DNA from: Psilocybe cubensis | Taxonomy: Eukaryota | Direction: 5' to 3' | Length of the DNA: 64,000 nucleotides | NCBI GenBank assembly: GCA_017499595.2 | Contig: CM038999.1 | Coordinates: forward strand, 1,178,001-1,242,000 | Part shown: positions 1 to 64,000 of the stretch, in pieces | Numbering within the stretch: the first letter of the stretch is position 1 | Layout of the letters: every line of letters starts with the position of its first letter | Made by a program: the position numbers and the translations under genes | Notes under the pieces: generated by a model | Seen by the model: only the letters and a program-made list of their open reading frames with translations | Database searches by the model: none | Told to the model about the DNA's origin: nothing

Positions 1-1115
1 AGAAATAATTCTCACCGATATCCATGTGCAACAAAGGGGTTGTTCCTCCATGGATATGGCAGGTCGGAATATTTGATAAGTCGAACGCCCTCGAACGACC
101 GCTTGACAGCGACCGCGACTTCGTGAGCTGCTCTCTCCAACATATCCTCCCCCTCTAGAATAATTTCTGGTGTGGAGTTCAAAATATCTTTGACAAGATC
201 TGAATTCAACAGGGACTGAAGGAGGTCGGCAAGAACGGTATTGGGGGTGAAAGAAGGTGTAGGTATCCCTGATGGCATGTCTAAGCTTGAAAGGTGGGAA
301 TGAAGGTTTTCTAGATGGTCGGATAGTGTAGGAATGTAGCTAAAGGGACGTTGAAAGTCTATTTCGTGGAATCGTGTACGAACGTCGTCTAGTTTGTTGC
401 ACATATCAGATAAGTGCGACCGAACTTCGTCCATATGAGGGATACTGGGCATATGCGAACGCATTTCCGTCATGTCGGGTAACGACGGCATATCGGGCAG
501 ATGAGAACGCATCTCTGCCATGTCAGGTAGGTGTGGCATATCTGGTAAATGTGCGCGCATCTCTGCCATGTCAGGTAGGTGTGGCATCTCTGGTAAATGT
601 GCGCGCATTTCTGTGAAGTTAGGGACATCGGGCATATCTGGAAGATGAGACTTGACGAAAGCCTCCATGGAGGAGAGATCGGCAAAAGGCAGTTCTGGCA
701 AATGTGAACAGACATCCTCGCGGATACCTTTGAGCATATCGAGAGCTGTCCGGGCCCACTGTGTTGCCTCCTCTATGGTCAATTCCCCTTGCAGCATCCA
801 TGCCTCAAAACTTGGAGATTCAAATTCGCTCAAACGCCGTTCGAGATCCGCAAGGTAGGAGAGGACAAGGAAGCGAAGAGACGCAAGGGTCTGCGAGGGT
901 GATGCAGAGGAAAGGTCGAGTGCCTCAAGAGAGTATGATAGAGAGCGGCAGACTTTCAGTGAAGGCTGGTTTGAGGATGGAGCTGATAATCTGCGCCTTG
1001 TTCGTCGCATACGAAGGCCCTCATTGGCGAAAGAGGCGGTGTTCCCTGTGGCGACGACCGAGATTGAGCTGGTGGACGTACTCGTTCTTGTCGTGGTGAC
1101 AGTTGTCGTCGACAT
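1..1115 (-). CDS. PAQR / hemolysin-III family receptor (IZH3-like), 5' part; gene runs off the left edge
   Basis: Likely ATG at 1115 (MSTTTVTT). The long first exon ends in LIKYSDLPYPWRNNPFVAHGYR, the motif preceding the HlyIII/PAQR TM domain, followed by a GTGAG donor at 15-11. Confidence 0.8.
413..645 (-). repeat. Coding tandem repeat, 48-nt / 16-aa unit (LPDMPHLPDMAEMRAH-like), 4 copies plus 1 shortened copy
   Basis: Near-identical 48-nt units cgcatctctgccatgtcaggtaggtgtggcat(a/c)tctggtaaatgtgcg at ~508-603, with degenerate flanking copies. Confidence 0.9.
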
Positions 1116-3764
1116 GGGGAACGATGGTGAAAAGAGAGAAAGGGGTGTAAGGAAAGAAAATGAAAGAATGACGGTGTGGCTAATATCAGGCGAACCAAAA
1201 TAATCAGGCGCAAACCAACAGGCACCCACAAAAATCCGCTCCGTGAAACATTACGTAACCATCTCCACTGATCCGATCTGCAATGTTGACCGCAACTTGG
1301 CAGTCACCTACTCCTTCAATGCAACCTTCATGACCATATACTCCTCCAAGGTCTCACTTTCCTAGCCTTATTTTTCCTCAATACAAGGGAGAAACATGCT
1401 TTCAGCTGTGAATACAGAACATGCTAAGCCTTTTCTAATCATCTAATTGTCATCTAGCATCATCTAGGCCGGCCAACCATGCGCTCTGATCAAATTTCAT
1501 TCTTGGCTCCCAGTGTATACTGTATACAGTCTCCTCAACTCTTCGGCATCACCTTTTGAAAGTTGGACCCACAACCTTCAGGTTTTTTCTACTGGGATAC
1601 ATTGTTGCATGGAATCTTGCTCCAGTGTGGTTCTTACATTTTACGAGGTCCTATCTGCTGTCACACTCCTCAAAGTTCAGATAATCATGTGAATCAAAGC
1701 AAATCACGACCAACCACGCCCCAAAATCTTCCTTGCCAAGCCAATGTTGTATTCGTGGTTTCTGTTTAGACGAAATTTGGACTGAGTGTAGGCTTTCATC
1801 TGCAACTCTCCAGGACTCTACAAACTCGACACAAGTACTGTTCAATGCTGTCTTGTACACGCTTCATGGCTAAATGATGTTCAAGAAGCTTGACTTTTTA
1901 TTGGTGAAGGCTAGAACCACCGGGTCCCTTATCAACGTTGAAAATTTCCAGATAAGTATCACTTTGGGATCCCCAGACAGAGACCAGTCGCTTCTACACC
2001 GTTCGATGTGGTTGCCTAGTCACGGCCTGTACGCAAGATCATCATTTTCCTTTGTCAGAGTCTTAGGGCACGTAACGCTACTTTTCTCATTTTCATTGGC
2101 CAGCTTCCTACCTTCTTCACGGACTAAGAAAAACCAATCTCTTTCTAGTATGAGATGACGACTCACTAACTTTGTGAGTTTACAATCATCTACTCCAAAG
2201 TTAGCAGTACTGATTTTCTCTGTCACGTATAGCGAATATCTTGGATGAATGATTGTAAAACAGTTGCATTATATATACTTGGTCAGGTCGGAACCGGGTA
2301 CCCCACTTCACACCTCTTCTGATGCCATCCCTCATCGGTGTAACAATCTCTCGGTTCGAGGAACATTGAGCCCAATTTCTTTTAGTATTCTCCTCAGACG
2401 CCACCTTCTGGTGTCCGCTAGAAACTGAGTAAATTCCAAACGAATCAAAGCTGTCGAACGCCGCAGTGTAGGATGGCCCTCGGGTACGCCTTTGGAATTT
2501 TCTGTACGTTTATCACCATACATGCACTCCGCCTCCTTTCATGCCAACATTGTTGAGATGGAAGCAGAGAAAGCGATACCTAACCTTTCACAAGCATCTG
2601 GTGGATGGGGAAAGAAACCCCGAGGAGCAAGGCATCGAGATATTGTCGTTTTTCTTGGACTCTTATTCGGACGCTGGTTAGCAGTGGATATCTCAGGATA
2701 TCAAAAACAAGACTAAAATGTATAGTGGATCCACTTTTCGACTCTCGCGAAAACTTTGACGACTACGATTATGTCATGTTTGTGTCATTGTTGCTAAAAT
2801 GTTGTTATATTGAACAAGGTCAATTCGGATCCCATTAAGCGCCGCTACGTAGCCTTTTGGAACTTGACATAATGGGGGACTAACCAGCTCAGGGTCATTC
2901 CCCTGAAAGGACTGTTGATCAGACTGTCTGCAACGGTGTTTGTAAAGTCCGGATTTACGCAATGCGTCTTGTACATCGAGAGCAATCGTTGTATTAATAC
3001 TATTGTACACACATATATGTAATTTCGGGACTACAATGGGTGCGGTTGATTGAGCACCGATGACCTGGGACTTTTCAAGTCTCTTTTATAGAATCATTTT
3101 GTTTGTCCCCAAATGATTCTGGATCGATGTCAAATACACTCCAAGCTCGATAGCACACTGAAATTTGAGTTGCCCTTTCTGTTGCTGACTAGTGCTGTCC
3201 CCGTTAGTGTATGCCCGTACTGAACCCGTACTCCTCAGACCTTATTAAAGCTCTTCTTTAAGTTCGTTTCGGCGCTGCAATGTCACCTAATGATCTAACG
3301 ACTACGTTTCTTTGCTCATTGTGATTTGGCACTTAATAATGCTCCAACCGTGCTATCGAATCATGACAGGCAAATCAATACAGATGGATTCTTTTGGTAT
3401 TCAAGCACAGGCAGAATCAAACATGGTTATTAGACTTCAATAATCTGAAGTCGTGTGATATGAGCATGGTTCTGGACGTTCTTTATTGGCTCAGAATACC
3501 GGCACTAAAGCCGCTCAATCTATAATTAACGAGTCTAAACCATGAAAGTTGTTTAGCTTGTCGCTATAATTAATGGAAGTGACATTCACTATGCTTACGA
3601 TGCACATCATCTTAGATCTATTCTTCTGCACGTAACATACAGCAGCCAGGCGACCGATGCCCTCCCCCGCCGGGCTGGAGAAGCACTGCAGGATGCAAAT
3701 ACTTAAATACGGGGTAGGATGGACATCGAGAGGTTAACGCTCAGTCCCAGGGCCTTCGTTCAAT

Positions 3765-5898
3765 ATGCACAGTCTCGGTCTGTTCGCTTTAATCAGCTTG
3801 TTGCCCTACCTCGTCGTCGCGCAACGTGCATCGACCTTTGCAGGCGCGACTACAACCGCTGTGTTCCCCCCACCCAATGCTGGTATTGCAGCAACCGACA
3901 CGAACTTCCCCGATGGCTCTAAAGTTGGATTCCCAGGTCCAACGCGCAGTACGTCTCTTGAACTTTTGCTGGAGGTGTAAAGCTCAACGATATTTTGTAG
4001 CCGGAGACGAAGCAGCAGCAATAGAGACTGCACCTGTGGCTGCCAAAGTCGACAGCTTCTTCCCCCTGATCAATGGGGGTGCTGAAGATAGCACACCGAT
4101 GGACCCCTTCGACGTCTTGGTGCACCTCGGAAATTTGAGCCCTTTCCAATCCGTCCCATCATCGGCGTTTGGTCTGCCTGGAGCATCTCCTCTCATTCCT
4201 GAGGGATGCGACATCGTACAGGCCCACCTTCTTCACCGCCATGGTGCGCGTTACCCCACTGCTGACAGTGGTCCCCCAGGATTTGCAGCCAAGGTCAATG
4301 CCGCTGCTAATTCGGGATCTGGGTTCTCGGCGAAAGGCGATCTCAGTTTCTTGAACACTTGGACTTACAAACTCGGTGGTGACATTTTGACACCTTTTGG
4401 TCGCTCACAACTGTACGCTCCTATCAGTTTATGGCTTGAAGCGTCGCTCATACTTTTCACCAGCTTCAACTTGGGTGTTGGGTTCCGTGTCAAATATGGT
4501 ATGAATATTGCTTCAGCATTCTAATCTCTCCTACTAATTAAATGTTAGGCCAATTGCTGAAAGGATTCAAGAATCTACCCGTCTTCCGAACAACCTCCGA
4601 AGGTAAATCGCGAGTCTATACCTCTATCATCAACTAGACTAATGTAAATCTTAGCGCGTATGCTTGACTCCGCGTTCGTAAATCTTTGACAGAAACTGTC
4701 AAAATTTAGCTGACTCTCTTTTCAATAGTCTCCACTTCGCTACGGGTTTCTTCGGTGTACAAAAGTACCAAGATAGTTATCACCAACTTATCACGATTGA
4801 ACACGGGGGAAAGCAGAACAACACCCTTGCCCCTTACGAGTCTTGCACTAACGGACTGAATGATGTCGCCGCGTTCGGTGACATTCAAAGCCAGAAATGG
4901 GCCCAGATCTACTTGGCCCCTGCAGTAAAGAGGCTGAACGCAAACCTCAGGGGACTGCAACTCAACGTGACGGACTTGTTTGCTATGCAACAACTCTGCG
5001 CTTTCGAGGTACATATTTCCCTCTCCTCATGTTCATAATATTAATGTTACGTCAAAAGACCGTCGCCCTTGGATATTCCTCTTTCTGCGACCTGTTCACT
5101 GAGGAGGAATGGAGAGGATTCGAATATCAAAGCGGTAATACAAAATATATTTTTGCCTTTGTACCTCTTGTGACCTGACTGGACCTAGATCTTCAATTCT
5201 GGTACTCTTTCGGACCCGGTAACCCCGCATCCAGCGCCATGGGTATCGGCTACGTCCAGGAACTCGTTTCACGACTCACCAAGACGCGCATCACGACCTT
5301 CGACACCACAGTCAACGCCTCGATTGTGACGAGCGATATTCTCTTCCCACTAGACCAACCTATTTACGTTGACGCAACCCACGACACGATTCTGACGGCT
5401 AGTGAGTGTTGTATATCTGTTATGATTCACGTGTCCTGACACCTTGCCAGTTTTCGCTGCCATGAACCTTACGACTCTTGCTGCCAACGGACCTCTGCCC
5501 ACCGACCACATTCCAAAAGGCCAGGTAAACTTCTCTTCTTTAGCTGGACACCCGAACAACCACGCTGACACGGCGACAACTAACAGACATTCTTCGCCAA
5601 TCAACTCGCACCCTTCGCAGCCAACGTCGTCGGCCAAGTCCTCTCCTGCCCGGCCTCCTCCAAGCCCACACACATCCGCTGGATAATCAACGACGGCGTC
5701 GTCCCGCTCACAGGCATCAAAGGATGCAAGCCCGACAAAAACGGCATGTGCGAGATCAACACGTTCATCGCGGGCATGAAGCAGCGCATGCAGGAGATCG
5801 ACTTCAACTTTGACTGTTTCGCGAACTACACCGTGCCTATTCCTGATGACATCGTCAATGGGCAGTACCCGCAGAACTTGAAGCCTAAGAAGAAGTAG
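3765..5898 (+). CDS. Secreted histidine acid phosphatase / phytase family (branch 2); candidate PsiP-type psilocybin phosphatase
   Basis: Signal peptide MHSLGLFALISLLPYLVVA; catalytic RHGARYP and downstream HD (DATHDT); multiple GT-AG introns; ends PQNLKPKKK-TAG at 5896-5898. Confidence 0.9.
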
Positions 5899-6261
5899 AT
5901 ATCAGAATGTGTGTAGTAAAAGTTGTGTTTTTAGGTTTTTATCATTGTAGAACTTTGTCATGCAATTTGCAGCGAGGAATTGAGATGCACAAGAAGAGCT
6001 ATTTGAGTGTAAAGTGCAACGATGGCCATTTTAAGTCGCAAGCGAACATAACCCGCCCTAAACCTCACATGACCTAACGAACTTGTTCATATTTTCGTCC
6101 AACTCCCTTTCGAGTGCAACGTCAGCGTCAATATCAATCAATATATTGACAACCTCCAAAAAAAGCTTAACGTTAATGTACACTTCCAAATGTTCATTCT
6201 AATCGTAAAGTCCTAGTGAAGACTGCTGATACAACAACTCGATTTCAGAAACTATCTTTGT

Positions 6262-6480
6262 GATTACAATCACAATCACCATCTTGATTTTGATTTTGAT
6301 TTTGATTCTGATTCTGATTTTCTGCATTCAAGCTCCAAGCTCGCATTCACTCCCATTACTACTGCTACTACTACTACTATCAGTCACTCATCAGTATCAT
6401 GATAGTTATCATTGTGTATCAAGTATCAAGTATCATCGTGAGTATCAGTATCAAGATGTACCAAGTACCAAGTAACACGT
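6262..6480. repeat. Compound microsatellite cluster: (ACAATC)n, (GATTTT/GATTCT)n, (ACT)n, (AAGTATC/AGTATC)n
   Basis: Directly visible short tandem units between the phosphatase and GH63 3' ends. Confidence 0.85.
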
Positions 6481-6874
6481 ATCACATATCATGCATCGTG
6501 TATAATATCATGTCTAATACGTCCTGTCCTACAAACGTGTATCAAAAAAGACAAAAAGAAAAAAAGAAAAGAAAAAAAATAAACCCAAACGAAACACCAA
6601 AACACCAAACACGCCCTGGGCAACCCCAACACAAACTTCAAAAAAAACGAGACCCAAACATTCAATAAAATACAAAATAGTAATCCATCTAATCTATTCC
6701 AATCCAATCTACCAATCTACCAAAACTCTTTCTCTTGTCTGCATAAACACTCCCTCATATCGTTTCTTTATGTCCATGAAGGCACATTTTTCTCTCCAAC
6801 TCCCACAATCCCAATTTCCATAAGCCCACAATCCCACATCCCATAAGCGCCCAGCGTTAACGATGATAATAACC

Positions 6875-9800
6875 TCAAAGCGCATCCGGCGAAATATCCC
6901 CAAGCGTATTCAACTCCCAATTCTCAAAGTTACTTCCAACCGCACTGAACCCGCTCGCAGATTTCGCATCATCTCCAAATTCAGAGCGCGAGTCGATCGT
7001 GTCCTTCATTGAAAGTTTGAATAAGTCAAAGTAGAAAAAAATAATAGACGTACATCAAAGTAATGCCTCAACACACTCCTCGGCGCTACAAAGAATCATT
7101 AATAAGGGAAAAAAAACAAAAGAGAATGAAATGAACACGTACTTCTAGGAGTCTTGGGCAACCTACAGCTCACACCGCTCTGCAAGATATGATACGCCAC
7201 AAGCCCACTCCACCCCGTCTGATGACTCGCTCCGAGACCTTTCCCGCTGTCCGCATGGAAGAACTAGTCACAAAAGAAATAATAATCAGCACCACACAAC
7301 CCAAAAGCCCAACACACAACACAAAAAAAACAACAAAAAAAACACACCTCATAAAACCACACATAATCCCTAAAATGCGGATCATAATCCAACTTTCCAT
7401 TGCCCCCATTCGTCGCTCTCCTCCCCTCGGCATCACGTCCAAAAATATGAATAATCCGATGCTGAATCTCCTCCGCCACAGCTACAAGGTTCATATACTC
7501 CCCTGAACCCGTCGGACACTCTACTTGGAGGTCGTCGCCGTAGTATTGGTAGAAGCGCTGGAGAGACTCGATGAGCAGGAAGTTGGTTGCTAGCCCTGGA
7601 AATAGTTAAGATTGTTGAGCATGGAAATGGAAATGGGAAGGGGAATGGGATAGAGGGAGGGTGTACGTACAAATCGGACCGCGCCAATTCGAATTCCCAC
7701 CAAACATCCCCGACTGCGAATCACCCGGCCAATACCCAACCTCATACCTCTGCCCATGCACATCGATCCCCCACGGATGCTCCTGATGCAGCTTCGAAAG
7801 TCTATTATTCACAGTTCAGTCAATGGTGTGTGTGTGTGTGTGTGTGTGTGTGAGTGAGGATGCAACCAGCATTTTAGCTCGAGTACGTACGATCGCACAC
7901 CATGCTCGCTCAAAAACTCGTTCTCGTCCAACATCTTTTCCAAAATCTTGACAAGCCGCTCTTTACTCGCAAGCGCTAAAAGCCTTCTCTGCTCTTTCCC
8001 ACCAACTATAAAAAGTTAACCCGTCAGCTCAAACCCACCCAAAAAACACAAACACAACCACAAAATCCAAAAAACCAAAAAGAGAAAGAAAAAAAGACCA
8101 AAAAAAAAAAAAACCAAAAAAACAACCAAAAAAAAACCCAACACCCACCTTTCATATTAGCCATATTCCTCCCCGCCGCCCCCGGCCTATTATCAACAAA
8201 CCACTCCATCCGCTTCTTAAACCCCGGGAACCGATTCAACACCGCCGGCTCCAACACAAGTGTCGCGTACAGGGGTATGAGACCGACGAGCGAGCGCACG
8301 GGGAGCTGGATGGAGTGGCCCGGGCCGAAAACGATGGCGTCGTAGTACATCCCGTCTGTTTCGTTCCAGAGCGAGCGCGATTCGTCGGTGGTGGAGGAGG
8401 AGTATGTCATGGCGTCTGCTATGAATATGAAGTGCTGTGAAAGTCGGCGTTAATGGTAATGGTAATGGTAATCGTACAAAGAAAAAGAAAACGCCGCACC
8501 TCGAAAAACTTGCTCGCAATATCCTCATAAACACTATTATGCTTCGCAAGCTCCAACGCAATACTCAACATATTCAAACAATAAAACGCCATCCACGCCG
8601 TCCCATCCGCCTGACGCAGCTCCCCACCCGTAGGCAACGGCTCACTCCTATTAAACGCCCCAATATTATCCAACCCCAAAAAACCCCCCTCAAAAACCCC
8701 ATTTCCCCCTTTATCCTTCCTATTAACCCACCACGTAAAATTCAACAGCAACTTTTGAAAAACCCGCTCCAAGAACCCCAAGTCCTCTTTACCCCCGTGC
8801 AGCTTGCGCTCGATTTTGAATACGCGGAATGTGGCCCATGCGTGGACGGGTGGGTTGACGTCGGAAAAGTTCCATTCGTATGCGGGGATCTGCCCGTCGG
8901 GTTTCATGTACCATTCGCGTGTGAGCAGGTCGAGTTGCTTTTTCGCGAAGGAGGGGTCGACGACGGCGAGTGGGATGCAATGGAACGCTGTATCCCACGC
9001 TGCGAAGAACGGGTACTCCCATCTATATTTAGATTTTAAAATAAGCGCCGGGCAAGGAAGAGGTAATATAAGTGACAAAAAAAAAGAAGCGCACTTGTCA
9101 GGCATACTCAACACATCTTCAACATGCATATGCCTCCACTCTCTATTCCTGATCCACTTCCTCTCAGGCGGCGGGGGCGGCTGCGCCGGATCACCCTCCA
9201 TCCACTCCTTCTGCACAAACCGATAATACTGCTTCGTCCACAACATGCCCCCAAACGCCTGCCTCATAATCTGCTTCAAATCCTCACTAATCGGGCCAAA
9301 CACAAAACTCGAGTAAAACTCATCCGCCTCCACACGGCGCTCTTCGAGCGTATCGTCGAATATCGTTTCGTCTTCTAGCGAGGGGTCCGCGGAGAGCCGC
9401 GAAGGTGTGAGTTTGAGTCGGGCGACGGCGCAGCCGCCGTGGCCCGGGACGTCAGCAAAGACGTACTGCGCGGCAGCCTTTGTCCCGCGCATCTCCGGGT
9501 TGACGAACGAGCCGGGTGTAGCAGGGAACGGGGTGCACGGGCCCTCCTCCACCACCTCCGGGCGCTCGTTCCCGAACAGCGACGCGGTGCGACTGCGAAT
9601 GCGCGGGGCGAAAAAGTCTTCTGGCTGCGAGGCCGACGCGGGCGGGCGGTGCGCTGGGATGATATGGTCGTGGAACGCGTCTTTGACGTAGGGCGTCTCG
9701 TTTGTCCCGCCGTATAGACGGCTAAAGTTGGTGTTGTTGTCGGTGAAGAGCAAGGCTGGCTGTACGACGTCTGCGCTGTCGTCGACTTCAAAGTCGGTGG

Positions 9801-11004
9801 TGGGCCCCACGGGTGGTGGGGAGGGTAGAGCGTAGAGGTGGGTTTTGCCGAGGGTCGGATGGCGGGCGGTGATGCAGCGGATTTCGTCTACGCCGCGCAC
9901 GGAGCCGGTGAGGGAAGGCATGGGTGGCTTTTCGAGGGGCCAGGACCAGGTGTTGGGGAACCAGAGCTGGGGGATGACATGCAGGGTGGCTGGATCTGGG
10001 CCGCGGTTGTAGGTGGTGATGCGGATGTAGAGATTGTCGGGCTCGTCCTCGTCTTTGGCGTACTAGGTAGATGTAAATAGGGGCTAGTAGATTAGATAAA
10101 AATGGCATACCTCGACAAAAACGTCCCAGTAGCGGTCTTCGTCAAAGGCGTCTGTGTCGAGGATTTCAAATTCTGCGACATCGCGTCCACGGCGTTGGTT
10201 TTCGTCGACGAGCTCCTCGTAGGGGAAGCGGCGCTGGGGGTACTTGTATAGAAACTTCATGTAGGAATGGGTGGGTGTGGAATCGAGGTAGTAGTAGAGC
10301 TCCTTGACATCCTCGCCGTGGTTTCCTTGATGACCAGTGACGCCAAAAAGGCGTTCCTTGAGAATGGGATCCTCGCCGTTCCAGAGGGAGAGACCGAAGC
10401 AGAGACGCTGGTGGTTGTCGCTTATACCTGCAATACCGTCCTCGCCCCAGCGATATGCGCGGGATCTGGCGTGTGCATGGGGGAAGTGGGACCAGGCATC
10501 GCCGTCCGCGGAGTAGTCCTCGCGAACAGTGGCCTGGGGTAGAGGTTAGCAAGGGCGGGGTAAGGCAAAGAGAGGACTCGCCCATTGCCTGTCGCTGAGA
10601 TAGGGCCCCCAGCGTTTCCAGTGGCGCTCGCGGGCGTCGTCTTGCTGGAGACGGTACTTTTCAGTGCCGATGTAGTCTGGACCGAGCTTTTTGGCGAGAC
10701 GCTCGCGGTAAGGGGGGAGGGGCTCTGGGGTGCGAGCGCGATTGTCGTCGTCTGGGGTGTTGGAGGAGGGGTCTGATATGCCCAACCCATCGAGAGCCTT
10801 GAGGGTGGTGTCTGGATCTGGTTTGGGAGAGTCAGAGGGTTTGGCGGGGGCAGACTTGCGGGGCGGGGGCGGGGTGGGGCTCTGAGCAGGCTTTGGGATG
10901 TGGATGGAGAGAGGGGTAGTGTCACGCGAAGGAGTGTCTGGAACAGAGCTCTGGGGAGATTTGCCAAAGAGGCGCTCCTGTACTTTGCGGGCAGCGCTGG
11001 CCAT
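6875..11004 (-). CDS. Glycoside hydrolase family 63-like (MGH1 / YMR196W-type) six-hairpin glycosidase
   Basis: Spliced motifs [90 protein letters not shown]. Stop TGA at 6875-6877 after DISPDAL. Confidence 0.9.
7826..7851. repeat. (GT)13 microsatellite within a GH63 intron
   Basis: Direct reading. Confidence 0.95.
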
Positions 11005-11114
11005 GGTGGTAGGAAAGAAGAGGTTATCGATGGAGAGTTGAAGGAGAATTAGAGAAAAGGGGATGACATCATTGGATCAAAACCGTGGGATGGTTGATAG
11101 ACGGTGTGGAACGG

Positions 11115-11138
11115 CAGCAGCAGCAGCAGCAGCAGCAG
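11115..11138 (+). repeat. (CAG)8 immediately upstream of the RhoGAP start
   Basis: Direct reading; lies in the 147-bp gap between two divergent ATGs. Confidence 0.95.
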
Positions 11139-11151
11139 AGCAGCAGCCACG

Positions 11152-14100
11152 ATGACGGACAGCACGCCGAGGGCGCATGTCTCCCCGCAGACTCTCTATC
11201 ACTCCTCTGCGCCAACTCCCCGCTCTTCCTCTCTTCCCTTTCCCTACCTCATGGGCCTCGCCCACTCAAAGCAGCACCAGCAGCAGCAGCAGCAACAGCA
11301 ACAGCCACAGACAAAAGGCATCAACCTCAAGCGCGCCTTTGCTGCTCGCCGCAAAAAAGAGTCTCCTGCGCAGGTCGCAGCTCTCCCGCCTACTCCCCCC
11401 TCCAAGGATACCGACAACAACAGGCACTCGGTCATCCCCCTCAGTCCAGGCATATCCTCCGCTGTCAACTACATCGCCCTCTACGACCAGTCTCCCTCTC
11501 CCTCAGAGCCACCCACCCAAAAGGACTCGTGGCGCAAGTCTGACTCTACCAACAGCCACCGCACAGTCCGCAATCCCACACGCTCCTCCCGCCCCGTATC
11601 ATGGGCAGAGTCCTTCCAGTCCGCACACACTGTCGTCCCCTCGGGCTCAGCCAGACCTCTCAGTGCCCTCATCGCAGATGCCGATTTTGGTGTCGCAGAG
11701 GAACTCGATGAGCAGGACGAGCGAGCCGAGCGACCAACTGAGCCGCGGACAGGAGCCGAGACCCATAGCGACGGCGATGATAACAGTAAATCCCAAACAC
11801 TCTCTTACCCCACACAGCCTACACCTACAACACCTACGCCCACCCAGACTAACCCATCATCAACCACTGCCCCTCCCTCCTCGTTCGCTACCACCCCAAC
11901 AACAACATCCCACAGACGCTCCCTCTCCCTCGACCACCCTCCTCCCACTCACACCCAATCCCATTCCCACCCACAGGGCCCAAACAGACTCCCATCGCAC
12001 TCCATCTCCGAAGGTGTCCCACGCCCCATGTTCCCGCACACACATACACAGCCAACAGCTGTAAGCCTGCACAACGCCCGTATCTTTCCAGTGTTGCCCG
12101 TCTCTTTGAGCCCGACTCCCAGCGGCTCCGGACAGCAGCAGAAACAGCAGACGCCGCTGCAGCCTCTACGGCCGAGCCATCAATTACATGGGCACGGTCA
12201 GGGGCACACCTCTTCAGCATCCGCATCGTCCACATCCACCACATCCACCACTTCTACTTCCACATCCACATCTGCATCTGCGTCTGCATCTACATCGTCC
12301 GCGTCATCTGCGTACGGCTCGGCATATGCATCAGCCTCAGGCTCCGCATCGTCGCTTTCAAGCCCAGGTCCCGGTCCCGGTCCAGGTACTCACGCACGGC
12401 CTCTCCCATCACATCCGCACCACGGACACGGAAATGCACACGGAGGATCTAAACCCCCTCCATCGGCATTTCCCTCCATGTCCTCCCCCTCCTCCTCCTC
12501 CGGCGCCCAGCTACACCCCCAACCACACCAGCTGCACCCGCACCAACACCAACACCAACGCACACAAACGACCTCAATATCAGGTCTCAACCCCGCTATA
12601 CTCGCAAAGCGCGCGGTGGAGGGTATGTCAGGCGGGCTGGGTGTACTCAAGATGAAGTTCGGTATGGGGTCGTCTTCTGCTTCCGGATCGGGGGGTGCGA
12701 GTCCTGGAGGCGCTGGTGCGGGGTCTGGAAGCGAGTACGAGAGAGAAAGAGAGAGAGATAGGGAGTGGGAAAGAGAAAGAGAGGTGGAAGGAGGATACTC
12801 CTCCTCATCTAGCAGTGCGGCGGTTAGACCAGCGGGTCCGAGCGCGTTCACATTTGGCAAAACCAAGAGCGCGTCGTCCGCCTCTGCTAGTGCACAGTAT
12901 GGGTACCCGTTGGGGAGAACGAGTTCGGGGTCTAGTGCCGGACACGGGCATACACAGGGGCAACAGGGACACACATACTCCAAATCGCACAGTCACTTTC
13001 TCTCTTCATCGTCTTCGCCTCCTTCCCATGCTTCCTCCCACCAACAACAACAACAAGGACAAGGCCATAGACCCGCACCCTCCATATCCAGCCTCTCCTC
13101 CCACACCCATTATGACAACCCAATCCAAAATGAAGGCCCGAACCTCGGTCGGCTCCTCCGCGGTCCATTGGTAAACACCAGTAGTGGGAAGAGGGGCACT
13201 GCAGGGATGGTGTTTAAGAGGGATTTGGGGCGGTGTGTTTATGAGACTGGTGTTTGGGTTGGTAGTGCAGGGGTTGGTGCTGGAGTGGGGAGAAAAGGGG
13301 TTGAGGGTGATAGCGCGTCGGTTTCTTCATCGTCTAGCGCTGCGCGGTCTTTATCCACCTCAGCTATCGGTTCAGGTGTGAACGCCAAAGACCCCGCCTC
13401 CTCCTCAAAAACCACCTCCTCCTCAAATCCCGCCAACTCCTCTCAACCCCCCTCATCCTCCAAACCCAACCAGCAACCAGACCAACCAGAATCCCAAACC
13501 CAAACCCAAACCCGACACCGCCTCGCCCTCATCCGCACCCTCGCAGACCCGTCCAAACGTCGTCTCCCCGCGCTGGTCGTAAGATGTGCGCAGCATTTGT
13601 TGGTGTGGGGTGTTTGTGAGGAGGGGTTGTTTCGGTGCGTTTTTTTTCTTTCTTTCTTTTTGTGTTGGTTATATTTTTGTGTTGGTTATATTTTATGTTT
13701 CTTTTCGAGTTCGAGTTGGAGTTGGAATTGCGATACTGACCACCTGCGTTTTTTTTGTTTATACAGAGTGAGCGGGATGCCGCAGCATGTGGCAAAGTTG
13801 AGAGCAGAGTTCGATGCTGGTGGGTACTCCTTTTTGCTTTTTCTTTCCCTTTTTACTATTACGAGTGCTTCTACGTGTCTCCTATTCTATTTTATACCGC
13901 GATTGCGGATTGCGGATATTGTGCTATGATGTGATGGGTACTGGGTACTGGGTACGAGGATGGCAACGCCTCTGCCTTTCTCGTTATCCATATGCATATC
14001 CGTATATGCCCTTTTTATTTCCCTTTCCTTTCCTTCTTATATCCCCCTTTTCATGTGTTAATGTATCACCGCGATGTGCGTGGATGGATGAATGTGTACA

Positions 14101-17100
14101 CCAGTGCGCTTGTGGATGGAAGATGGCGCTGGACGCTGGACTGGACGCTGGATCTGGATCTGGATCTGGATGTGCTCTGGATTATTTCAGATGCAATATT
14201 GCGGATGGGGCGGGTAGAAAGAATACAGCTAGACTCGTTCTAGTTTGGTCCTGGCTATTGGTACATGCGATGCGATGCGGATTCACATCGTTGTCATTCG
14301 CTTGGGCGACTTCTTTGCTTTCTTGCTTGATACTTGATACTTGCCACTTGATACTTGCTGTTTTCCTCTCTATCACCCGCATTGCGCTGCGCTGCGCTGA
14401 TTGCTCGAGATCAATTTTCTCCTTGCCTTGACTGACTGACAACTCGGGTTTTTCTATTTTTTTTTGGCGTTGACAGGATGCGACTACGACATGACAGAGT
14501 GTACACCGGGCGACCTGGACCCGCACGCCGTTGCGTCCGTGTTCAAGGCGTACCTGCGCGAACGTGCGTATCCCTCTTCCCCCCTCCTTTTTTCTGATGT
14601 CAAGCTGACGCTGACGCGGATGGACGTACAGTCCCAGAACCCATTCTCACGCAAAAGCTGCAGCCGCTGTTCGATGCGGCGGTGAGCAAGGAGACGAGTC
14701 TTAACACCAGCACCGCCGCCGCTGCCGCTGCGACACACATGCCCGTGCGCATGTCTGTTATCCCAGGCCGCGGGCTGCCAGCGAACCCCAAGTCAGGGCT
14801 GCCCAACAAACCCTCTTCGTCCTCCACATCCACATCCACCACTTCTTCTTCCTCCGCATCCAACAACAACAACAACAGCAACAGCCCACTAACAATGTCC
14901 CTCCCCCTCCCCAACTCCCTCCGCAAACCACCCTCCCTATCCACCCTCGCCGCGCCCTCATTCACCGGCATCCCCCCGCCCTCGCTCCAACTCACCCGCG
15001 CGATCCAGGCGCTCGTGGCGCTGCTCCCCCGGGAAAACAGGGATATCCTCCGCACGGTCGTTGATCTGATCAGGGCGACGGCGGAGCGGAGTAGGGAGAC
15101 GAAGATGCCGCTGAGCAACTTGATGCTGGTGTTTTGTCCGAGTTTGGGGATGACGCCGCCGTTGATGAAGGTGCTTTGTGAGGCGGAGGGGATTTGGGGG
15201 TCTGAGGATGAGGATGAGGATGAAAAAGATGAGGGTGATGGGGTGGAGGAGGGAGAGGAGGAGGAGGAGGAGGAGGAGGAAGATGATGTGATGGATATTA
15301 GAAGACGCACGGTTGTACCTGCAGACGCGTCAGCCGTCGCCGCTGCCCTCGACCATGACCACGATAACGACGTGCCACCGCCTACACCGGCCAAAGACGA
15401 TCTCCCGCTGAACATCCTCACGCGCCGCGCACCGCGCGGAGGAGATCTCGAGACGAGGAGTGTGGCTGGGTCGGATTACCATGCTTCGGCGGAGGGCGAC
15501 GACGACGCGAGTGCGAGTGCGTCGATGTCCTCTTCCTTTGCATCTATGCCTATCCCGGCTCCGCCTCCGCCTATCCCACCGCTGGCGCAGGGCAGACAGA
15601 CGCAGCTTAGCACCACGCCCTCCGTGCGCATCCGGCGGCGGCGCCAGGTCGTGTCGCCCGTGAGCAACACGAACACGAACGCGCGTGCGTCGGAGGTGCC
15701 GACGGTGTCGACGGTGTATCTCGACAGCCGCTCGGTTGTGAGCTCCGTGTCGTCGTTTGGTGGTGAGGCGGGGAGCGAGGAGAGTGATGGTGAGGAGGAG
15801 GATGAGGATGAAGATGAGGAGGATGAGGATGGGGAGGAGGATGAGCATCACCCGCCGCCTCCGCTCTCGGCGTCGGCCGAGTCGATCGCGACGCGGACGT
15901 CCTCGGGAAATCCGTCGTTTTCGCAACTTGAGACGTCAGCGGCGGCGGGTATATTGGCGGCGGATGCGAAGGAGAAAGGCGCGCATGGGCATGGTGGGTT
16001 GAGGTTGGAGATTGCGGATGTGGCGGGTGTGCCGCTGGAGAAGGGCATGATTGGCGGTAATGCTGGGTTTGCTGCGAACCCGAACGCGGCGGGTGGGGTG
16101 ATGAAGGGTGTGAACCCGTCAATGCTATCGCTTGCGTCTTCCGTTGTATCCAAGTCGAGCGCAGGTGCAGGCAAAGCGATCCAGTTCCCTTCGCGAGACG
16201 GCGCGCAGTCGCCTTACCACTTCTTCCCGCCCCCCGCGTCTGGAACTGGCACCTCGGCCTCAACGACAACGACTGGGGGCGATGCGACGAAGAGCAAGCG
16301 CCGCTCGATCCCTGTGCTCTCGCTGCCCAATTTCTCGCCGTCGATCGCCCCGCTCCTCCCGAACTTGTCGTCGTCGAACGCGTCGTCGCCTGCGGGGTCG
16401 CCGTCGCCGCATAGTGCGGGGTCGTTTAGCAGCGGGAGCGGGAATGGGAATGGGAATGGTGGTGGCTTTATCACCGGAGCGGTAGGACAGGAGAAGCAGG
16501 AGAAAAGCCTGTTGAGGTCGAAGAAGCCCTCGTTGCGGTTGTTGTTCTCGAAGCGCTCTGCGTCGTCGTTGACGGGTAATCGCGATAGGGATAGGGAGAA
16601 GGAGAAGGAGAGGATATCGGGCCCGATTATGGTTGTGCAGAGCTCGAACTCGACCTCGAGCTTGAATTTGAGCGCGGGTCCGAATCAGAGTCAGCAGATG
16701 CTTGCGCTGCAGCAGCTGCAGCACCAGATCCAGAGCCAGCATCAAAGTCAAAGCCAGAGTCTTGGTCTGGGTCAGAATCAGGGTCAAGGTCAGACCCCGC
16801 AGCCACGCACGCCGCGCTCAGCGAGCGACTCGTCGGTGTCGACGCCGTTGTCGGCTGTCACGGCGCCGCAGTCGCGGTCGAGTTTGATGAGTGGAGGCCA
16901 TGAGAGTTCGGGTGGTAGTAGTACCAGTACCGGCGGGAGTGGGAGTGGTACGGGGACGATGATGTTCCCGCCTGTGCTGGATACGCCTATTGAGGGCGGC
17001 GCGTTGGGGCTGGATTATGGATTTGGGGGGTTGAAAGAGGAGGAGGAGAGTGAGAATGAGAGTCTGAGCTTGAGCGCGAATAAGAATACGACGCAGAGCG

Positions 17101-17465
17101 CGCTGCAGCCTCCACAGCCGCAGCCGCAGATTGAATCTCCTCTTCTTACGACGGCGACAAGAAGGGCGGTCATCGGCCGTGGCACGATGAAGACTGCTCA
17201 GCAGAAGAGCGCCGCCGCCGCCTCCGCCTCCGCTGGTAGTTCTAGCAATGCACCATCACCATCTGCGACCCCGCTCTACCAACTTGGCCTACAAGCCTCC
17301 ACTAGCTCGTCGAATCTGTCTGTGACGTCCACTGCGTCGTCGCATCATCTAAGCTTGTTTGAGGACGAGGAGGATGATATGGAGGATTGGACGCAGAGCG
17401 TGTTGTTGGCTGCTGCTGATGTGGATGCGAATTGGGACTTTAGCAAGTCGTCGACGTTGGCGTAA
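11152..17465 (+). CDS. Large low-complexity RhoGAP-domain protein
   Basis: RhoGAP motifs over 4 exons: LPALVVRC..EEGLFR|VSG (arginine finger), DPHAVASVFKAYLRE|LPEPILT, LPRENRDIL..KMPLSNLMLVFCPSL. Introns ~13636-13766, ~13820-14476, ~14564-14631. Flanked by long S/Q/G/E-rich regions. Confidence 0.85.
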
Positions 17466-20122
17466 CTGTGGTGTTCTCCCTGGATTTTTTTTTGTTTTTT
17501 GGTTGGTTCGGTGTAGGGGCGTTTGAGGGCGTTTGGGACGATGCCTGGTGCATTTCATTGTGGTTTTTTGGGTTTGGGGTTTGGTAGGAAGAAAGGACGG
17601 AAGGAAGAATTGGTTTTTCTTTCTTTTGGATTTTTTTATTATTCATGCTTTATGGTGTTTTTATGTTCATGTTCATGTTCATTTTCGTCTTCGTCTTCGT
17701 CTTCGACTTCGATTTCGACTTTCATTTTCTCTTCCTCTTTTTTGTTGTTTTTTGATTATTTTTATATGCCTCTTTGATTTCCTTTTTTCATGTTTTTTTC
17801 TCTTTCTGCCACATCTACCTATACCCTCTGTTCATCATGATCGTTATCATCCATTATCTCATCATCATTGCTCATGGTTCAAATTGTCCTTTTTCTATCA
17901 TCACACCTATCATCACTGTTCACTGTTCATCACTATCATTACCATTCATCATTTTTCACACAAACATGATTAGTACATGCTGCATGCTACATGCCTTACT
18001 ACTTTCACCCTTTGCATTTTCTCACTCTTGCATCGCCACTGTTCTCTATTCACTTTTCTTTCACAAATTTATGTCTCTCCTCTTTTCCTCACATTGTGAT
18101 ACACACACACACTCTCTCTCTCTCTCTATCTCTGTTTTGGATCATATTAATTTATCACTACATTCATGCTTAACATATCAACATTACCATTTGTTCCACT
18201 ACAACTCACACAATCACTCATTTGTTTTGTTTTATGATTTTCCTTTTTTTGTCTTGCTTCAGTCTTCATCAATCTCATGATATGACACACACAATGACCG
18301 CACCTCACAGCCCTTCATAAATATAGTGTCATTACCCGCAGCATCACCATACAGTCTCACAGACCATTCACACTTTCTTTTTTTAGTTTCAGTGTTATGT
18401 TTTTTTTTGTTTTGTTTTTATGTTTGTTTTTCTTGGAAGTTGGAAGGTTGTTGGTACATTCTTGGACACTACTCTTTATTATTACTATTTTAAAGTTATA
18501 AGTAATCATTGATCAATCATTGGTATATATATCGTACCGCATGCAATTGCATTTTTTTTATTTTTTCGTCTGCCGGAATAAGAGAATCAGAGGCGATCTA
18601 GTGCTGGATTCCTCTGTCCTCTTGAGTTGAGATGTCACCAATTACACCGGCACGTATATTTCGCAAAAAAGTACCCATATCCGAGTAATCTCTATGTCAC
18701 CGAACAACACACCTATAACAATTGTGCTAGCCGATCCCGTGGCTTGCAGGCATTGCAGAACTGTGATAGGGGTAAGGACTAATCCATCGCAAGATAGAAA
18801 TCAATAGGCGATTGTTGAGATTGGGGTCGGCCAAAATGATCGGAAACCGGCCCACAAACATCGGCGCTTAAATTTCAATATGGCAGACTCAGGACGAGAA
18901 TTTATATATTAGTATGCCCACTCATCAACGACTTGTAAAATCATGTACACCGCAACCTTTACATACAGGCATTAATGTTAGAATGGATGGTACAAACCGT
19001 CAAGGTAATGAGCTTTGTAGATTTATTGAATGCTTTTAAAATCGTTGGCAAAGCTGAAAAATATATATTCGCAGTCAATGGGCTATGCCGGGTATTTTGT
19101 ATGATTATAGTGCGTTATAACTTACATTAAATTATGTACCAAAGAAGGAAGAGAAATCTACTATGAACCATTTCTCCTTTTTGAAAAATTCGTCGTGACC
19201 CTCAACAGTGCAGTGCAGGTATCTTGGCTTGGGAAAAATCGAGCAACCTCGACAGCAGGAATCTCCCCCTTGTCGTTTCGGAAGTGCTAAAGTTTCTCGT
19301 TTCAAAAGTGTATCATTCAGTCGCTCTGTTGTCTTAAAGGCTCAGTACGGTGGAAAACTTTAGCATGGATTCTAAAAATAGCGTAGCGGGTATACTTCCG
19401 CTGTTACAGTCGAGGCTGACCTTCCGGGCGCTAGGCAGTAATTACTAACACAGGGGGTTATGTAGTCTTTGAATCTCAAAGTGAAAGAAGAGACGTATGG
19501 TAATGGTGGGTGTATTATGTCTGAGAAAGTTTCAGGAAACTAGTATAGCCTGATAGAATCCCAACCATTAGTCTCGACCGTTTGCCCGCCAAATTGTTAA
19601 GTTCAAAATACAATTCTAAGTCCCTTTTCCCACGCACAGACATCCTATGAAAAACTGGATCATCAGATCTCGTGCCGACCGGTGACAAGACGCCCTCTGG
19701 ATGACCATCCATACTAATCTCAGTTCTAAACCAGGGACACCTATTTGCGGACACCTGCTATTGATGGACAACATTCCCCCGAGGAATCCATGATGTCGGG
19801 TTCCAGTACACAGCCTGTTTGGCAGAGCTTGAGCAGAGCCTTGGTGAGTGGGTTGATCGGTTCACTGTGATCAACATGTGAATTGGACAAAGCTGAACCT
19901 CACTCATAGATAAAAAAAATCATCCCTGTAAACCTGAGCCATACACCTTGCCATATACACGAGATTTATGTCGGCCCATCCGGATTTGTACTTGTTGCGG
20001 TAGCGTTCACACCTTTACGGAAAGTCGGTAGGACCCTGAATAATTCGTGGAACCTACCAACGACCCGTGCGCTGAAGCTCCACGAAACTCCGCTCTTGCC
20101 TTGCTCTTCTCTCTTTACACTC

Positions 20123-22050
20123 ATGCCTACTCTCAGTACGACCATCGAGGATACATCTCCAGTGATAATCTATTCTGGAAACGGCGGAGATTGGGTTGCA
20201 GGAAGCTCGACAAACGATAGCCTGGCTTCTCTGTGCGTAAACTTCATCCGTTTGAACTATACTCTATTAAACAGATGCATACTTGCGATAGATATTCGCA
20301 AGGGAGTTTTACTTTGACAAGTAGGAATAATGCCAATGCATCCTTCTCATTCTATGGAACTGGAGTGCAGATCTTTGGTGCGAAGAGGAACAACCATGGG
20401 CCGTATCAAGTTACTATAGATTCCACAACATATGCCCAAGTCAGCGGACAGGCAGCAGATCCTGGATCCTTCCAGACTTCTCTATTCTCTACTGTGGCGT
20501 TGACCAACGGATTCCATAAGGTTACTATAGTGAACCAGGGGTCCACATTTCTCGACATCGATTTCGTGCGTTTGTCGAGCCGCCATTCAGACGAACCAAC
20601 TGAAATTTATTGTGTGCCTTTCATAGATAACGTGGCAGACTCCTGTAGGATCATCAGATGAACCATTGCTATCTTCAACTATACAAGATTCAGAATCAGC
20701 CTTCGTATACACACCGGAATCAGCATGGAATGGGAGTCCACCTAATGTTGGGATGTTTTCTGGAGGTACTGGGCAGTACGTGAAGTATTTTTGGACATAG
20801 TATGATATGAACGTTGTCTTTAGCACTTCGACCACTGCCGGATCATCTGTTGAATTCACATTCACAGTCAGTGTTTTGGGGTTTCATCTACTTCAATGTT
20901 CTCATATTATCTGTTAGGGCAAGTTCCCATGCCAACTTCATGGTACTCTTTTTACATCCAACCCTTTGAAGGTTCTGCTGTGGAAATATTCGGACCAGTC
21001 GGACCTAGCGGTGCTGTGTTTTCAGCACAGCTAGACAGTAGCAATCCTACAAACTTCACTACCAATAAGCCGTATTATAGACCACAGCAGCTCCTCTTTC
21101 AGGCTGGAAACTTAGGCAACGGGAAACATACTGTCAAATTCATACAACAGTCTTGGGATAACTCTGCTCTGTCCTTCTCCATTGATTTTGCACAGGTTTT
21201 TACCACCCCGTCGCTACAGCAAAGGTCAGTAATGATGGATATCTTATTGGTAGACTCGTGTTAATGACTATATACCAGTGCCTCTGCAGGGTCAGACTTT
21301 TATGCATTTTCTGTGTCAACGAAGTACTAATATGGTTTACGAGAAGACTATCCGTAGGCGCTAAAACGGGTATTGCTATTGGAGTTGTTGCAATTTTAGC
21401 TGCGGCCATCGCTGCCCTAATCATATTTCTGCCTTCGAAGTATCTTAAGTTCTTCCGCCTGAAGGGAAGGTCTGTAGAAAAAGGCACAATTTCAGGGCCA
21501 TTCCTGTATCAACGAGTCAGTGGTGATTTGTCTGCGGGCATCCCGCCCCAATCAGCTCCCTATGGACGACCTACACACAGTGCACAACCATCTCAATCGC
21601 TGTCAAATTACACTCCTCCATCATCAGGCTTTCCTTCATCCGGTGGGACATATGCGCCCAGTTCAGATACATTGATTCAGGGCCCTAATGTATGTTTCGT
21701 ACATTTGATACGCCTTCTTCATTATGTGCCTGCGGCTTTCTGATATTGACTTTTTTCCACAGTCCCAAGTGATTTCAATACCATTCACTGCGGATGGAAA
21801 ATACAGACCTGATCTTCCCAGCACACCTCAACTCTTGCCACCACCAGGGACACGAAGAGATCCAACACCATCATCAAGTCGCAGTCACCTATCGGTGTTG
21901 CCTCCTGGAGCCGCTCAGCCGGGGGTGATTAGTGATGATGAGCTTGGGATGATTACTCAGGAGACGAGGCAAGGAACGTATATGACTCCACTACGTCGGC
22001 CAACTACTGCGAGTCTGGCTTGGACAGAGCCACCACAGTACCAACGGTGA
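20123..22050 (+). CDS. Single-pass membrane protein with two repeated galactose-binding-like beta-sandwich domains (paralog A)
   Basis: Two copies of an IEDT/IQDS..Y..W..F.F.G..V.IFG..G...V..D...H.V...IDF pattern; TM segment GIAIGVVAILAAAIAALIIFL; Pro/Ser tail ending EPPQYQR. Fold assignment is by resemblance only. Confidence 0.75.
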
Positions 22051-22891
22051 TGATATTGCAGCTACTTTTCCAGGTTTTTCTATCAAACTCGTTATCGGAT
22101 ATTTTATGGCTTATTTCCTTTGGCATCCAAACGACGACTTCAATAAAAATGACTATGACGATACTTATCTGCGATGGACGTACGTTGTATTTCAAGGGCT
22201 GCGGACCTTTCTTTTTTTCTTTCCTTTGACATGATAGGACATTTCCCCGTGGACATAATGTGATAAAGTAAATCCTGTATAACATAGTAGTTGAATAACC
22301 TGTGTGCGTGACAACGAACTGGAAGCATCATTTCCCTGGCAAAAAAGGTTTCAACTAGACACACATATTCACTGAGAGGTAGCAGTGAAGTTGGGAGGCT
22401 GGTCACGGAGATGAACAGCCGCTAAATGACCAGAGCTGAATATAAAAGCCCGTGTATTCAATTATAGAGCTCGAAAAATTGTCGACCAACACAGAATAAT
22501 GACGTCTGTGAGTAAAGCCGCATCCAAGTTAATTGACGCGCGTCCCATAGCGCGTCGCGGCGTCTCCTTGAAACCCGAAATTTGAGCAGATTTGGTAATT
22601 TTGCATCAAAACATCAGCGCCATCACTACGGCACTGAGCGGCATCAGACCCCTATTGCTGCCAAGTTCCTCTCAACCATCATCTTTATACCATCACGGTT
22701 CACCCCATCCCGCAAAAGCAGAATCTCCGACCTTACTGACTCACCACGGAGTCTTTAAATTTTCACGCGTAAGCGACAATCATAGAAAATCCCGTCCCAG
22801 GTTCAGACTTTGTGTTTCAATAATGATTCAGGCAAGTATTTAACGATGGAACGAATTCACCGTATTTCCTCAAAATTGCTGGTCAATTAAC

Positions 22892-24665
22892 ATGCCATCG
22901 TTTACAACGCTACTTGAAGATACTTCGCCGTTACTTGTCTACTCGCAGGCGAACTGGCAGGCTGGAACCTCAAATGGAGATGCTTTATTCGACAAGTCAG
23001 TAAATTGTCTAAATTTTGTCAACATCTACAATAGTACGACAGTTAATTGTGCTAACCCCATACCACTTTTCGTTATCAGATACTCGGATGCATCTTTTAC
23101 TCTCTCTCAGACGAAGGGTTCTACTATGACTTTTGGGTTCAATGGAACTTCCATATCTGTTTATGGCGCTAAACGAGGCAACCATGGTCAATATAACGTC
23201 ACGGTTGATAATTTCGAACCAACAACAGGTAGTGGTGCTTCAGATACGGAAACGTTTCAGCAGCTGTTGTATAGCTCTGGAAATCTGAGGTCAGACTACC
23301 ATAATCTGACGCTGCTTAACGTCGACGGGAGATTTCTAGATGTGGATTTTGTGAGTGGCTTTTCAATGCCTTTCCTTTTGTTATTAAATTACACACTTGA
23401 CAAGATCACATTTACGACGAGCGTTGGTCGAGACGATGAAGACATGATCATCAACACTTTTCAAAATGGCCATCCTGCATTCTCTTATAATCCCTCCTCA
23501 TCATGGAAGACGCCGAGTCAAGTTGAAAGATTCATGGGTGGCTCAGGCCAGTGCGTGAAATCTTCATCTTGACAACGACGAGGCATAAACTAATCAGTGC
23601 CAAATCCAATCAGTGCTACAACAGAATCTGCTACAATGACGTTTACATTTCAAGTACGCCGACTTACTTGTACTTGAGATAGTCGTTAATATATCTGACC
23701 ATTCTCTATTTGTGTATCGTTCAGGGTCAATATTTATCTTATTTTATATTGCCTTTATCCAGCGTGTTGATCAAAGGCGATTAATATAGGGGATGCAATT
23801 GCCCTCTATGGTCCAGTTGGTCCTTCTGCGGCATCGTATACCGTCCAGATTGATGGTGGTTCCACGATGCTATACGCTGCAAACCGGGTAATTTACAGGT
23901 CCCAACAAGTGCTATATTTTGCCAGCAATCTGGGCACAGGTATACACACCCTTCAAGTTCAAACATCATCAGCATCCGGCGAATTTGCTGTTGATTACGC
24001 CACAGTATACACAACAAAATCTTTGGGAGGAAGGTGAACATTTACAACACAGGATTTTGCCGAATCGAATGTTGATTGTGTCTTGCAGTCTGCTAACCGA
24101 TTCTGCAGTGCCAGTCGGCAACAGTTCAACTACCCCCGGGGAAGCAAGGTGATTTGGACGAAGTGGTATTTTTTTTGACAAAAAAAACTCATCATCATCA
24201 AACTTCCTTTTTAGAGTACTTTATAAAACCCCGGTAATCGTTATCATAGGCTTGGCCGGAGTGTCCGCCATTCTTTTATTCATGATTTTGGGCTGCATCT
24301 TTCTTACAGTACGCCTGCGCCGTACACGAAGATCCATGGACAAGTTACTCAGAGTTGGCGTTCTGGATCCTGAACTCGAAGCCACTGTACAACCATTTCC
24401 GGTCGAGTATCATTCTGTCAGCAGTAGTCAAAGCTTACTTCCTCGAAGTGGTACACCAAGTAGTGGAATCACGCATGTCATGCAAGGCACCTCGACAGAT
24501 AATGTCAATGGAGGTTTTACAACTGTTGAGCTAATTGCTCCGGGAAGAGCGCTTGTTAGAGAGGCAAAGTTTCCAAATGGACATACACCTAATCCTAGTA
24601 TTGCTAGCTCGAGTTCATCACATCTAGCCGCGCCACCACGATATCAACCAATGGATCCTCGATGA
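22892..24665 (+). CDS. Single-pass membrane protein with two repeated beta-sandwich domains (paralog B)
   Basis: Collinear with paralog A (MPSFTTLLEDTSP vs MPTLSTTIEDTSP; GAKRGNHG vs GAKRNNHG; FLDVDF vs FLDIDF) and shares intron positions; TM VIVIIGLAGVSAILLFMILGCIFL; tail APPRYQP. Confidence 0.75.
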
Positions 24666-25382
24666 TATAGAAGGAAAAGTAGTCAACACTTGATTTATTG
24701 TCCTATTTTGTATTATTCCTAAACAAAATGTATGCCCCTTGGGCTGGCTGTAGCTTTAATGTTCAATCCAAAGATTGAAAAGTGTTAAACTGGTTGACAG
24801 TATGCCTATTATCACCAAACTTGATGGTCATACAACCTACACATGTAAGTCTAGACATATACCAAATGTCGAGGCGCAGTGAGGATAAAAACACTCTTTG
24901 GCTGTCAGGGTTACCTTTCAGATCTGAGTGTGTTTCTACTCTACAGTATCAAATACCACAGATTAGTACGTATGATAGAAAGCCAGCGGCTGGTGGTATA
25001 ACCCAATGCGGTTTTTGTTATATACATTTTTGCTACACTGTACACGGTGGAATCATCCATATACACCAAATATCTCGTGGTGGTGGTGATAATGAATTTT
25101 CCAAGGATGGTGATGATGGATGTTGTATAATCGCTACAATGCAATAGGGTATATTAATTGAGTGGTGGTGACGTGAGAATGAGTGAGTTGATGTTGCTGG
25201 AGGTATTCATATGTTTTCGCCTAGATATCTGCATATCACAAAACGGTGAACGAGGGTGATGAATTTCGATAGGCAAGGAATGCGCGGGGTTCCGGGAGGA
25301 CGCGCTCTGAGTTCCGTCGGGCCTGCGTGATCCGACGCCGAGCAAGCATAAGTTAAGAAAAGATCGAACCGCAAAACAAGAT

Positions 25383-26724
25383 TTAAGGCTCCAATTCTTC
25401 CAGCTGGATCATATCGGACTTGCTGAGCCTTCTCCGTCCTGCGTCACACCTGCGCAGATACTCTTTGGCTCGTTCTTGGAACAGCTCGCAACCATCGTAG
25501 AGGTCAGCTGGAAGCTTGTCTTTACGCTGGTCCCATGGTTTGACGTCGACGGACTCACAACGATCGAGACATACCATGATCATACCGAAGCTGTAAGCAT
25601 CCGCCAACAATGGATCCTTGCATTCTCCACGCAGAATTTCAGGCGCTGAAAAAGGTCTTGTTCCTGGATGAATTTGCTCATATTTCACTGAAGGTGGTTT
25701 CGGGGTTGATGTCGACTGCTTGCGCGCGATATAAGGGAAGGGATCCACGGGGTCATCATCGGGTGATTTGAAGACAGAATCTGCTGAGACAGAGCGGCCG
25801 AAATCAAGAAGCTTGATGGTATTTGTTCGCTTTGTGACTTGAATGTTCAATAACGAGAGGTCTCCGTGGCTCAGTCTGTATGAATGCAGATGACTGAGAC
25901 CGTCTAGCAGTTGGTTGTGATAATCTATCTTCTGCTTCGTCGTCAACTTTGGGCGCTCAATGATGACATCGTACAATGTTCGACCATCGATGTACGCCAA
26001 TACCATCCCAACATTCTCCAACGAACCCAAAAATGCACAAATATTCCTATGCCTTGCTACTGTCGTGTATACCCTCAACTCGGCAAGAAATTGCACGGTG
26101 ACATCAGAAGCGTTGGATTGCATCTCCCCGTTGATCTCAAGCTGGACAACGTCCGGCTTCTTCACAACGCATCGAAACAGCTCTGATGCCGACCCATGAG
26201 CAAAAGGTTGTAGGCTTGCGGTAGGATTCGGGGGGGCCGAGTAAGCTGTTGGCGTTGGGAACGAGAATATGGACGTGGGATGGCGAGGAGGGTTGTAGAT
26301 GGGTGAAGGAGGCGGGGACTCGCTTCTCTTGTGATCAGAGACATGGTGATGTAGATTGGGGTGCCTTTGTTGATGTTCGTCTACCCCGTGGTTGTACTGA
26401 TCATACACAGACGGTTTCTCGACGGCCGTCTCCTCCGATGATGAAAATGAGTTTACTGAATGCGAAGGTTGTGTTTCTTCTTCTTCGTCCATTTCCACTG
26501 TATCGAAGGCAAAAATGTGAGATCAAGTTCAATCTGACTGTATAATAGGACACACCCATCCACCAATTCTTCTTCGACGTCAATGTAACCCGCTTTACGT
26601 GCATCGCTTTGGGCGGACGAGGCACTGTGTGCGGTACTGTTGGTGTTCGGGATTCCGTCGGTGTTTCCAGCGCTTGAGCGCTGCTAAATCCCCTTGTAAA
26701 CGCAGGCCGTGAATTTTGGTGCAT
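25383..26724 (-). CDS. Divergent protein kinase-like protein
   Basis: VVKK, FLAELRVY..HRNI, HGDLSLLN, DFG, GTRPFSAPE, ADAYSFG motifs. Intron 26498-26555 joins KKNWWM to VEMDEE. The start at 26724 is uncertain. Confidence 0.75.
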
Positions 26725-28371
26725 ATTTGTGGACGTAAATGACTGGTTTGCACAAGCAGTGACGAGAGTAAGAAGAAAGATCGGAATTGCCAGAGTACGC
26801 TTTGGCCTTGGCAATTAGGAGGGCGCCTAATGGGGTAAGTCAGTGATGGCTTCTGGACATAGGGGCTTATTTGTTGCGACAATCTGCTCACCGTAGAAGA
26901 AACGGTACTTGCTGTAGCGGTGAATCTTTATTATGCTCTCGACGCTTCAGAAATATATACATCTTATACAGAGCGTAGATTTACTCCCGAAATATTGTCA
27001 AAATCACAGGCAAACTCCTCGGCTTCTACGTTCTCCAGGAAAATCATGACCTCGACCTTAAGGAGGCTTAAGAAAGTCAGGAAGCATTGCGTGTGAGGTA
27101 TCTAGAGATGTCTAGTTCATTGGAGATGGTCTGGACTGATGACCATGTGGTATATACTGCCTTCAGTTTGCACGTAGTCCTTTCAGCGCCGCGGGGCTTT
27201 CCCACTGCCACAGTGCAACAACAACTTGAACTGATAATCGACTTGAACTTGGAGAACGATTAGTCACTGGCTCCGCTAAAATTAATATCTGTCTTAGGCC
27301 CCGCCGACCAGTCAAGCCATAATACAATAATATCACGTCGATTGGTTACGAATTATGATATTTTGTAAAAGTACACATTGGTAAAAGCAGCGTTTTAACC
27401 GCGGGGAGACAATTTGAGTTGAAAACCAACCTAGTTACGTTTTAATTCCTACTTTGAAATGCCATATTTCTCGAATGTAGGGCAATTTTAAAGATGGTGG
27501 CAGCACTGGCAAAATTATATTGTGCCAGTTAAGTAGGTTACCAATACCATTTTACCCGTACTCCTTCACATAACGTTGCACGCATACTCAACCATGTAGA
27601 TTATCGCTCCTCAACCCAGCAAAATCCGCATTACAGCCGCATGTACGACTTCGTCTGCTTTACCCGGTAAATGTATTTATAGACCACACGCGTATGAAAG
27701 ATACGCAACGCCAAGGCTCAAAGACGTCCGAATAACCTGGCTGGCGATGACCTTCGCGCGAAAGTTCAACGCCACACTGTAAGAAGAATGCGAATTAGGT
27801 TTAGTTCAGAATTACGCATATGTAACTTTTCTACAGGCTGACATTACGGATGTACATGACTATACAACACGGTAGGTAAGTACTAGATTGTCATGTCAGG
27901 AGTCGTGAAACGTCAACGGGATGGATGATCTACTATCAACGGGGAGGGTGAGGGTGAATAAAAGGATAAAGAGGGTGTCGGGTGATTGGTGTATGCCCAT
28001 ACTACTAATGTGAAATAAAATTAAAACATGCAATGGGCGTGTAAGTTGGAAGGTGGGTATGATCCTATTCGATCCATTTCATAGCAGAATTAGGAGTCAA
28101 CAACAGAGCAAACAGGGTCCAGAGTCCGTGAGGATGGGTGGTAGGTAATAGCAAACAAATGTGGAAAAAAGGGACTGGAAAGGGTTTAGAACCAAAGAAC
28201 GTCTACAAATTAAATGTCACAGGTCAGAATGGCAAAAGTTCAGAAGAGTTCAAGGCAGAAACAATGCATGAATGCAGAAATAATGTTGACGATGCTGAGA
28301 GTGTAAGTATCGCGATCAGGAGGGTATCCAGGGACTTCGCAGTTGTGCCTTTTGGCGTAGGCTTCTTTTCA

Positions 28372-30990
28372 CTATAGTCCCGATGCCATCAAGATAGCGA
28401 CCCCGCAGCACAGGGCATACAGCCAACCAGAAGTCACATATGCAGAAACAGCCGAGTTTTTGGAGTCCTGGTTTGAGCTACCAGCGGCAGACGATCCTTG
28501 TACGATATTCGTCGGCGGCAGATCCGCGACGGTCAGCTTCTTCTGCTTCCCGATGGATCCGGATCCCAGCATGACCTGCTGTCCTACCGAGGGGACGCCG
28601 TTGACGACAACAAAAATGAACGCAGGGCCTGGAGCAATGATAGCTGGATTGGGAGGCAGTTGGGATACATGCAACACCCCCGTGTTGTTCGCCGCAAAGC
28701 CGGTGTATGATGAAGCCAACTCAACGTAACGTTGGCCCATATTCTGTACGCAAAAATAGAGGAGCACATTACCAGAATACATCAGCGTTGATGCTCCACG
28801 AAAGCACAGCAAAAGGCTTACCATGGCATGGGTTGAGAATCCAGTGCGAATAATAACCACCTTTGTTTTGTTGAGGTTTTGGACGTCCCCAAAGAGATCA
28901 TCCGAGTCGAGTACAACGTCGAACGAAGAGCCTCCATACGAGTATTGCGACAACAGTCCTTTAGGCTGTGGGCGCCTCTTGTTGTAGTAAGGGGGATAGA
29001 ATATCTCCGTTCGGTACTCTGTAGGATATTCAACATCCGGACCAACGGTATAATCGGGGTTGGGGTTCGATCCAGATACCATGACAGACCCTTTCAATGG
29101 ACAACAGAAAAATAATGTCAAGTTAATTCCAAGAATAATAGTGGACAATCACCTAGTCCAAAATTCAATGCTTACCGTCAGGTAACAGTGTGGCAGATGA
29201 GTGGTACATCCGGGGAACTGTGCTGGCTTGAAGGCCGTCTGATGACCACCTGGTACCGTTGGCAGCCTCTGGATCATAAATGGCAGGCGTTAACACGGGG
29301 CTAGTTGCGTATGAATGCCCGATTGCCCAGGAGTCATTGCCATACCCTGCAGTACCTAATTATCCATTACTTGGTAAATGACGGACAATATAAAGAGGTA
29401 CATAGCCTACCCATGCTTGCACCGTTAAGATTCAGTATCTTGCCGTCAGGGAGGGCAATAAAATTGGCCATTGAACGCGCAATTGGTAGGTCGTCATCTT
29501 GAACGTAGCTCCCTGAGATGTCAGGAGTAATCTTAACACAAGACGCAGATGCTGGATAGCTTGGAACAATGAAACTCTTTTGTGTCCATCTGGTTAGGAG
29601 CGTAACCGGAAATGCATATGCAAAGTCAAAAGTAATGAGCTAGACATATTAAATCGCAGCGATTATTTACTTACTGAGAGGGCTGAACATTCGATCCTCC
29701 ACAGAAAAGGATGGTTGCGGTATAGTTGTTGGCAGGGGTAAGAGGGAGCATAATGTTGCCGGCACTTGCAGGGTACACTCGGACAGCATCCGGAATGTCG
29801 TCCAGCGGCGTCTCGGTGTTTGATTTGTAGTCCAGGGTCACCGTAGCCCAGTTGGATTGTATTAGAAGAAGACCAGATGGGAGCAGCCATGTAAGAGGAA
29901 AGAGATTAGCGGGAAGGGTATTTTGAAGAATAGGAGAAAGTATGGGATCTCCTTTCGGAGGGAAGAACTCGTAAGTTGGGTTATCCTGGCGAGCATCGTT
30001 AACGTATCCTCCATTCCGACATCCACCCAGCTAATAATACCAGTCTGTGTTAGTTATGGCATCAAAGAGGGCGGAGTAACTCACAATGATGGCGCTACCA
30101 TCTTCCAGCGTTTCACTAAAGTAGGAGCGGGTTGTATGAGCCGTCCAAACTGTCAAAAATAACGACCTACACTGTAGGGTACCATCGCTGGTCAATCTGG
30201 TCCGGAGAAAGTACCCAATCACAGCTTTCGTCATCGCAGGGTGTTAACAATCTTCAAAATCGTTGATCAGTCTTCTGCATTCATCGATACGAACACGTTT
30301 AGATTTATACCTTATCCTATGACCAACGGATTCAGCCACACGTGTAAACGATGGTCTTAAAATAGCAACTCACGATTGTCTTCCGTCTGGATCGTCATAT
30401 GCACCTCCTCCCGTCTGACTCGCTGCTGGCTGGCCACCATAGGTGATTGCTTGATTTCCTCCAACGTTCAGCCATGTTCCATTACCCAGTACATTGCCAC
30501 CCTAGTAATCGAACTATGAAGATTGTGTGACCCTCAAACTTGGAAAGGAGAACATACGGCACAGAAGGTGTTCGTCAAGGCATCCATAGGTCGTTGATTA
30601 TTGGAGGAAAGTGCCCATTCTGCATTGGATAATTCAGCATGTATGCAATTTTGGCGCGTCCTAATTGCCATACCTGACGCCCAGGCAGGATGCCCATTGA
30701 TCTGTGTTGGGTTTCCTTCAACCTTGTCAACAAAGAAGACCTTGTCCGGGGTGGCAAGGAATATCTGGTTTCATTCACAGTATTAGCGAGAAAGAATAAG
30801 CGAAATAATTATATGTACGCACCTGTTGTGCGCTGACAAGACTGTTCCCAATAAGCTCGAACCCTCCAATCGTTCCTGTTCGCGTAGGCTGACCAGGAGC
30901 TGGCAGAGTAGTCGCCGACCCGCCAAGTACTCCTACTGCTGTTGAAAGTAAAGAAATCAAGAGCAAGGAAGAGGAAGGGAGGAGTCCCAT
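28372..30990 (-). CDS. Copper radical oxidase (CAZy AA5_1, glyoxal oxidase family), probably GPI-anchored
   Basis: Signal peptide; active-site motifs TNTFC|AGG (Cys), RWYPT (Tyr), RMYHSSA (Tyr, His), FSTHAM (His); SGSNPN; hydrophobic C-terminus after NSA. Confidence 0.92.
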
Positions 30991-32639
30991 GGTGGGCGTC
31001 GAGGAGAAAGGAGGTGGGAAGCGAGATTAGAGCGAGAAAAGTCGAGGAGAATTAATTTAAGAGAACCGTGATGTCAGTATTACGGTCTTCTGCCCTCTAG
31101 CTGTCACTGTAGAAGCCGTGTTGAGAGGCCGAGCTGAACGCAGCTAAGTACATCCACTCGGAATCGAAACAAATGCCTTCATGAACAGAAATGGTCAAAG
31201 TAGTGGGAACGGCGAGCATGTGCCGGTAATATTTATGTCATTGTTAGGATCTCAGATTTCCTGGGAAGGTTCAGTTTGCCCCACAGGACTGAGAAACTGA
31301 CTGGAGAAATCAGGAGAAATGCTGATCCCTGGCCCGCCGCATCAGAGTTGTCTGGCCTAGAAGACGTCTCCAGAAGTACACGAGTCTCTTCAACTTCAAG
31401 TCGTAAGAAGTAGAAGACAAGTACATTGAGTGGAGATTCCCGCTGACCGCTGAGCTGAGTCCAACAAGCCTTCACATTCCGCTAGCGTTGCAGGTCAATG
31501 CCATCGTTCAGCATTCCATTCAATATTGTCGTTCTTTGACAGTTACAACCGCTGGCTTGGCGTTCTGCCGAGATGATGGTCATTCATTCTCCGCTCCAAT
31601 GTATGATCTTGGCACTGTTCACCGTGCTTCCCGATTCGTTGGCAACGTCAAACTTCAAGAGAATGAATCCCCTTTCTTCTGTTCTTCCTTCGCCATCGTG
31701 GACTAAATCCCCTGCAAGCAAAGCCGGGCACCGCACACCCCGTATCACAAAAACATTTGCGCGCTAGAGGCAGTCTGATCGAGGCCAATAGAGTCTCAGG
31801 CACCGTCGTTCCGATAACATTTTTGACACGATCTCCTCTGGGAAACTGGGAACCGGAAGGGTCGGAATGCTTTTTCTTAGGAGATCGTTTCGTAGCGTCT
31901 CAACGGTGGGTGGACTTCGAAGTTCGAAGAGATATGGAACGCCACTGCTTGTCGACTCTCCGTTATTCCAGGTTAGCTCGCGATGTCACAGTTTCCGGAG
32001 ACGTTGGGAAAGTAACAGGCAATTTTGACGCATGTTCGCGCCACAAAAATGTCAGCACTGCTTTCTCGTAACACGCGACGAACTCGATGCATTCCCAGAT
32101 ATCTACTTTGATTGACTTTGACTTGAAGTCTTTGCACGGAAGGCGTCTATACTAACTTCATCATCTCACAAGCCAGCGCTGATCAAGTCATATGTATCGA
32201 TGGGCTCGACAACAGCTCAATGATTGATATTAAATTCTAGAGCTTTCCATTCACTCTTTAGCTCTCAATGCTATATCTCTCTATTGAACATAAGCAAGGA
32301 GAACGACAGTATAAGTGCTATGCGCTGCTTACGTACGGAAGTACCGACGATTGCAATATTCGACAGCTGCGATGGGTCCTGTATGCCCCATCTTTTCCGT
32401 CTGTGTTCCTTTATCATCCCGGCCCAAAAAATTTGGTACCTTGATAAGGCAGTGTCTATTTATTCTGAAGCGCTGGGCATGTATATATACCGTCTCTGCC
32501 AGTTCATGGTTATTGCCCCCTCCCTTCCTTCGATTTAGCGTTCCAACTATTCACTCGAAGCCACGAGGCTTCTTCTCACTGGTGGCCCCGTTAGAATCAC
32601 GCAAAGGCCGATTGGTTCCCTAAATCGCATCCTTCTCCG

Positions 32640-34292
32640 ATGTCTAGCATAGACAACCTTCCCAACGGAATCATATGCACACCGGAGCAATATGCGATCT
32701 CCACCAGCTTGTCGTCAATCCACACTACTTTGCACTGTTTAACGCGAGGGGAGAGCATCGGACTCACGGTAAGTATCTCAACCTTGAAAGCTAGATGTCA
32801 GCGTTTGGAGCGCATCAGAATGGTTCTTAAATTAATCCCGTGCATTGTATAGATTGTCTCTCAGGCGGGCATCATTTCGTTGGTCGCAGTTGTATATGTA
32901 TGGACAATTATCATTGTAAGTCAGCTGGATCAGTACTTGACTGATGAAGTGACCGCAGTCCTTCACAGCGAAATGTTATTAGATTGCACTTCAATAATAA
33001 ATCTTCGTTGGAGCGAGGTCGCATTTTCCAAGAGCCGACTGATCTCCTGATGGTAAGCATCTCGTCCTTTGATTTTGTTGGTTTGAACCGAGTATTGTTG
33101 TAGTTTTCACTATTTGCCGCCGATGTTCTGCAAGCCATTGGTGCCGTTATGGACGTGAAGTGGGTGCACGATGGCAGGGTGCAGATTGGCCGTTTCTGTG
33201 ATGCGCAAGGTTACTATCTGCCGAAGGCACCTCATCGAATTTGCCTGATCAAGTTTTTTAGGAATCGTGCAGCAACTTGGGGAAACAGGGGTTGCTATTG
33301 CAACACTCGTAAGCATCAGACTAATTTTTTTGCAAGTTCAAGAATATGTTAAATAGTACTATTGCAGACAATTGCGGCATATACCTTTGTCGGAGTATGG
33401 CTCGGGAAAGGTGTACGGTCATTGAGGGTGGCCACAGTAGTTGTATCGACTACCTGGCTTTTTGTGGTTCTGATAGTTATTCTTGGGAATACAGTTAATC
33501 GAGGAGCAGGAAAATCCAGATTTCAGGCCCCGACACCGGTGAGTTTGTTGCGCTTTATTTTTCATTATCAATATTTAGCTAGAGGGACGATCTTTCATTA
33601 CTTAGTATTGGTGTTGGATCAGCAAGGACTACCTACAGCTTCGAATATGGGGCGAATATTTCTGGTTTTGGGTCACTCTTCTTTTTTCGATTGTAGTCTA
33701 TGTCCCGTTATACTTGTGGAGTCGCGGCAACATTACATTCGACGATCACTCTTGGTGGAAGCTTCATTGGCATCGCGCAGATGAAAATACAGATCCCGCG
33801 CTCACGGGTATACGACGACGATCTTTGATTATGCTCCTGTAAGCTCTTCAACTCTTTCATCCATCCAACAAATTCTCTGACTTCAATTATTTACTCTTCC
33901 CTGGATCTTCGTTTTACAGGTATCCTTTGGTATACTGCATGCTAATACTTCCCCTAAGCGTTGTGCGTTGGATCGGATTTGTTCAAGAGCGAGGCGGAGG
34001 AGAGAATAAGATTTCAGCTACGGCTACACTAGCTGTAACTGCTATCTATGGCCTCAGCGGCGCGTCCAACGTAGTTTTGCTGCTCACAACACGACCGGAG
34101 TCTGTCCTCTTTGGGAAACATCCGTATGTGTCGGTTATGAGGGCACCGTCACCTGTGCTTTCGACGAATCATGATGAAAGGTCAGAGTCTGGGTATGAAT
34201 CAGGTCGACAGAGAGCTAGCAAGGATAGAAGTAGGGAAGCAGGGGAAGAGGAGGTAGAGGAAGTCGAGCTTGGCAGATTGCCTTCGAGGTAA
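32640..34292 (+). CDS. Git3/Gpr1-like G-protein-coupled receptor
   Basis: Spliced multi-TM protein with SLFAADVLQAIG..FCDAQG|IVQQLGETGVA, PTP|YWCWI, GEYFWFW, YPLVYCMLILPLSVVRW, GASNVVLLLTTRP. Confidence 0.8.
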
Positions 34293-35326
34293 CGACTGTG
34301 TTATAAATCGTATACCTCCTTTGTACTAGACAGCACTGTAACCAACTCTTTACACCTTTACACCTAGTCATATTTATAAACTATTACTCTTTATTGGGAT
34401 CTATTGTATTCAACTGTAGCTCTCGTTCAACCTTATAAGAGGAGGATACCATCTACCGGTAAGTCGGGCCTTTATGATCCATCGTGGGGCGCAGGTTATA
34501 TGATATATCAATAAAATACTCCGCTGTCTGCAGTCTCACCGAATGGCATTGTGGACAAGAAGCAGCTGATACATATCGAAGAATGGGAATTCTACACTTA
34601 ACAGTACCCGGTAGCAGCAGGAGACTTTTACGAACCATGAGACACACTTCCAGCTGAGGGCATGACGGCGTGTTTAGACATCATAACAGTTTGATCTGAG
34701 TTTATAATATTTACCCACGCTTGGGCCTTTTGTCTTTTATTTCTCTACTTCGCTTAGTTCTGTTGGTTCCTTACTGCCTAACTCATGGAGGTCTAGTTAC
34801 ACATTATCTTCCCTTGGTTGGACTAAGCTCATGGCGATGAAACAAAATCTCATTTGGCAACATTCGTTTTGACATGATGTTTCCATCGGGCCATCGTCCC
34901 GAACCTCCACGGGCGTTTTTCGGGTGTCAGAAGTGCATTCAACATCTACTTCGCCATGTAATGTGACTTCACAGAAGAATATTGTCTTTTCCATAACCCG
35001 TAGGAGGTCACCTTCCACTCCTTTGCAGATTAGCCGACTGTGTAGCTCGCGGCCGCCGACCTATCAAAGATCTTCCGGTGACCTTCTACTGGCAGGCTGT
35101 CCAAAAATACTTTGGCTAAACTGGAAATCAGAATGTTTGGGTATATCTGAGTTTCGTTCCTTCGTTCCTGTACTCGAATTCTGGGGTTCTTTGGATACTT
35201 GAAGAAGTTATTTCTATGTCATCGTTCTTCTGTCTACCTCCGAGAAAATGCCTTGGTGCATGTTATAAGACGCCAAATTCCCATCTTTGCTTTGCACTTT
35301 GGTCAACAATCACATAGTATAACAAA

Positions 35327-37532
35327 ATGTTCAAAGACACATTAGTGTTATTCGCATTTACTGCAGTAGTTCTCGCCCAAGTTTCGCCATACGGCCAGTG
35401 CGGTGGACAAGGCTGGACTGGTGGAACAACTTGTACTTCTGGGTAGGACACTGTTTTCAACAAATCCAATATTTTTCTCTCAACCTTTTTAGGTGGCAAT
35501 GTGTATATTCCAACCCATACTACTCACAGTGCATTCAATCCACTGCTGGTGGTTCTACAACGACGGCTTCTGCACCCAATCCTACCTTGACAGGTATCGC
35601 AGCAACGGCTCCCACCACACCGCCGTCCACTTTAACTGGAAAACTTCCCGCATTAGGGTAAGTATTCATACTTTTCTATTCATCTTCGACCTTACATGCT
35701 GACAAAAAGTTTAGGTGGAACTCCTGGAATGCATACGGCTGCAGTAAGATACTTGCTAATACAAATAAAACGACTCCGATGGCTCACGCTCTTTGTTAGA
35801 TATCAACGAAGCCAAGTTTATAGCAGCCGCCAACCAATTCGTCTCTCTCGGACTCAAGGATGCGGGGTACCAATATGTCAACATTGATGTTAGTCAAGTC
35901 GTTTCTCTCATTCACCCAGGTGGATAAGTTCTAACTGATATTCACTCGCCTCGATCAACAGGATTGCTGGGCTAACACCTCCCGCGATTCGTCCACAAAC
36001 CGCATAGTTCCGGACCCCTCCAAATTCCCCGATGGAATTAGTGGGTTGGCTTCTCAAGTCCATAACTTGGGTTTGAAGATTGGCATATACAGGTGCATTC
36101 ATAATTTGCCATACAGTGATATGTCACTGACAACCAGTTCCAGTGATGCAGGAACGAAGACGTGTGCCGGATATCCTGGCTCCTTGGGAAATGAAGTGCT
36201 CGATGCAACTACTTTCAGCGAGTGGGGAATCGATTACTTGAAATATGGTAATCTCCTGCAAATATATCCTAAAATTATCTTTTTTGACCCCTCTTAAAGA
36301 TAATTGCAATGTCCCCGGAAACTGGTCTGACAGTGCAGTCAGTACACTTATAGTCTGCTAAATCTATCAATTTGACTCACAATTTTTATCATAGACACCT
36401 CAAGGCAATGACTGGTAGTGAGTATCTTTTGCCCTCATTGGCTTTAACCTCATGCTTATATCGTGATAAATTGCAAAGCAACTCCAACTCTGCCATCCGG
36501 TATCGTCAAATGGGGTGCGTAATACATTTTTTATCATTTAAGCATTATATCTTATTGTCATTCCCTTAGCGCCGCTCTGGCAACTGTCTCCCGTCCCATA
36601 CAGTTTGAGCTGTGCATCTGGGGAGATGCTAACGTTTGGACATGGGGTTCCCGAGTCGTAAGTCGTTGATCTAATTGACTGGAAACGTGTACAAGGCTTA
36701 CCTGGCATCAGGGACACTCTTGGAGAATGTCAGGAGATGCTACGTGCGTATCTGAGACAGTAATTCTATAAAGTAAGAGATTTTGACATAAAGCTGAAGG
36801 GCAACATGGTCCTATATATCCAACATCATCAACATAAACGCTGCTCATTTGTCCTCCGTCAACTTCTTCTCACATAACGACATGGATATGATGGAAATTG
36901 GTTGGTGAATCTGATTGGCGCTTAAAGGACATTGCTTACGTATCCTTAGGAAACGGCGCATTGACAATCCAAGAACAACGTACCCACTTTGCTGCCTGGG
37001 CGTTCTTGAAGAGTCCTATTCTTTTGTGAGTCACGCCCATAATAGCACCATTGAGGATTACAGGACCTTCATTTACACATAAACTTTATATATAGGGGAA
37101 CAGACGTAAGTTTCCCGACCCTCAAAGTGTTCCGGGATCACTGACCTTTTTCTTCAGCTGAGCAAATTGAACTCGACTCAACTCACCATCATTAAAAACC
37201 CAGAGCTGCTTGCATTCCATCAAGATGCGACAATTGGCACGCCAGCAATGCCATTCACCGCCTTCTCTTCGATGCCGACGACCTCCCCTCCAGAGTACTA
37301 TTCTGGAAAGTCTTCAAAGGGTGTCCATGTGTTCATCATCAATACCTCGTCCAGCACAGCTACTAAGCAATTCACGTTCTCCAATGTCCCTGGTTTATCG
37401 GCGTCGGGGACTTACAAGGTTCATGACATGTGGGCGGGTACTGATCTCTCCGGCACACATAGTGGCTCGTCGAGCTTCTCTGTTAGTGTCGCTCCACACG
37501 ATACTGTTGCGTATCTAATCAGCAACGCGTAA
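35327..37532 (+). CDS. Secreted alpha-galactosidase GH27 with N-terminal CBM1
   Basis: Signal peptide; CBM1 [26 protein letters not shown]; Thr/Pro linker; GH27 motifs [38 protein letters not shown]. Many short introns. Confidence 0.93.
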
Positions 37533-37706
37533 ATAAGTATACACGGCACGAATTTATGTGGAAATATGTTCATATACAAGAAAATAAAATCGTAACAATG
37601 TCATAATACAAAGGAGATCGAAAAAATTGTAGAGTGAAATTGGTATCGTGGAATGGGGCGTAACTGGAGTTCATGAAAGGTCGTAACAGAGGATGAAGGG
37701 TATTTC

Positions 37707-39096
37707 TCAAACATAGGTATAGCAATTGGGTTCTGCGTGAATGTCCATAACGTCGCGGATAGTGACGCTAGGACCGAGGCTTCCCATGAGGAGAATAAAG
37801 TCAAGAGTCACCTGTTCGCTGGGATCCTCCTTAGAAGAGGGACCGGAGATCTCGTAGACTCTAGAAGGGGCAGATGATTGCCATTTCCACCAGATGCGGT
37901 CAAGATTTGCATGATGCAAATAGAAGAGAGGCTCTTTAATCCGAATTAAATGCAATTCCAAAAGAAAGAATTAGTCTGTAAAGCATACCTCCAGGACTGG
38001 AATAGAAGTTGCTCATCTCTCCACCGATGGCATCGTGACCACCGTCGTGCATCCTGTGGTCGCTGGTAACCGGTTCACCCTCGATCTCGACACGGAAGAC
38101 CTCAAAATTGGCTGAGCGCGTCACATTGGCTTCAGCGGCGGCGTTGAGGTATTTCCGCGCCGCGTCCTCGTTATCGCCACGGGTGAGGCAATGGGTGGTT
38201 ACGAGTTTTCCAGGACCTACACTAAGTGTGAGATTAGCGAAGGGGCCGTCCACCACACAACCTCGGAAGGCTTCTGGGAAAATACGATTGTCGGTGTCGT
38301 TTGCTTGGGGGAGAGTATATGTCCCGATGGCACCGTTGCCACCAAAACCATGGACGGGGTCATAGACGGGAGAGTCAGCGAATCTATATAGTTGATGTAG
38401 GTATAAGTATACTATGTGCGGGTTAAGGTACTAAATGCAATAAGATGCTCCTTACGTCTTATTAGGGCCAACATCTTGAGTCCAATCCCAGTATCTGCGG
38501 GTATTAATGTTAGGTATTTGATTTCCTACCAGTTAAGCAATTCGAGCTCTCAGAAAAAGAGTACTGACGGGAAGCTCCCATTGTATCCGCATTCGTTACG
38601 CAACGCCTTTTCGTAACTTCTGAGATAATGCCTATGCCATGGCAAAAATTGACCCTGACAGTTTAATAATTATTCTCAGTGCCCATTTGAAAAATTTCGA
38701 GTCAACATTGTACGTACCAAGTTGTGAACTTTATCGGCGATCATAATGTGATGAGCTTGAAATTCGTCAAAGCGTGTCCTCGCCTCCGGAATGGCTGGGT
38801 CTCGAGATGGATGCGCTTGCAAACACTTGACAGCTGAAATATAGTCCGCCTTTTCTGGGTTGCTAAGCGTTCTCCTAGAGATGCAGGATTGGTTGAGTAG
38901 ATATCTTTAAAATTTTCTGATGGTTTCTGTACCATTCACGCCTCTGCTGCAATCCCATGCTGCAATTGAACCGGTTTTCCTGACGATAGCCATAGTATTT
39001 CAAAGCTTGGGCTTCATTTGAAGGAGGCGGGGAAGCCGCGACGAAAGAATTGACGAAGAAAGCAAGAGCAAAGAGAATGGTTGTTGGTGAAAACAT
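37707..39096 (-). CDS. Secreted tyrosinase-like type-3 (di-copper) protein, copy 1, with intact ligand set
   Basis: Signal peptide MFSPTTILFALAFFVNSF; CuA RFDEFQAHH..VHNL|GQFLPWHR; CuB MHDGGH..SPG|EPLFYLHHANLDR; ends CYTYV. Confidence 0.9.
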
Positions 39097-40062
39097 CTTG
39101 ACAAAAAATAAACGATGACTTGGCTGCAGTGGTCTCCCTCCAGAGGATCTGTGGGGCGATGGAGTCAATATGAATAACTGACTCAGGCTTTATACGTTGG
39201 TAAAAGATAGGGCGGGGGTTCTATGTCGGTCAGCCATCCGGTAGGATCTAATCGAGCCCAGGGATTCGGGAAGAATCTTGAGAGGCGTATTCCCTATTAG
39301 AATGGTGACCATTTCCGTTTGTTCGTTGCCGTCGCAATGAATGCACGAGGAGATGCTTCCGTGGCGGTAGTATCTTCTAGGATCCTTCACGGTAAACTGG
39401 TTCCAGAATCGACACTAATCTTGCTAAGTCGAACAAAATTTATTGCCAGTAACTAGGAGGCCATAATGTGTGTATTTTTGTTTGTAGTTTGTGATTGATT
39501 GTTGGAGAAAGCCTGGGAACTGTTCCATCGGCACTCGTCACCCTGTCAAAGTGTGACTCTTGCACCTAATAAGATGACCACTCCACTAATAGTCAATTTG
39601 ATCATTTGTATGGTATGTATTATATTCTTGCTGGCATTTCACAATCTTAATTTCAACCCTTGAAAGTAATCTAGGCTTCTAGCCTTGTTGGAAGACTTGA
39701 TGGGTTTAGACAAACCGCTGCAGCAGACACCCGTATCCAATTGGTATTCAACATTTGAACTTGAACCATTCGCCCGTTCCGACTCTTTGAATGTAAACCA
39801 GTAACTCGTAACAACGTCTTTTTTCCCGGCATGAGATAATCCCTGTGGAACTTGCGGTAACTGGGAAGTCGAAATTGAAATCGGAATGGAGAAGTCTTGC
39901 TATATACCAGATTCAGCTCGATCGTTTTTACCGCTGAAGGCTGACCCTAATCGCCATCAAGAGTATATATACCTTGCATTGGTTCCTGTGACATATCATC
40001 GCCAACAATTCGTTTGAGGCAGATCCTCTTTTTAATACTCGCATCTTGAACACCTCTTCAAA

Positions 40063-41333
40063 ATGCTTTCAACGACTTCGATTATTTTCGCTATAGTTCT
40101 TTTCGTTAATTCTTTCTGCACCCCCGCGTTGGCCCGCCGCTATCCATGCGATGATATACTTGTCCGGAAAGAATGGTAATATTTTCTTATTCATGATGCT
40201 ATGGTGGACGTATGTTAACACCAATTACAGGAGAAATATGTTCAACGATGAGAAAGCAGAGTACATCAAAGCGGTGCAATGCCTTCAAGATCAACCCGCT
40301 GTAGACCCGGCCTACCCTGAGGCTGAAAGTCGGTTTGATGAATTCCAGGCGCATTACATGAAGCAGGCGGATACAGTGCACAACTTGGTAATGCTTCAAT
40401 ACTTTCACTTAGACTAAAAACTGACAGTGATATATATATCTTAGGGTCAATTTTTACCATGGCACAGGCACTTCATCAGAACGTTTGAGAACGCGTTGCG
40501 CAACGAATGTGGATACAAAGGCGCCACTCCGTAAGTTATTAGCGTATCAAGAAGCAAATCACACCACTCATAAAATCCATTTGGTAGATACTGGGATTGG
40601 AGTCAAGACGCAGATTCTAATTCGTCGTAAGTGGCCTTTAGTATACTCCTGGCCTAACCCGTGCGCTAATTGTATGGTGATAGCATTTCTGCCTCGCCTA
40701 TATTTGACTCAGTCACCGGGTTTGGTGGCGATGGGAAATCAGGGACATACACTCTTCCGGCCAACGATATGAAAGATAAGGAAATAAGGCCTTCGGCTTT
40801 CAAAGGATGCGTGGACAACGGACCCTTCGCAGATTATACTCTTCATGTTGGCCCAGGAAAACTGAGGACTTCACATTGCCTTACTCGCAGCATATCTGAC
40901 GGCGCTAAAAAGTTTATGTCTTCTTCAGCTGTCTCTACCTTGAGTAAATCTTCGACCTTTGAGGTGTTCCGCACTCAACTTGAAGCTGTTTCCGACGACG
41001 GCCATGTTATGATTGGTGGCGAGATGAGCAGTCCCTATTCTAGCCCTGGAGGTGAGTATTTTTCAAAGTCATTTTCTGAGACGCTTATGTATGGCGTTGA
41101 TAGATCCTCTGTTCTACTTGCACCACGCCAACATTGACCGCATCTGGTGGAACTGGCAGCAGCTCGCCCCAGCTACTCGCTTCTTTACGGTGACGGGTCC
41201 TGCAACAAAAACACCTCCAGTCCATGAAGTTGGTGTCGACTATGTTCTTAACATGGGAAGCCTTGGATTAAGTGTTCCCATTCGAGACACTCTTGATCTT
41301 CTGAGCAAGCCTAATTGCTATACCTACCTCTAA
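40063..41333 (+). CDS. Secreted tyrosinase-like protein, copy 2, with degenerate copper sites
   Basis: Signal peptide MLSTTSIIFAIVLFVNSF; RFDEFQAHY..VHNL|GQFLPWHR; AVSDDGH..SPG|DPLFYLHHANIDR; ends CYTYL. Intron positions match copy 1. Confidence 0.88.
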
Positions 41334-41996
41334 GTGATACCCTCCCGATGTTTTTTTCTCCGAGTTTCACGACATTCACGACTTTTTGGCTACGATTTTT
41401 TATGTCAATTTACGACTCTTCATGTACGTTATATCTTACAATCACGATGTGCTCCGATATACGATTTGCATTATATTTCGAAATTCAACATTGAACATAT
41501 AATCAACTTTTGATTGACTTGAGATTTTCTTTTGGAGTCGATGGTTTCAAAATGAATATTCGAACCCTAAAATTAACGCAACCGCGTATGTTCACACTCA
41601 ACTCAAGAAGTGATGGCAGTGGGTGTCATCGGACGTAATCCTAATCGAGTAAAGGTGTCACCGCCAAGGCATGATCACCGCCCTGTCCTTGTGAGGAATC
41701 ACCAAACAAGGACAAATACTGTGCTCATCATTGTCGTTGTTGTGGCCGTCGTTTGTTCCAGCGTCAAGCCCAAAGCCACCCCCGGCAATTCGTGCCCAAA
41801 CCACATTCTGCTTGCACAGGCGTCCTGCAGCTACTTTGATAGCTCTGCTGCTGAAGACGGGTGTCAAACTCGACGGTCGTCGGCGACGTCGACGACGATT
41901 CCCGATTTCAAATCTCTCACAGCCCTCATCCTGAATACTTGACTTTGTCTTGGTGCGGAGAGTGCGCAGCGACCGTGTTTATTCGCGTGAAGCATA

Positions 41997-44447
41997 ATGA
42001 CCGTCACGCAACGGAAACCGCAACATTTACCCGACGAGATTCAAAGTGCGTACACGATCGAGAGTGGCCATATATGTCATATCCTAATTGGTTGCTTTTA
42101 CAGCCTTGAACGAGCCCGGCGTCCAGTACCAGTGCGATTCCTGTAAATGTGACTTGACCCACAACATACGCATCAAATGCGCCGATCCCATATGTACACC
42201 CGGAGAAGGTGTGGACCTCTGTCCATCGTGTTTTTGCGAGGGAAAGGAGGTGGGAAAACACCTCAGAAGTCATGCATACCGCGTCATTGTAAGTCGAGAA
42301 TATTACAGCGCGTATCGTGAGGCTGAACTATAGCGTCTTCCTTAGGAGATGAATTCATATCCTATTTTTACCGAGGATTGGGGTGCCGACGAGTAAGCCA
42401 GATTACTCTGTTCTATCGAATCGTTCAATTCAAGGATTTTGGCAGGGAGCTTTTATTACTTACTGGAATTTCAACTCATGGTATTGGTAACTGGAAGAAA
42501 ATAGCTGAACACGTGGGCACTCGGACGAAGGAGGAGGTCCATGAACATTATAGGAAGGTGTATGTTGACTCAGAACAATGGCCTCTACCGGTAAGTGTCA
42601 CAACTCTTCCTATCTTTACGCGCAGTTGACGTTTTCTCAGAGAATGGATTTGGAATTTGATATAGAACCAGAAGTCTTTCACGAACGCAAGCGACGGAGG
42701 ATCACTGCCATGAATAATCAAGAAATGCCCGTTCACACATCTCCTCCTACGTCATTACCCGCCATCCATGAAATTTCGACTTTTCTTCCCGGCCGTCTTG
42801 AATTTGAACACGAAATTGATAATGAAGCGGAAGACTTGGTGAAAGACTTGGAGTTTGGGGTTGTGACCGACTATGGCGGTGATCAGATCATCGAGGATGA
42901 AAATGATATCGATGTCCTAGCTCGCGCAAGGTTGGAAAAGGAAAAACGTCTAGGAATTTTTACAGGTTATCACAACCCGCCGGCACATGCAGGGAAGGCT
43001 CCACCTCCCGCCAACGGTATGGTTAACGGACACCATGTGAATGGTGATATCAAGAAAGTAAAAACAGAAGACATTTCGAATGGCGAAGATGAAATAGAAG
43101 AACCAGTTCAGCCTCCACCCTTCGAAACTAAAGACTCTTTAGCTTTTAAGCTAACTCTCCTTGAAATGTATTTTCAACGTATTGACAAGCGTCTGGAAAC
43201 CAAAGCCGTTATTTTTGAAAGGGGCTTATTGGAATATAAGAAGGTATTTGCTCGTTTTAACAAGTTTAGCCAGTGGTCAACTTCTTAATCTTATTTCCTT
43301 AGATGCAAGCTGTGGAAAAGAAACGGACCCGAGAAGAGCGTGAATTTCTACATCGGCTACGTCCTTTCGCGAGGTTACAAACTGCTGAAGATTATGAAGC
43401 TTTTTCTACTGATATGCTCTGTGTGTACACGTCATTCATCTAGTTCTATTGAACGCTAATCGCTGATCCTTCTAGACGAGGCTTTGCTTCGTAAACGGAT
43501 ACAAGAACTTCAAGCATATCGGCGCCTTGGATTGTCTACACCGGCGGATATCGATAAATATGAGGTCGATCTTGCAAAAAGGGTAAGTATACGTCCATTA
43601 ATGTAGCCGTTGTCTTTTTCTAACTGCAGTATTTTGTTCGTTAGACACAAACTAAAGTTGCACCTCTGCGAGATTACGCTTCAGATAGATTACAGTATCG
43701 CAACACAGGTCGTCAATCTTCGGGTCCTGATCCTCGTAGATCAAGTCTGGTATCATATGGAGAATCTGAAGACAGAAAATCTCGTGAATCGACGCCACGG
43801 TTGGGTAGTGCCCCAGGCTCTAGTGCTACTGCTGTTCGCCGTCCTCGTAAGGCTTTTTATATTTATGAGGCTTATATTTCTCATACACCTTTATAGCTGC
43901 CCCTCTCAATCTCGCTAACAGTCCATCGTTACATCTGCTTACCCCTGCCGAACAGACTCTCTGTTCCCAACTCCGCATTCAACCTAAACCTTATCTTGTT
44001 ATCAAGGAAACCCTTGTCCGGGAGTATGCTCGTAGAGGCGGCAAGCTTCGTCGACGTGAAGCTCGTGATTTGGTCAAGATTGACGTTAACAAAACAAGCC
44101 GCGTTTGGGACTTCCTTGTACAGTCTGGTTACTTGAAAATTACAAATGAACCGAGCAGCGCTGCTGCTACCGCACCTCCTATGACACCCTCTGTATCTCA
44201 GTCCCAAGACAATAAGTACGCTCAACTGGTCTTTCTCTCATAGGTGTGCTGCTAACTTCTTACTTTGCTCTATAGCCCACTCCAAACACCTTCTGCAAAC
44301 GGTTCTCCGCAAAAAGATGCTAGAGCTCCAATATCTCCTCGACCTCCCATTCCTCCTGCTATATCCTCTGCTTCGAGTAGTCAAAACGGATCGCTCTACA
44401 GCTCGTCATTGCAATCGATCCCACAATCATGGACAACAACTACTTGA
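41997..44447 (+). CDS. ADA2: Transcriptional adapter 2 (SAGA complex)
   Basis: ZZ zinc finger (CDSC..RIKC..DLCPSCF..H..HAY), SANT (WGADE|ELLLL..GIGNW), PGRLEFEHEIDNEAE, C-terminal SWIRM (KIDVNKTSRVWDFL). Confidence 0.93.
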
Positions 44448-45083
44448 ACTTGCCACATCACACTTACACTTTATCTTATAACTTGTACTTACATACTGCT
44501 GCATTTGTATATTAGGCAACACATCATATATATCATCATTGGCACCTGGCTTCAAGATTCATTCGTGAACGTAACTTTTAAGACAGGTCCTGAAAGTTGG
44601 AATGTGACCACGTGCCTGTCATCACCCGACACCTCCGAAAACTTGGACAAGACCTTCTTGTCGTATGCCATTCACTGTCTTATTTTGGGACTTCTGCACA
44701 AAATCGAAATATCGTATGGCGCACTTTCCTTCTATCACCAACTAACAAACAACACCTATGGTCTGATTTTATAGATATCTTGATACATTACTTCAATAGA
44801 GTTGAGGCGAATCTCAACCGTATGGGAGTAAGTCGGTCTACCATATGCCCTAATGCATCGACGTGGACAGCGCCTTCTTTATGACTAAAATAATTGATGA
44901 TTGAAGTAATTCCTAGCCATGACTGTCTACCGTGGAGTCCGCTTCTACAGGGTCCGGTGACATAGGCCTGACGCTTCACACCTAGAATCCATGTGCATAC
45001 CCAAGGCTCTTGCATTGCATATAAAGGCCAGGAAAACGCGCATCTAAGATACCTTGTACTAGAAGTTCGCATATCCATTCAAC

Positions 45084-45546
45084 ATGATTTTTGGATCGTT
45101 TCTCTCGCCTATTTTCTTTGTCGTTTGTAGCATTGCACTGTCTGCGAGGGCAGATACAATTGTTGCATTCACTGGTACAGACTGTACCGGCGACGTTGGA
45201 GCCAGTGTCCAGTGCGATGGTAGCTGCCACGACTTTACAACTAGACACTCCCTCCTGGTAAATCCTGAATCTATTTTATCTGACCTGCTGGAATCCTAAT
45301 GAAGATTGTTCTAGACTAGTGGGGGAGGCATTCACTGCGTGACATATTTCCAGTCATCCGGTTGTGTTGGAACTCCTGGGCAAGATTTAAATACGAACAT
45401 CATTAACCCAGGACAATGTCAACATGTTAACACGGGAGGTCCGGTGGCATCGTTCAAATGCTCTCCGACACCCACTTGTCTCGCTTGGTAAGAGTGCGCT
45501 CTCTGGAGTCTTTACAGTCTCACTAATTATGCCGATTTACCGTAGA
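45084..45546 (+). CDS. Small secreted cysteine-rich protein (~115 aa, 8 Cys in mature part)
   Basis: Signal peptide; exon 1 ..DCTGDVGASVQCDGSCHDFTTRHSLL; exon 2 TSGGGIHCVTYFQSSGC..QCQHVNTGGPVASFKCSPTPTCLA; TATAAA ~60 nt upstream. Confidence 0.8.
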
Positions 45547-46190
45547 TTGGTATAACCTCAGGTGTAAAGTGTTCATGGAACTTCCTGTACCCTATGTATT
45601 ATTTTGTTGGTTTATTTGATCGATGGATATGAGCATAAGATCTGAGCTGCCCTCGGTAAGGTGGATACATTTTGACCCTCCCTTCGCTGTATATATGATA
45701 AGAAAACAGCGTGATTTAAGGTACACGAGCGCTTAAATGATCTTTCACAGCCAGTTTAAACCATGCCCTGTTTTGGCCATTTTCCCTGGTTGTACCAAGT
45801 TTTTATCAATCACTAAAAGTGTTTTTACTACTTCTTAGTTAACCACTACAATGCCATTTTATTGTCATTCTTAATACATTCTTCGAGATTGAAGAACATT
45901 TTTGTTGGAGCGCGTTTCATGGTTTGGTTAAATGCGAAATACTAAAGATGGGAGTACTGTCGACCGATAATAGTTTGCTCATGGTTTCGTTGTAGTTTCG
46001 TGAGAAATGGTCTTCGTTAGAAAACGATGTTACTGACAACATGTACTACCATATAAGCAACAACTGAGATAAAGCTTACGAATATATTTATGGAACACTC
46101 AATGATGTGGATGATGCATAAATATTGCCGAACTCCCCTATCTCACACCAACCACTACATCCTCCTTGAACTTACTCCAGATTCATCGTT

Positions 46191-46868
46191 ATGCGCTTCC
46201 TAATTCTTGGTGCTACAGGCCCAAGCGGGGTTCTTCTCATTCGCAAAACTCTCGAAGTATACCCAGATTCCACAATCATCGTCTTCGCCCGTTCTCCCAA
46301 CAAGATACCAGAGGACCTGCGGAACAATGGCTCCCTCACAATTGTCAAAGGCACATTCGACGACCTGGACGAGCTAGAATCGGCAGTGCAGCTCGGAATC
46401 GACGTCGTGCTCTCTGCGCTTGGACCAGTCGTGTCACCGTCGGCGCTCACAACCCATTCACCCACCACACCGATCGCGACATTCTATGGGCATCTCATTG
46501 ACTTGCTGTATAAATATAACGTCAAGCGCTTCATTTCCCTGTCCACTGCGTCCGTCACCGACCCCCATGATAAGCCCAGCTTGAAGTACGCGGCCATTGT
46601 TAGGGGGGTGAAGACGGTGGCGTATCCGGCGTACGCTGATATCGTGGCTATGGGAGAGGTCATTCGGAGTAAAGGGCAGGACTTAGATTATACGCTTGTC
46701 CGTGTTCCTTTCTTGACAAATGGCGATACCGAGGGTGTCTATGCTGGGTATATAGGAGACGGGAAGATTGGGGTTACCTTATCCAGGAAGGGGTTTGCAG
46801 CTTTCAGTGTAGGCGAAGTAGCGAACCGAAAATGGGTCAAGGCGGCACCTATGATTTCTAACGCTTAA
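46191..46868 (+). CDS. NAD(P)-binding Rossmann-fold oxidoreductase (flavin reductase/BLVRB-like atypical SDR), intronless
   Basis: ILGATGPSG, ARSPNK, DVVLSALG, DYTLVRVPFL, SRKGFAAF..W..AAP; single 225-aa ORF. Confidence 0.85.
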   Translation: MRFLILGATGPSGVLLIRKTLEVYPDSTIIVFARSPNKIPEDLRNNGSLTIVKGTFDDLDELESAVQLGIDVVLSALGPVVSPSALTTHSPTTPIATFYGHLIDLLYKYNVKRFISLSTASVTDPHDKPSLKYAAIVRGVKTVAYPAYADIVAMGEVIRSKGQDLDYTLVRVPFLTNGDTEGVYAGYIGDGKIGVTLSRKGFAAFSVGEVANRKWVKAAPMISNA

Positions 46869-47089
46869 ATGACTACTTTGCCCTGAGGGTACGTTGACTT
46901 CGTTTCTAAAGAAAATAGCACGGACCATGCCCATTCTTACCTTCGCGCTATATTGGACACACTCACAAAGGACAACCTTAGTATATATGTTCTCTTGGAA
47001 ATCCTATACAGAATATTCAATAATTTATGGACTCCATTACTGGTAGAAAATTTGAGCACTGCAGATCTTTCCATGATATGAGGACCTCG

Positions 47090-48969
47090 TTAACCTTTAG
47101 TCTCATCAGCTTTTGATTTGAATCCCTGAAAGTATTTTTCACGGAAATCCTTGTGGGCAGGGATATGGGTCTCTTCATTGGCTTCGCGTAGCATAGGATC
47201 AAAAGTTGGCGGCGGGTATCGTTCTTTAGTAACCTTCCTGATAGTCACCAGCTGCAATAAAGGCGTAGTAAATATACAGCATCTCGGAAATCAACTTCAA
47301 TTCTTACTCTTCGGCCCCATGACCCGAAATCTTGAAGCGAGTTGGCGACCAACTCCATCCCTTCGCACATCATGGTATGAATGTCCACTTCTTCGTACTC
47401 GTCGGTGACTGTTGGAAGGAAAAAGACCAGACGTCCTCCTGGCTTGAGTAGATATCTTGCCAGTAACACTAGGTCAGTCGCGAGATGCGAGAGCTCATAT
47501 GGTTTCGTTGGAGGGATGTATGGCTGATCGTCACTACATAATCAGTTATCAGTAGAAATACCTTGAATTGTAGAAAGAATCGATGCTAACGGGCGAGGAG
47601 CCAAGCTGTGTTGCAGACAAAGTTCCTTTTGACGCTCGGATAATTCCCGTTTACGTCCTAGGCGCTTCGCTCCTGCACGGACACCATCTGGATGCCAGCG
47701 TTAAGTACGGTGATAATGTCCAAAAAGACTAGAGATATTTACATGGCGGGTCAGTCACAATAGAGTCGAATAATTCTCCACATCGCCAAGGATTGTGGGT
47801 TACATCAAACGTGGCAAGGTCGACTATTCGAGAGGCGATTCCGTATTGCGTAGCTGCTCGAATAACCCCAGGGGTCTTTTCTACAGGATGAGATAGTGAC
47901 GTGAGGAGTGCTTCGATACAGACAAAACAGAGATTTCGACGTACGTTTGCCTCTCATTTGTCGACCATCTATATCCGATCCGAAGACCAATGCTCCAAAG
48001 TATCCAGTTGGCTAAAATTTGAGTCAGATTGGGGACGTATTTCGAGCGAAAATGTACGCACATACGCCATGCTACCTGTCCCCATGAATGGATCATAAAT
48101 AAGTTTTCCAGGGGATGCCTGGCCATGAATTCAACAATGTGCAGGCAAGGAGCAGGAAGGGGCTCACAAGAGTTTGGTTAGCCATCAGCAATGAAATTTC
48201 GGCCTCCATGCTGGTGTTTCCGTAGTATGATCGTTTTTTGACATCAAATTTTCCAACGAGTTGTCTTGCAGATCCTTCCTCTATCTGTTTGTAGTACGTC
48301 AGAAATGGCTGAATACATTTCATAGTACAAGACATACCAACCTGCCGAAAAAAACTTGACGAAACTCTCCATCCCCTTCGTGTTTTACGCGTGTTGTACC
48401 ATGGCGTTCTTCATCTATAAGTTAAAGATGAAACTAATAGTCAAACCGTAACGAGTAACAAACATACATTCTTCGAAACATGTCAGGATGATTTCAGGAC
48501 TTTTCATGTCGATTTTCCCTAGGAAGCCCATATAGGCAAAGTTTTCGATGACCTCTCGTTGCCTTGATTGCGGGATTTTGTGCTTTGAAGAGGTCACCAA
48601 AAACCTGAAAGAGGTGTCTTGGACGTATCGAGCCCATAATGATTCATTTTTGCGATTAACTTCGTGGAGTTCGTCATAGGTTGACCCATGTCCATAATAT
48701 TCATACACAGCCCTGTATGGCACTCAGTGGTTAAAATGGAAGACTATATTATCAACAACCCACTTTATTAAAATGCAGCGTCTAGCAAGCATGCGAGCAT
48801 GTTCCTCTTCATCAAGTTCCACGATCATAAACGGTCTTGTCGAATCGCGATCTTCAGGATTTTGGGGAAGTGTGTATGGTATTCCATATAATTCTGCAAT
48901 AGATTGGAGTTCTGGGAGCCTAAACTCATTATGCACCTGGGCATAGTGAAACAAGTATCGCGAAGGCAT
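47090..48969 (-). CDS. TRM11: tRNA (guanine-10-N2) methyltransferase
   Basis: AQVHNEFRLPEL, KRSYYGNTSMEAE, YDPFMGTGS, GSDIDGRQMRG, TDPP|YGVRAG, FREKYFQGF. Confidence 0.93.
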
Positions 48970-49703
48970 CAACTGAAGACGGTTCACGAACACGTATAGA
49001 GTGGTATATTTGTTGTTTTTTGTTTGAGTTCTGTTCAAGAATCCATTGACAAGTACGCCGATCAGATTGATAATTGTTTGTTGACCACGGAGGTCATTGC
49101 CAAATATACATCCCACCAATCGGATTCGGAGCTCAATCAATCGTGTCCTGTTCCTACACCTTCAAGTCTCCATCCCTCAAGGCCCTCCGTTCACCCTGTC
49201 TTTTTCGATGTCAAGAATAGCTGTACTTGACTGCCACTTCATCAATGTTTACGATATCCTTCCGAACGTCATGTCCGAGTCTGCCCGCAGTGCCTCTTAG
49301 TTCGATGGCTGTGGTATACCAACGCAGTCTTGGAATGACCGATATAACCGTGGATATTCTCGGAGAACTTTTCTTCTCCTATTCACGCCCTCAAAATGTG
49401 TGCAGGAGTCCAAGATGTCATAAGAAACCCGTTTAAGCGCGCATCCGTCTAAGGCCAATCTTCCATGGTGCCTTTACCACTGGTTTGTTCTCATCAATCA
49501 CACTTAACCAATTGATAGCCTATTCCTACTCCGAGGTTCGAATTACATGGCCCTTAACATAAATAGCGCCTTTGGCATCGAGATTGGAAGGCGTTTCTTG
49601 CTTCCATGAAGTTTAGGACATGTCCGTACATTGCATTCGATATATAGATAAAGAGATGCAGTTGAGATTGGTGCTTGCAGACTCTGCTCAGCCCTTTGAC
49701 ATC

Positions 49704-51004
49704 ATGAGCAATTCTTTCGATAGTACCGCATTGGTCTTGAACCCGACCACTCCTTTGGCTTACTTGCCTCCCTCTGTGGCCTTCGAATACTGTGTCGCAA
49801 CTTATATTGTCGTCGGTACTTTGGCTGTGAGTCACCAAATTGGTTGATTGTCTGGTAGCTGACAAGAAATAGGTGCTGATATGGGATTTTCTCAATAATC
49901 TTTTTGCCGAATATTCCCTCCTTACATGTCACAAAGTAAAATTTCATTCCTACATTTATTACATATCAAGGTTTGCAGTACTGCTTTTTTGTGTTTGATG
50001 TCTCTAAATTTTATAGCAGATTCACGACATTAGCGGCGACGGCATCCACAGTCATTTTTCAGAGTGAGTAAATTTGTATTGATACGATAGCTTATCAATT
50101 GATATAACTTTCTAGCATCGCCCGTTGAAAATTGCGACCTATTGTCGATGTTCAGCATCTGGATGTTCTTCATCTCGGTTCCTTCTACGTCGCTTCTGTT
50201 CTTTTTCCGCGTACGGGCGCTCTATATCGACAGACGATATTTGCTCTGTGTTTTCTTTTTTCTATGGCTCTCGGTCCTTGGAGGGAGCCTAGCGACTTCT
50301 CTTTCCCAAGGAAAGGCAACAAAGATTGGACCTAGTGCGTACTGTCTAGGTGGAAGCATGAAATCATACTCTTCTGCTGTGGGAACCATGGTCATTATCA
50401 ATGATACAGTCGTGTTCCTCGCAATATCTCGATACCTGGCGAATATCGCGCATGAGCATGAATACTTGCTCAGCACCAAGTCTCTCAAGACTTATGTATT
50501 AGGCACGGATCTTCCTCATTTCTCCAGGACCTTTTTGCAGGATGGGCAATTGTACTATCTGTAAGTGTTAGTGTTTTTGGTACATAATATGCCATGTACT
50601 AAATGGTGTTGTGATTATGCAGCACCACCATCTTTTTCTCCTTTGCCACCACCGTGGTTCTTAACATCAATTCTATACCGCTAGCGTATCGTGCAGTAGC
50701 AGGAGTTCCTAACGCAGTATTGATGAACATCATGGCCTGCCGCGTTTACCGAAACACGAGGCTCGGCTTCTACAAAGAGGACACCACCCAAGTCCTCAAC
50801 ACCATAAGCACAGAAACAACCCCACCTGTTTTTGTGGAATCGCCTTTTATCGAAAAATCCTCACCTGTTTCTCTTTCGGGACGGGACATTCTACACGATG
50901 AGATGGACATTACACAATTTTTTAAAGAGGACGAGCATAGAAAGATCGGAGAAGGTGAATCTGCAGATTTTTTTCACACTCGTTTGAGATGTAATATAAA
51001 GTAG
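49704..51004 (+). CDS. Multi-pass membrane protein (agaricomycete DUF6533-like / GPCR-like family)
   Basis: LNPTTPLAYLPP..VGTLA|VLIWD..YYISR, STSLLFFFRVRALY, NDTVVFLAIS, LQDGQLYYL, LMNIMACRVYRN; about 7 hydrophobic segments. Confidence 0.7.
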
Positions 51005-51559
51005 TTAATGAATAATCTAGCAACTGGTAAATTCCTTGATTCCACTAAAAATTTAATCTGCATCAAGCGCTAATGGTCCTATGATGAGTATTCCTGAATG
51101 GCGGGATCTGATCCAATCTCATTTACCAGTGGCAGGTATGTCAATGGTACTATGCTTGAGTGGAATATCGTACCGGTGACTGACTGTGTACGTACAGTGC
51201 ATGCACAGTCTTGCCTTCGTCAGCGAAACTTCAAGGTAACGTTTGCACTGGCTATCCCTTGATCCAACGAAGGGACCAAACGCGCGATTGGGCGTGCGAG
51301 CAGATGATAGATCCGGGTACAGTGACCTTATTTAAAGCCGTGTCCGGATCGGCGGGAACAGTGTCTTAGCCCATTGGTCACAGGGGCTGCCTATTTTGTC
51401 AAGCATATATAGCCTGTCCTCGGACTCTCATCAATGTTTGACAAGAGTGTATAACAACACGGTCAGGAGCTCTGGTGACTTCATGAGATTATTCCTTGGG
51501 CCAGGTTTAAATATACCATGTAAGCAAAATCAACCTCCTCTTTCACAAGCTTCCTTTCC

Positions 51560-53025
51560 ATGCCAATTCATCCTGCCTTCAAGTTCGCCCTCCTACTCCC
51601 CATCCTAGGCGTGATTTGGGAGTATATCCTCCACCCTTACCTCAATATTGCGGTACATGAACGAAAGATACACCCCGTGAACAACGAATACTGCAAGAAA
51701 GTGCCCCAGCTCGCGGCTTGTGAGAGTAAATGACAATCAAATCTCCCATCCCTATAACTCGCTGATACATCACTAGAAATTATCTTGCACCAGCAGAGCG
51801 GACTACTCTATCTTGCATGTTCTAATCCTCTTAGCAGGGTGCAGTGGACGCCTGCAGTTGGTCGTCTCAATGCAGCCGGCGCGTCGCGTGATGATTTCGT
51901 CGCCATTTATGACCCAAAAAGATCGACTGTCACTCGACTCAAGATTCAAGGCTTCGAAAGCGCACGAGGGCTCTCACTACATGGTATGGACGTAGTAGAA
52001 TCAACCTCCAAACCATCCGAATTATTTGTGTATCTTGTGAATCATCGGGCACCATTAGGCGGTCTTCTAGCCAAAGACGTCGGGGCCGATTCGGTCATCG
52101 AAATCTTCAAAACCACCTTGGGAGGAGACACATTAACCCATATCAAAACAGTGCAAGACCCTATTATCTGCACTCCAAATGACATCGTCGGTTCCCCAGA
52201 TGGCAAAAGCTTCTACTTCACCAATGACTTTGGCTCAAAAGTTGGGATTATTCGCCATCTGGACATGCTAGGGCGCAAATCGACCTCTGTGGGATACTGT
52301 CACATCGAAAACGGATGTCATTACGCGATCCAAAACATGCATGGCAATAACGGGATTGCACGCGCCCCAAACGGCACTTTTTACGTGGCTAACTGCAAGA
52401 AGGGTGGCCTGACTATCCTTGAGGAGAACACCTCAGATAACACGCTTTCCATCGTCGACTTTGTTCCTGCTGGTGAGCCTATTTGCTCGGTGATTGAACT
52501 CCAACTGAATGTATCTTTTAGATTTCGCTATGGACAACCTCGCTGTCGACTCCAAGGGCTTCGTATGGGCCGCAGGTCCGATTCTTCATCGCCATAGCAT
52601 ACAATTGCATACACTAACAGGTTCATCTAGCGTTTCCGGACGTCGTTAAATTGGTCAAAAAGCATTTCTCAGATCCGACGTTCCCTGCCCCATCTGCCGC
52701 CCTTCGCTTCTCCGTACATCCAGATCACAACGCGAACACGACGCAATCTATTTCAAGATATCAGGTCGAGACGGTCAGTAGCCTATCTTATTCGCAGTAT
52801 ATCTTGAGTATATCTAATATCCCATTCAAACGCCCAGGTTTTTGAAGACGACGGGAACGTGGCGTCGGGCATCACATCTGCAGCATATGACGCTGACCGA
52901 AATCTATTGTTCCTGGCTGGTATGTTTCCCTCTACTACCATTTCATTTTTAATTCAATGTTTGTTGCTTATATCTTGTTATATATAGGTCTCGCATCCCC
53001 GAACCTGGTAATCTGCAAGCTATAA
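51560..53025 (+). CDS. Paraoxonase/arylesterase (Ca-dependent phosphotriesterase/lactonase beta-propeller), paralog A
   Basis: N-terminal anchor; ACE, LHGMD, VNHR, PND, FTND, NGI, MDNL motifs corresponding to PON1 catalytic and Ca-binding residues. Confidence 0.9.
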
Positions 53026-53773
53026 TTTTTGCCCGTCCAAAATTACCTTTTGAACGTTTATGGTAGAGGCACAAAGCATTCTATTAAATTTATTCCAGCA
53101 TGTCTTTATGCAGAATTGTGCTGCACACATTCTAGCTGCCATTATACTACTACGGCTGCGCCATATAATCATCTTTGATTTAACAGTAACAGAGTGTCGA
53201 ACAAACACAGTGGTCAGTATGTAGCGGGTCCAGATCGGTAAATGTTGAGCGAAAGGGCTCCACATCGGAGATATGCGAGCTGGCTGAATGCAAGAGAGAG
53301 ACTGACACTGAGATTGGCAATACTGCAGTCTCATTAATTGGTCTGTTTCTACAACGAATGGTTCAGTAAGAGGCCTATTTTTAGAAACATTATCCACGGG
53401 TCATTCTCAGGTCCCGTTCCTTCATTTCTTGAACGCAGATTTGTGTAACGAGATTTCTACAAACGTATTATTAACAAATTTAATCAGTTCCATTGCGAGT
53501 GGTCAACGAGGTAGTGGGAGTGGCGCATCGCGCTTGAATCGTGCTCGGTACTTTCGGCACGTGCTAGGATTATCATGCATCATACTAGGAAAGAAAGCGT
53601 TCATACTGCCGCACAATGATGATGGTACCGCTGCTTCTTGTGTTTAACTGGCAACGTTCATTTTTAAACTTCATCTCGGTCAGCTCGCAGCGGTGATCCT
53701 TCTTCACAGTAAAGGTCCTTGAATCTTAGGTTACTACTCTGGACACTCCAGTGCCCTCCAGGCAAAAGTAGAA

Positions 53774-55363
53774 ATGGGGAAGCTAACGACCGCTGTTCTA
53801 AACCTTTCCGTGTTGTTTCTGGCTGTCTTCATTGGATTCTATCAGTTATATCTCAAGCCTCTATTTATCACATACGGCGTATTCCCTTTCGAAAGAGAGA
53901 TCAAACCTTTAGGAAACCAAAACTGCAAGGCCGTACCGGAGCTGCAAGCATGCGAAAGTACGTGGGCGTTTCGTAGTTGGTTATGGCTAGCATACTTCCC
54001 ATTTCATTATTTTGAGGAATATCGGCTGACTCGGTGTCGGGTTATACAGAACTTGTACTACACCAAGATACAGGTGTCATATACCTAGCTTGCTCCACAC
54101 AGTCTAGCAGGGCGCACTGGATACCAGCTATGAATCAACTTAACGCGACGGGGGCGTCGCATGAGGACTATGTCGCCACCTACGACCCATCAACATCTCA
54201 GATTATACGTCTGCGCCCATCAGCCGACTTCAACCACGGACGAGGGCTGTCACTCCATGGAATGGATGTAGTGACTTCCTCATCAGACCCTGACGTCTTG
54301 TACGTCTATCTCGTGAACCACCGCGCCCCTCTTGCAGATGGAAACACTCCAGTGAACGCAGAGCAAACGGGCGCTGATTCAGTCATCGAAATTTTTAAAA
54401 CGACAATTGGAGGCAAAACGCTTGAACACGTCAAGACTATAGAACACCCTGTCATTATCACGCCTAATGACGTCGTTGGGTCCTCGGACGGCAATAGCTT
54501 TTATTTCACGAATGACCACGGTGTCCGAGTCGGTTATGTGAGTATCTCAGAGAGCATTTGTTCCTTGAGATAACATTTGGCTAATAAACGCTATTACATT
54601 ACTTTGACAGTCTCGATACCTCGAATACGTGGGCCACAGAAATGCATCTGTAGGCTACTGCCATCTCGATCAGGGTTGCAAGTTTGCTCGTACAAGGACA
54701 CACTCTAGCAATGGGATTGCTAGGGCCAACAACGGGACGTTATACATCGCAGATTCAACTTTTGGTGACATCACGGTACTAGAGGCACAGGTGGACAACA
54801 CGTTGGTAGTCGTGGACTCCATCCCAACAGGTACTTATACTTCTTTAAGCACTGTTCAGTTTGATTGACTCGGGGTTATTCCAGAATTGGTCGTTGACAA
54901 TCTGGCACTTGACGCTGACGGTCTGCTTTGGGGAGCAGGTATGGAATGTAGCTGAATTTTGAACGACGATGTCGATGCTTATCCGATACAAACGCAGCCA
55001 TACCCAGAGGACTTAAGGCAGTGAGACATATGGCTAACCCATCCCTCATTTCTCCATCGTCGGTGTACAGAATTTCGATTAACACAGGGGTGAACGCGTT
55101 CTATGGCGAGAAGTACAGAGTCGAGAAGGTTCGTGATCTGTACTTCCTCACAATCAGTGAGATTTCTTAATTTATGAGCCAATACTGCAGGTTTTCGAAG
55201 ACGACGGTAACCTCGTTTCTGGAATAACAACGGCAGTACATGACTCCCAACGAAAGAAATTATTCCTTCACGGTAAGGAAGCATCTGACCAAATATGTTA
55301 ATGTTCTCTAAACACTTTTTCATAGGCATAGCATCTCCACAATTAGTTGTTTGTGATACATAA
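53774..55363 (+). CDS. Paraoxonase/arylesterase, paralog B
   Basis: Same motif set (ACE, LHGMD, VNHR, PND, FTNDH, NGI, VDNL); collinear with paralog A. Confidence 0.9.
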
Positions 55364-55943
55364 AAACTCGGGAATGATTGGCACCTCATGGCATCGCAAT
55401 GGACCGGGCAATTATACGTCAATATGTAATATTCGGAGAGGAATAGGGCTTCCGCTGTTTCGATTGTTATTCTAGTCGTGCATACTTGCAAAATGTGATA
55501 TCACCTCATTGCCAAACTGATTCAGGAATTTATGGGGTCATCGATTTCGATGAACGACAATAACTGGCTTTAAACAACCATGTTGTGTGTTATGAGGATA
55601 TAGATTGAAAATGGGCGACAAGTGATATACAAATAGACTGGTCAGCGAAATGGATTCACGAATGGAAGATCTGAGGCAAATCGAATGAAACTTGCTGGTG
55701 AGGGACGGAAAAAAACTTTGCCAGAAAAGGTGACAACTAATGCATTCTATGTATCCACATGCAACCAAACGCGATTTGTGCCAGGAGAACACCTGCTATC
55801 CCTCGTGCCAGACAGTAGGTTCTGATAGATGAGAAAAAAAAATGCCACATGAATTATCATTCTCTTTTTCGACACATAGTTCGCATAAAAAGCCCAGCCA
55901 GATAGTGGGTAGGCGGCTAAATGACGATGTAAGAACCGTAAAT

Positions 55944-56931
55944 CTACTCCCATCCTCCGGTGCCGGTGGCAGGGGCCTCAGCACCCCATCCTCCGGCAGC
56001 GGGCTCAGTAGACCAGTCAGTATTACCGGGTTGAGGGTCAGCGGACCAGTCAAGAGCACCTGGGAAACAATCACATCAATACAGTTTCTGAGGACAAAAA
56101 TCCTCAGCGACTCACCACCCTCGCCAACGAGAGCAGGATTAACAGCACCGGGAGCGCCGCTGGAAACATCCCATTCGGGGGCAGCAGCCTCAACATCACC
56201 CTGCTGGAGGGCAAGCTTGGCCTGAGCCTCCTCTTGCTGCTGCTTCTCAACCTCTTCAGGATCACGGTAGAAGAACATGTCAACCATAACGTCCCAGCTT
56301 GTAGAGCGGGAGATAGTGCCGCGGAGACGGAGAACTTCACGGGCAAGGAGCCACCAGATGAGACCGATGGAATGTCTGGTCTTGTTGTTTGTGGGGATGG
56401 CAACATCGACAAACTTGAGGGGGGCATCGGTATCGCAGAGAGCGATAACAGGGATGTTCACATAAGAGGCCTCACGGATAGCCTGATGGTCGACACGGGG
56501 ATCGGTGACAATGATGAGACGGGGCTCCTTGAACGAACGGGTGATGTAGTTGGTGAAGGAACCAGGTGTGAAGCGTCCAGCAATGGCCTGAGCACCAGTG
56601 TTGGCGGCGAATTTGAGAACGGCACGGTGTCCGTAAGGGCGGGCAGAGATAACGCAAACATCGTTGGGGTTCTCAACAGCAGCGATAACACGAGCAGCAA
56701 GGACGAGCTTTTCCCAAGTCTTTCCAATGTTCAAGATGTGGATGCCTGGCCCAAATGTAAGAGAAAACGGAGGATCGTCGAATTATTGGACATACCGTCA
56801 GCACGTCGCTTCCACACGTACGGTTCCATCTGCTTGTCGCAGTTTTTGGTGCCAATATGGCATTGGGCAGCGAGGAGGAGCTGGATCTCTTCCTCTGTCG
56901 CGCTCAGAACGGATGGTAATTTCGATGCCAT
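55944..56931 (-). CDS. RPS0: 40S ribosomal protein S0 (uS2)
   Basis: [55 protein letters not shown]; acidic DW-repeat tail; two CDS introns; stop TAG at 55944-55946. Confidence 0.97.
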
Positions 56932-56946
56932 GTTGTAGGGGAGAAC

Positions 56947-57068
56947 CTAAGAGACAGAAATTGAGTATTTGACAACATCCGAAATGGTCATGCCGCATCC
57001 ATCCCTGTACGAGCTCTATTTCTCTCGTTCTTTCTCATGGGGATGTATGAGGCACTCCTTGGACGTAC
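56947..57068 (-). other. Probable 5'-UTR intron of RPS0 (122 nt)
   Basis: GTACGT donor at 57068; pyrimidine tract plus TAG ending at 56947, 15 nt before the ATG. Confidence 0.65.
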
Positions 57069-58938
57069 CGTGAAGCTTTGGGAGGCTTGAGGACGGCTTG
57101 AGCGACGTTCACGGTCGATTTTGGGTGATCTGGCGGTTGCGGGGGTCGTCGACAAAGTTTGCCGGATGAGTGAGCCCTGTGTTTCCCACGCCTACATTAA
57201 CTTCAAAATAATTTGATTTCTTTTCTGAATTAACTCATTCTACTTCCTATTTACTTCCCATTAATCTATAAAAAATACGACCCACCAGGACAGACCATGT
57301 AATTCAGATATACCTTATTTCAGGTGCGCTTTCATAAAGAAAGGGACTTGAAGGTCTGGTGTAAGGCCTTTGATTCTGCGCTGATGTCAATTAAATTAGC
57401 GCCTTGCCAAGTCGTTAATTCATAAACATATATTTTACTTTACGACCGTCGCATGCAGTGGATAGTAAAGTGAACTATGGCTAAAACGTTTCTAAATCTA
57501 CGTGGTAGTGAGTCTGGCTTACGGGATATCCATTTTACAGATCTTTATGCTACTATGCATAATTGATGATGGCAAATAGTCCTCGGCAAGTTGTTCTTAT
57601 CAACGTTTTGTCTTTGCTACAGCCATTACACTTTGTCGTCAATAGGATTGTGGTATTGTGGTAGGGAAGGTCGTGGATCGTACTAATCCCGTCCCAGTAG
57701 AGAGTTTTTGTATGTTCAATGTCAGCCGGGGCCCGGCAGTCTCGTTTAATTATCATAATTAAACATCAAGTTCGATAGTCTATTCCTGAAGTAATAAACT
57801 GTTCTGTTTGCTTAGAATAGTTTTCCGAGTTCTTCAATCGACATTGAAGAAAGTGAGCAGCACATCTGAGCCACTGGTAATGAGAAATTTATCCAGTACG
57901 GTGTTGCTTTACTACGAGTGTAAACCCCTCTATACAAGTACGAGTGGTCGGGAGATGAACTAACTTCCAGAAAATGTTTGCGAATCAGAATGTCGTGTGC
58001 GCAAACAATAGAGGCGTTGGATAGACAGTTTTGAATTTTGGATTCATGAAGATCGCCGCCATACAAAGATTACCCTAGACGAGGAACTAAAGAACAGACA
58101 CAAAGAAATGCCTCAAGAGTGATTCTGAAGTTCATTACTTTGGTTATCGCCATGCGTATGCTGGGAGACGCTGGTAGAGGGGCCTAGACTCCTAAAATCC
58201 TTGGTCAGAAACGATAGGAAAGGGACATAACCCCCCCCTTCGCAAACATGTAATCGTACACTGGCATTCACGTCCGTATACATAGCTTTATTCGAGATCA
58301 TGGTGGGACAGAAAGTACAAATCTGCGGTGAGCGTAGTATTCCAGGTTCATTTAGGTGCTTGAGTCTGGAACCAGAATTCATTGTGGTTATGGAATTGCC
58401 ATGAGTGACCGTTGAGACAGAGAGACTGGGTAGATATGAAACAAGAAGAGTCCAAGTCATTGAAGATATACGCGACCAGGAGCTTTTGTTTTTGGGACGA
58501 GGAGATTAGCTCGGCGGACGACGATATGTTGCCTCAGAGCGCATTGGGGCATGCTGGCATCAACGCGGGAAAGAAATGCATCGCATCAAAGCTATCTGGG
58601 TTACAGAAAACAGTTAGACGCGTGTCTAGCACTCTGAACAGCAAGACACTTACCCATATCACAGCCCTCTATTGTCAGATGCAAAGATCGACGCGTAGCT
58701 TTGAGATGCAACTAATACAAAGTCAGTATGTAAAAAAAAAAAAATAGAAAAAAAAAGTATCTTGAATTGAACATGTTGTAGTCCGTCGCGGTAACAAATT
58801 CTCCTTGGATTTTCCGAAATCCGTCATAGTCGTAGACAAGAAACGCCTAACCTTCAAGTTGAAGCTTGAAGCTTTTGGCCTGAGCTTCAAGCGAAGTTGA
58901 ACTGTGAGTCGCGTGTCGCACTGCTATGCTTGTCGCTC

Positions 58939-58957
58939 TGACTCATCACGTGAGTCA
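58939..58957. promoter_or_regulatory. Paired Gcn4/AP-1-type sites overlapping an E-box: TGACTCA-TCACG-TGAGTCA
   Basis: Two perfect TGA(C/G)TCA heptamers and TCACGTG, ~130 nt upstream of the ATG at 59085. Confidence 0.5.
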
Positions 58958-59084
58958 TTGATCGACGTTTCCGGCTCCGTCGCCTGAAAGTGAGGCCCTC
59001 TGCTACTTGGACAGAGGAGCGATCCGTGAAATACTGTGATCTCTTGGGTCTCTGTAGCCCACATACTATCCAGGCAGCGCAATC

Positions 59085-60545
59085 ATGGATACATCCTCTG
59101 ATGTTCCGGTTCTTTCTTTCCCTGCCATTCTGCGAAACCCTGGGTTAAGTAACCGTTTCGCTCACCTTCATGGGCCATCTGTAACAGGTAACAATGCCAA
59201 GCAGCAAGCTAATTCAAGAGTTTCGGTGAAAAAAACTAGGAGGGAGAACGAAGGGAAGCGCTGGGTTCGGCGCAAAGATAATTGTCAGTTTGTTCACTTG
59301 ACAGTACCATGTTATCTTATCTCTACAATTCCTCTCAGCACGATTCGTTGGAAACCCACATGTCGTGGCTGCCTCGAAACGAGACTATAATGTGCAGCTT
59401 CCACAGGTTCAGTCGACATTCCCAGAACCTCTCCCTGCTTATCTTCCACGAATTGTAAAGCTACCCACTACTCCGACGTTGCCTACCACCGACCCAGGTT
59501 CTGCCAATGCGGGCCGTTTCTCTCTTAGTTTGAAAGGCATGCGGAGGGATTTACGCAGAGCTGGAGGGAAAGCAGAAGCTCTTGTAAAAGATGTTGAATC
59601 TGAAATGGTTCAATGGTTGACTCTCGGAGGGGTTGTACTTTCTCCTGATCACCCCACCTCTGCAGTAGGGGTTGGTGAAGCCCAGTCTGTTGGCACTCCC
59701 GTCGGAGTGACAGGCGCAATAACGGAAGTCTCTAGGACACCGCTGCAACTTGTCTGGCGCATCACGGATGATGCTTTTGCTCGATACGTTGTACACTGTT
59801 GCGCCAGGTACCATGAAGTTGTCTCTTACAGTGAGCGATTCAATTGTTACCCAATTACCAGAACTAAATTTTGCTAGGCAAAGGTACTGGCGACAACCGC
59901 ATGACCTATCTTTTGCGCCCGAACGTTACACGGCCGGATCGCAGGGCACCTGCATCTCTAGAAACGCCTCCAGTAACTGATATTGACTATTCGTCAAATC
60001 CTGACACAGACATCGACTCCGACTTCATCTCAGACCGGGACGTGGAGTCCGATATGGAGTTGGATAGTCGTCCCCGTGCACACCACCTCACAGCCATAGA
60101 TGAGTCACCTGCGTCTGTAACTGCACAGTTACCTTCATTAGACGAGGAAGATTCATGGTCACAAGTCGACGAAGACGGGGAGTCCGATTTCGATGGGTTC
60201 GACTCGACCTCAGAATTTGGGAGTGCTAGCATTGAGTTCCTCCACCCGAGACTGGAAGCTCTCTCAATAAATGATTGCACCAGAAATCAGGATCTTACGC
60301 ATGAACTTCCCGAGCAGTCAATCGACGCCGATAAAACAGTGACAGAGATTGATCCACAAGTATCACAAGCCATCGATCCTTCACGTTATACTCGCGATAG
60401 GCTACCGTCTGGTCGTTCCCCTTCATCCCCTTCTCGCTCTCCAGCACGGTCGCGTATCCCCAGGCGGAGAGCCAGAGGAAAGAAACGCATCATGACCGTT
60501 GGTATTGGAAGTGGGAGGACTTTCTATGAATATTTGTTTATGTGA
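59085..60545 (+). CDS. R3H-domain protein with R3H-associated N-terminal region
   Basis: EGKRWVRRKDN|SRFVGNPH resembles R3H-assoc; DAFARYVVHCCARYHEVVSYS has the RxxxH of R3H; acidic/Ser-rich tail; two introns. Confidence 0.7.
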
Positions 60546-61094
60546 TGCATATTGCTCTACTACAGCCTAAACGTTATTCCGTTTCTTTTGTAAAGCTATT
60601 CTTCGATACTAGTAGATAAACCCAGTGTAGTAGTTTTCTCAGTTTTTTTTTCTTGAATACACGCTATATCAAGTACTCAGTCACTTGATTGCCTTTCAAT
60701 TTCAGTACATAAATAGACCAGGTGTATGACTGATAACAACGTATGCAATGGGTGCCTGCGAGGAGAACCAGCATGATTGATAAAATACCAAAAAAACTTG
60801 ACTATGCATCACAATCTGAAATCTTTTTCAGTGTTTGAAGTTCGAATGTTCCGATGGTGACCTGTGCAAGATTTCATGTTTTCTTATCAGCATAAAGTTA
60901 TCTTATCTGCTATGGGTCTTATAAAAAGAGAAATAATCTATTATTACTATCATATCGGTAACACATGCTTTGCGGAAACTGCGCGGGTTGTCCGAGTACT
61001 TATTCGCTTCCTTATCTTGACGCTGGCCGTCGAGTCATTTCTCTGCGAGGAACCACTTCAAATCAACTAACGAACTAACGAATCACTTAGCGAA

Positions 61095-62961
61095 ATGGGA
61101 AACACAAATTCCTCTGTCATTCCCACTCCCACAAAGACCTCTTTCGATGACAAGGACGAGATGTTGGAGCTCGCAGACCCTTTGTCGGCGATGCACATTG
61201 CACAACCACTTTCCTCCGACGGATCTCTCACCTTGGGTCACATAGCGTCTTGGGAAGCATCGTCAAGCACAGATCCCAAGATTCGTCTTGCCCGGACGAT
61301 CTTCTCGCAGTCTGACATTCGCTCTGTACTGAGTTCTCGCTCTGCTCGCATCGCCGATCAGCACATCTTCAATCACGTCTTGGACTTTAAGACAGGGCCT
61401 ATAACGAACCAGAAGAGCAGTGGACGGTGCTGGCTCTTTGCTACGACCAATGTTATTAGGTACGGTATCATGAAACGCCTCAAGTTGAAGGACTTCCAGC
61501 TCTCTCAGGTGAGTATCAACTAGCTCATGTCGCACAAGTGGCAATGTTGACAGTTTATATAGTCATATCTATTCTTCTGGGACAAGCTAAACAAGTCTAA
61601 CTACTACCTCGAGCTTATGATTGAGCATGCAGAGTTGCCCATCGACGACCGCCTGATCACCCACTTATCGGGCGACCTCATTAGCGACGGTGGCCAATGG
61701 GACATGGTAGTCAATCTGATCGAAACATACGGCCTCGTCCCGCAATCTGCTTACCCCGAATCGACTCACTCCTCCCTTTCTGGCCCTCTCAATGCACTTT
61801 TGAAGACGAAGCTCCGTGAGCACGCGCTCATTTTGCGCACCTTGGCCGACACTTTGCGAAGCGCCCACGTTCGTGAAGAGACGGTTATGGCTACCCTTCG
61901 TGCGAAGAAGGAGGAGCTGATGAAGGAAGTGTACAATATCATGACCGCGACGCTCGGTGTACCGCCCAACCCGAACAAGAGGTTCGTTTGGGAATATATA
62001 GATGCCGAAGAAAAGGTTGGGCGCTGGGAAGGATCGCCGAAGGACTTTTTCGAACAATTTGCCACTAAGCCTTTCTCGGTGCGTAAAATACTTTATTGGA
62101 GAATAACTCTAATATGTTATTTCAGCCTGTGGACTCGTTCTCGCTCATTAATGACCCTCGTAATGAGTATTCGAAGCTCTACACCGTTGACAAGCTCGGA
62201 AATATCTGGGGCGGCCGTCCTATTCTCTGTGCGTTTCATCCATTTTTTAGGACGATCTACTAATGCGTCGCAGATGTTAACACTGAAATCGAGAACATGA
62301 AAGCCACCGTCGTCAGGGTAAGTGATGATGTTTCACCAGCAAGGTCTCACCTAATTTGCGTGCTTGCAGATGATCAAAGCCGGCCAACCTGTGTTCTTTG
62401 GTTGTGATGTTGGTAAATTCTCGGACAGGGATGCAGGCGTGATGGACACAGCTTTCTTCGAATATGAAGTCAGTCGCTTCCCGACTCCCTATTTCATAAG
62501 GTTTAATTGAATGGGAATCTTCAGAATGCCTTTGACATCAAACTCGGATTGAACAAAGCTGATCGCCTCCAGATTTGTGAATCGGCTATGACGCACGCTA
62601 TGGTCATCTCAGGTGTACATCTCGACCCCTCTGGCAAGCCTGTTCGTTACAAGGTTGAGAACTCCTGGGGTGAGACCGCCGGCAAGGATGGGTACTTTGT
62701 CATGACCGACGCGTGGTTCGAGCAGTGCGTTGCATTTACTCATATATCTCGACAGCGAAATACTCAATTAAATACTTTATTACAGATATGTGTATCAGGT
62801 TGTTGTACCTAAAGCGCTTGCACCCAAGGACCTCGTTGCAGTCTTCGAGTCGGGCAACAAGATCGTTTTGCCCGCTTGGGATCCCATGGTAAATGATATT
62901 TTTCAATTTCAAACTTGACCACAAATCCTGACTTTTTCGATCTCAGGGCGCATTGGCTTAA
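61095..62961 (+). CDS. LAP3: Bleomycin hydrolase / cysteine aminopeptidase (peptidase C1B)
   Basis: NQKSSGRCWLFA (catalytic Cys), DGGQWDM, MTHAM (His), VENSWG (Asn), C-terminal WDPM|GALA. Confidence 0.95.
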
Positions 62962-64000
62962 ACTTCGTCTCACTGCGAATTAGGTGATATGTACTGAACG
63001 GCATGATTATTCTTGGTGCTCTCTTCCTATGTCCTGTGTATATGCATTTTCGCAATGAAGAGTTATTTTAGTTGTCGCAGTCTAGCATTGCTAGTACAGC
63101 TCTATGGATACGTTGTTATTGAAGATTTGAAATGCATACACTGACCCTTCCTCATATGACACCTTCATGAAGCAGAGAGAATCAACGGCGAAGACAAGAA
63201 GGGGAATGATGCGATTCTTGTCAGTTCAAAGGCACAGTCCGGGGGTTTTCTATCAGACTTCACGTTTTGAAAGGTAGAAAAACATTGTCTTCACTGTCTA
63301 TTACTATGTGACAATGACCAGTACCATCAGTTGACAGAAATAACTCCCGACTCCATGAAGATTCGCAAGATTCAAGTGCAATTGGGGAGAACCGCTGAGA
63401 CGGTTTAGCTACGGCCCCTTTCTTCCGACAACTTTTACGGCATAAATAAGGGCCCGTGACCGCAGTGATAATGATAAGTATGTCCTTACTAGTATTAGAA
63501 TGAACTTTTGCTTGGTATCCCATGTAGCATGCAATGCCTACATTTATCTGTGACGAGGGTATGTATTTGCACAACACCGAATACTGCGATAGTGATACTA
63601 CCTCAATCTGTTGACGTAAGTCAAGTGGCTGATCCAAGTGCTATCGCTGTTTTGCACCCGCCATCTCAAACTGAGGAGAGTATTGGTTGGTTGAAGAAAC
63701 GTCAGGTCCATCACGAGGGTGAGAAAACGACGCAACTGCTTTCTTCCGCGTAAACGGACATCAACATTTAACATCCTTTTGGCGTTACCAAAGCGTTCCT
63801 AGAGGCCCTGAGGGGATGTGTAAGGGGAAATTATGTAGCCTGGTTTATAATCCTTGCTTGGAGTCTCTTACAGCCTCTTCAAGAACCCATCGGTCTTTTG
63901 ACTTCTGCCTGCTGCTACCTTCACTTCTAGCAGATTACCTAAACGTTCCTTCCTTTCGTATCTTGTTTAGCAGCGGATATGCCATATCAGACGCGTAGCG

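Follow-up and report, generated by a model that had tools for sequence, protein, structure and literature searches.

What becomes of a 105-base block (20867-20971) that, in a gene of the mushroom Psilocybe cubensis, splits a conserved glycine codon between two coding exons? The initial annotation, made from the letters of the 64,000-nt stretch in which the gene lies (hereafter the window, to which all positions refer), had read the block as two adjacent introns separated by a single exonic base, G20918, the second intron having a GC donor. On the basis of public transcript and DNA contigs, related genes and published cases of one-base exons, we conclude that G20918 is very probably a true one-base exon between two U2-type introns, both of which are removed, the G being ligated into the message.

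The gene and the interrupted junction

The product is predicted to comprise two repeated beta-sandwich-like domains, one membrane helix beginning at about residue 288 of its 490 codons, and a Pro/Ser-rich tail. Its family has 1259 representatives at E <= 0.001, and the exon used for searching is 100% identical to a public P. cubensis protein of 494 aa (P0001). Pfam gave one weak match to the product, CE2_N (E 0.0012), under the family cut-off. P0001 was deposited as 'A type blood alpha-D-galactosamine galactosaminidase', a name unsupported by this sub-threshold match, and its relatives are named 'transmembrane protein' or 'hypothetical'. An Rfam scan of the window returned 0 matches.

The junction lies in the second extracellular domain, within the conserved protein motif F-x-F-x-G-x-A-V-x-[LI]-[YF]-G; the counterpart that had been pointed out in the first domain of the same protein, FSFYGTGVQIFG, is indeed present. 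The features around the junction are listed below; the branch sites are candidates, identified by pattern match only.

20123..22050, + strand: coding region of 9 coding exons, 490 codons plus TGA, with joints taken from the spliced contigs X1 and X2
20824..20866, + strand: 43-nt exon, 3' end GAA TTC ACA TTC ACA (EFTFT), GAATTCACATTCACA, phase 0 at its end
20867..20917, + strand: intron a, 51 nt, GTCAGT...TAG, with CTCAT, 13 nt short of the 3' end, as candidate branch site
20918..20918, + strand: one-base exon G, base 1 of the conserved glycine codon G|GT
20919..20971, + strand: intron b, 53 nt, GC donor GCAAGT...AAG, with TTTAC, 17 nt short of the 3' end, as candidate branch site
20972..21224, + strand: 253-nt exon beginning GT TCT GCT (GTTCTGCTGTG; ..SAVEIFGPVGP..), phase 1 at its start

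The exon end, both introns and G20918 stand in the sequence exactly where the initial annotation had placed them. Positions 20915-20924 read TAG|G|GCAAGT, that is, a canonical acceptor, the retained G and a GC donor; intron b is a GC-AG intron, with the remaining donor positions at consensus and an AG acceptor. Both introns had been described as normal in size for this gene, and their 51 and 53 nt indeed lie within the 48-73 nt of the introns outside the block (59, 61, 48, 54, 56 and 73 nt by RNA joints).

The reading frame places narrow limits on how the block can be spliced. By frame translation, a stop arises at codon 212 if the whole block is taken out, at codon 230 if intron b is retained and at codon 208 if intron a is retained, all upstream of the membrane helix; the expected frameshift ahead of the helix, whether the block is removed as one intron or intron b is kept, is thus borne out. 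When G20918 alone is retained, a 490-codon open frame reading EFTFT-G-SAVEIFGP results. An exhaustive search for one or two introns with GT/GC/AT-AG/AC ends in 20840-21000 yielded a single solution, 20867-20917 plus 20919-20971, so that the central proposal, G20918 between a GT-AG and a GC-AG intron, is the sole canonical decomposition; the same layout recurs in six further genes (see below).

Transcript and DNA contigs

Five public runs of one organism contain the stretch, and four of them were compared over 20100-22060. Two (X1 and X2) are samples of one study, with one contig each, and were presumed to be RNA, as their splicing shows; the other two (X3 and X4) are DNA contigs from a second study.

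In both the X1 and X2 contigs, 104 of the 105 bases of 20867-20971 are removed, and the mature message retains a single base of the block. The joint runs from 20865 to 20970, with 104 bases skipped and 2 bases assignable to either side, and its letters, TTCAC-AGGTTCT, equal TTCACA+G+GTTCT. Both contigs therefore carry the junction predicted beforehand, TTCACA-G-GTTCTGCT. The other joints of these contigs (20232>20292, 20565>20627, 20775>20824 and 21689>21763) have GT..AG ends throughout, and the bin 20892-20957, in the intron interior, has depth 0. X1 and X2 contain the fully spliced form only, assembly into contigs being a step that drops rare variants.

Taken by themselves, the letters of the message are also compatible with a single intron of 104 nt whose ends are GT..AA (20867-20970), TC..AG (20868-20971) or AG..GA, in which case the internal AG-G-GC of the block would be irrelevant. 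Such an intron would leave the same message, and an aligner indeed reports a single joint that skips 104 bases. It would, however, require an end other than AG or GT/GC, with a canonical AG or GT available at a distance of a single base, and it would be longer than every other intron of the gene (48-73 nt). The comparison with related genes, presented in the next section, bears on it further.

Another way to an open frame, and the outcome that had been named in advance as counting against the extra G, is a main message spliced from a donor at 20871 (GTGTTT) to the 20971 acceptor. The single 101-nt intron so removed would give FTFT-VS-SAVE (letters TTCACAGTCAGTTCT) in an open frame of 491 codons. 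It is found in neither X1 nor X2: both spliced contigs skip 104 bases, not 101, with the reservation that contigs drop rare forms.

Finally, the break in frame could come from a mistake in the assembly, or from decay of the gene with a frameshift particular to this strain. The frame problem is itself the one observation in favor of this idea, which we regard as extremely unlikely. X3 and X4 are unspliced and colinear with the window over 20100-22060, with 0 gaps, and they have the same bases at the block and SNPs elsewhere; since no indel occurs there, a sequencing indel is not the cause. Moreover, the gene is transcribed, its message is in frame, and six other genes share the layout.

Conservation of the one-base exon in related genes

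Paralogs were sought within the 64-kb window, and one was found in tandem with the gene, at about 22892-24700 (+ strand), 29-34% identical to P0001 and to a second family protein, P0005. Its predicted splicing at the corresponding junction, which is read from the sequence only, is as follows.

23654..23724, + strand: paralog intron a, 71 nt, GTACGC...CAG, after ...TFTFQ
23725..23725, + strand: paralog predicted one-base exon G
23726..23789, + strand: paralog intron b, 64 nt, GTCAAT...TAG, then GG GAT GCA (GDAIALYGP)

A word-limited and hence weak search of public proteins with the paralog's downstream exon gave none that was 100% identical, the best being 67%.

We also scanned metagenome contigs with a peptide pattern taken from a different exon; the query was built from an alignment of 8 sequences (A2), a 40-sequence alignment (A1) having proved too diverse. 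Thirteen loci were retrieved, of which 8 are interrupted at the junction, 4 are uninterrupted (L001, L003, L006 and L012) and one, L009, ends upstream of it. The 8 interrupted loci provide 10 junctions, two loci holding two tandem copies each, and all ten fit one pattern: FxFx|GTNNG..(49-56 nt)..AG|G|G[TC]..(46-60 nt)..AG|GN. The survey of orthologs for AG-G-G[TC] that the initial annotation had proposed thus recovers the motif in 10/10 interrupted metagenome junctions and in the window paralog. A single intron at the junction was found in none of the 13 metagenome loci, L009 stopping short of that point.

Near-identical loci were collapsed, which left 7 distinct genes including the window gene and the paralog. 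The downstream exon is 36-55% identical among the five genes with at least 41 residues of it, in a matrix computed without the paralog; L004 ends after 12 residues. The intron sequences are unalignable across genes, their similarity being no higher than that of unrelated sequence. An internal AG-G-G[TC] with both halves of at least 40 nt arose in 1.0% of 20,000 shuffles of the window block, and shuffling gave a chance of 1.0-2.6% per gene. Both halves have a candidate branch motif at a distance of 5-17 nt from their 3' ends in all genes, with the exception of intron b of L005. The base after the lone G begins a GC donor in 2/7 genes, namely the window gene and the member represented by L007, L008, L010 and L011 (GCATGA).

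The conserved layout in relatives argues against the single 104-base intron left over from the transcript data. That reading has no account of a mid-block AG-G-G[TC] in 7/7 genes with unrelated introns, where chance would supply the motif in 1-2.6% of cases per gene, nor of the branch-like motifs near the 3' ends of both halves, and we consider it quite unlikely. The one-base exon, in contrast, is an old and constitutive arrangement, common to the tandem paralog and to distant family members; it is documented by RNA in the window gene and predicted from the sequence in the others.

Tandem copies of the family also occur at two metagenome loci, L008 (3001-7139) and L011 (683-4819), each with two copies about 3 kb apart and a one-base exon in each copy. 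The window is thus not the only place where the gene has been duplicated in tandem.

Origin of the intron pair

Introns a and b were considered as possible tandem duplicates of one another, and this idea was rejected: their interiors score 15 against a shuffle mean of 12.7 (p 0.2). We then placed the intron states on an unrooted tree of 13 rows, built without L004, L009, L008b and L011b, whose cover was too short. The loci L003, L012 and L006, uninterrupted at the junction, form their own well-supported clade, and all three have introns elsewhere in the gene. L001, also without an intron at the junction, pairs as sister with L005, a carrier of the one-base exon. The L001 sequence (336-1381) shows one frame break near residue 34 and is uninterrupted at all later intron positions of the window gene; it could be a contig from a partly spliced transcript, or else a gene whose introns have all been lost except the first. 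The unrooted tree would suit an intron pair that was present ancestrally and then lost as well as one gained later. That no single-intron state was seen fits a joint loss of both introns.

Donor strength and order of intron removal

If G20918 is a one-base exon, as is very probable, the pre-mRNA has two separate U2-type introns of ordinary size, with a full set of donor, branch site and acceptor in each, and the lone G that they enclose is ligated into the message, where it supplies base 1 of the conserved glycine codon. AG at 20916-17, the intron a acceptor, appears to fall within the -3 to +6, or U1-binding, region of the intron b donor. Such an overlap would prevent the two sites from being recognized at the same time, so that the introns would be removed sequentially, by intron definition.

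The donors of the two introns differ in strength. None of the intron b donors (0/7) fits GTNNGT, as opposed to 5/7 for intron a and 7/7 for the next intron upstream, and a G at donor position +5 is present in 3/7 intron b donors versus 14/14 controls; these seven genes share ancestry, and the contrast does not amount to seven independent trials. While intron a is still in place, all 7 genes have AGG at -3 to -1 relative to the intron b donor. With intron a gone, these positions become CAG or AAG in 5/7 and stay AGG in 2/7.

The strong donor of intron a suggests that this intron is the one most likely to be removed first. Ligation would then put [C/A]AG in front of the weak intron b donor, as happens in recursive splicing. 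From these sequence features, we put the chances that intron a leaves before intron b, with the ligation improving the weak second donor, at about even. The initial annotation had also proposed that skipping might switch the gene between a full-length receptor and a truncated or NMD product; such a regulated switch, like an obligatory order of splicing, is conjectural. A broader proposal, which we offer tentatively and hold to be somewhat doubtful, is that the one-base exon is ancient and family-wide and that the degenerate donor following it (0/7 GTNNGT, 2/7 GC) stems from obligatorily ordered splicing, intron a first, in which the exon-G junction [C/A]AG|GY enables the second donor. If true, this would be a short-intron form of recursive splicing that retains one base, and the gene family would offer a natural series of variants on how the spliceosome defines an exon too small to bind.

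Recursive splicing at zero-length exons takes place at AG|GTAAGT ratchet points in long Drosophila introns, with no base kept. In both cases acceptor and donor are close neighbors, and the donor used next may have its exon side restored by the first ligation. In contrast to the Drosophila sites, with their very long introns and strong regenerated donor, the introns here are of about 50 nt, the second donor is weak and one base is kept. A zero-length recursive splice site was rejected as a description of the window gene, the G between AG and GC being retained in the message.

Comparison with known one-base exons and stwintrons

The rarity of one-base exons, asserted in the initial annotation, needs qualifying, as a long-read annotation of Coprinopsis cinerea is described as holding 13 of them in 13 genes (PMC12230235). 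That host, like P. cubensis, is an Agaricales mushroom, and according to the same account omitted microexons break gene models (PMC12230235).

A close parallel is described in the CYP621A P450 genes of Fusarium, which have a one-base exon (Nelson and Syed 2026, PMC12940212). As reported there, the likenesses are a fungal nuclear gene, a lone G between AG and GT (CYP621A motif AGGGT) that lies within a conserved glycine codon, a combined intron of about twice the usual intron size, conservation among orthologs, support from reads spanning the joint, and omission by automatic annotation (PMC12940212). The two cases differ in that CYP621A is an ascomycete P450, whereas the window gene encodes a basidiomycete membrane protein; in that the G is the middle base of its codon in CYP621A and the first base here; in that the spread described for CYP621A is among orthologs of one genus, compared with paralogs and relatives only 29-55% identical here; and in the GC donor that follows the G in 2/7 of our genes (PMC12940212).

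[quoted passage not shown] This too is described as a constitutive one-base exon between two spliceosomal introns that had been mis-annotated in the database; the difference is one of organism and of proof, a plant gene with reporters there and contigs with sequence comparison here (PMC4674806).

The initial annotation had also set the junction apart from stwintrons, and this distinction is correct, as one base of the block is retained and no G stands ahead of the first donor. Stwintrons of filamentous ascomycetes, of types [D1,2], [A2,3] and [D1,2]/[A2,3], are described as nested: the donor (G|T) or acceptor (A|G) of the external intron is split by the internal one, and nothing of the block stays in the message (Fekete et al. 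2017, PMC5587772). The window gene resembles them in having a short, composite intervening sequence whose two parts meet at a G and in what are, here by inference, two consecutive U2 reactions by intron definition, and it departs from them in that neither intron interrupts the donor or acceptor dinucleotide of the other and one base is kept (PMC5587772). We rejected a stwintron at this locus: the exon ahead of the first GT ends in ACA and hence not in G, the intron a acceptor is followed by G instead of T, and one base is retained.

A full-text literature search on one-base exons returned no paper on the window gene's family or on Psilocybe. The window gene is therefore another instance of a recently described rarity, real but of an already published kind; what it adds is the spread of the exon through a gene family, the donors downstream of it, GC or weak, and the faulty annotations to which it leads.

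Consequences for gene models

The public model P0001 is wrong at the one-base-exon junction. It reads ...EFTFTGKFPCQLHGSAVE... there, taking intron a out, reading on into intron b and then introducing a 29-nt 'intron'. Were this model correct, GGCAAGTTCC... would be coding (GKFPCQLHG) and intron 20943-20971 would be genuine. The deposited protein of 494 aa is what speaks for this reading, and it has next to no probability: bases 20919-20942 are missing from both RNA contigs, an intron of 29 nt is far under the 48-73 nt of the gene's other introns, and the eight extra residues lack a counterpart in the family consensus.

P0001 fails at a second place. It lacks a microexon of 12 bases, with QQR-LSVG in place of QQ-SASAG-LSVG.

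21279..21290, + strand: 12-nt microexon, TGCCTCTGCAGG, between introns 21225-21278 (54 nt, GTCAGT..CAG) and 21291-21346 (56 nt, GTCAGA..AAG)

X1 and X2 show 11 letters between 21224 and 21346, which become 12 with canonical placement of the cuts. The public gene model is thereby corrected at two places. At the position of this microexon, a single intron is present in L008, L010 and L013, and a small exon, about 27 nt long, in L002.

We surveyed the models of homologs by aligning 145 of the 150 best family representatives, 5 of at least 700 residues being left out. Junction classes were counted over 144 models, P0001 excluded; the models were read as proteins, with their DNA unseen.

Clean x-G at the junction: 80/144 models
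V[SR] replacing G (artefact of a +4 donor shift): 6/144 models
Insertion beginning with V (GT read-through): 14/144 models
G then extra residues, often GK = GG[TC]AAG: 5/144 models
Otherwise disturbed at the junction: 21/144 models
Junction uncovered, or model stops there: 18/144 models

At least 25 of the 144 models thus have V.., V[SR] or G plus extra residues at the exact junction, and 7 further models stop within a few residues of it. Ten disturbed models that were looked up belong to Agaricales, Hymenochaetales and Boletales, and the models of two Coprinopsis relatives, P0021 and P0055, are disturbed at the junction.

The six models with V[SR] in place of G are what the same +4 shift of donor would be expected to give, and to that extent they favor use of the donor at 20871 in the window gene. 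These models are predictions, however, and the glycine that the shift displaces is kept in 80/144 models; taken together with the joints of X1 and X2, this makes a main message from that donor very improbable.

The one-base exon would account for the mis-prediction of a mushroom protein family at one spot. Where gene finders and spliced aligners are unable to place an exon of one base, shifted donors, tiny introns or truncations are the outcome. The seven diverged copies, each with a weak donor after the G, constitute a comparative set for the recognition of this intron pair and for the order of its removal.

Other features of the window

Positions 8000-18000 of the window have 54-59% G+C, versus 43-48% elsewhere. 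This region contains long uninterrupted frames: one of 941 aa has no Pfam match, one of 927 aa includes a RhoGAP domain, and one of 500 aa, on the minus strand, includes an MGH1-like glycoside hydrolase domain.

Follow-up and report, generated by a model that had tools for sequence, protein, structure and literature searches.

Can a single nucleotide be a complete exon? Two tandem paralogs, A and B, raise this question in a 64,000-nt window of the Psilocybe cubensis genome (GenBank assembly GCA_017499595.2, contig CM038999.1, positions 1,178,001 to 1,242,000); by "window" we mean this whole stretch of DNA, and the positions given below are counted within it. The original prediction held that G23725 in paralog B forms an exon of one base between two short introns, and that the same exon exists at the equivalent codon of paralog A. 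We consider it highly probable that G23725 (B) and G20918 (A) are genuine, constitutive one-nucleotide exons, that each provides base 1 of a glycine codon that is invariant across a membrane-protein family specific to Basidiomycota and lies in the second putative beta-sandwich domain, and that this structure is ancestral to the A/B duplication. Each G would then be situated between two ordinary short spliceosomal introns, which we call the twin introns (Table 1).

Table 1. Coding regions, twin introns and very small exons of paralogs A and B (positions in the window).
Feature	Position	Strand	Details and evidence
Paralog A coding region	20123..22050	+	9 coding exons including the 1-nt and 12-nt exons, 490 aa; X1 and X2 contigs bridge all introns
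A upstream twin intron, 51 nt, GTCAGT...TGTTAG	20867..20917	+	Preceding exon ends ...TTC ACA at 20866; absent from RNA contigs
A one-nucleotide exon G, base 1 of Gly codon GGT	20918..20918	+	104 nt (51+53) removed in X1 and X2
A downstream twin intron, 53 nt, GC-AG type (GCAAGT...TTGAAG)	20919..20971	+	Next exon begins GT TCT GCT at 20972
A 12-nt microexon (TGCCTCTGCAGG), separate from the 1-nt exon structure	21279..21290	+	Letters seen between the joint 21224->21346; frame restored
Paralog B coding region	22892..24665	+	8 coding exons including the 1-nt exon, 438 aa
B exon 4 (40 nt), phase 0 end ...TTT ACA TTT CAA	23614..23653	+	Joints 23550->23614 and 23652->23788 both in one X1 contig
B upstream twin intron, 71 nt, GTACGC...CTGAC...TTCAG	23654..23724	+	Absent from RNA contig
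B one-nucleotide exon G, base 1 of Gly codon GGG	23725..23725	+	135 nt (71+64) removed, one G left; AG|G|GT core kept in relatives
B downstream twin intron, 64 nt, GTCAAT...ATATAG, no strict CTRAY	23726..23789	+	Sequence and X1 contig
B post-junction exon, begins GG GAT GCA (G-DAIALYGPVGPS...)	23790..24033	+	X1 contig piece 23788-24031

The layout proposed for paralog B (a 71-nt intron, G23725, a 64-nt intron, then GG GAT GCA ATT) matches the letters of the window, and the expected cDNA junction, TTTCAA followed by G, is present in a contig of run X1 from which 135 nt are gone. Both X1 and a second run, X2, carry the type label "RNA? (a guess)", and the evidence from them consists of assembled contigs, not raw reads; we take the two runs as RNA-derived because their contigs lack every intron that the DNA runs X3 and X4 keep. 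In the X1 contig, position 23652 is joined to 23788, 135 nt (71+64) are skipped, and the sequence reads TTTCAA-G-GGGATGC; two letters fit either side of this joint, the intervening letters are marked "between: not known", and the support for B is one contig from one run of the guessed RNA type. For paralog A, one contig each from X1 and X2 joins 20865 to 20970, skips 104 nt (51+53) and reads TTCACA-G-GTTCT, as expected if G20918 is the counterpart exon between introns of 51 and 53 nt. Nothing else lies between the two sides of the A joint in X2, because the record coordinates are contiguous there (860 to 861). The retained exon is exactly one base long for A in both runs and for B in X1, and the 1-nt form alone was seen among the contigs (which drop rare variants) for both genes.

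The remaining introns of A and B are all spliced out at GT..AG in the mRNA-type contigs, and those of run X1 bridge every intron of paralog B. None of the A/B joints was found in the DNA runs X3 and X4, which come from the same organism and are collinear with the window, with no difference listed at either site. Several other splice choices are contradicted by the lengths that are skipped. These are, for B (135-nt skip), a shifted GTACTT donor 16 nt downstream and, for A (104-nt skip), both a GTGTTT donor 4 nt downstream, giving FTFT-VS-SAVE, and a 29-nt intron that adds GKFPCQLH, the choice made by the public model P0127.

Which G is retained? The spliced sequence fits three placements, since a G occupies not only the central position but also the start of the upstream intron and the end of the downstream one. 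The mRNA sequence fits the flanking Gs equally well, and it is comparative DNA that points to the central G as the retained base. Using the post-junction exon of B (23790..24033) as a query, we recovered 444 relatives (E<=1e-3). The original prediction had proposed looking for twin introns across the family, and these were indeed found: of the related metagenome loci, 32 in all, 27 have AG|G|GY with a short intron on each side, four are fully spliced cDNA-like contigs, and one has the upstream intron only. In every one of the 27 two-intron loci the central base follows an acceptor AG and precedes a GT or GC donor, as in B (CAG|G|GT) and A (TAG|G|GC). Counted by distinct genes, A and B included, 17 of 17 have the AG|G|GY core, compared with 0.42 expected from shuffles. 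When the intervening sequence itself was shuffled, an internal AG-G-GY with halves of at least 40 nt was obtained in 3.4% of cases for B and 0.9% for A.

Two of the metagenome comparisons bear on splicing directly. Blocks of 100% identity flank the junction in loci L012 and L013, and L012 lacks 103 nt (53+50) while keeping one G, the downstream intron being of the GC-AG type; the cDNA-like L012 is the spliced form of two genomic loci. Locus L017 retains one 56-nt phase-0 intron that is followed directly by G and GC GAG, so that the upstream intron is a unit of its own ending just before the G. This locus has an open frame of 630 nt upstream (in the four cDNA-like contigs this frame is 579-768 nt) and lacks upstream intron 3, for which 25 of the 27 genomic loci have a candidate (CA|GT pattern). 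L017 may be a gene that has lost its downstream intron instead of a splicing intermediate.

In length and donor, the two halves of the intervening sequence look like normal introns. Across the 27 loci together with A and B, upstream twin introns measure 47-76 nt and downstream ones 48-65 nt, the size of the other introns of these genes (48-84 nt); among the 17 representative genes the range is 48-76 nt. The upstream intron is in phase 0 and has a GT donor; the downstream intron is in phase 1 and has a GT or GC donor, the latter in 6 of 17. GC donors account for about 1% of fungal introns. A G at +5 is present in 16/17 upstream donors and in 9/17 downstream donors, and the upstream exon ends in A in 14 of the 17 genes. 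Strict CTRAY branch motifs are found in 8/17 upstream introns (3.2 expected) and in 10/17 downstream introns (3.4 expected); they are absent from the other nine and seven, respectively, among which are both twin introns of A and the downstream intron of B. In the upstream twin intron of B, the branch A of CTGAC precedes the 3' end by 26 nt. The introns of A and B had been described as showing no visible similarity despite a shared AG-G-GY core, and this description is accurate: identities of 0.51 and 0.45 represent no significant likeness when compared with shuffle means of 0.41 (sd 0.07) and 0.37 (sd 0.08), and both the core and its position are kept.

The same contigs could also be produced if one long intron (135 nt in B, 104 nt in A) were non-canonical at one of its ends and the central AGGGY had no role, given that all three cut placements fit the spliced sequence and two letters fit either side. 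Such an intron would run GT...TA in B and GT...AA in A and leave the last G, or it would run TA...AG in B and TC...AG in A and leave the first. We regard it as very unlikely. It requires non-canonical dinucleotides that differ between the two paralogs and leaves unexplained the presence of AG|G|GY in all distinct genes (17/17 versus 0.42 expected), as well as the normal intron length and the own donor consensus of each half. Moreover, the upstream half in L017 is a self-contained intron that ends right before the G. It is extremely improbable that the main product of B arises through one 123-nt intron (23654-23776, ending at the AAG acceptor at 23776) that encodes FQ-AINI-GDAI, the outcome that the original prediction had set against itself. 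This intron is in frame, its GT..AG ends are canonical, and assembled contigs can hide minor isoforms; however, it occurs in no contig, and the sole B contig across the site skips 135 nt. It would also add four residues to a motif that lacks any insertion in the 58 canonical family predictions and in 40/40 aligned relatives, and its sole in-frame counterpart in A is the 29-nt intron, which the RNA contigs contradict.

Consecutive splicing with G-overlapping signals is known in fungi from the [D1,2]/[A2,3] type of stwintron, as described in the available text of PMC5587772, which invites the idea of a nested stwintron whose internal intron interrupts an external splice signal, with the whole intervening sequence being intronic. 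We give this idea next to no credence: a stwintron would leave nothing, yet the mRNA retains one base; no [D1,2] internal intron is possible, because the first G is followed by TA (B) or TC (A) and not by GT; and the downstream intron starts one base outside the upstream acceptor, which is uninterrupted. Finally, evidence that comes from assembled contigs and not from raw reads could reflect RNA contigs that were mis-assembled or a genome assembly that is wrong by 1 nt. An artefact of either kind is scarcely credible, given that the A junction is identical in two runs, that neither of the DNA runs X3 and X4 departs from the window at the A and B sites, and that 27 independent loci have the same architecture, as does an independent cDNA/genomic pair.

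If G23725 and G20918 are one-base exons, as we propose, in what order would the introns around them be removed? U1 pairs with donor positions -3 to +6. Two spliceosomes would be unable to act at once because the 3' site of intron 1 overlaps the 5' site of intron 2 (AG|G|GY), so that the introns would be removed sequentially, under intron definition; we infer this from the span of U1 pairing and from the argument made for APC11 in the available text of PMC4674806. Were the upstream intron removed first, the G would be joined to the upstream exon, and a final A in that exon would recreate an AG|GY donor. Were the downstream intron removed first, the G would become the start of the downstream exon, preceded by a normal YAG|G acceptor. 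The hints about order oppose each other: the exon-final A favours the upstream-first route, whereas L017, if it is RNA, shows the downstream-first route.

The protein encoded by paralog B is predicted to consist of two beta-sandwich-type N-terminal domains, one transmembrane helix and a Ser/Pro-rich tail, the two N-terminal domains being weakly alike (BLASTP E 3e-4). The junction glycine falls within the motif F-x-F-x-G-D-A-x-x-L-Y-G and is invariant in 40/40 aligned full-length relatives. When the window's own exons were compared with Pfam, no family was found at its cut-off; the domain-1 exon of B scores 18.3 bits against CE2_N (PF17996; gathering cut-off 27.9), and the relatives P0002, P0026 and P0042 score 20.8, 20.7 and 28.0 bits, respectively. 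The domains may thus far be described as putative beta-sandwiches resembling carbohydrate-binding modules. Two members carry the database names "Carbohydrate-binding module family 35 protein" and "alpha-D-galactosamine galactosaminidase". Matches in the ESM Atlas are hypothetical proteins of Basidiomycota, with CE2_N in 12% of one cluster. A sequence search of the PDB identified no solved relative (the matches are noise over the transmembrane region), and Rfam has no match in the window.

The suspicion that gene predictors mis-annotate this feature proved well founded. Except at two junctions, our model of paralog A agrees at 100% identity with the public P. cubensis proteins P0127 and P0153; both public models have the 1-nt junction wrong, each differently, and both omit the 12-nt microexon. 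The homologous-protein search returned only two longer matches and no public model of paralog B. Among 107 longer family predictions, which were classified with regular expressions, the junction is canonical in 58 and not in 49. In addition, a characteristic repair can be recognised in 13 of 150 family representatives, either the signature F-x-F-x-V-[S/R/G/C] (10) or an insertion (3). The signature arises when the exon is extended 4 nt into a GTNAGT donor. In public protein models it is found in the Agaricales (Gymnopilus, Coprinopsis, Marasmius, Pleurotus, Mycena and Collybia) and, outside this order, in Boletales (Coniophora, Boletus), Jaapiales (Jaapia) and Hymenochaetales (Rickenella).

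How old is the one-base exon? The downstream exons of the related loci are 32-88% identical in pairwise comparisons (median 45%), and those of A and B are 39% identical. With the core present in 27 of the 32 loci at such distances, the earlier proposal that the structure predates the duplication holds up. The companion proposal, that it is under selection, is likewise supported, in the sense of constraint, by the pattern of conservation, in which the core and the codon position alone are kept, the introns cannot be aligned, and the glycine is retained in 40/40. The 1-nt exon is probably family-wide and old. We lean, by a little, towards the broader view that it is ancient in the whole multi-copy family and has been kept since before the orders of Agaricomycetes diverged, because the repair signature is spread over the public models of these orders; it would then be the most widely replicated 1-nt exon known.

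One-base exons have already been reported, in Arabidopsis APC11, in Fusarium CYP621A and in 13 genes of Coprinopsis cinerea; the present family is new and unusually well replicated. Our searches of the literature on 1-nt exons, Agaricomycetes microexons and Psilocybe cubensis microexons found no description of this family's 1-nt exon, and nothing on 1-nt exons was found in the available text of a Cryptococcus transcriptome paper. Coprinopsis cinerea belongs to the same order, Agaricales, and shows the same phenomenon: its long-read annotation lists "1 nt, 13 exons in 13 genes" and points out that omission of microexons breaks gene models (PMC12230235). In its available text, this report gives counts without gene family, conservation or mechanism, and its readable supplements contain no microexon list and no matching terms (PMC12230235). 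The present family adds replication across paralogs and species as well as GC donors.

RNA reads confirm the one-nucleotide exon of the Fusarium CYP621A P450 genes, which orthologues share and which its authors term the first for a fungal gene (PMC12940212). This exon resembles those of the present family in its AGGGT core, in the placement of the G in a conserved Gly codon, and in an intervening length of about twice the usual intron. As far as the available text goes, the Fusarium exon supplies the middle codon base and belongs to one orthologue group of an ascomycete genus (PMC12940212); the exons of the present family, in contrast, supply the first codon base in many paralogues (32-88% identical) of Agaricomycetes, with a GC downstream donor in 6/17. 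For the 1-nt exon of Arabidopsis APC11, the portion of the study available to us reports proof by mutation and reporter assays, in which the identity of the base was immaterial (PMC4674806). That exon is likewise constitutive and mis-annotated in databases, and intron definition with stepwise removal was proposed for it (PMC4674806). However, APC11 is a plant gene with experimental proof, whereas the Psilocybe exons are known here from sequence and contigs.

The [D1,2]/[A2,3] stwintrons are similar in being fungal, in undergoing two consecutive U2-type reactions and in having signals that overlap by one G; according to the available text they are alternatively spliced, and related genes have canonical introns one nucleotide apart (PMC5587772). 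A stwintron is wholly intronic, whereas the Psilocybe genes occupy the phase 0 and phase 1 positions at once and one base is exonic. In recursive splicing, which PMC4674806 also mentions and which takes place at AG|GT ratchet points or zero-length exons, the first splice regenerates the 5' splice site for the second. Such sites leave no base and serve long introns; the Psilocybe introns, in contrast, are about 50-70 nt long and one base is left, with one G separating AG from GT or GC at 23725 and 20918. An abutting AG/GT pair with zero bases between does occur in the 5' region of paralog B, at 22831|22832, and two-step use was not seen there.

For annotation, models of these genes would be repaired by a rule that seeks AG-G-GY wherever a donor in phase 0 and an acceptor in phase 1 stand about 100-140 nt apart. 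The family would also be a practical system in a short-intron organism for studying the order of intron removal and the need for the central base, and it could show why GC donors are tolerated so often (6/17). If the exon is truly ancient across the family, the family members would serve as numerous replicates provided by nature, in which the downstream donor is GT or GC and the upstream exon ends in A, for learning how the spliceosome copes with an exon that is too small for it to bind. For genome evolution, they represent two intron positions one base apart, both occupied and kept through many duplications, a situation relevant to the gain, loss and shifting of introns.

The tandem paralogs A and B have an identical arrangement at the equivalent codon, as judged by inspection of the sequence, and on re-reading, the coordinates and motifs of the original prediction for the twin-intron site proved exact (see table). 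No third copy of the gene was found in the window by tblastn.

Features of the window, with the layout of paralogs A and B around the one-base exon
Feature	Position	Strand	Details
MGH1-like glycoside hydrolase domain frame	8419-9921	-	Pfam
RhoGAP domain frame	14682-17465	+	Pfam
Paralog A coding region	20123-22050	+	tandem with paralog B
A exon before junction	ends 20866	+	
A upstream twin intron	20867-20917	+	51 nt, GT..AG
A one-base exon	20918	+	G
A downstream twin intron	20919-20971	+	53 nt, GC..AG
A exon after junction	from 20972	+	first bases GT TCT GCT
Paralog B coding region	22892-24665	+	tandem with paralog A
B exon 4	ends 23653	+	40 nt, last codons ...TTT ACA TTT CAA
B upstream twin intron	23654-23724	+	71 nt, GT..AG, CTGAC with branch A 26 nt from 3' end
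B one-base exon	23725	+	G
B downstream twin intron	23726-23789	+	64 nt, GT..AG
B exon after junction	from 23790	+	first bases GG GAT GCA ATT

We compared five sequencing runs of one organism with the window; the sampled words were present at 92-96% in X3-X5, 44% in X1 and 32% in X2. The runs X1 and X2 come from one study and carry the label 'RNA? (a guess)'. Between 20000 and 24800, their contigs skip every intron of A and B at GT..AG ends, whereas X3 and X4 contigs are collinear with the window and contain none of these joints. Thus, we treated X1 and X2 as RNA-derived. In paralog A, 20865 is joined to 20970 in both runs, with 104 nt (51+53) skipped, and because the X2 record is continuous across the joint (record coordinates 860 to 861), the RNA reads TTCACA-G-GTTCT. 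The TTTCAA-G junction predicted for the cDNA of paralog B was seen in a single X1 contig (depth 13.7), which joins 23652 to 23788 and skips 135 nt (71+64); two letters fit either side of this joint, which reads TTTCAA-G-GGGATGC, and the sequence between the pieces is marked 'not known'. The competing form, one 123-nt intron ending at the AAG acceptor at 23776, is absent from all contigs, in which minor isoforms can be hidden.

At both junctions the spliced sequence is compatible with three placements of the cuts, since G also begins the upstream unit and ends the downstream one; canonical intron ends result only from the central-G reading. An alignment of the downstream exon, used to scan metagenome contigs, picked out 33 related loci, 32 of which include the upstream region (all except L031). 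Two introns around AG|G|GY are present in 27 of the 32; across these loci and A and B, the upstream intron spans 47-76 nt, with GT as its donor in every case, and the downstream intron spans 48-65 nt. Four loci (L004, L006, L012, and L030) are intron-free for 579-768 nt upstream, read ...F-x-G-x straight through and look like cDNA, and one (L017) keeps a single intron. The 27 loci sort into 15 groups according to how similar their intervening sequences are, giving 17 distinct genes with A and B. Pairwise identity of the downstream exon is 32-88% (median 45%, over 16 genes, with L032 omitted as only 21 residues matched), and 39% for A against B. When each intervening sequence was shuffled at the mononucleotide level with the first six and last three bases fixed, AG-G-GY with both halves at least 40 nt long arose by chance in 0.6-5.3% of shuffles per gene, a summed expectation of 0.42 of 17 genes versus 17 of 17 observed. 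That the central G would be the retained base is settled by this comparative DNA as far as computation can settle it.

The intron-free L012 can be set against genomic loci directly. The blocks flanking its junction are 100% identical to those of L013 and 97.7-99.6% identical to those of L011, and at the junction 103 nt (53+50) are missing and one G is retained; the downstream intron at this site has a GC donor (GCGAGG). The L012/L013 pair is a second organism from a separate data source. In L017 the frame is open over the 630 nt preceding the junction site, and intron 3 is missing; a candidate for that intron with a CA|GT pattern exists in 25 of the 27 two-intron loci (in L032 and L033 it follows another dinucleotide, as judged by eye). 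One 56-nt phase-0 intron is retained, followed directly by G+GC GAG. Either L017 is a half-spliced RNA that has shed its downstream intron and still carries the upstream one, or it is a gene whose downstream intron was lost; on both readings the upstream intron forms a unit of its own, ending just before the G. Overall, the RNA-type contigs and comparative loci confirm the one-base exon first noticed in the sequence, and its replication across the family supports the interpretation of a structure older than the duplication.

U1 pairs with donor positions -3 to +6, and the AG that ends the first intron would fall within the U1 footprint of the second donor. For a pair of short introns with a single base kept between them, as in A and B, we infer that the two would not be processable simultaneously and would be removed sequentially under intron definition, the same argument that Guo and Liu made for Arabidopsis APC11 (PMC4674806). 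The last base of the upstream exon is A in 14 of the 17 genes and G in three, so that splicing out the upstream intron before the other would change the donor context from AGG|GY to xAG|GY. If L017 is RNA, it would represent the opposite order, downstream intron out first, as that paper reports for a 9-nt potato invertase exon (PMC4674806). Branch-site evidence, read from motifs, is partial: strict CTRAY occurs in 8/17 upstream introns (3.2 expected) and 10/17 downstream introns (3.4 expected), and was not found in either twin intron of A or in the downstream intron of B.

GC donors occur in the downstream intron of 6/17 distinct genes (9/27 loci). The loci are L011, L013, L018, L019, L021, L023, L024, L026, and L028, in addition to 20919 in the window; within one near-identical group, the donor is GT in L029 and GC in L018, L021, and L023.

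Gene predictors were suspected of mis-annotating this site, and two public proteins are indeed both wrong at the paralog A junction. P0127, a Psilocybe cubensis protein named 'A type blood alpha-D-galactosamine galactosaminidase' in NCBI and UniRef, and P0153, a UniRef entry from P. cubensis, are 100% identical to the RNA-based model of A save at two places. By this match, the window comes from P. cubensis or a nearly identical fungus. At the one-base exon, P0127 gains eight residues via a 29-nt intron (FTFT-GKFPCQLHG-SAVE) and P0153 gains 19 by read-through; both also omit a 12-nt microexon at 21279-21290 (TGCCTCTGCAGG). This microexon lies between introns of 54 and 56 nt (21225-21346), is present in X1 and X2 contigs and is part of ...SLQQ-SASAG-LSVG. 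The best 150 family representatives, sorted by regex into approximate counts, comprise 58 with a canonical junction, 10 with an F-x-F-x-V-[S/R/G/C] signature, three with an insertion after Gly, 36 otherwise aberrant (upstream exon missing or read-through), 27 short ORF-type calls starting just upstream, nine starting inside the exon and seven that were not scorable. The V signature is the exon extended by 4 nt into a GTNAGT donor, which repairs the frame, and the terminal G in 26 of the 27 short calls is what read-through of an AG|GG acceptor would give. Proteins with the V signature have source names in Agaricales, Boletales, Jaapiales, and Hymenochaetales, a spread among protein models that hints that the structure may be much older than the A/B duplication.

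The RNA-based models encode 490 aa (A) and 438 aa (B), with two ~130-aa domains weakly related to each other (BLASTP E 3e-4), one transmembrane helix, and a tail rich in Ser and Pro. A search of 1.84 billion representatives with the downstream exon gave 444 relatives at E<=1e-3. No Pfam family reached the cut-off for the exons of A and B; CE2_N scored 18.3 bits for the window exon, below its cut-off of 27.9, and 28.0 in the relative P0042. Sequence search matched no solved structure, and the ESM Atlas matches are Basidiomycota hypothetical proteins. Across 40 aligned full-length relatives, three residues never vary: the junction Gly, a Phe at position -2 from it and a Gly at position +7. The G of the one-base exon is thus fixed twice over: it opens the GGN codon, and G is also the preferred base both following an acceptor and preceding a donor. 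A PPxY-like motif is conserved at the end of the cytoplasmic tails (...EPPQYQR in A, ...PPRYQPMDPR in B, PPxY in the consensus of the full-length alignment A3); WW-domain ubiquitin ligases, Rsp5 among them, recognise motifs of this kind.

In the 5' region of paralog B, two units meet with zero bases between them (TTCAG|GCAAGT): a 63-nt GT..AG intron (22769-22831) and, right after it, 88 nt of GC..AG type (22832-22919, GCAAGT...TTGAAG). One X1 contig skips the 63 nt alone and another the 88 nt alone, losing the ATG at 22892; joint removal was not seen in the contigs. The layout is that of a zero-length exon whose two flanking units are used alternatively. In B intron 1, X3 and X4 contigs break at 23028-23035; unmatched sequence lies on either side of the break, the overlap is 8 nt, and the loose ends resemble imperfect inverted repeats. 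This pattern suggests that a mobile element, absent from the window, inserted in the X3/X4 strains and duplicated an 8-bp target. X1 contigs over B (22700-24550) show 20 listed differences from the window (e.g., eight between 23215 and 23311) and are nearly identical to it over A, suggesting that the B sequence in X1 comes from a divergent allele or strain. Finally, 8000-18000 has long open frames and a GC content of 0.54-0.59, compared to ~0.45 elsewhere; a 941-aa frame there (11104-13929) had no Pfam match.

One-base exons are already in print for Arabidopsis APC11 (PMC4674806) and for Fusarium CYP621A, called the first in a fungal gene and similar to A and B in its AGGGT core within a Gly codon (PMC12940212); a bare count of 13 in 13 genes is given for Coprinopsis cinerea (PMC12230235). 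Stwintrons share two-step splicing with A and B but leave no base (PMC5587772); the twin introns fall outside this class because one base is retained. In our literature searches, no description of the one-base exon of this family turned up; it may be among the 13 cases counted in Coprinopsis. Thus, the exon is a very well replicated instance of a known phenomenon. What is new is its conservation across many paralogues and species, the GC donor in the downstream intron (6/17 genes) and never upstream (0/17), the upstream exon ending in A, and the documented failure of public gene models at this exon.
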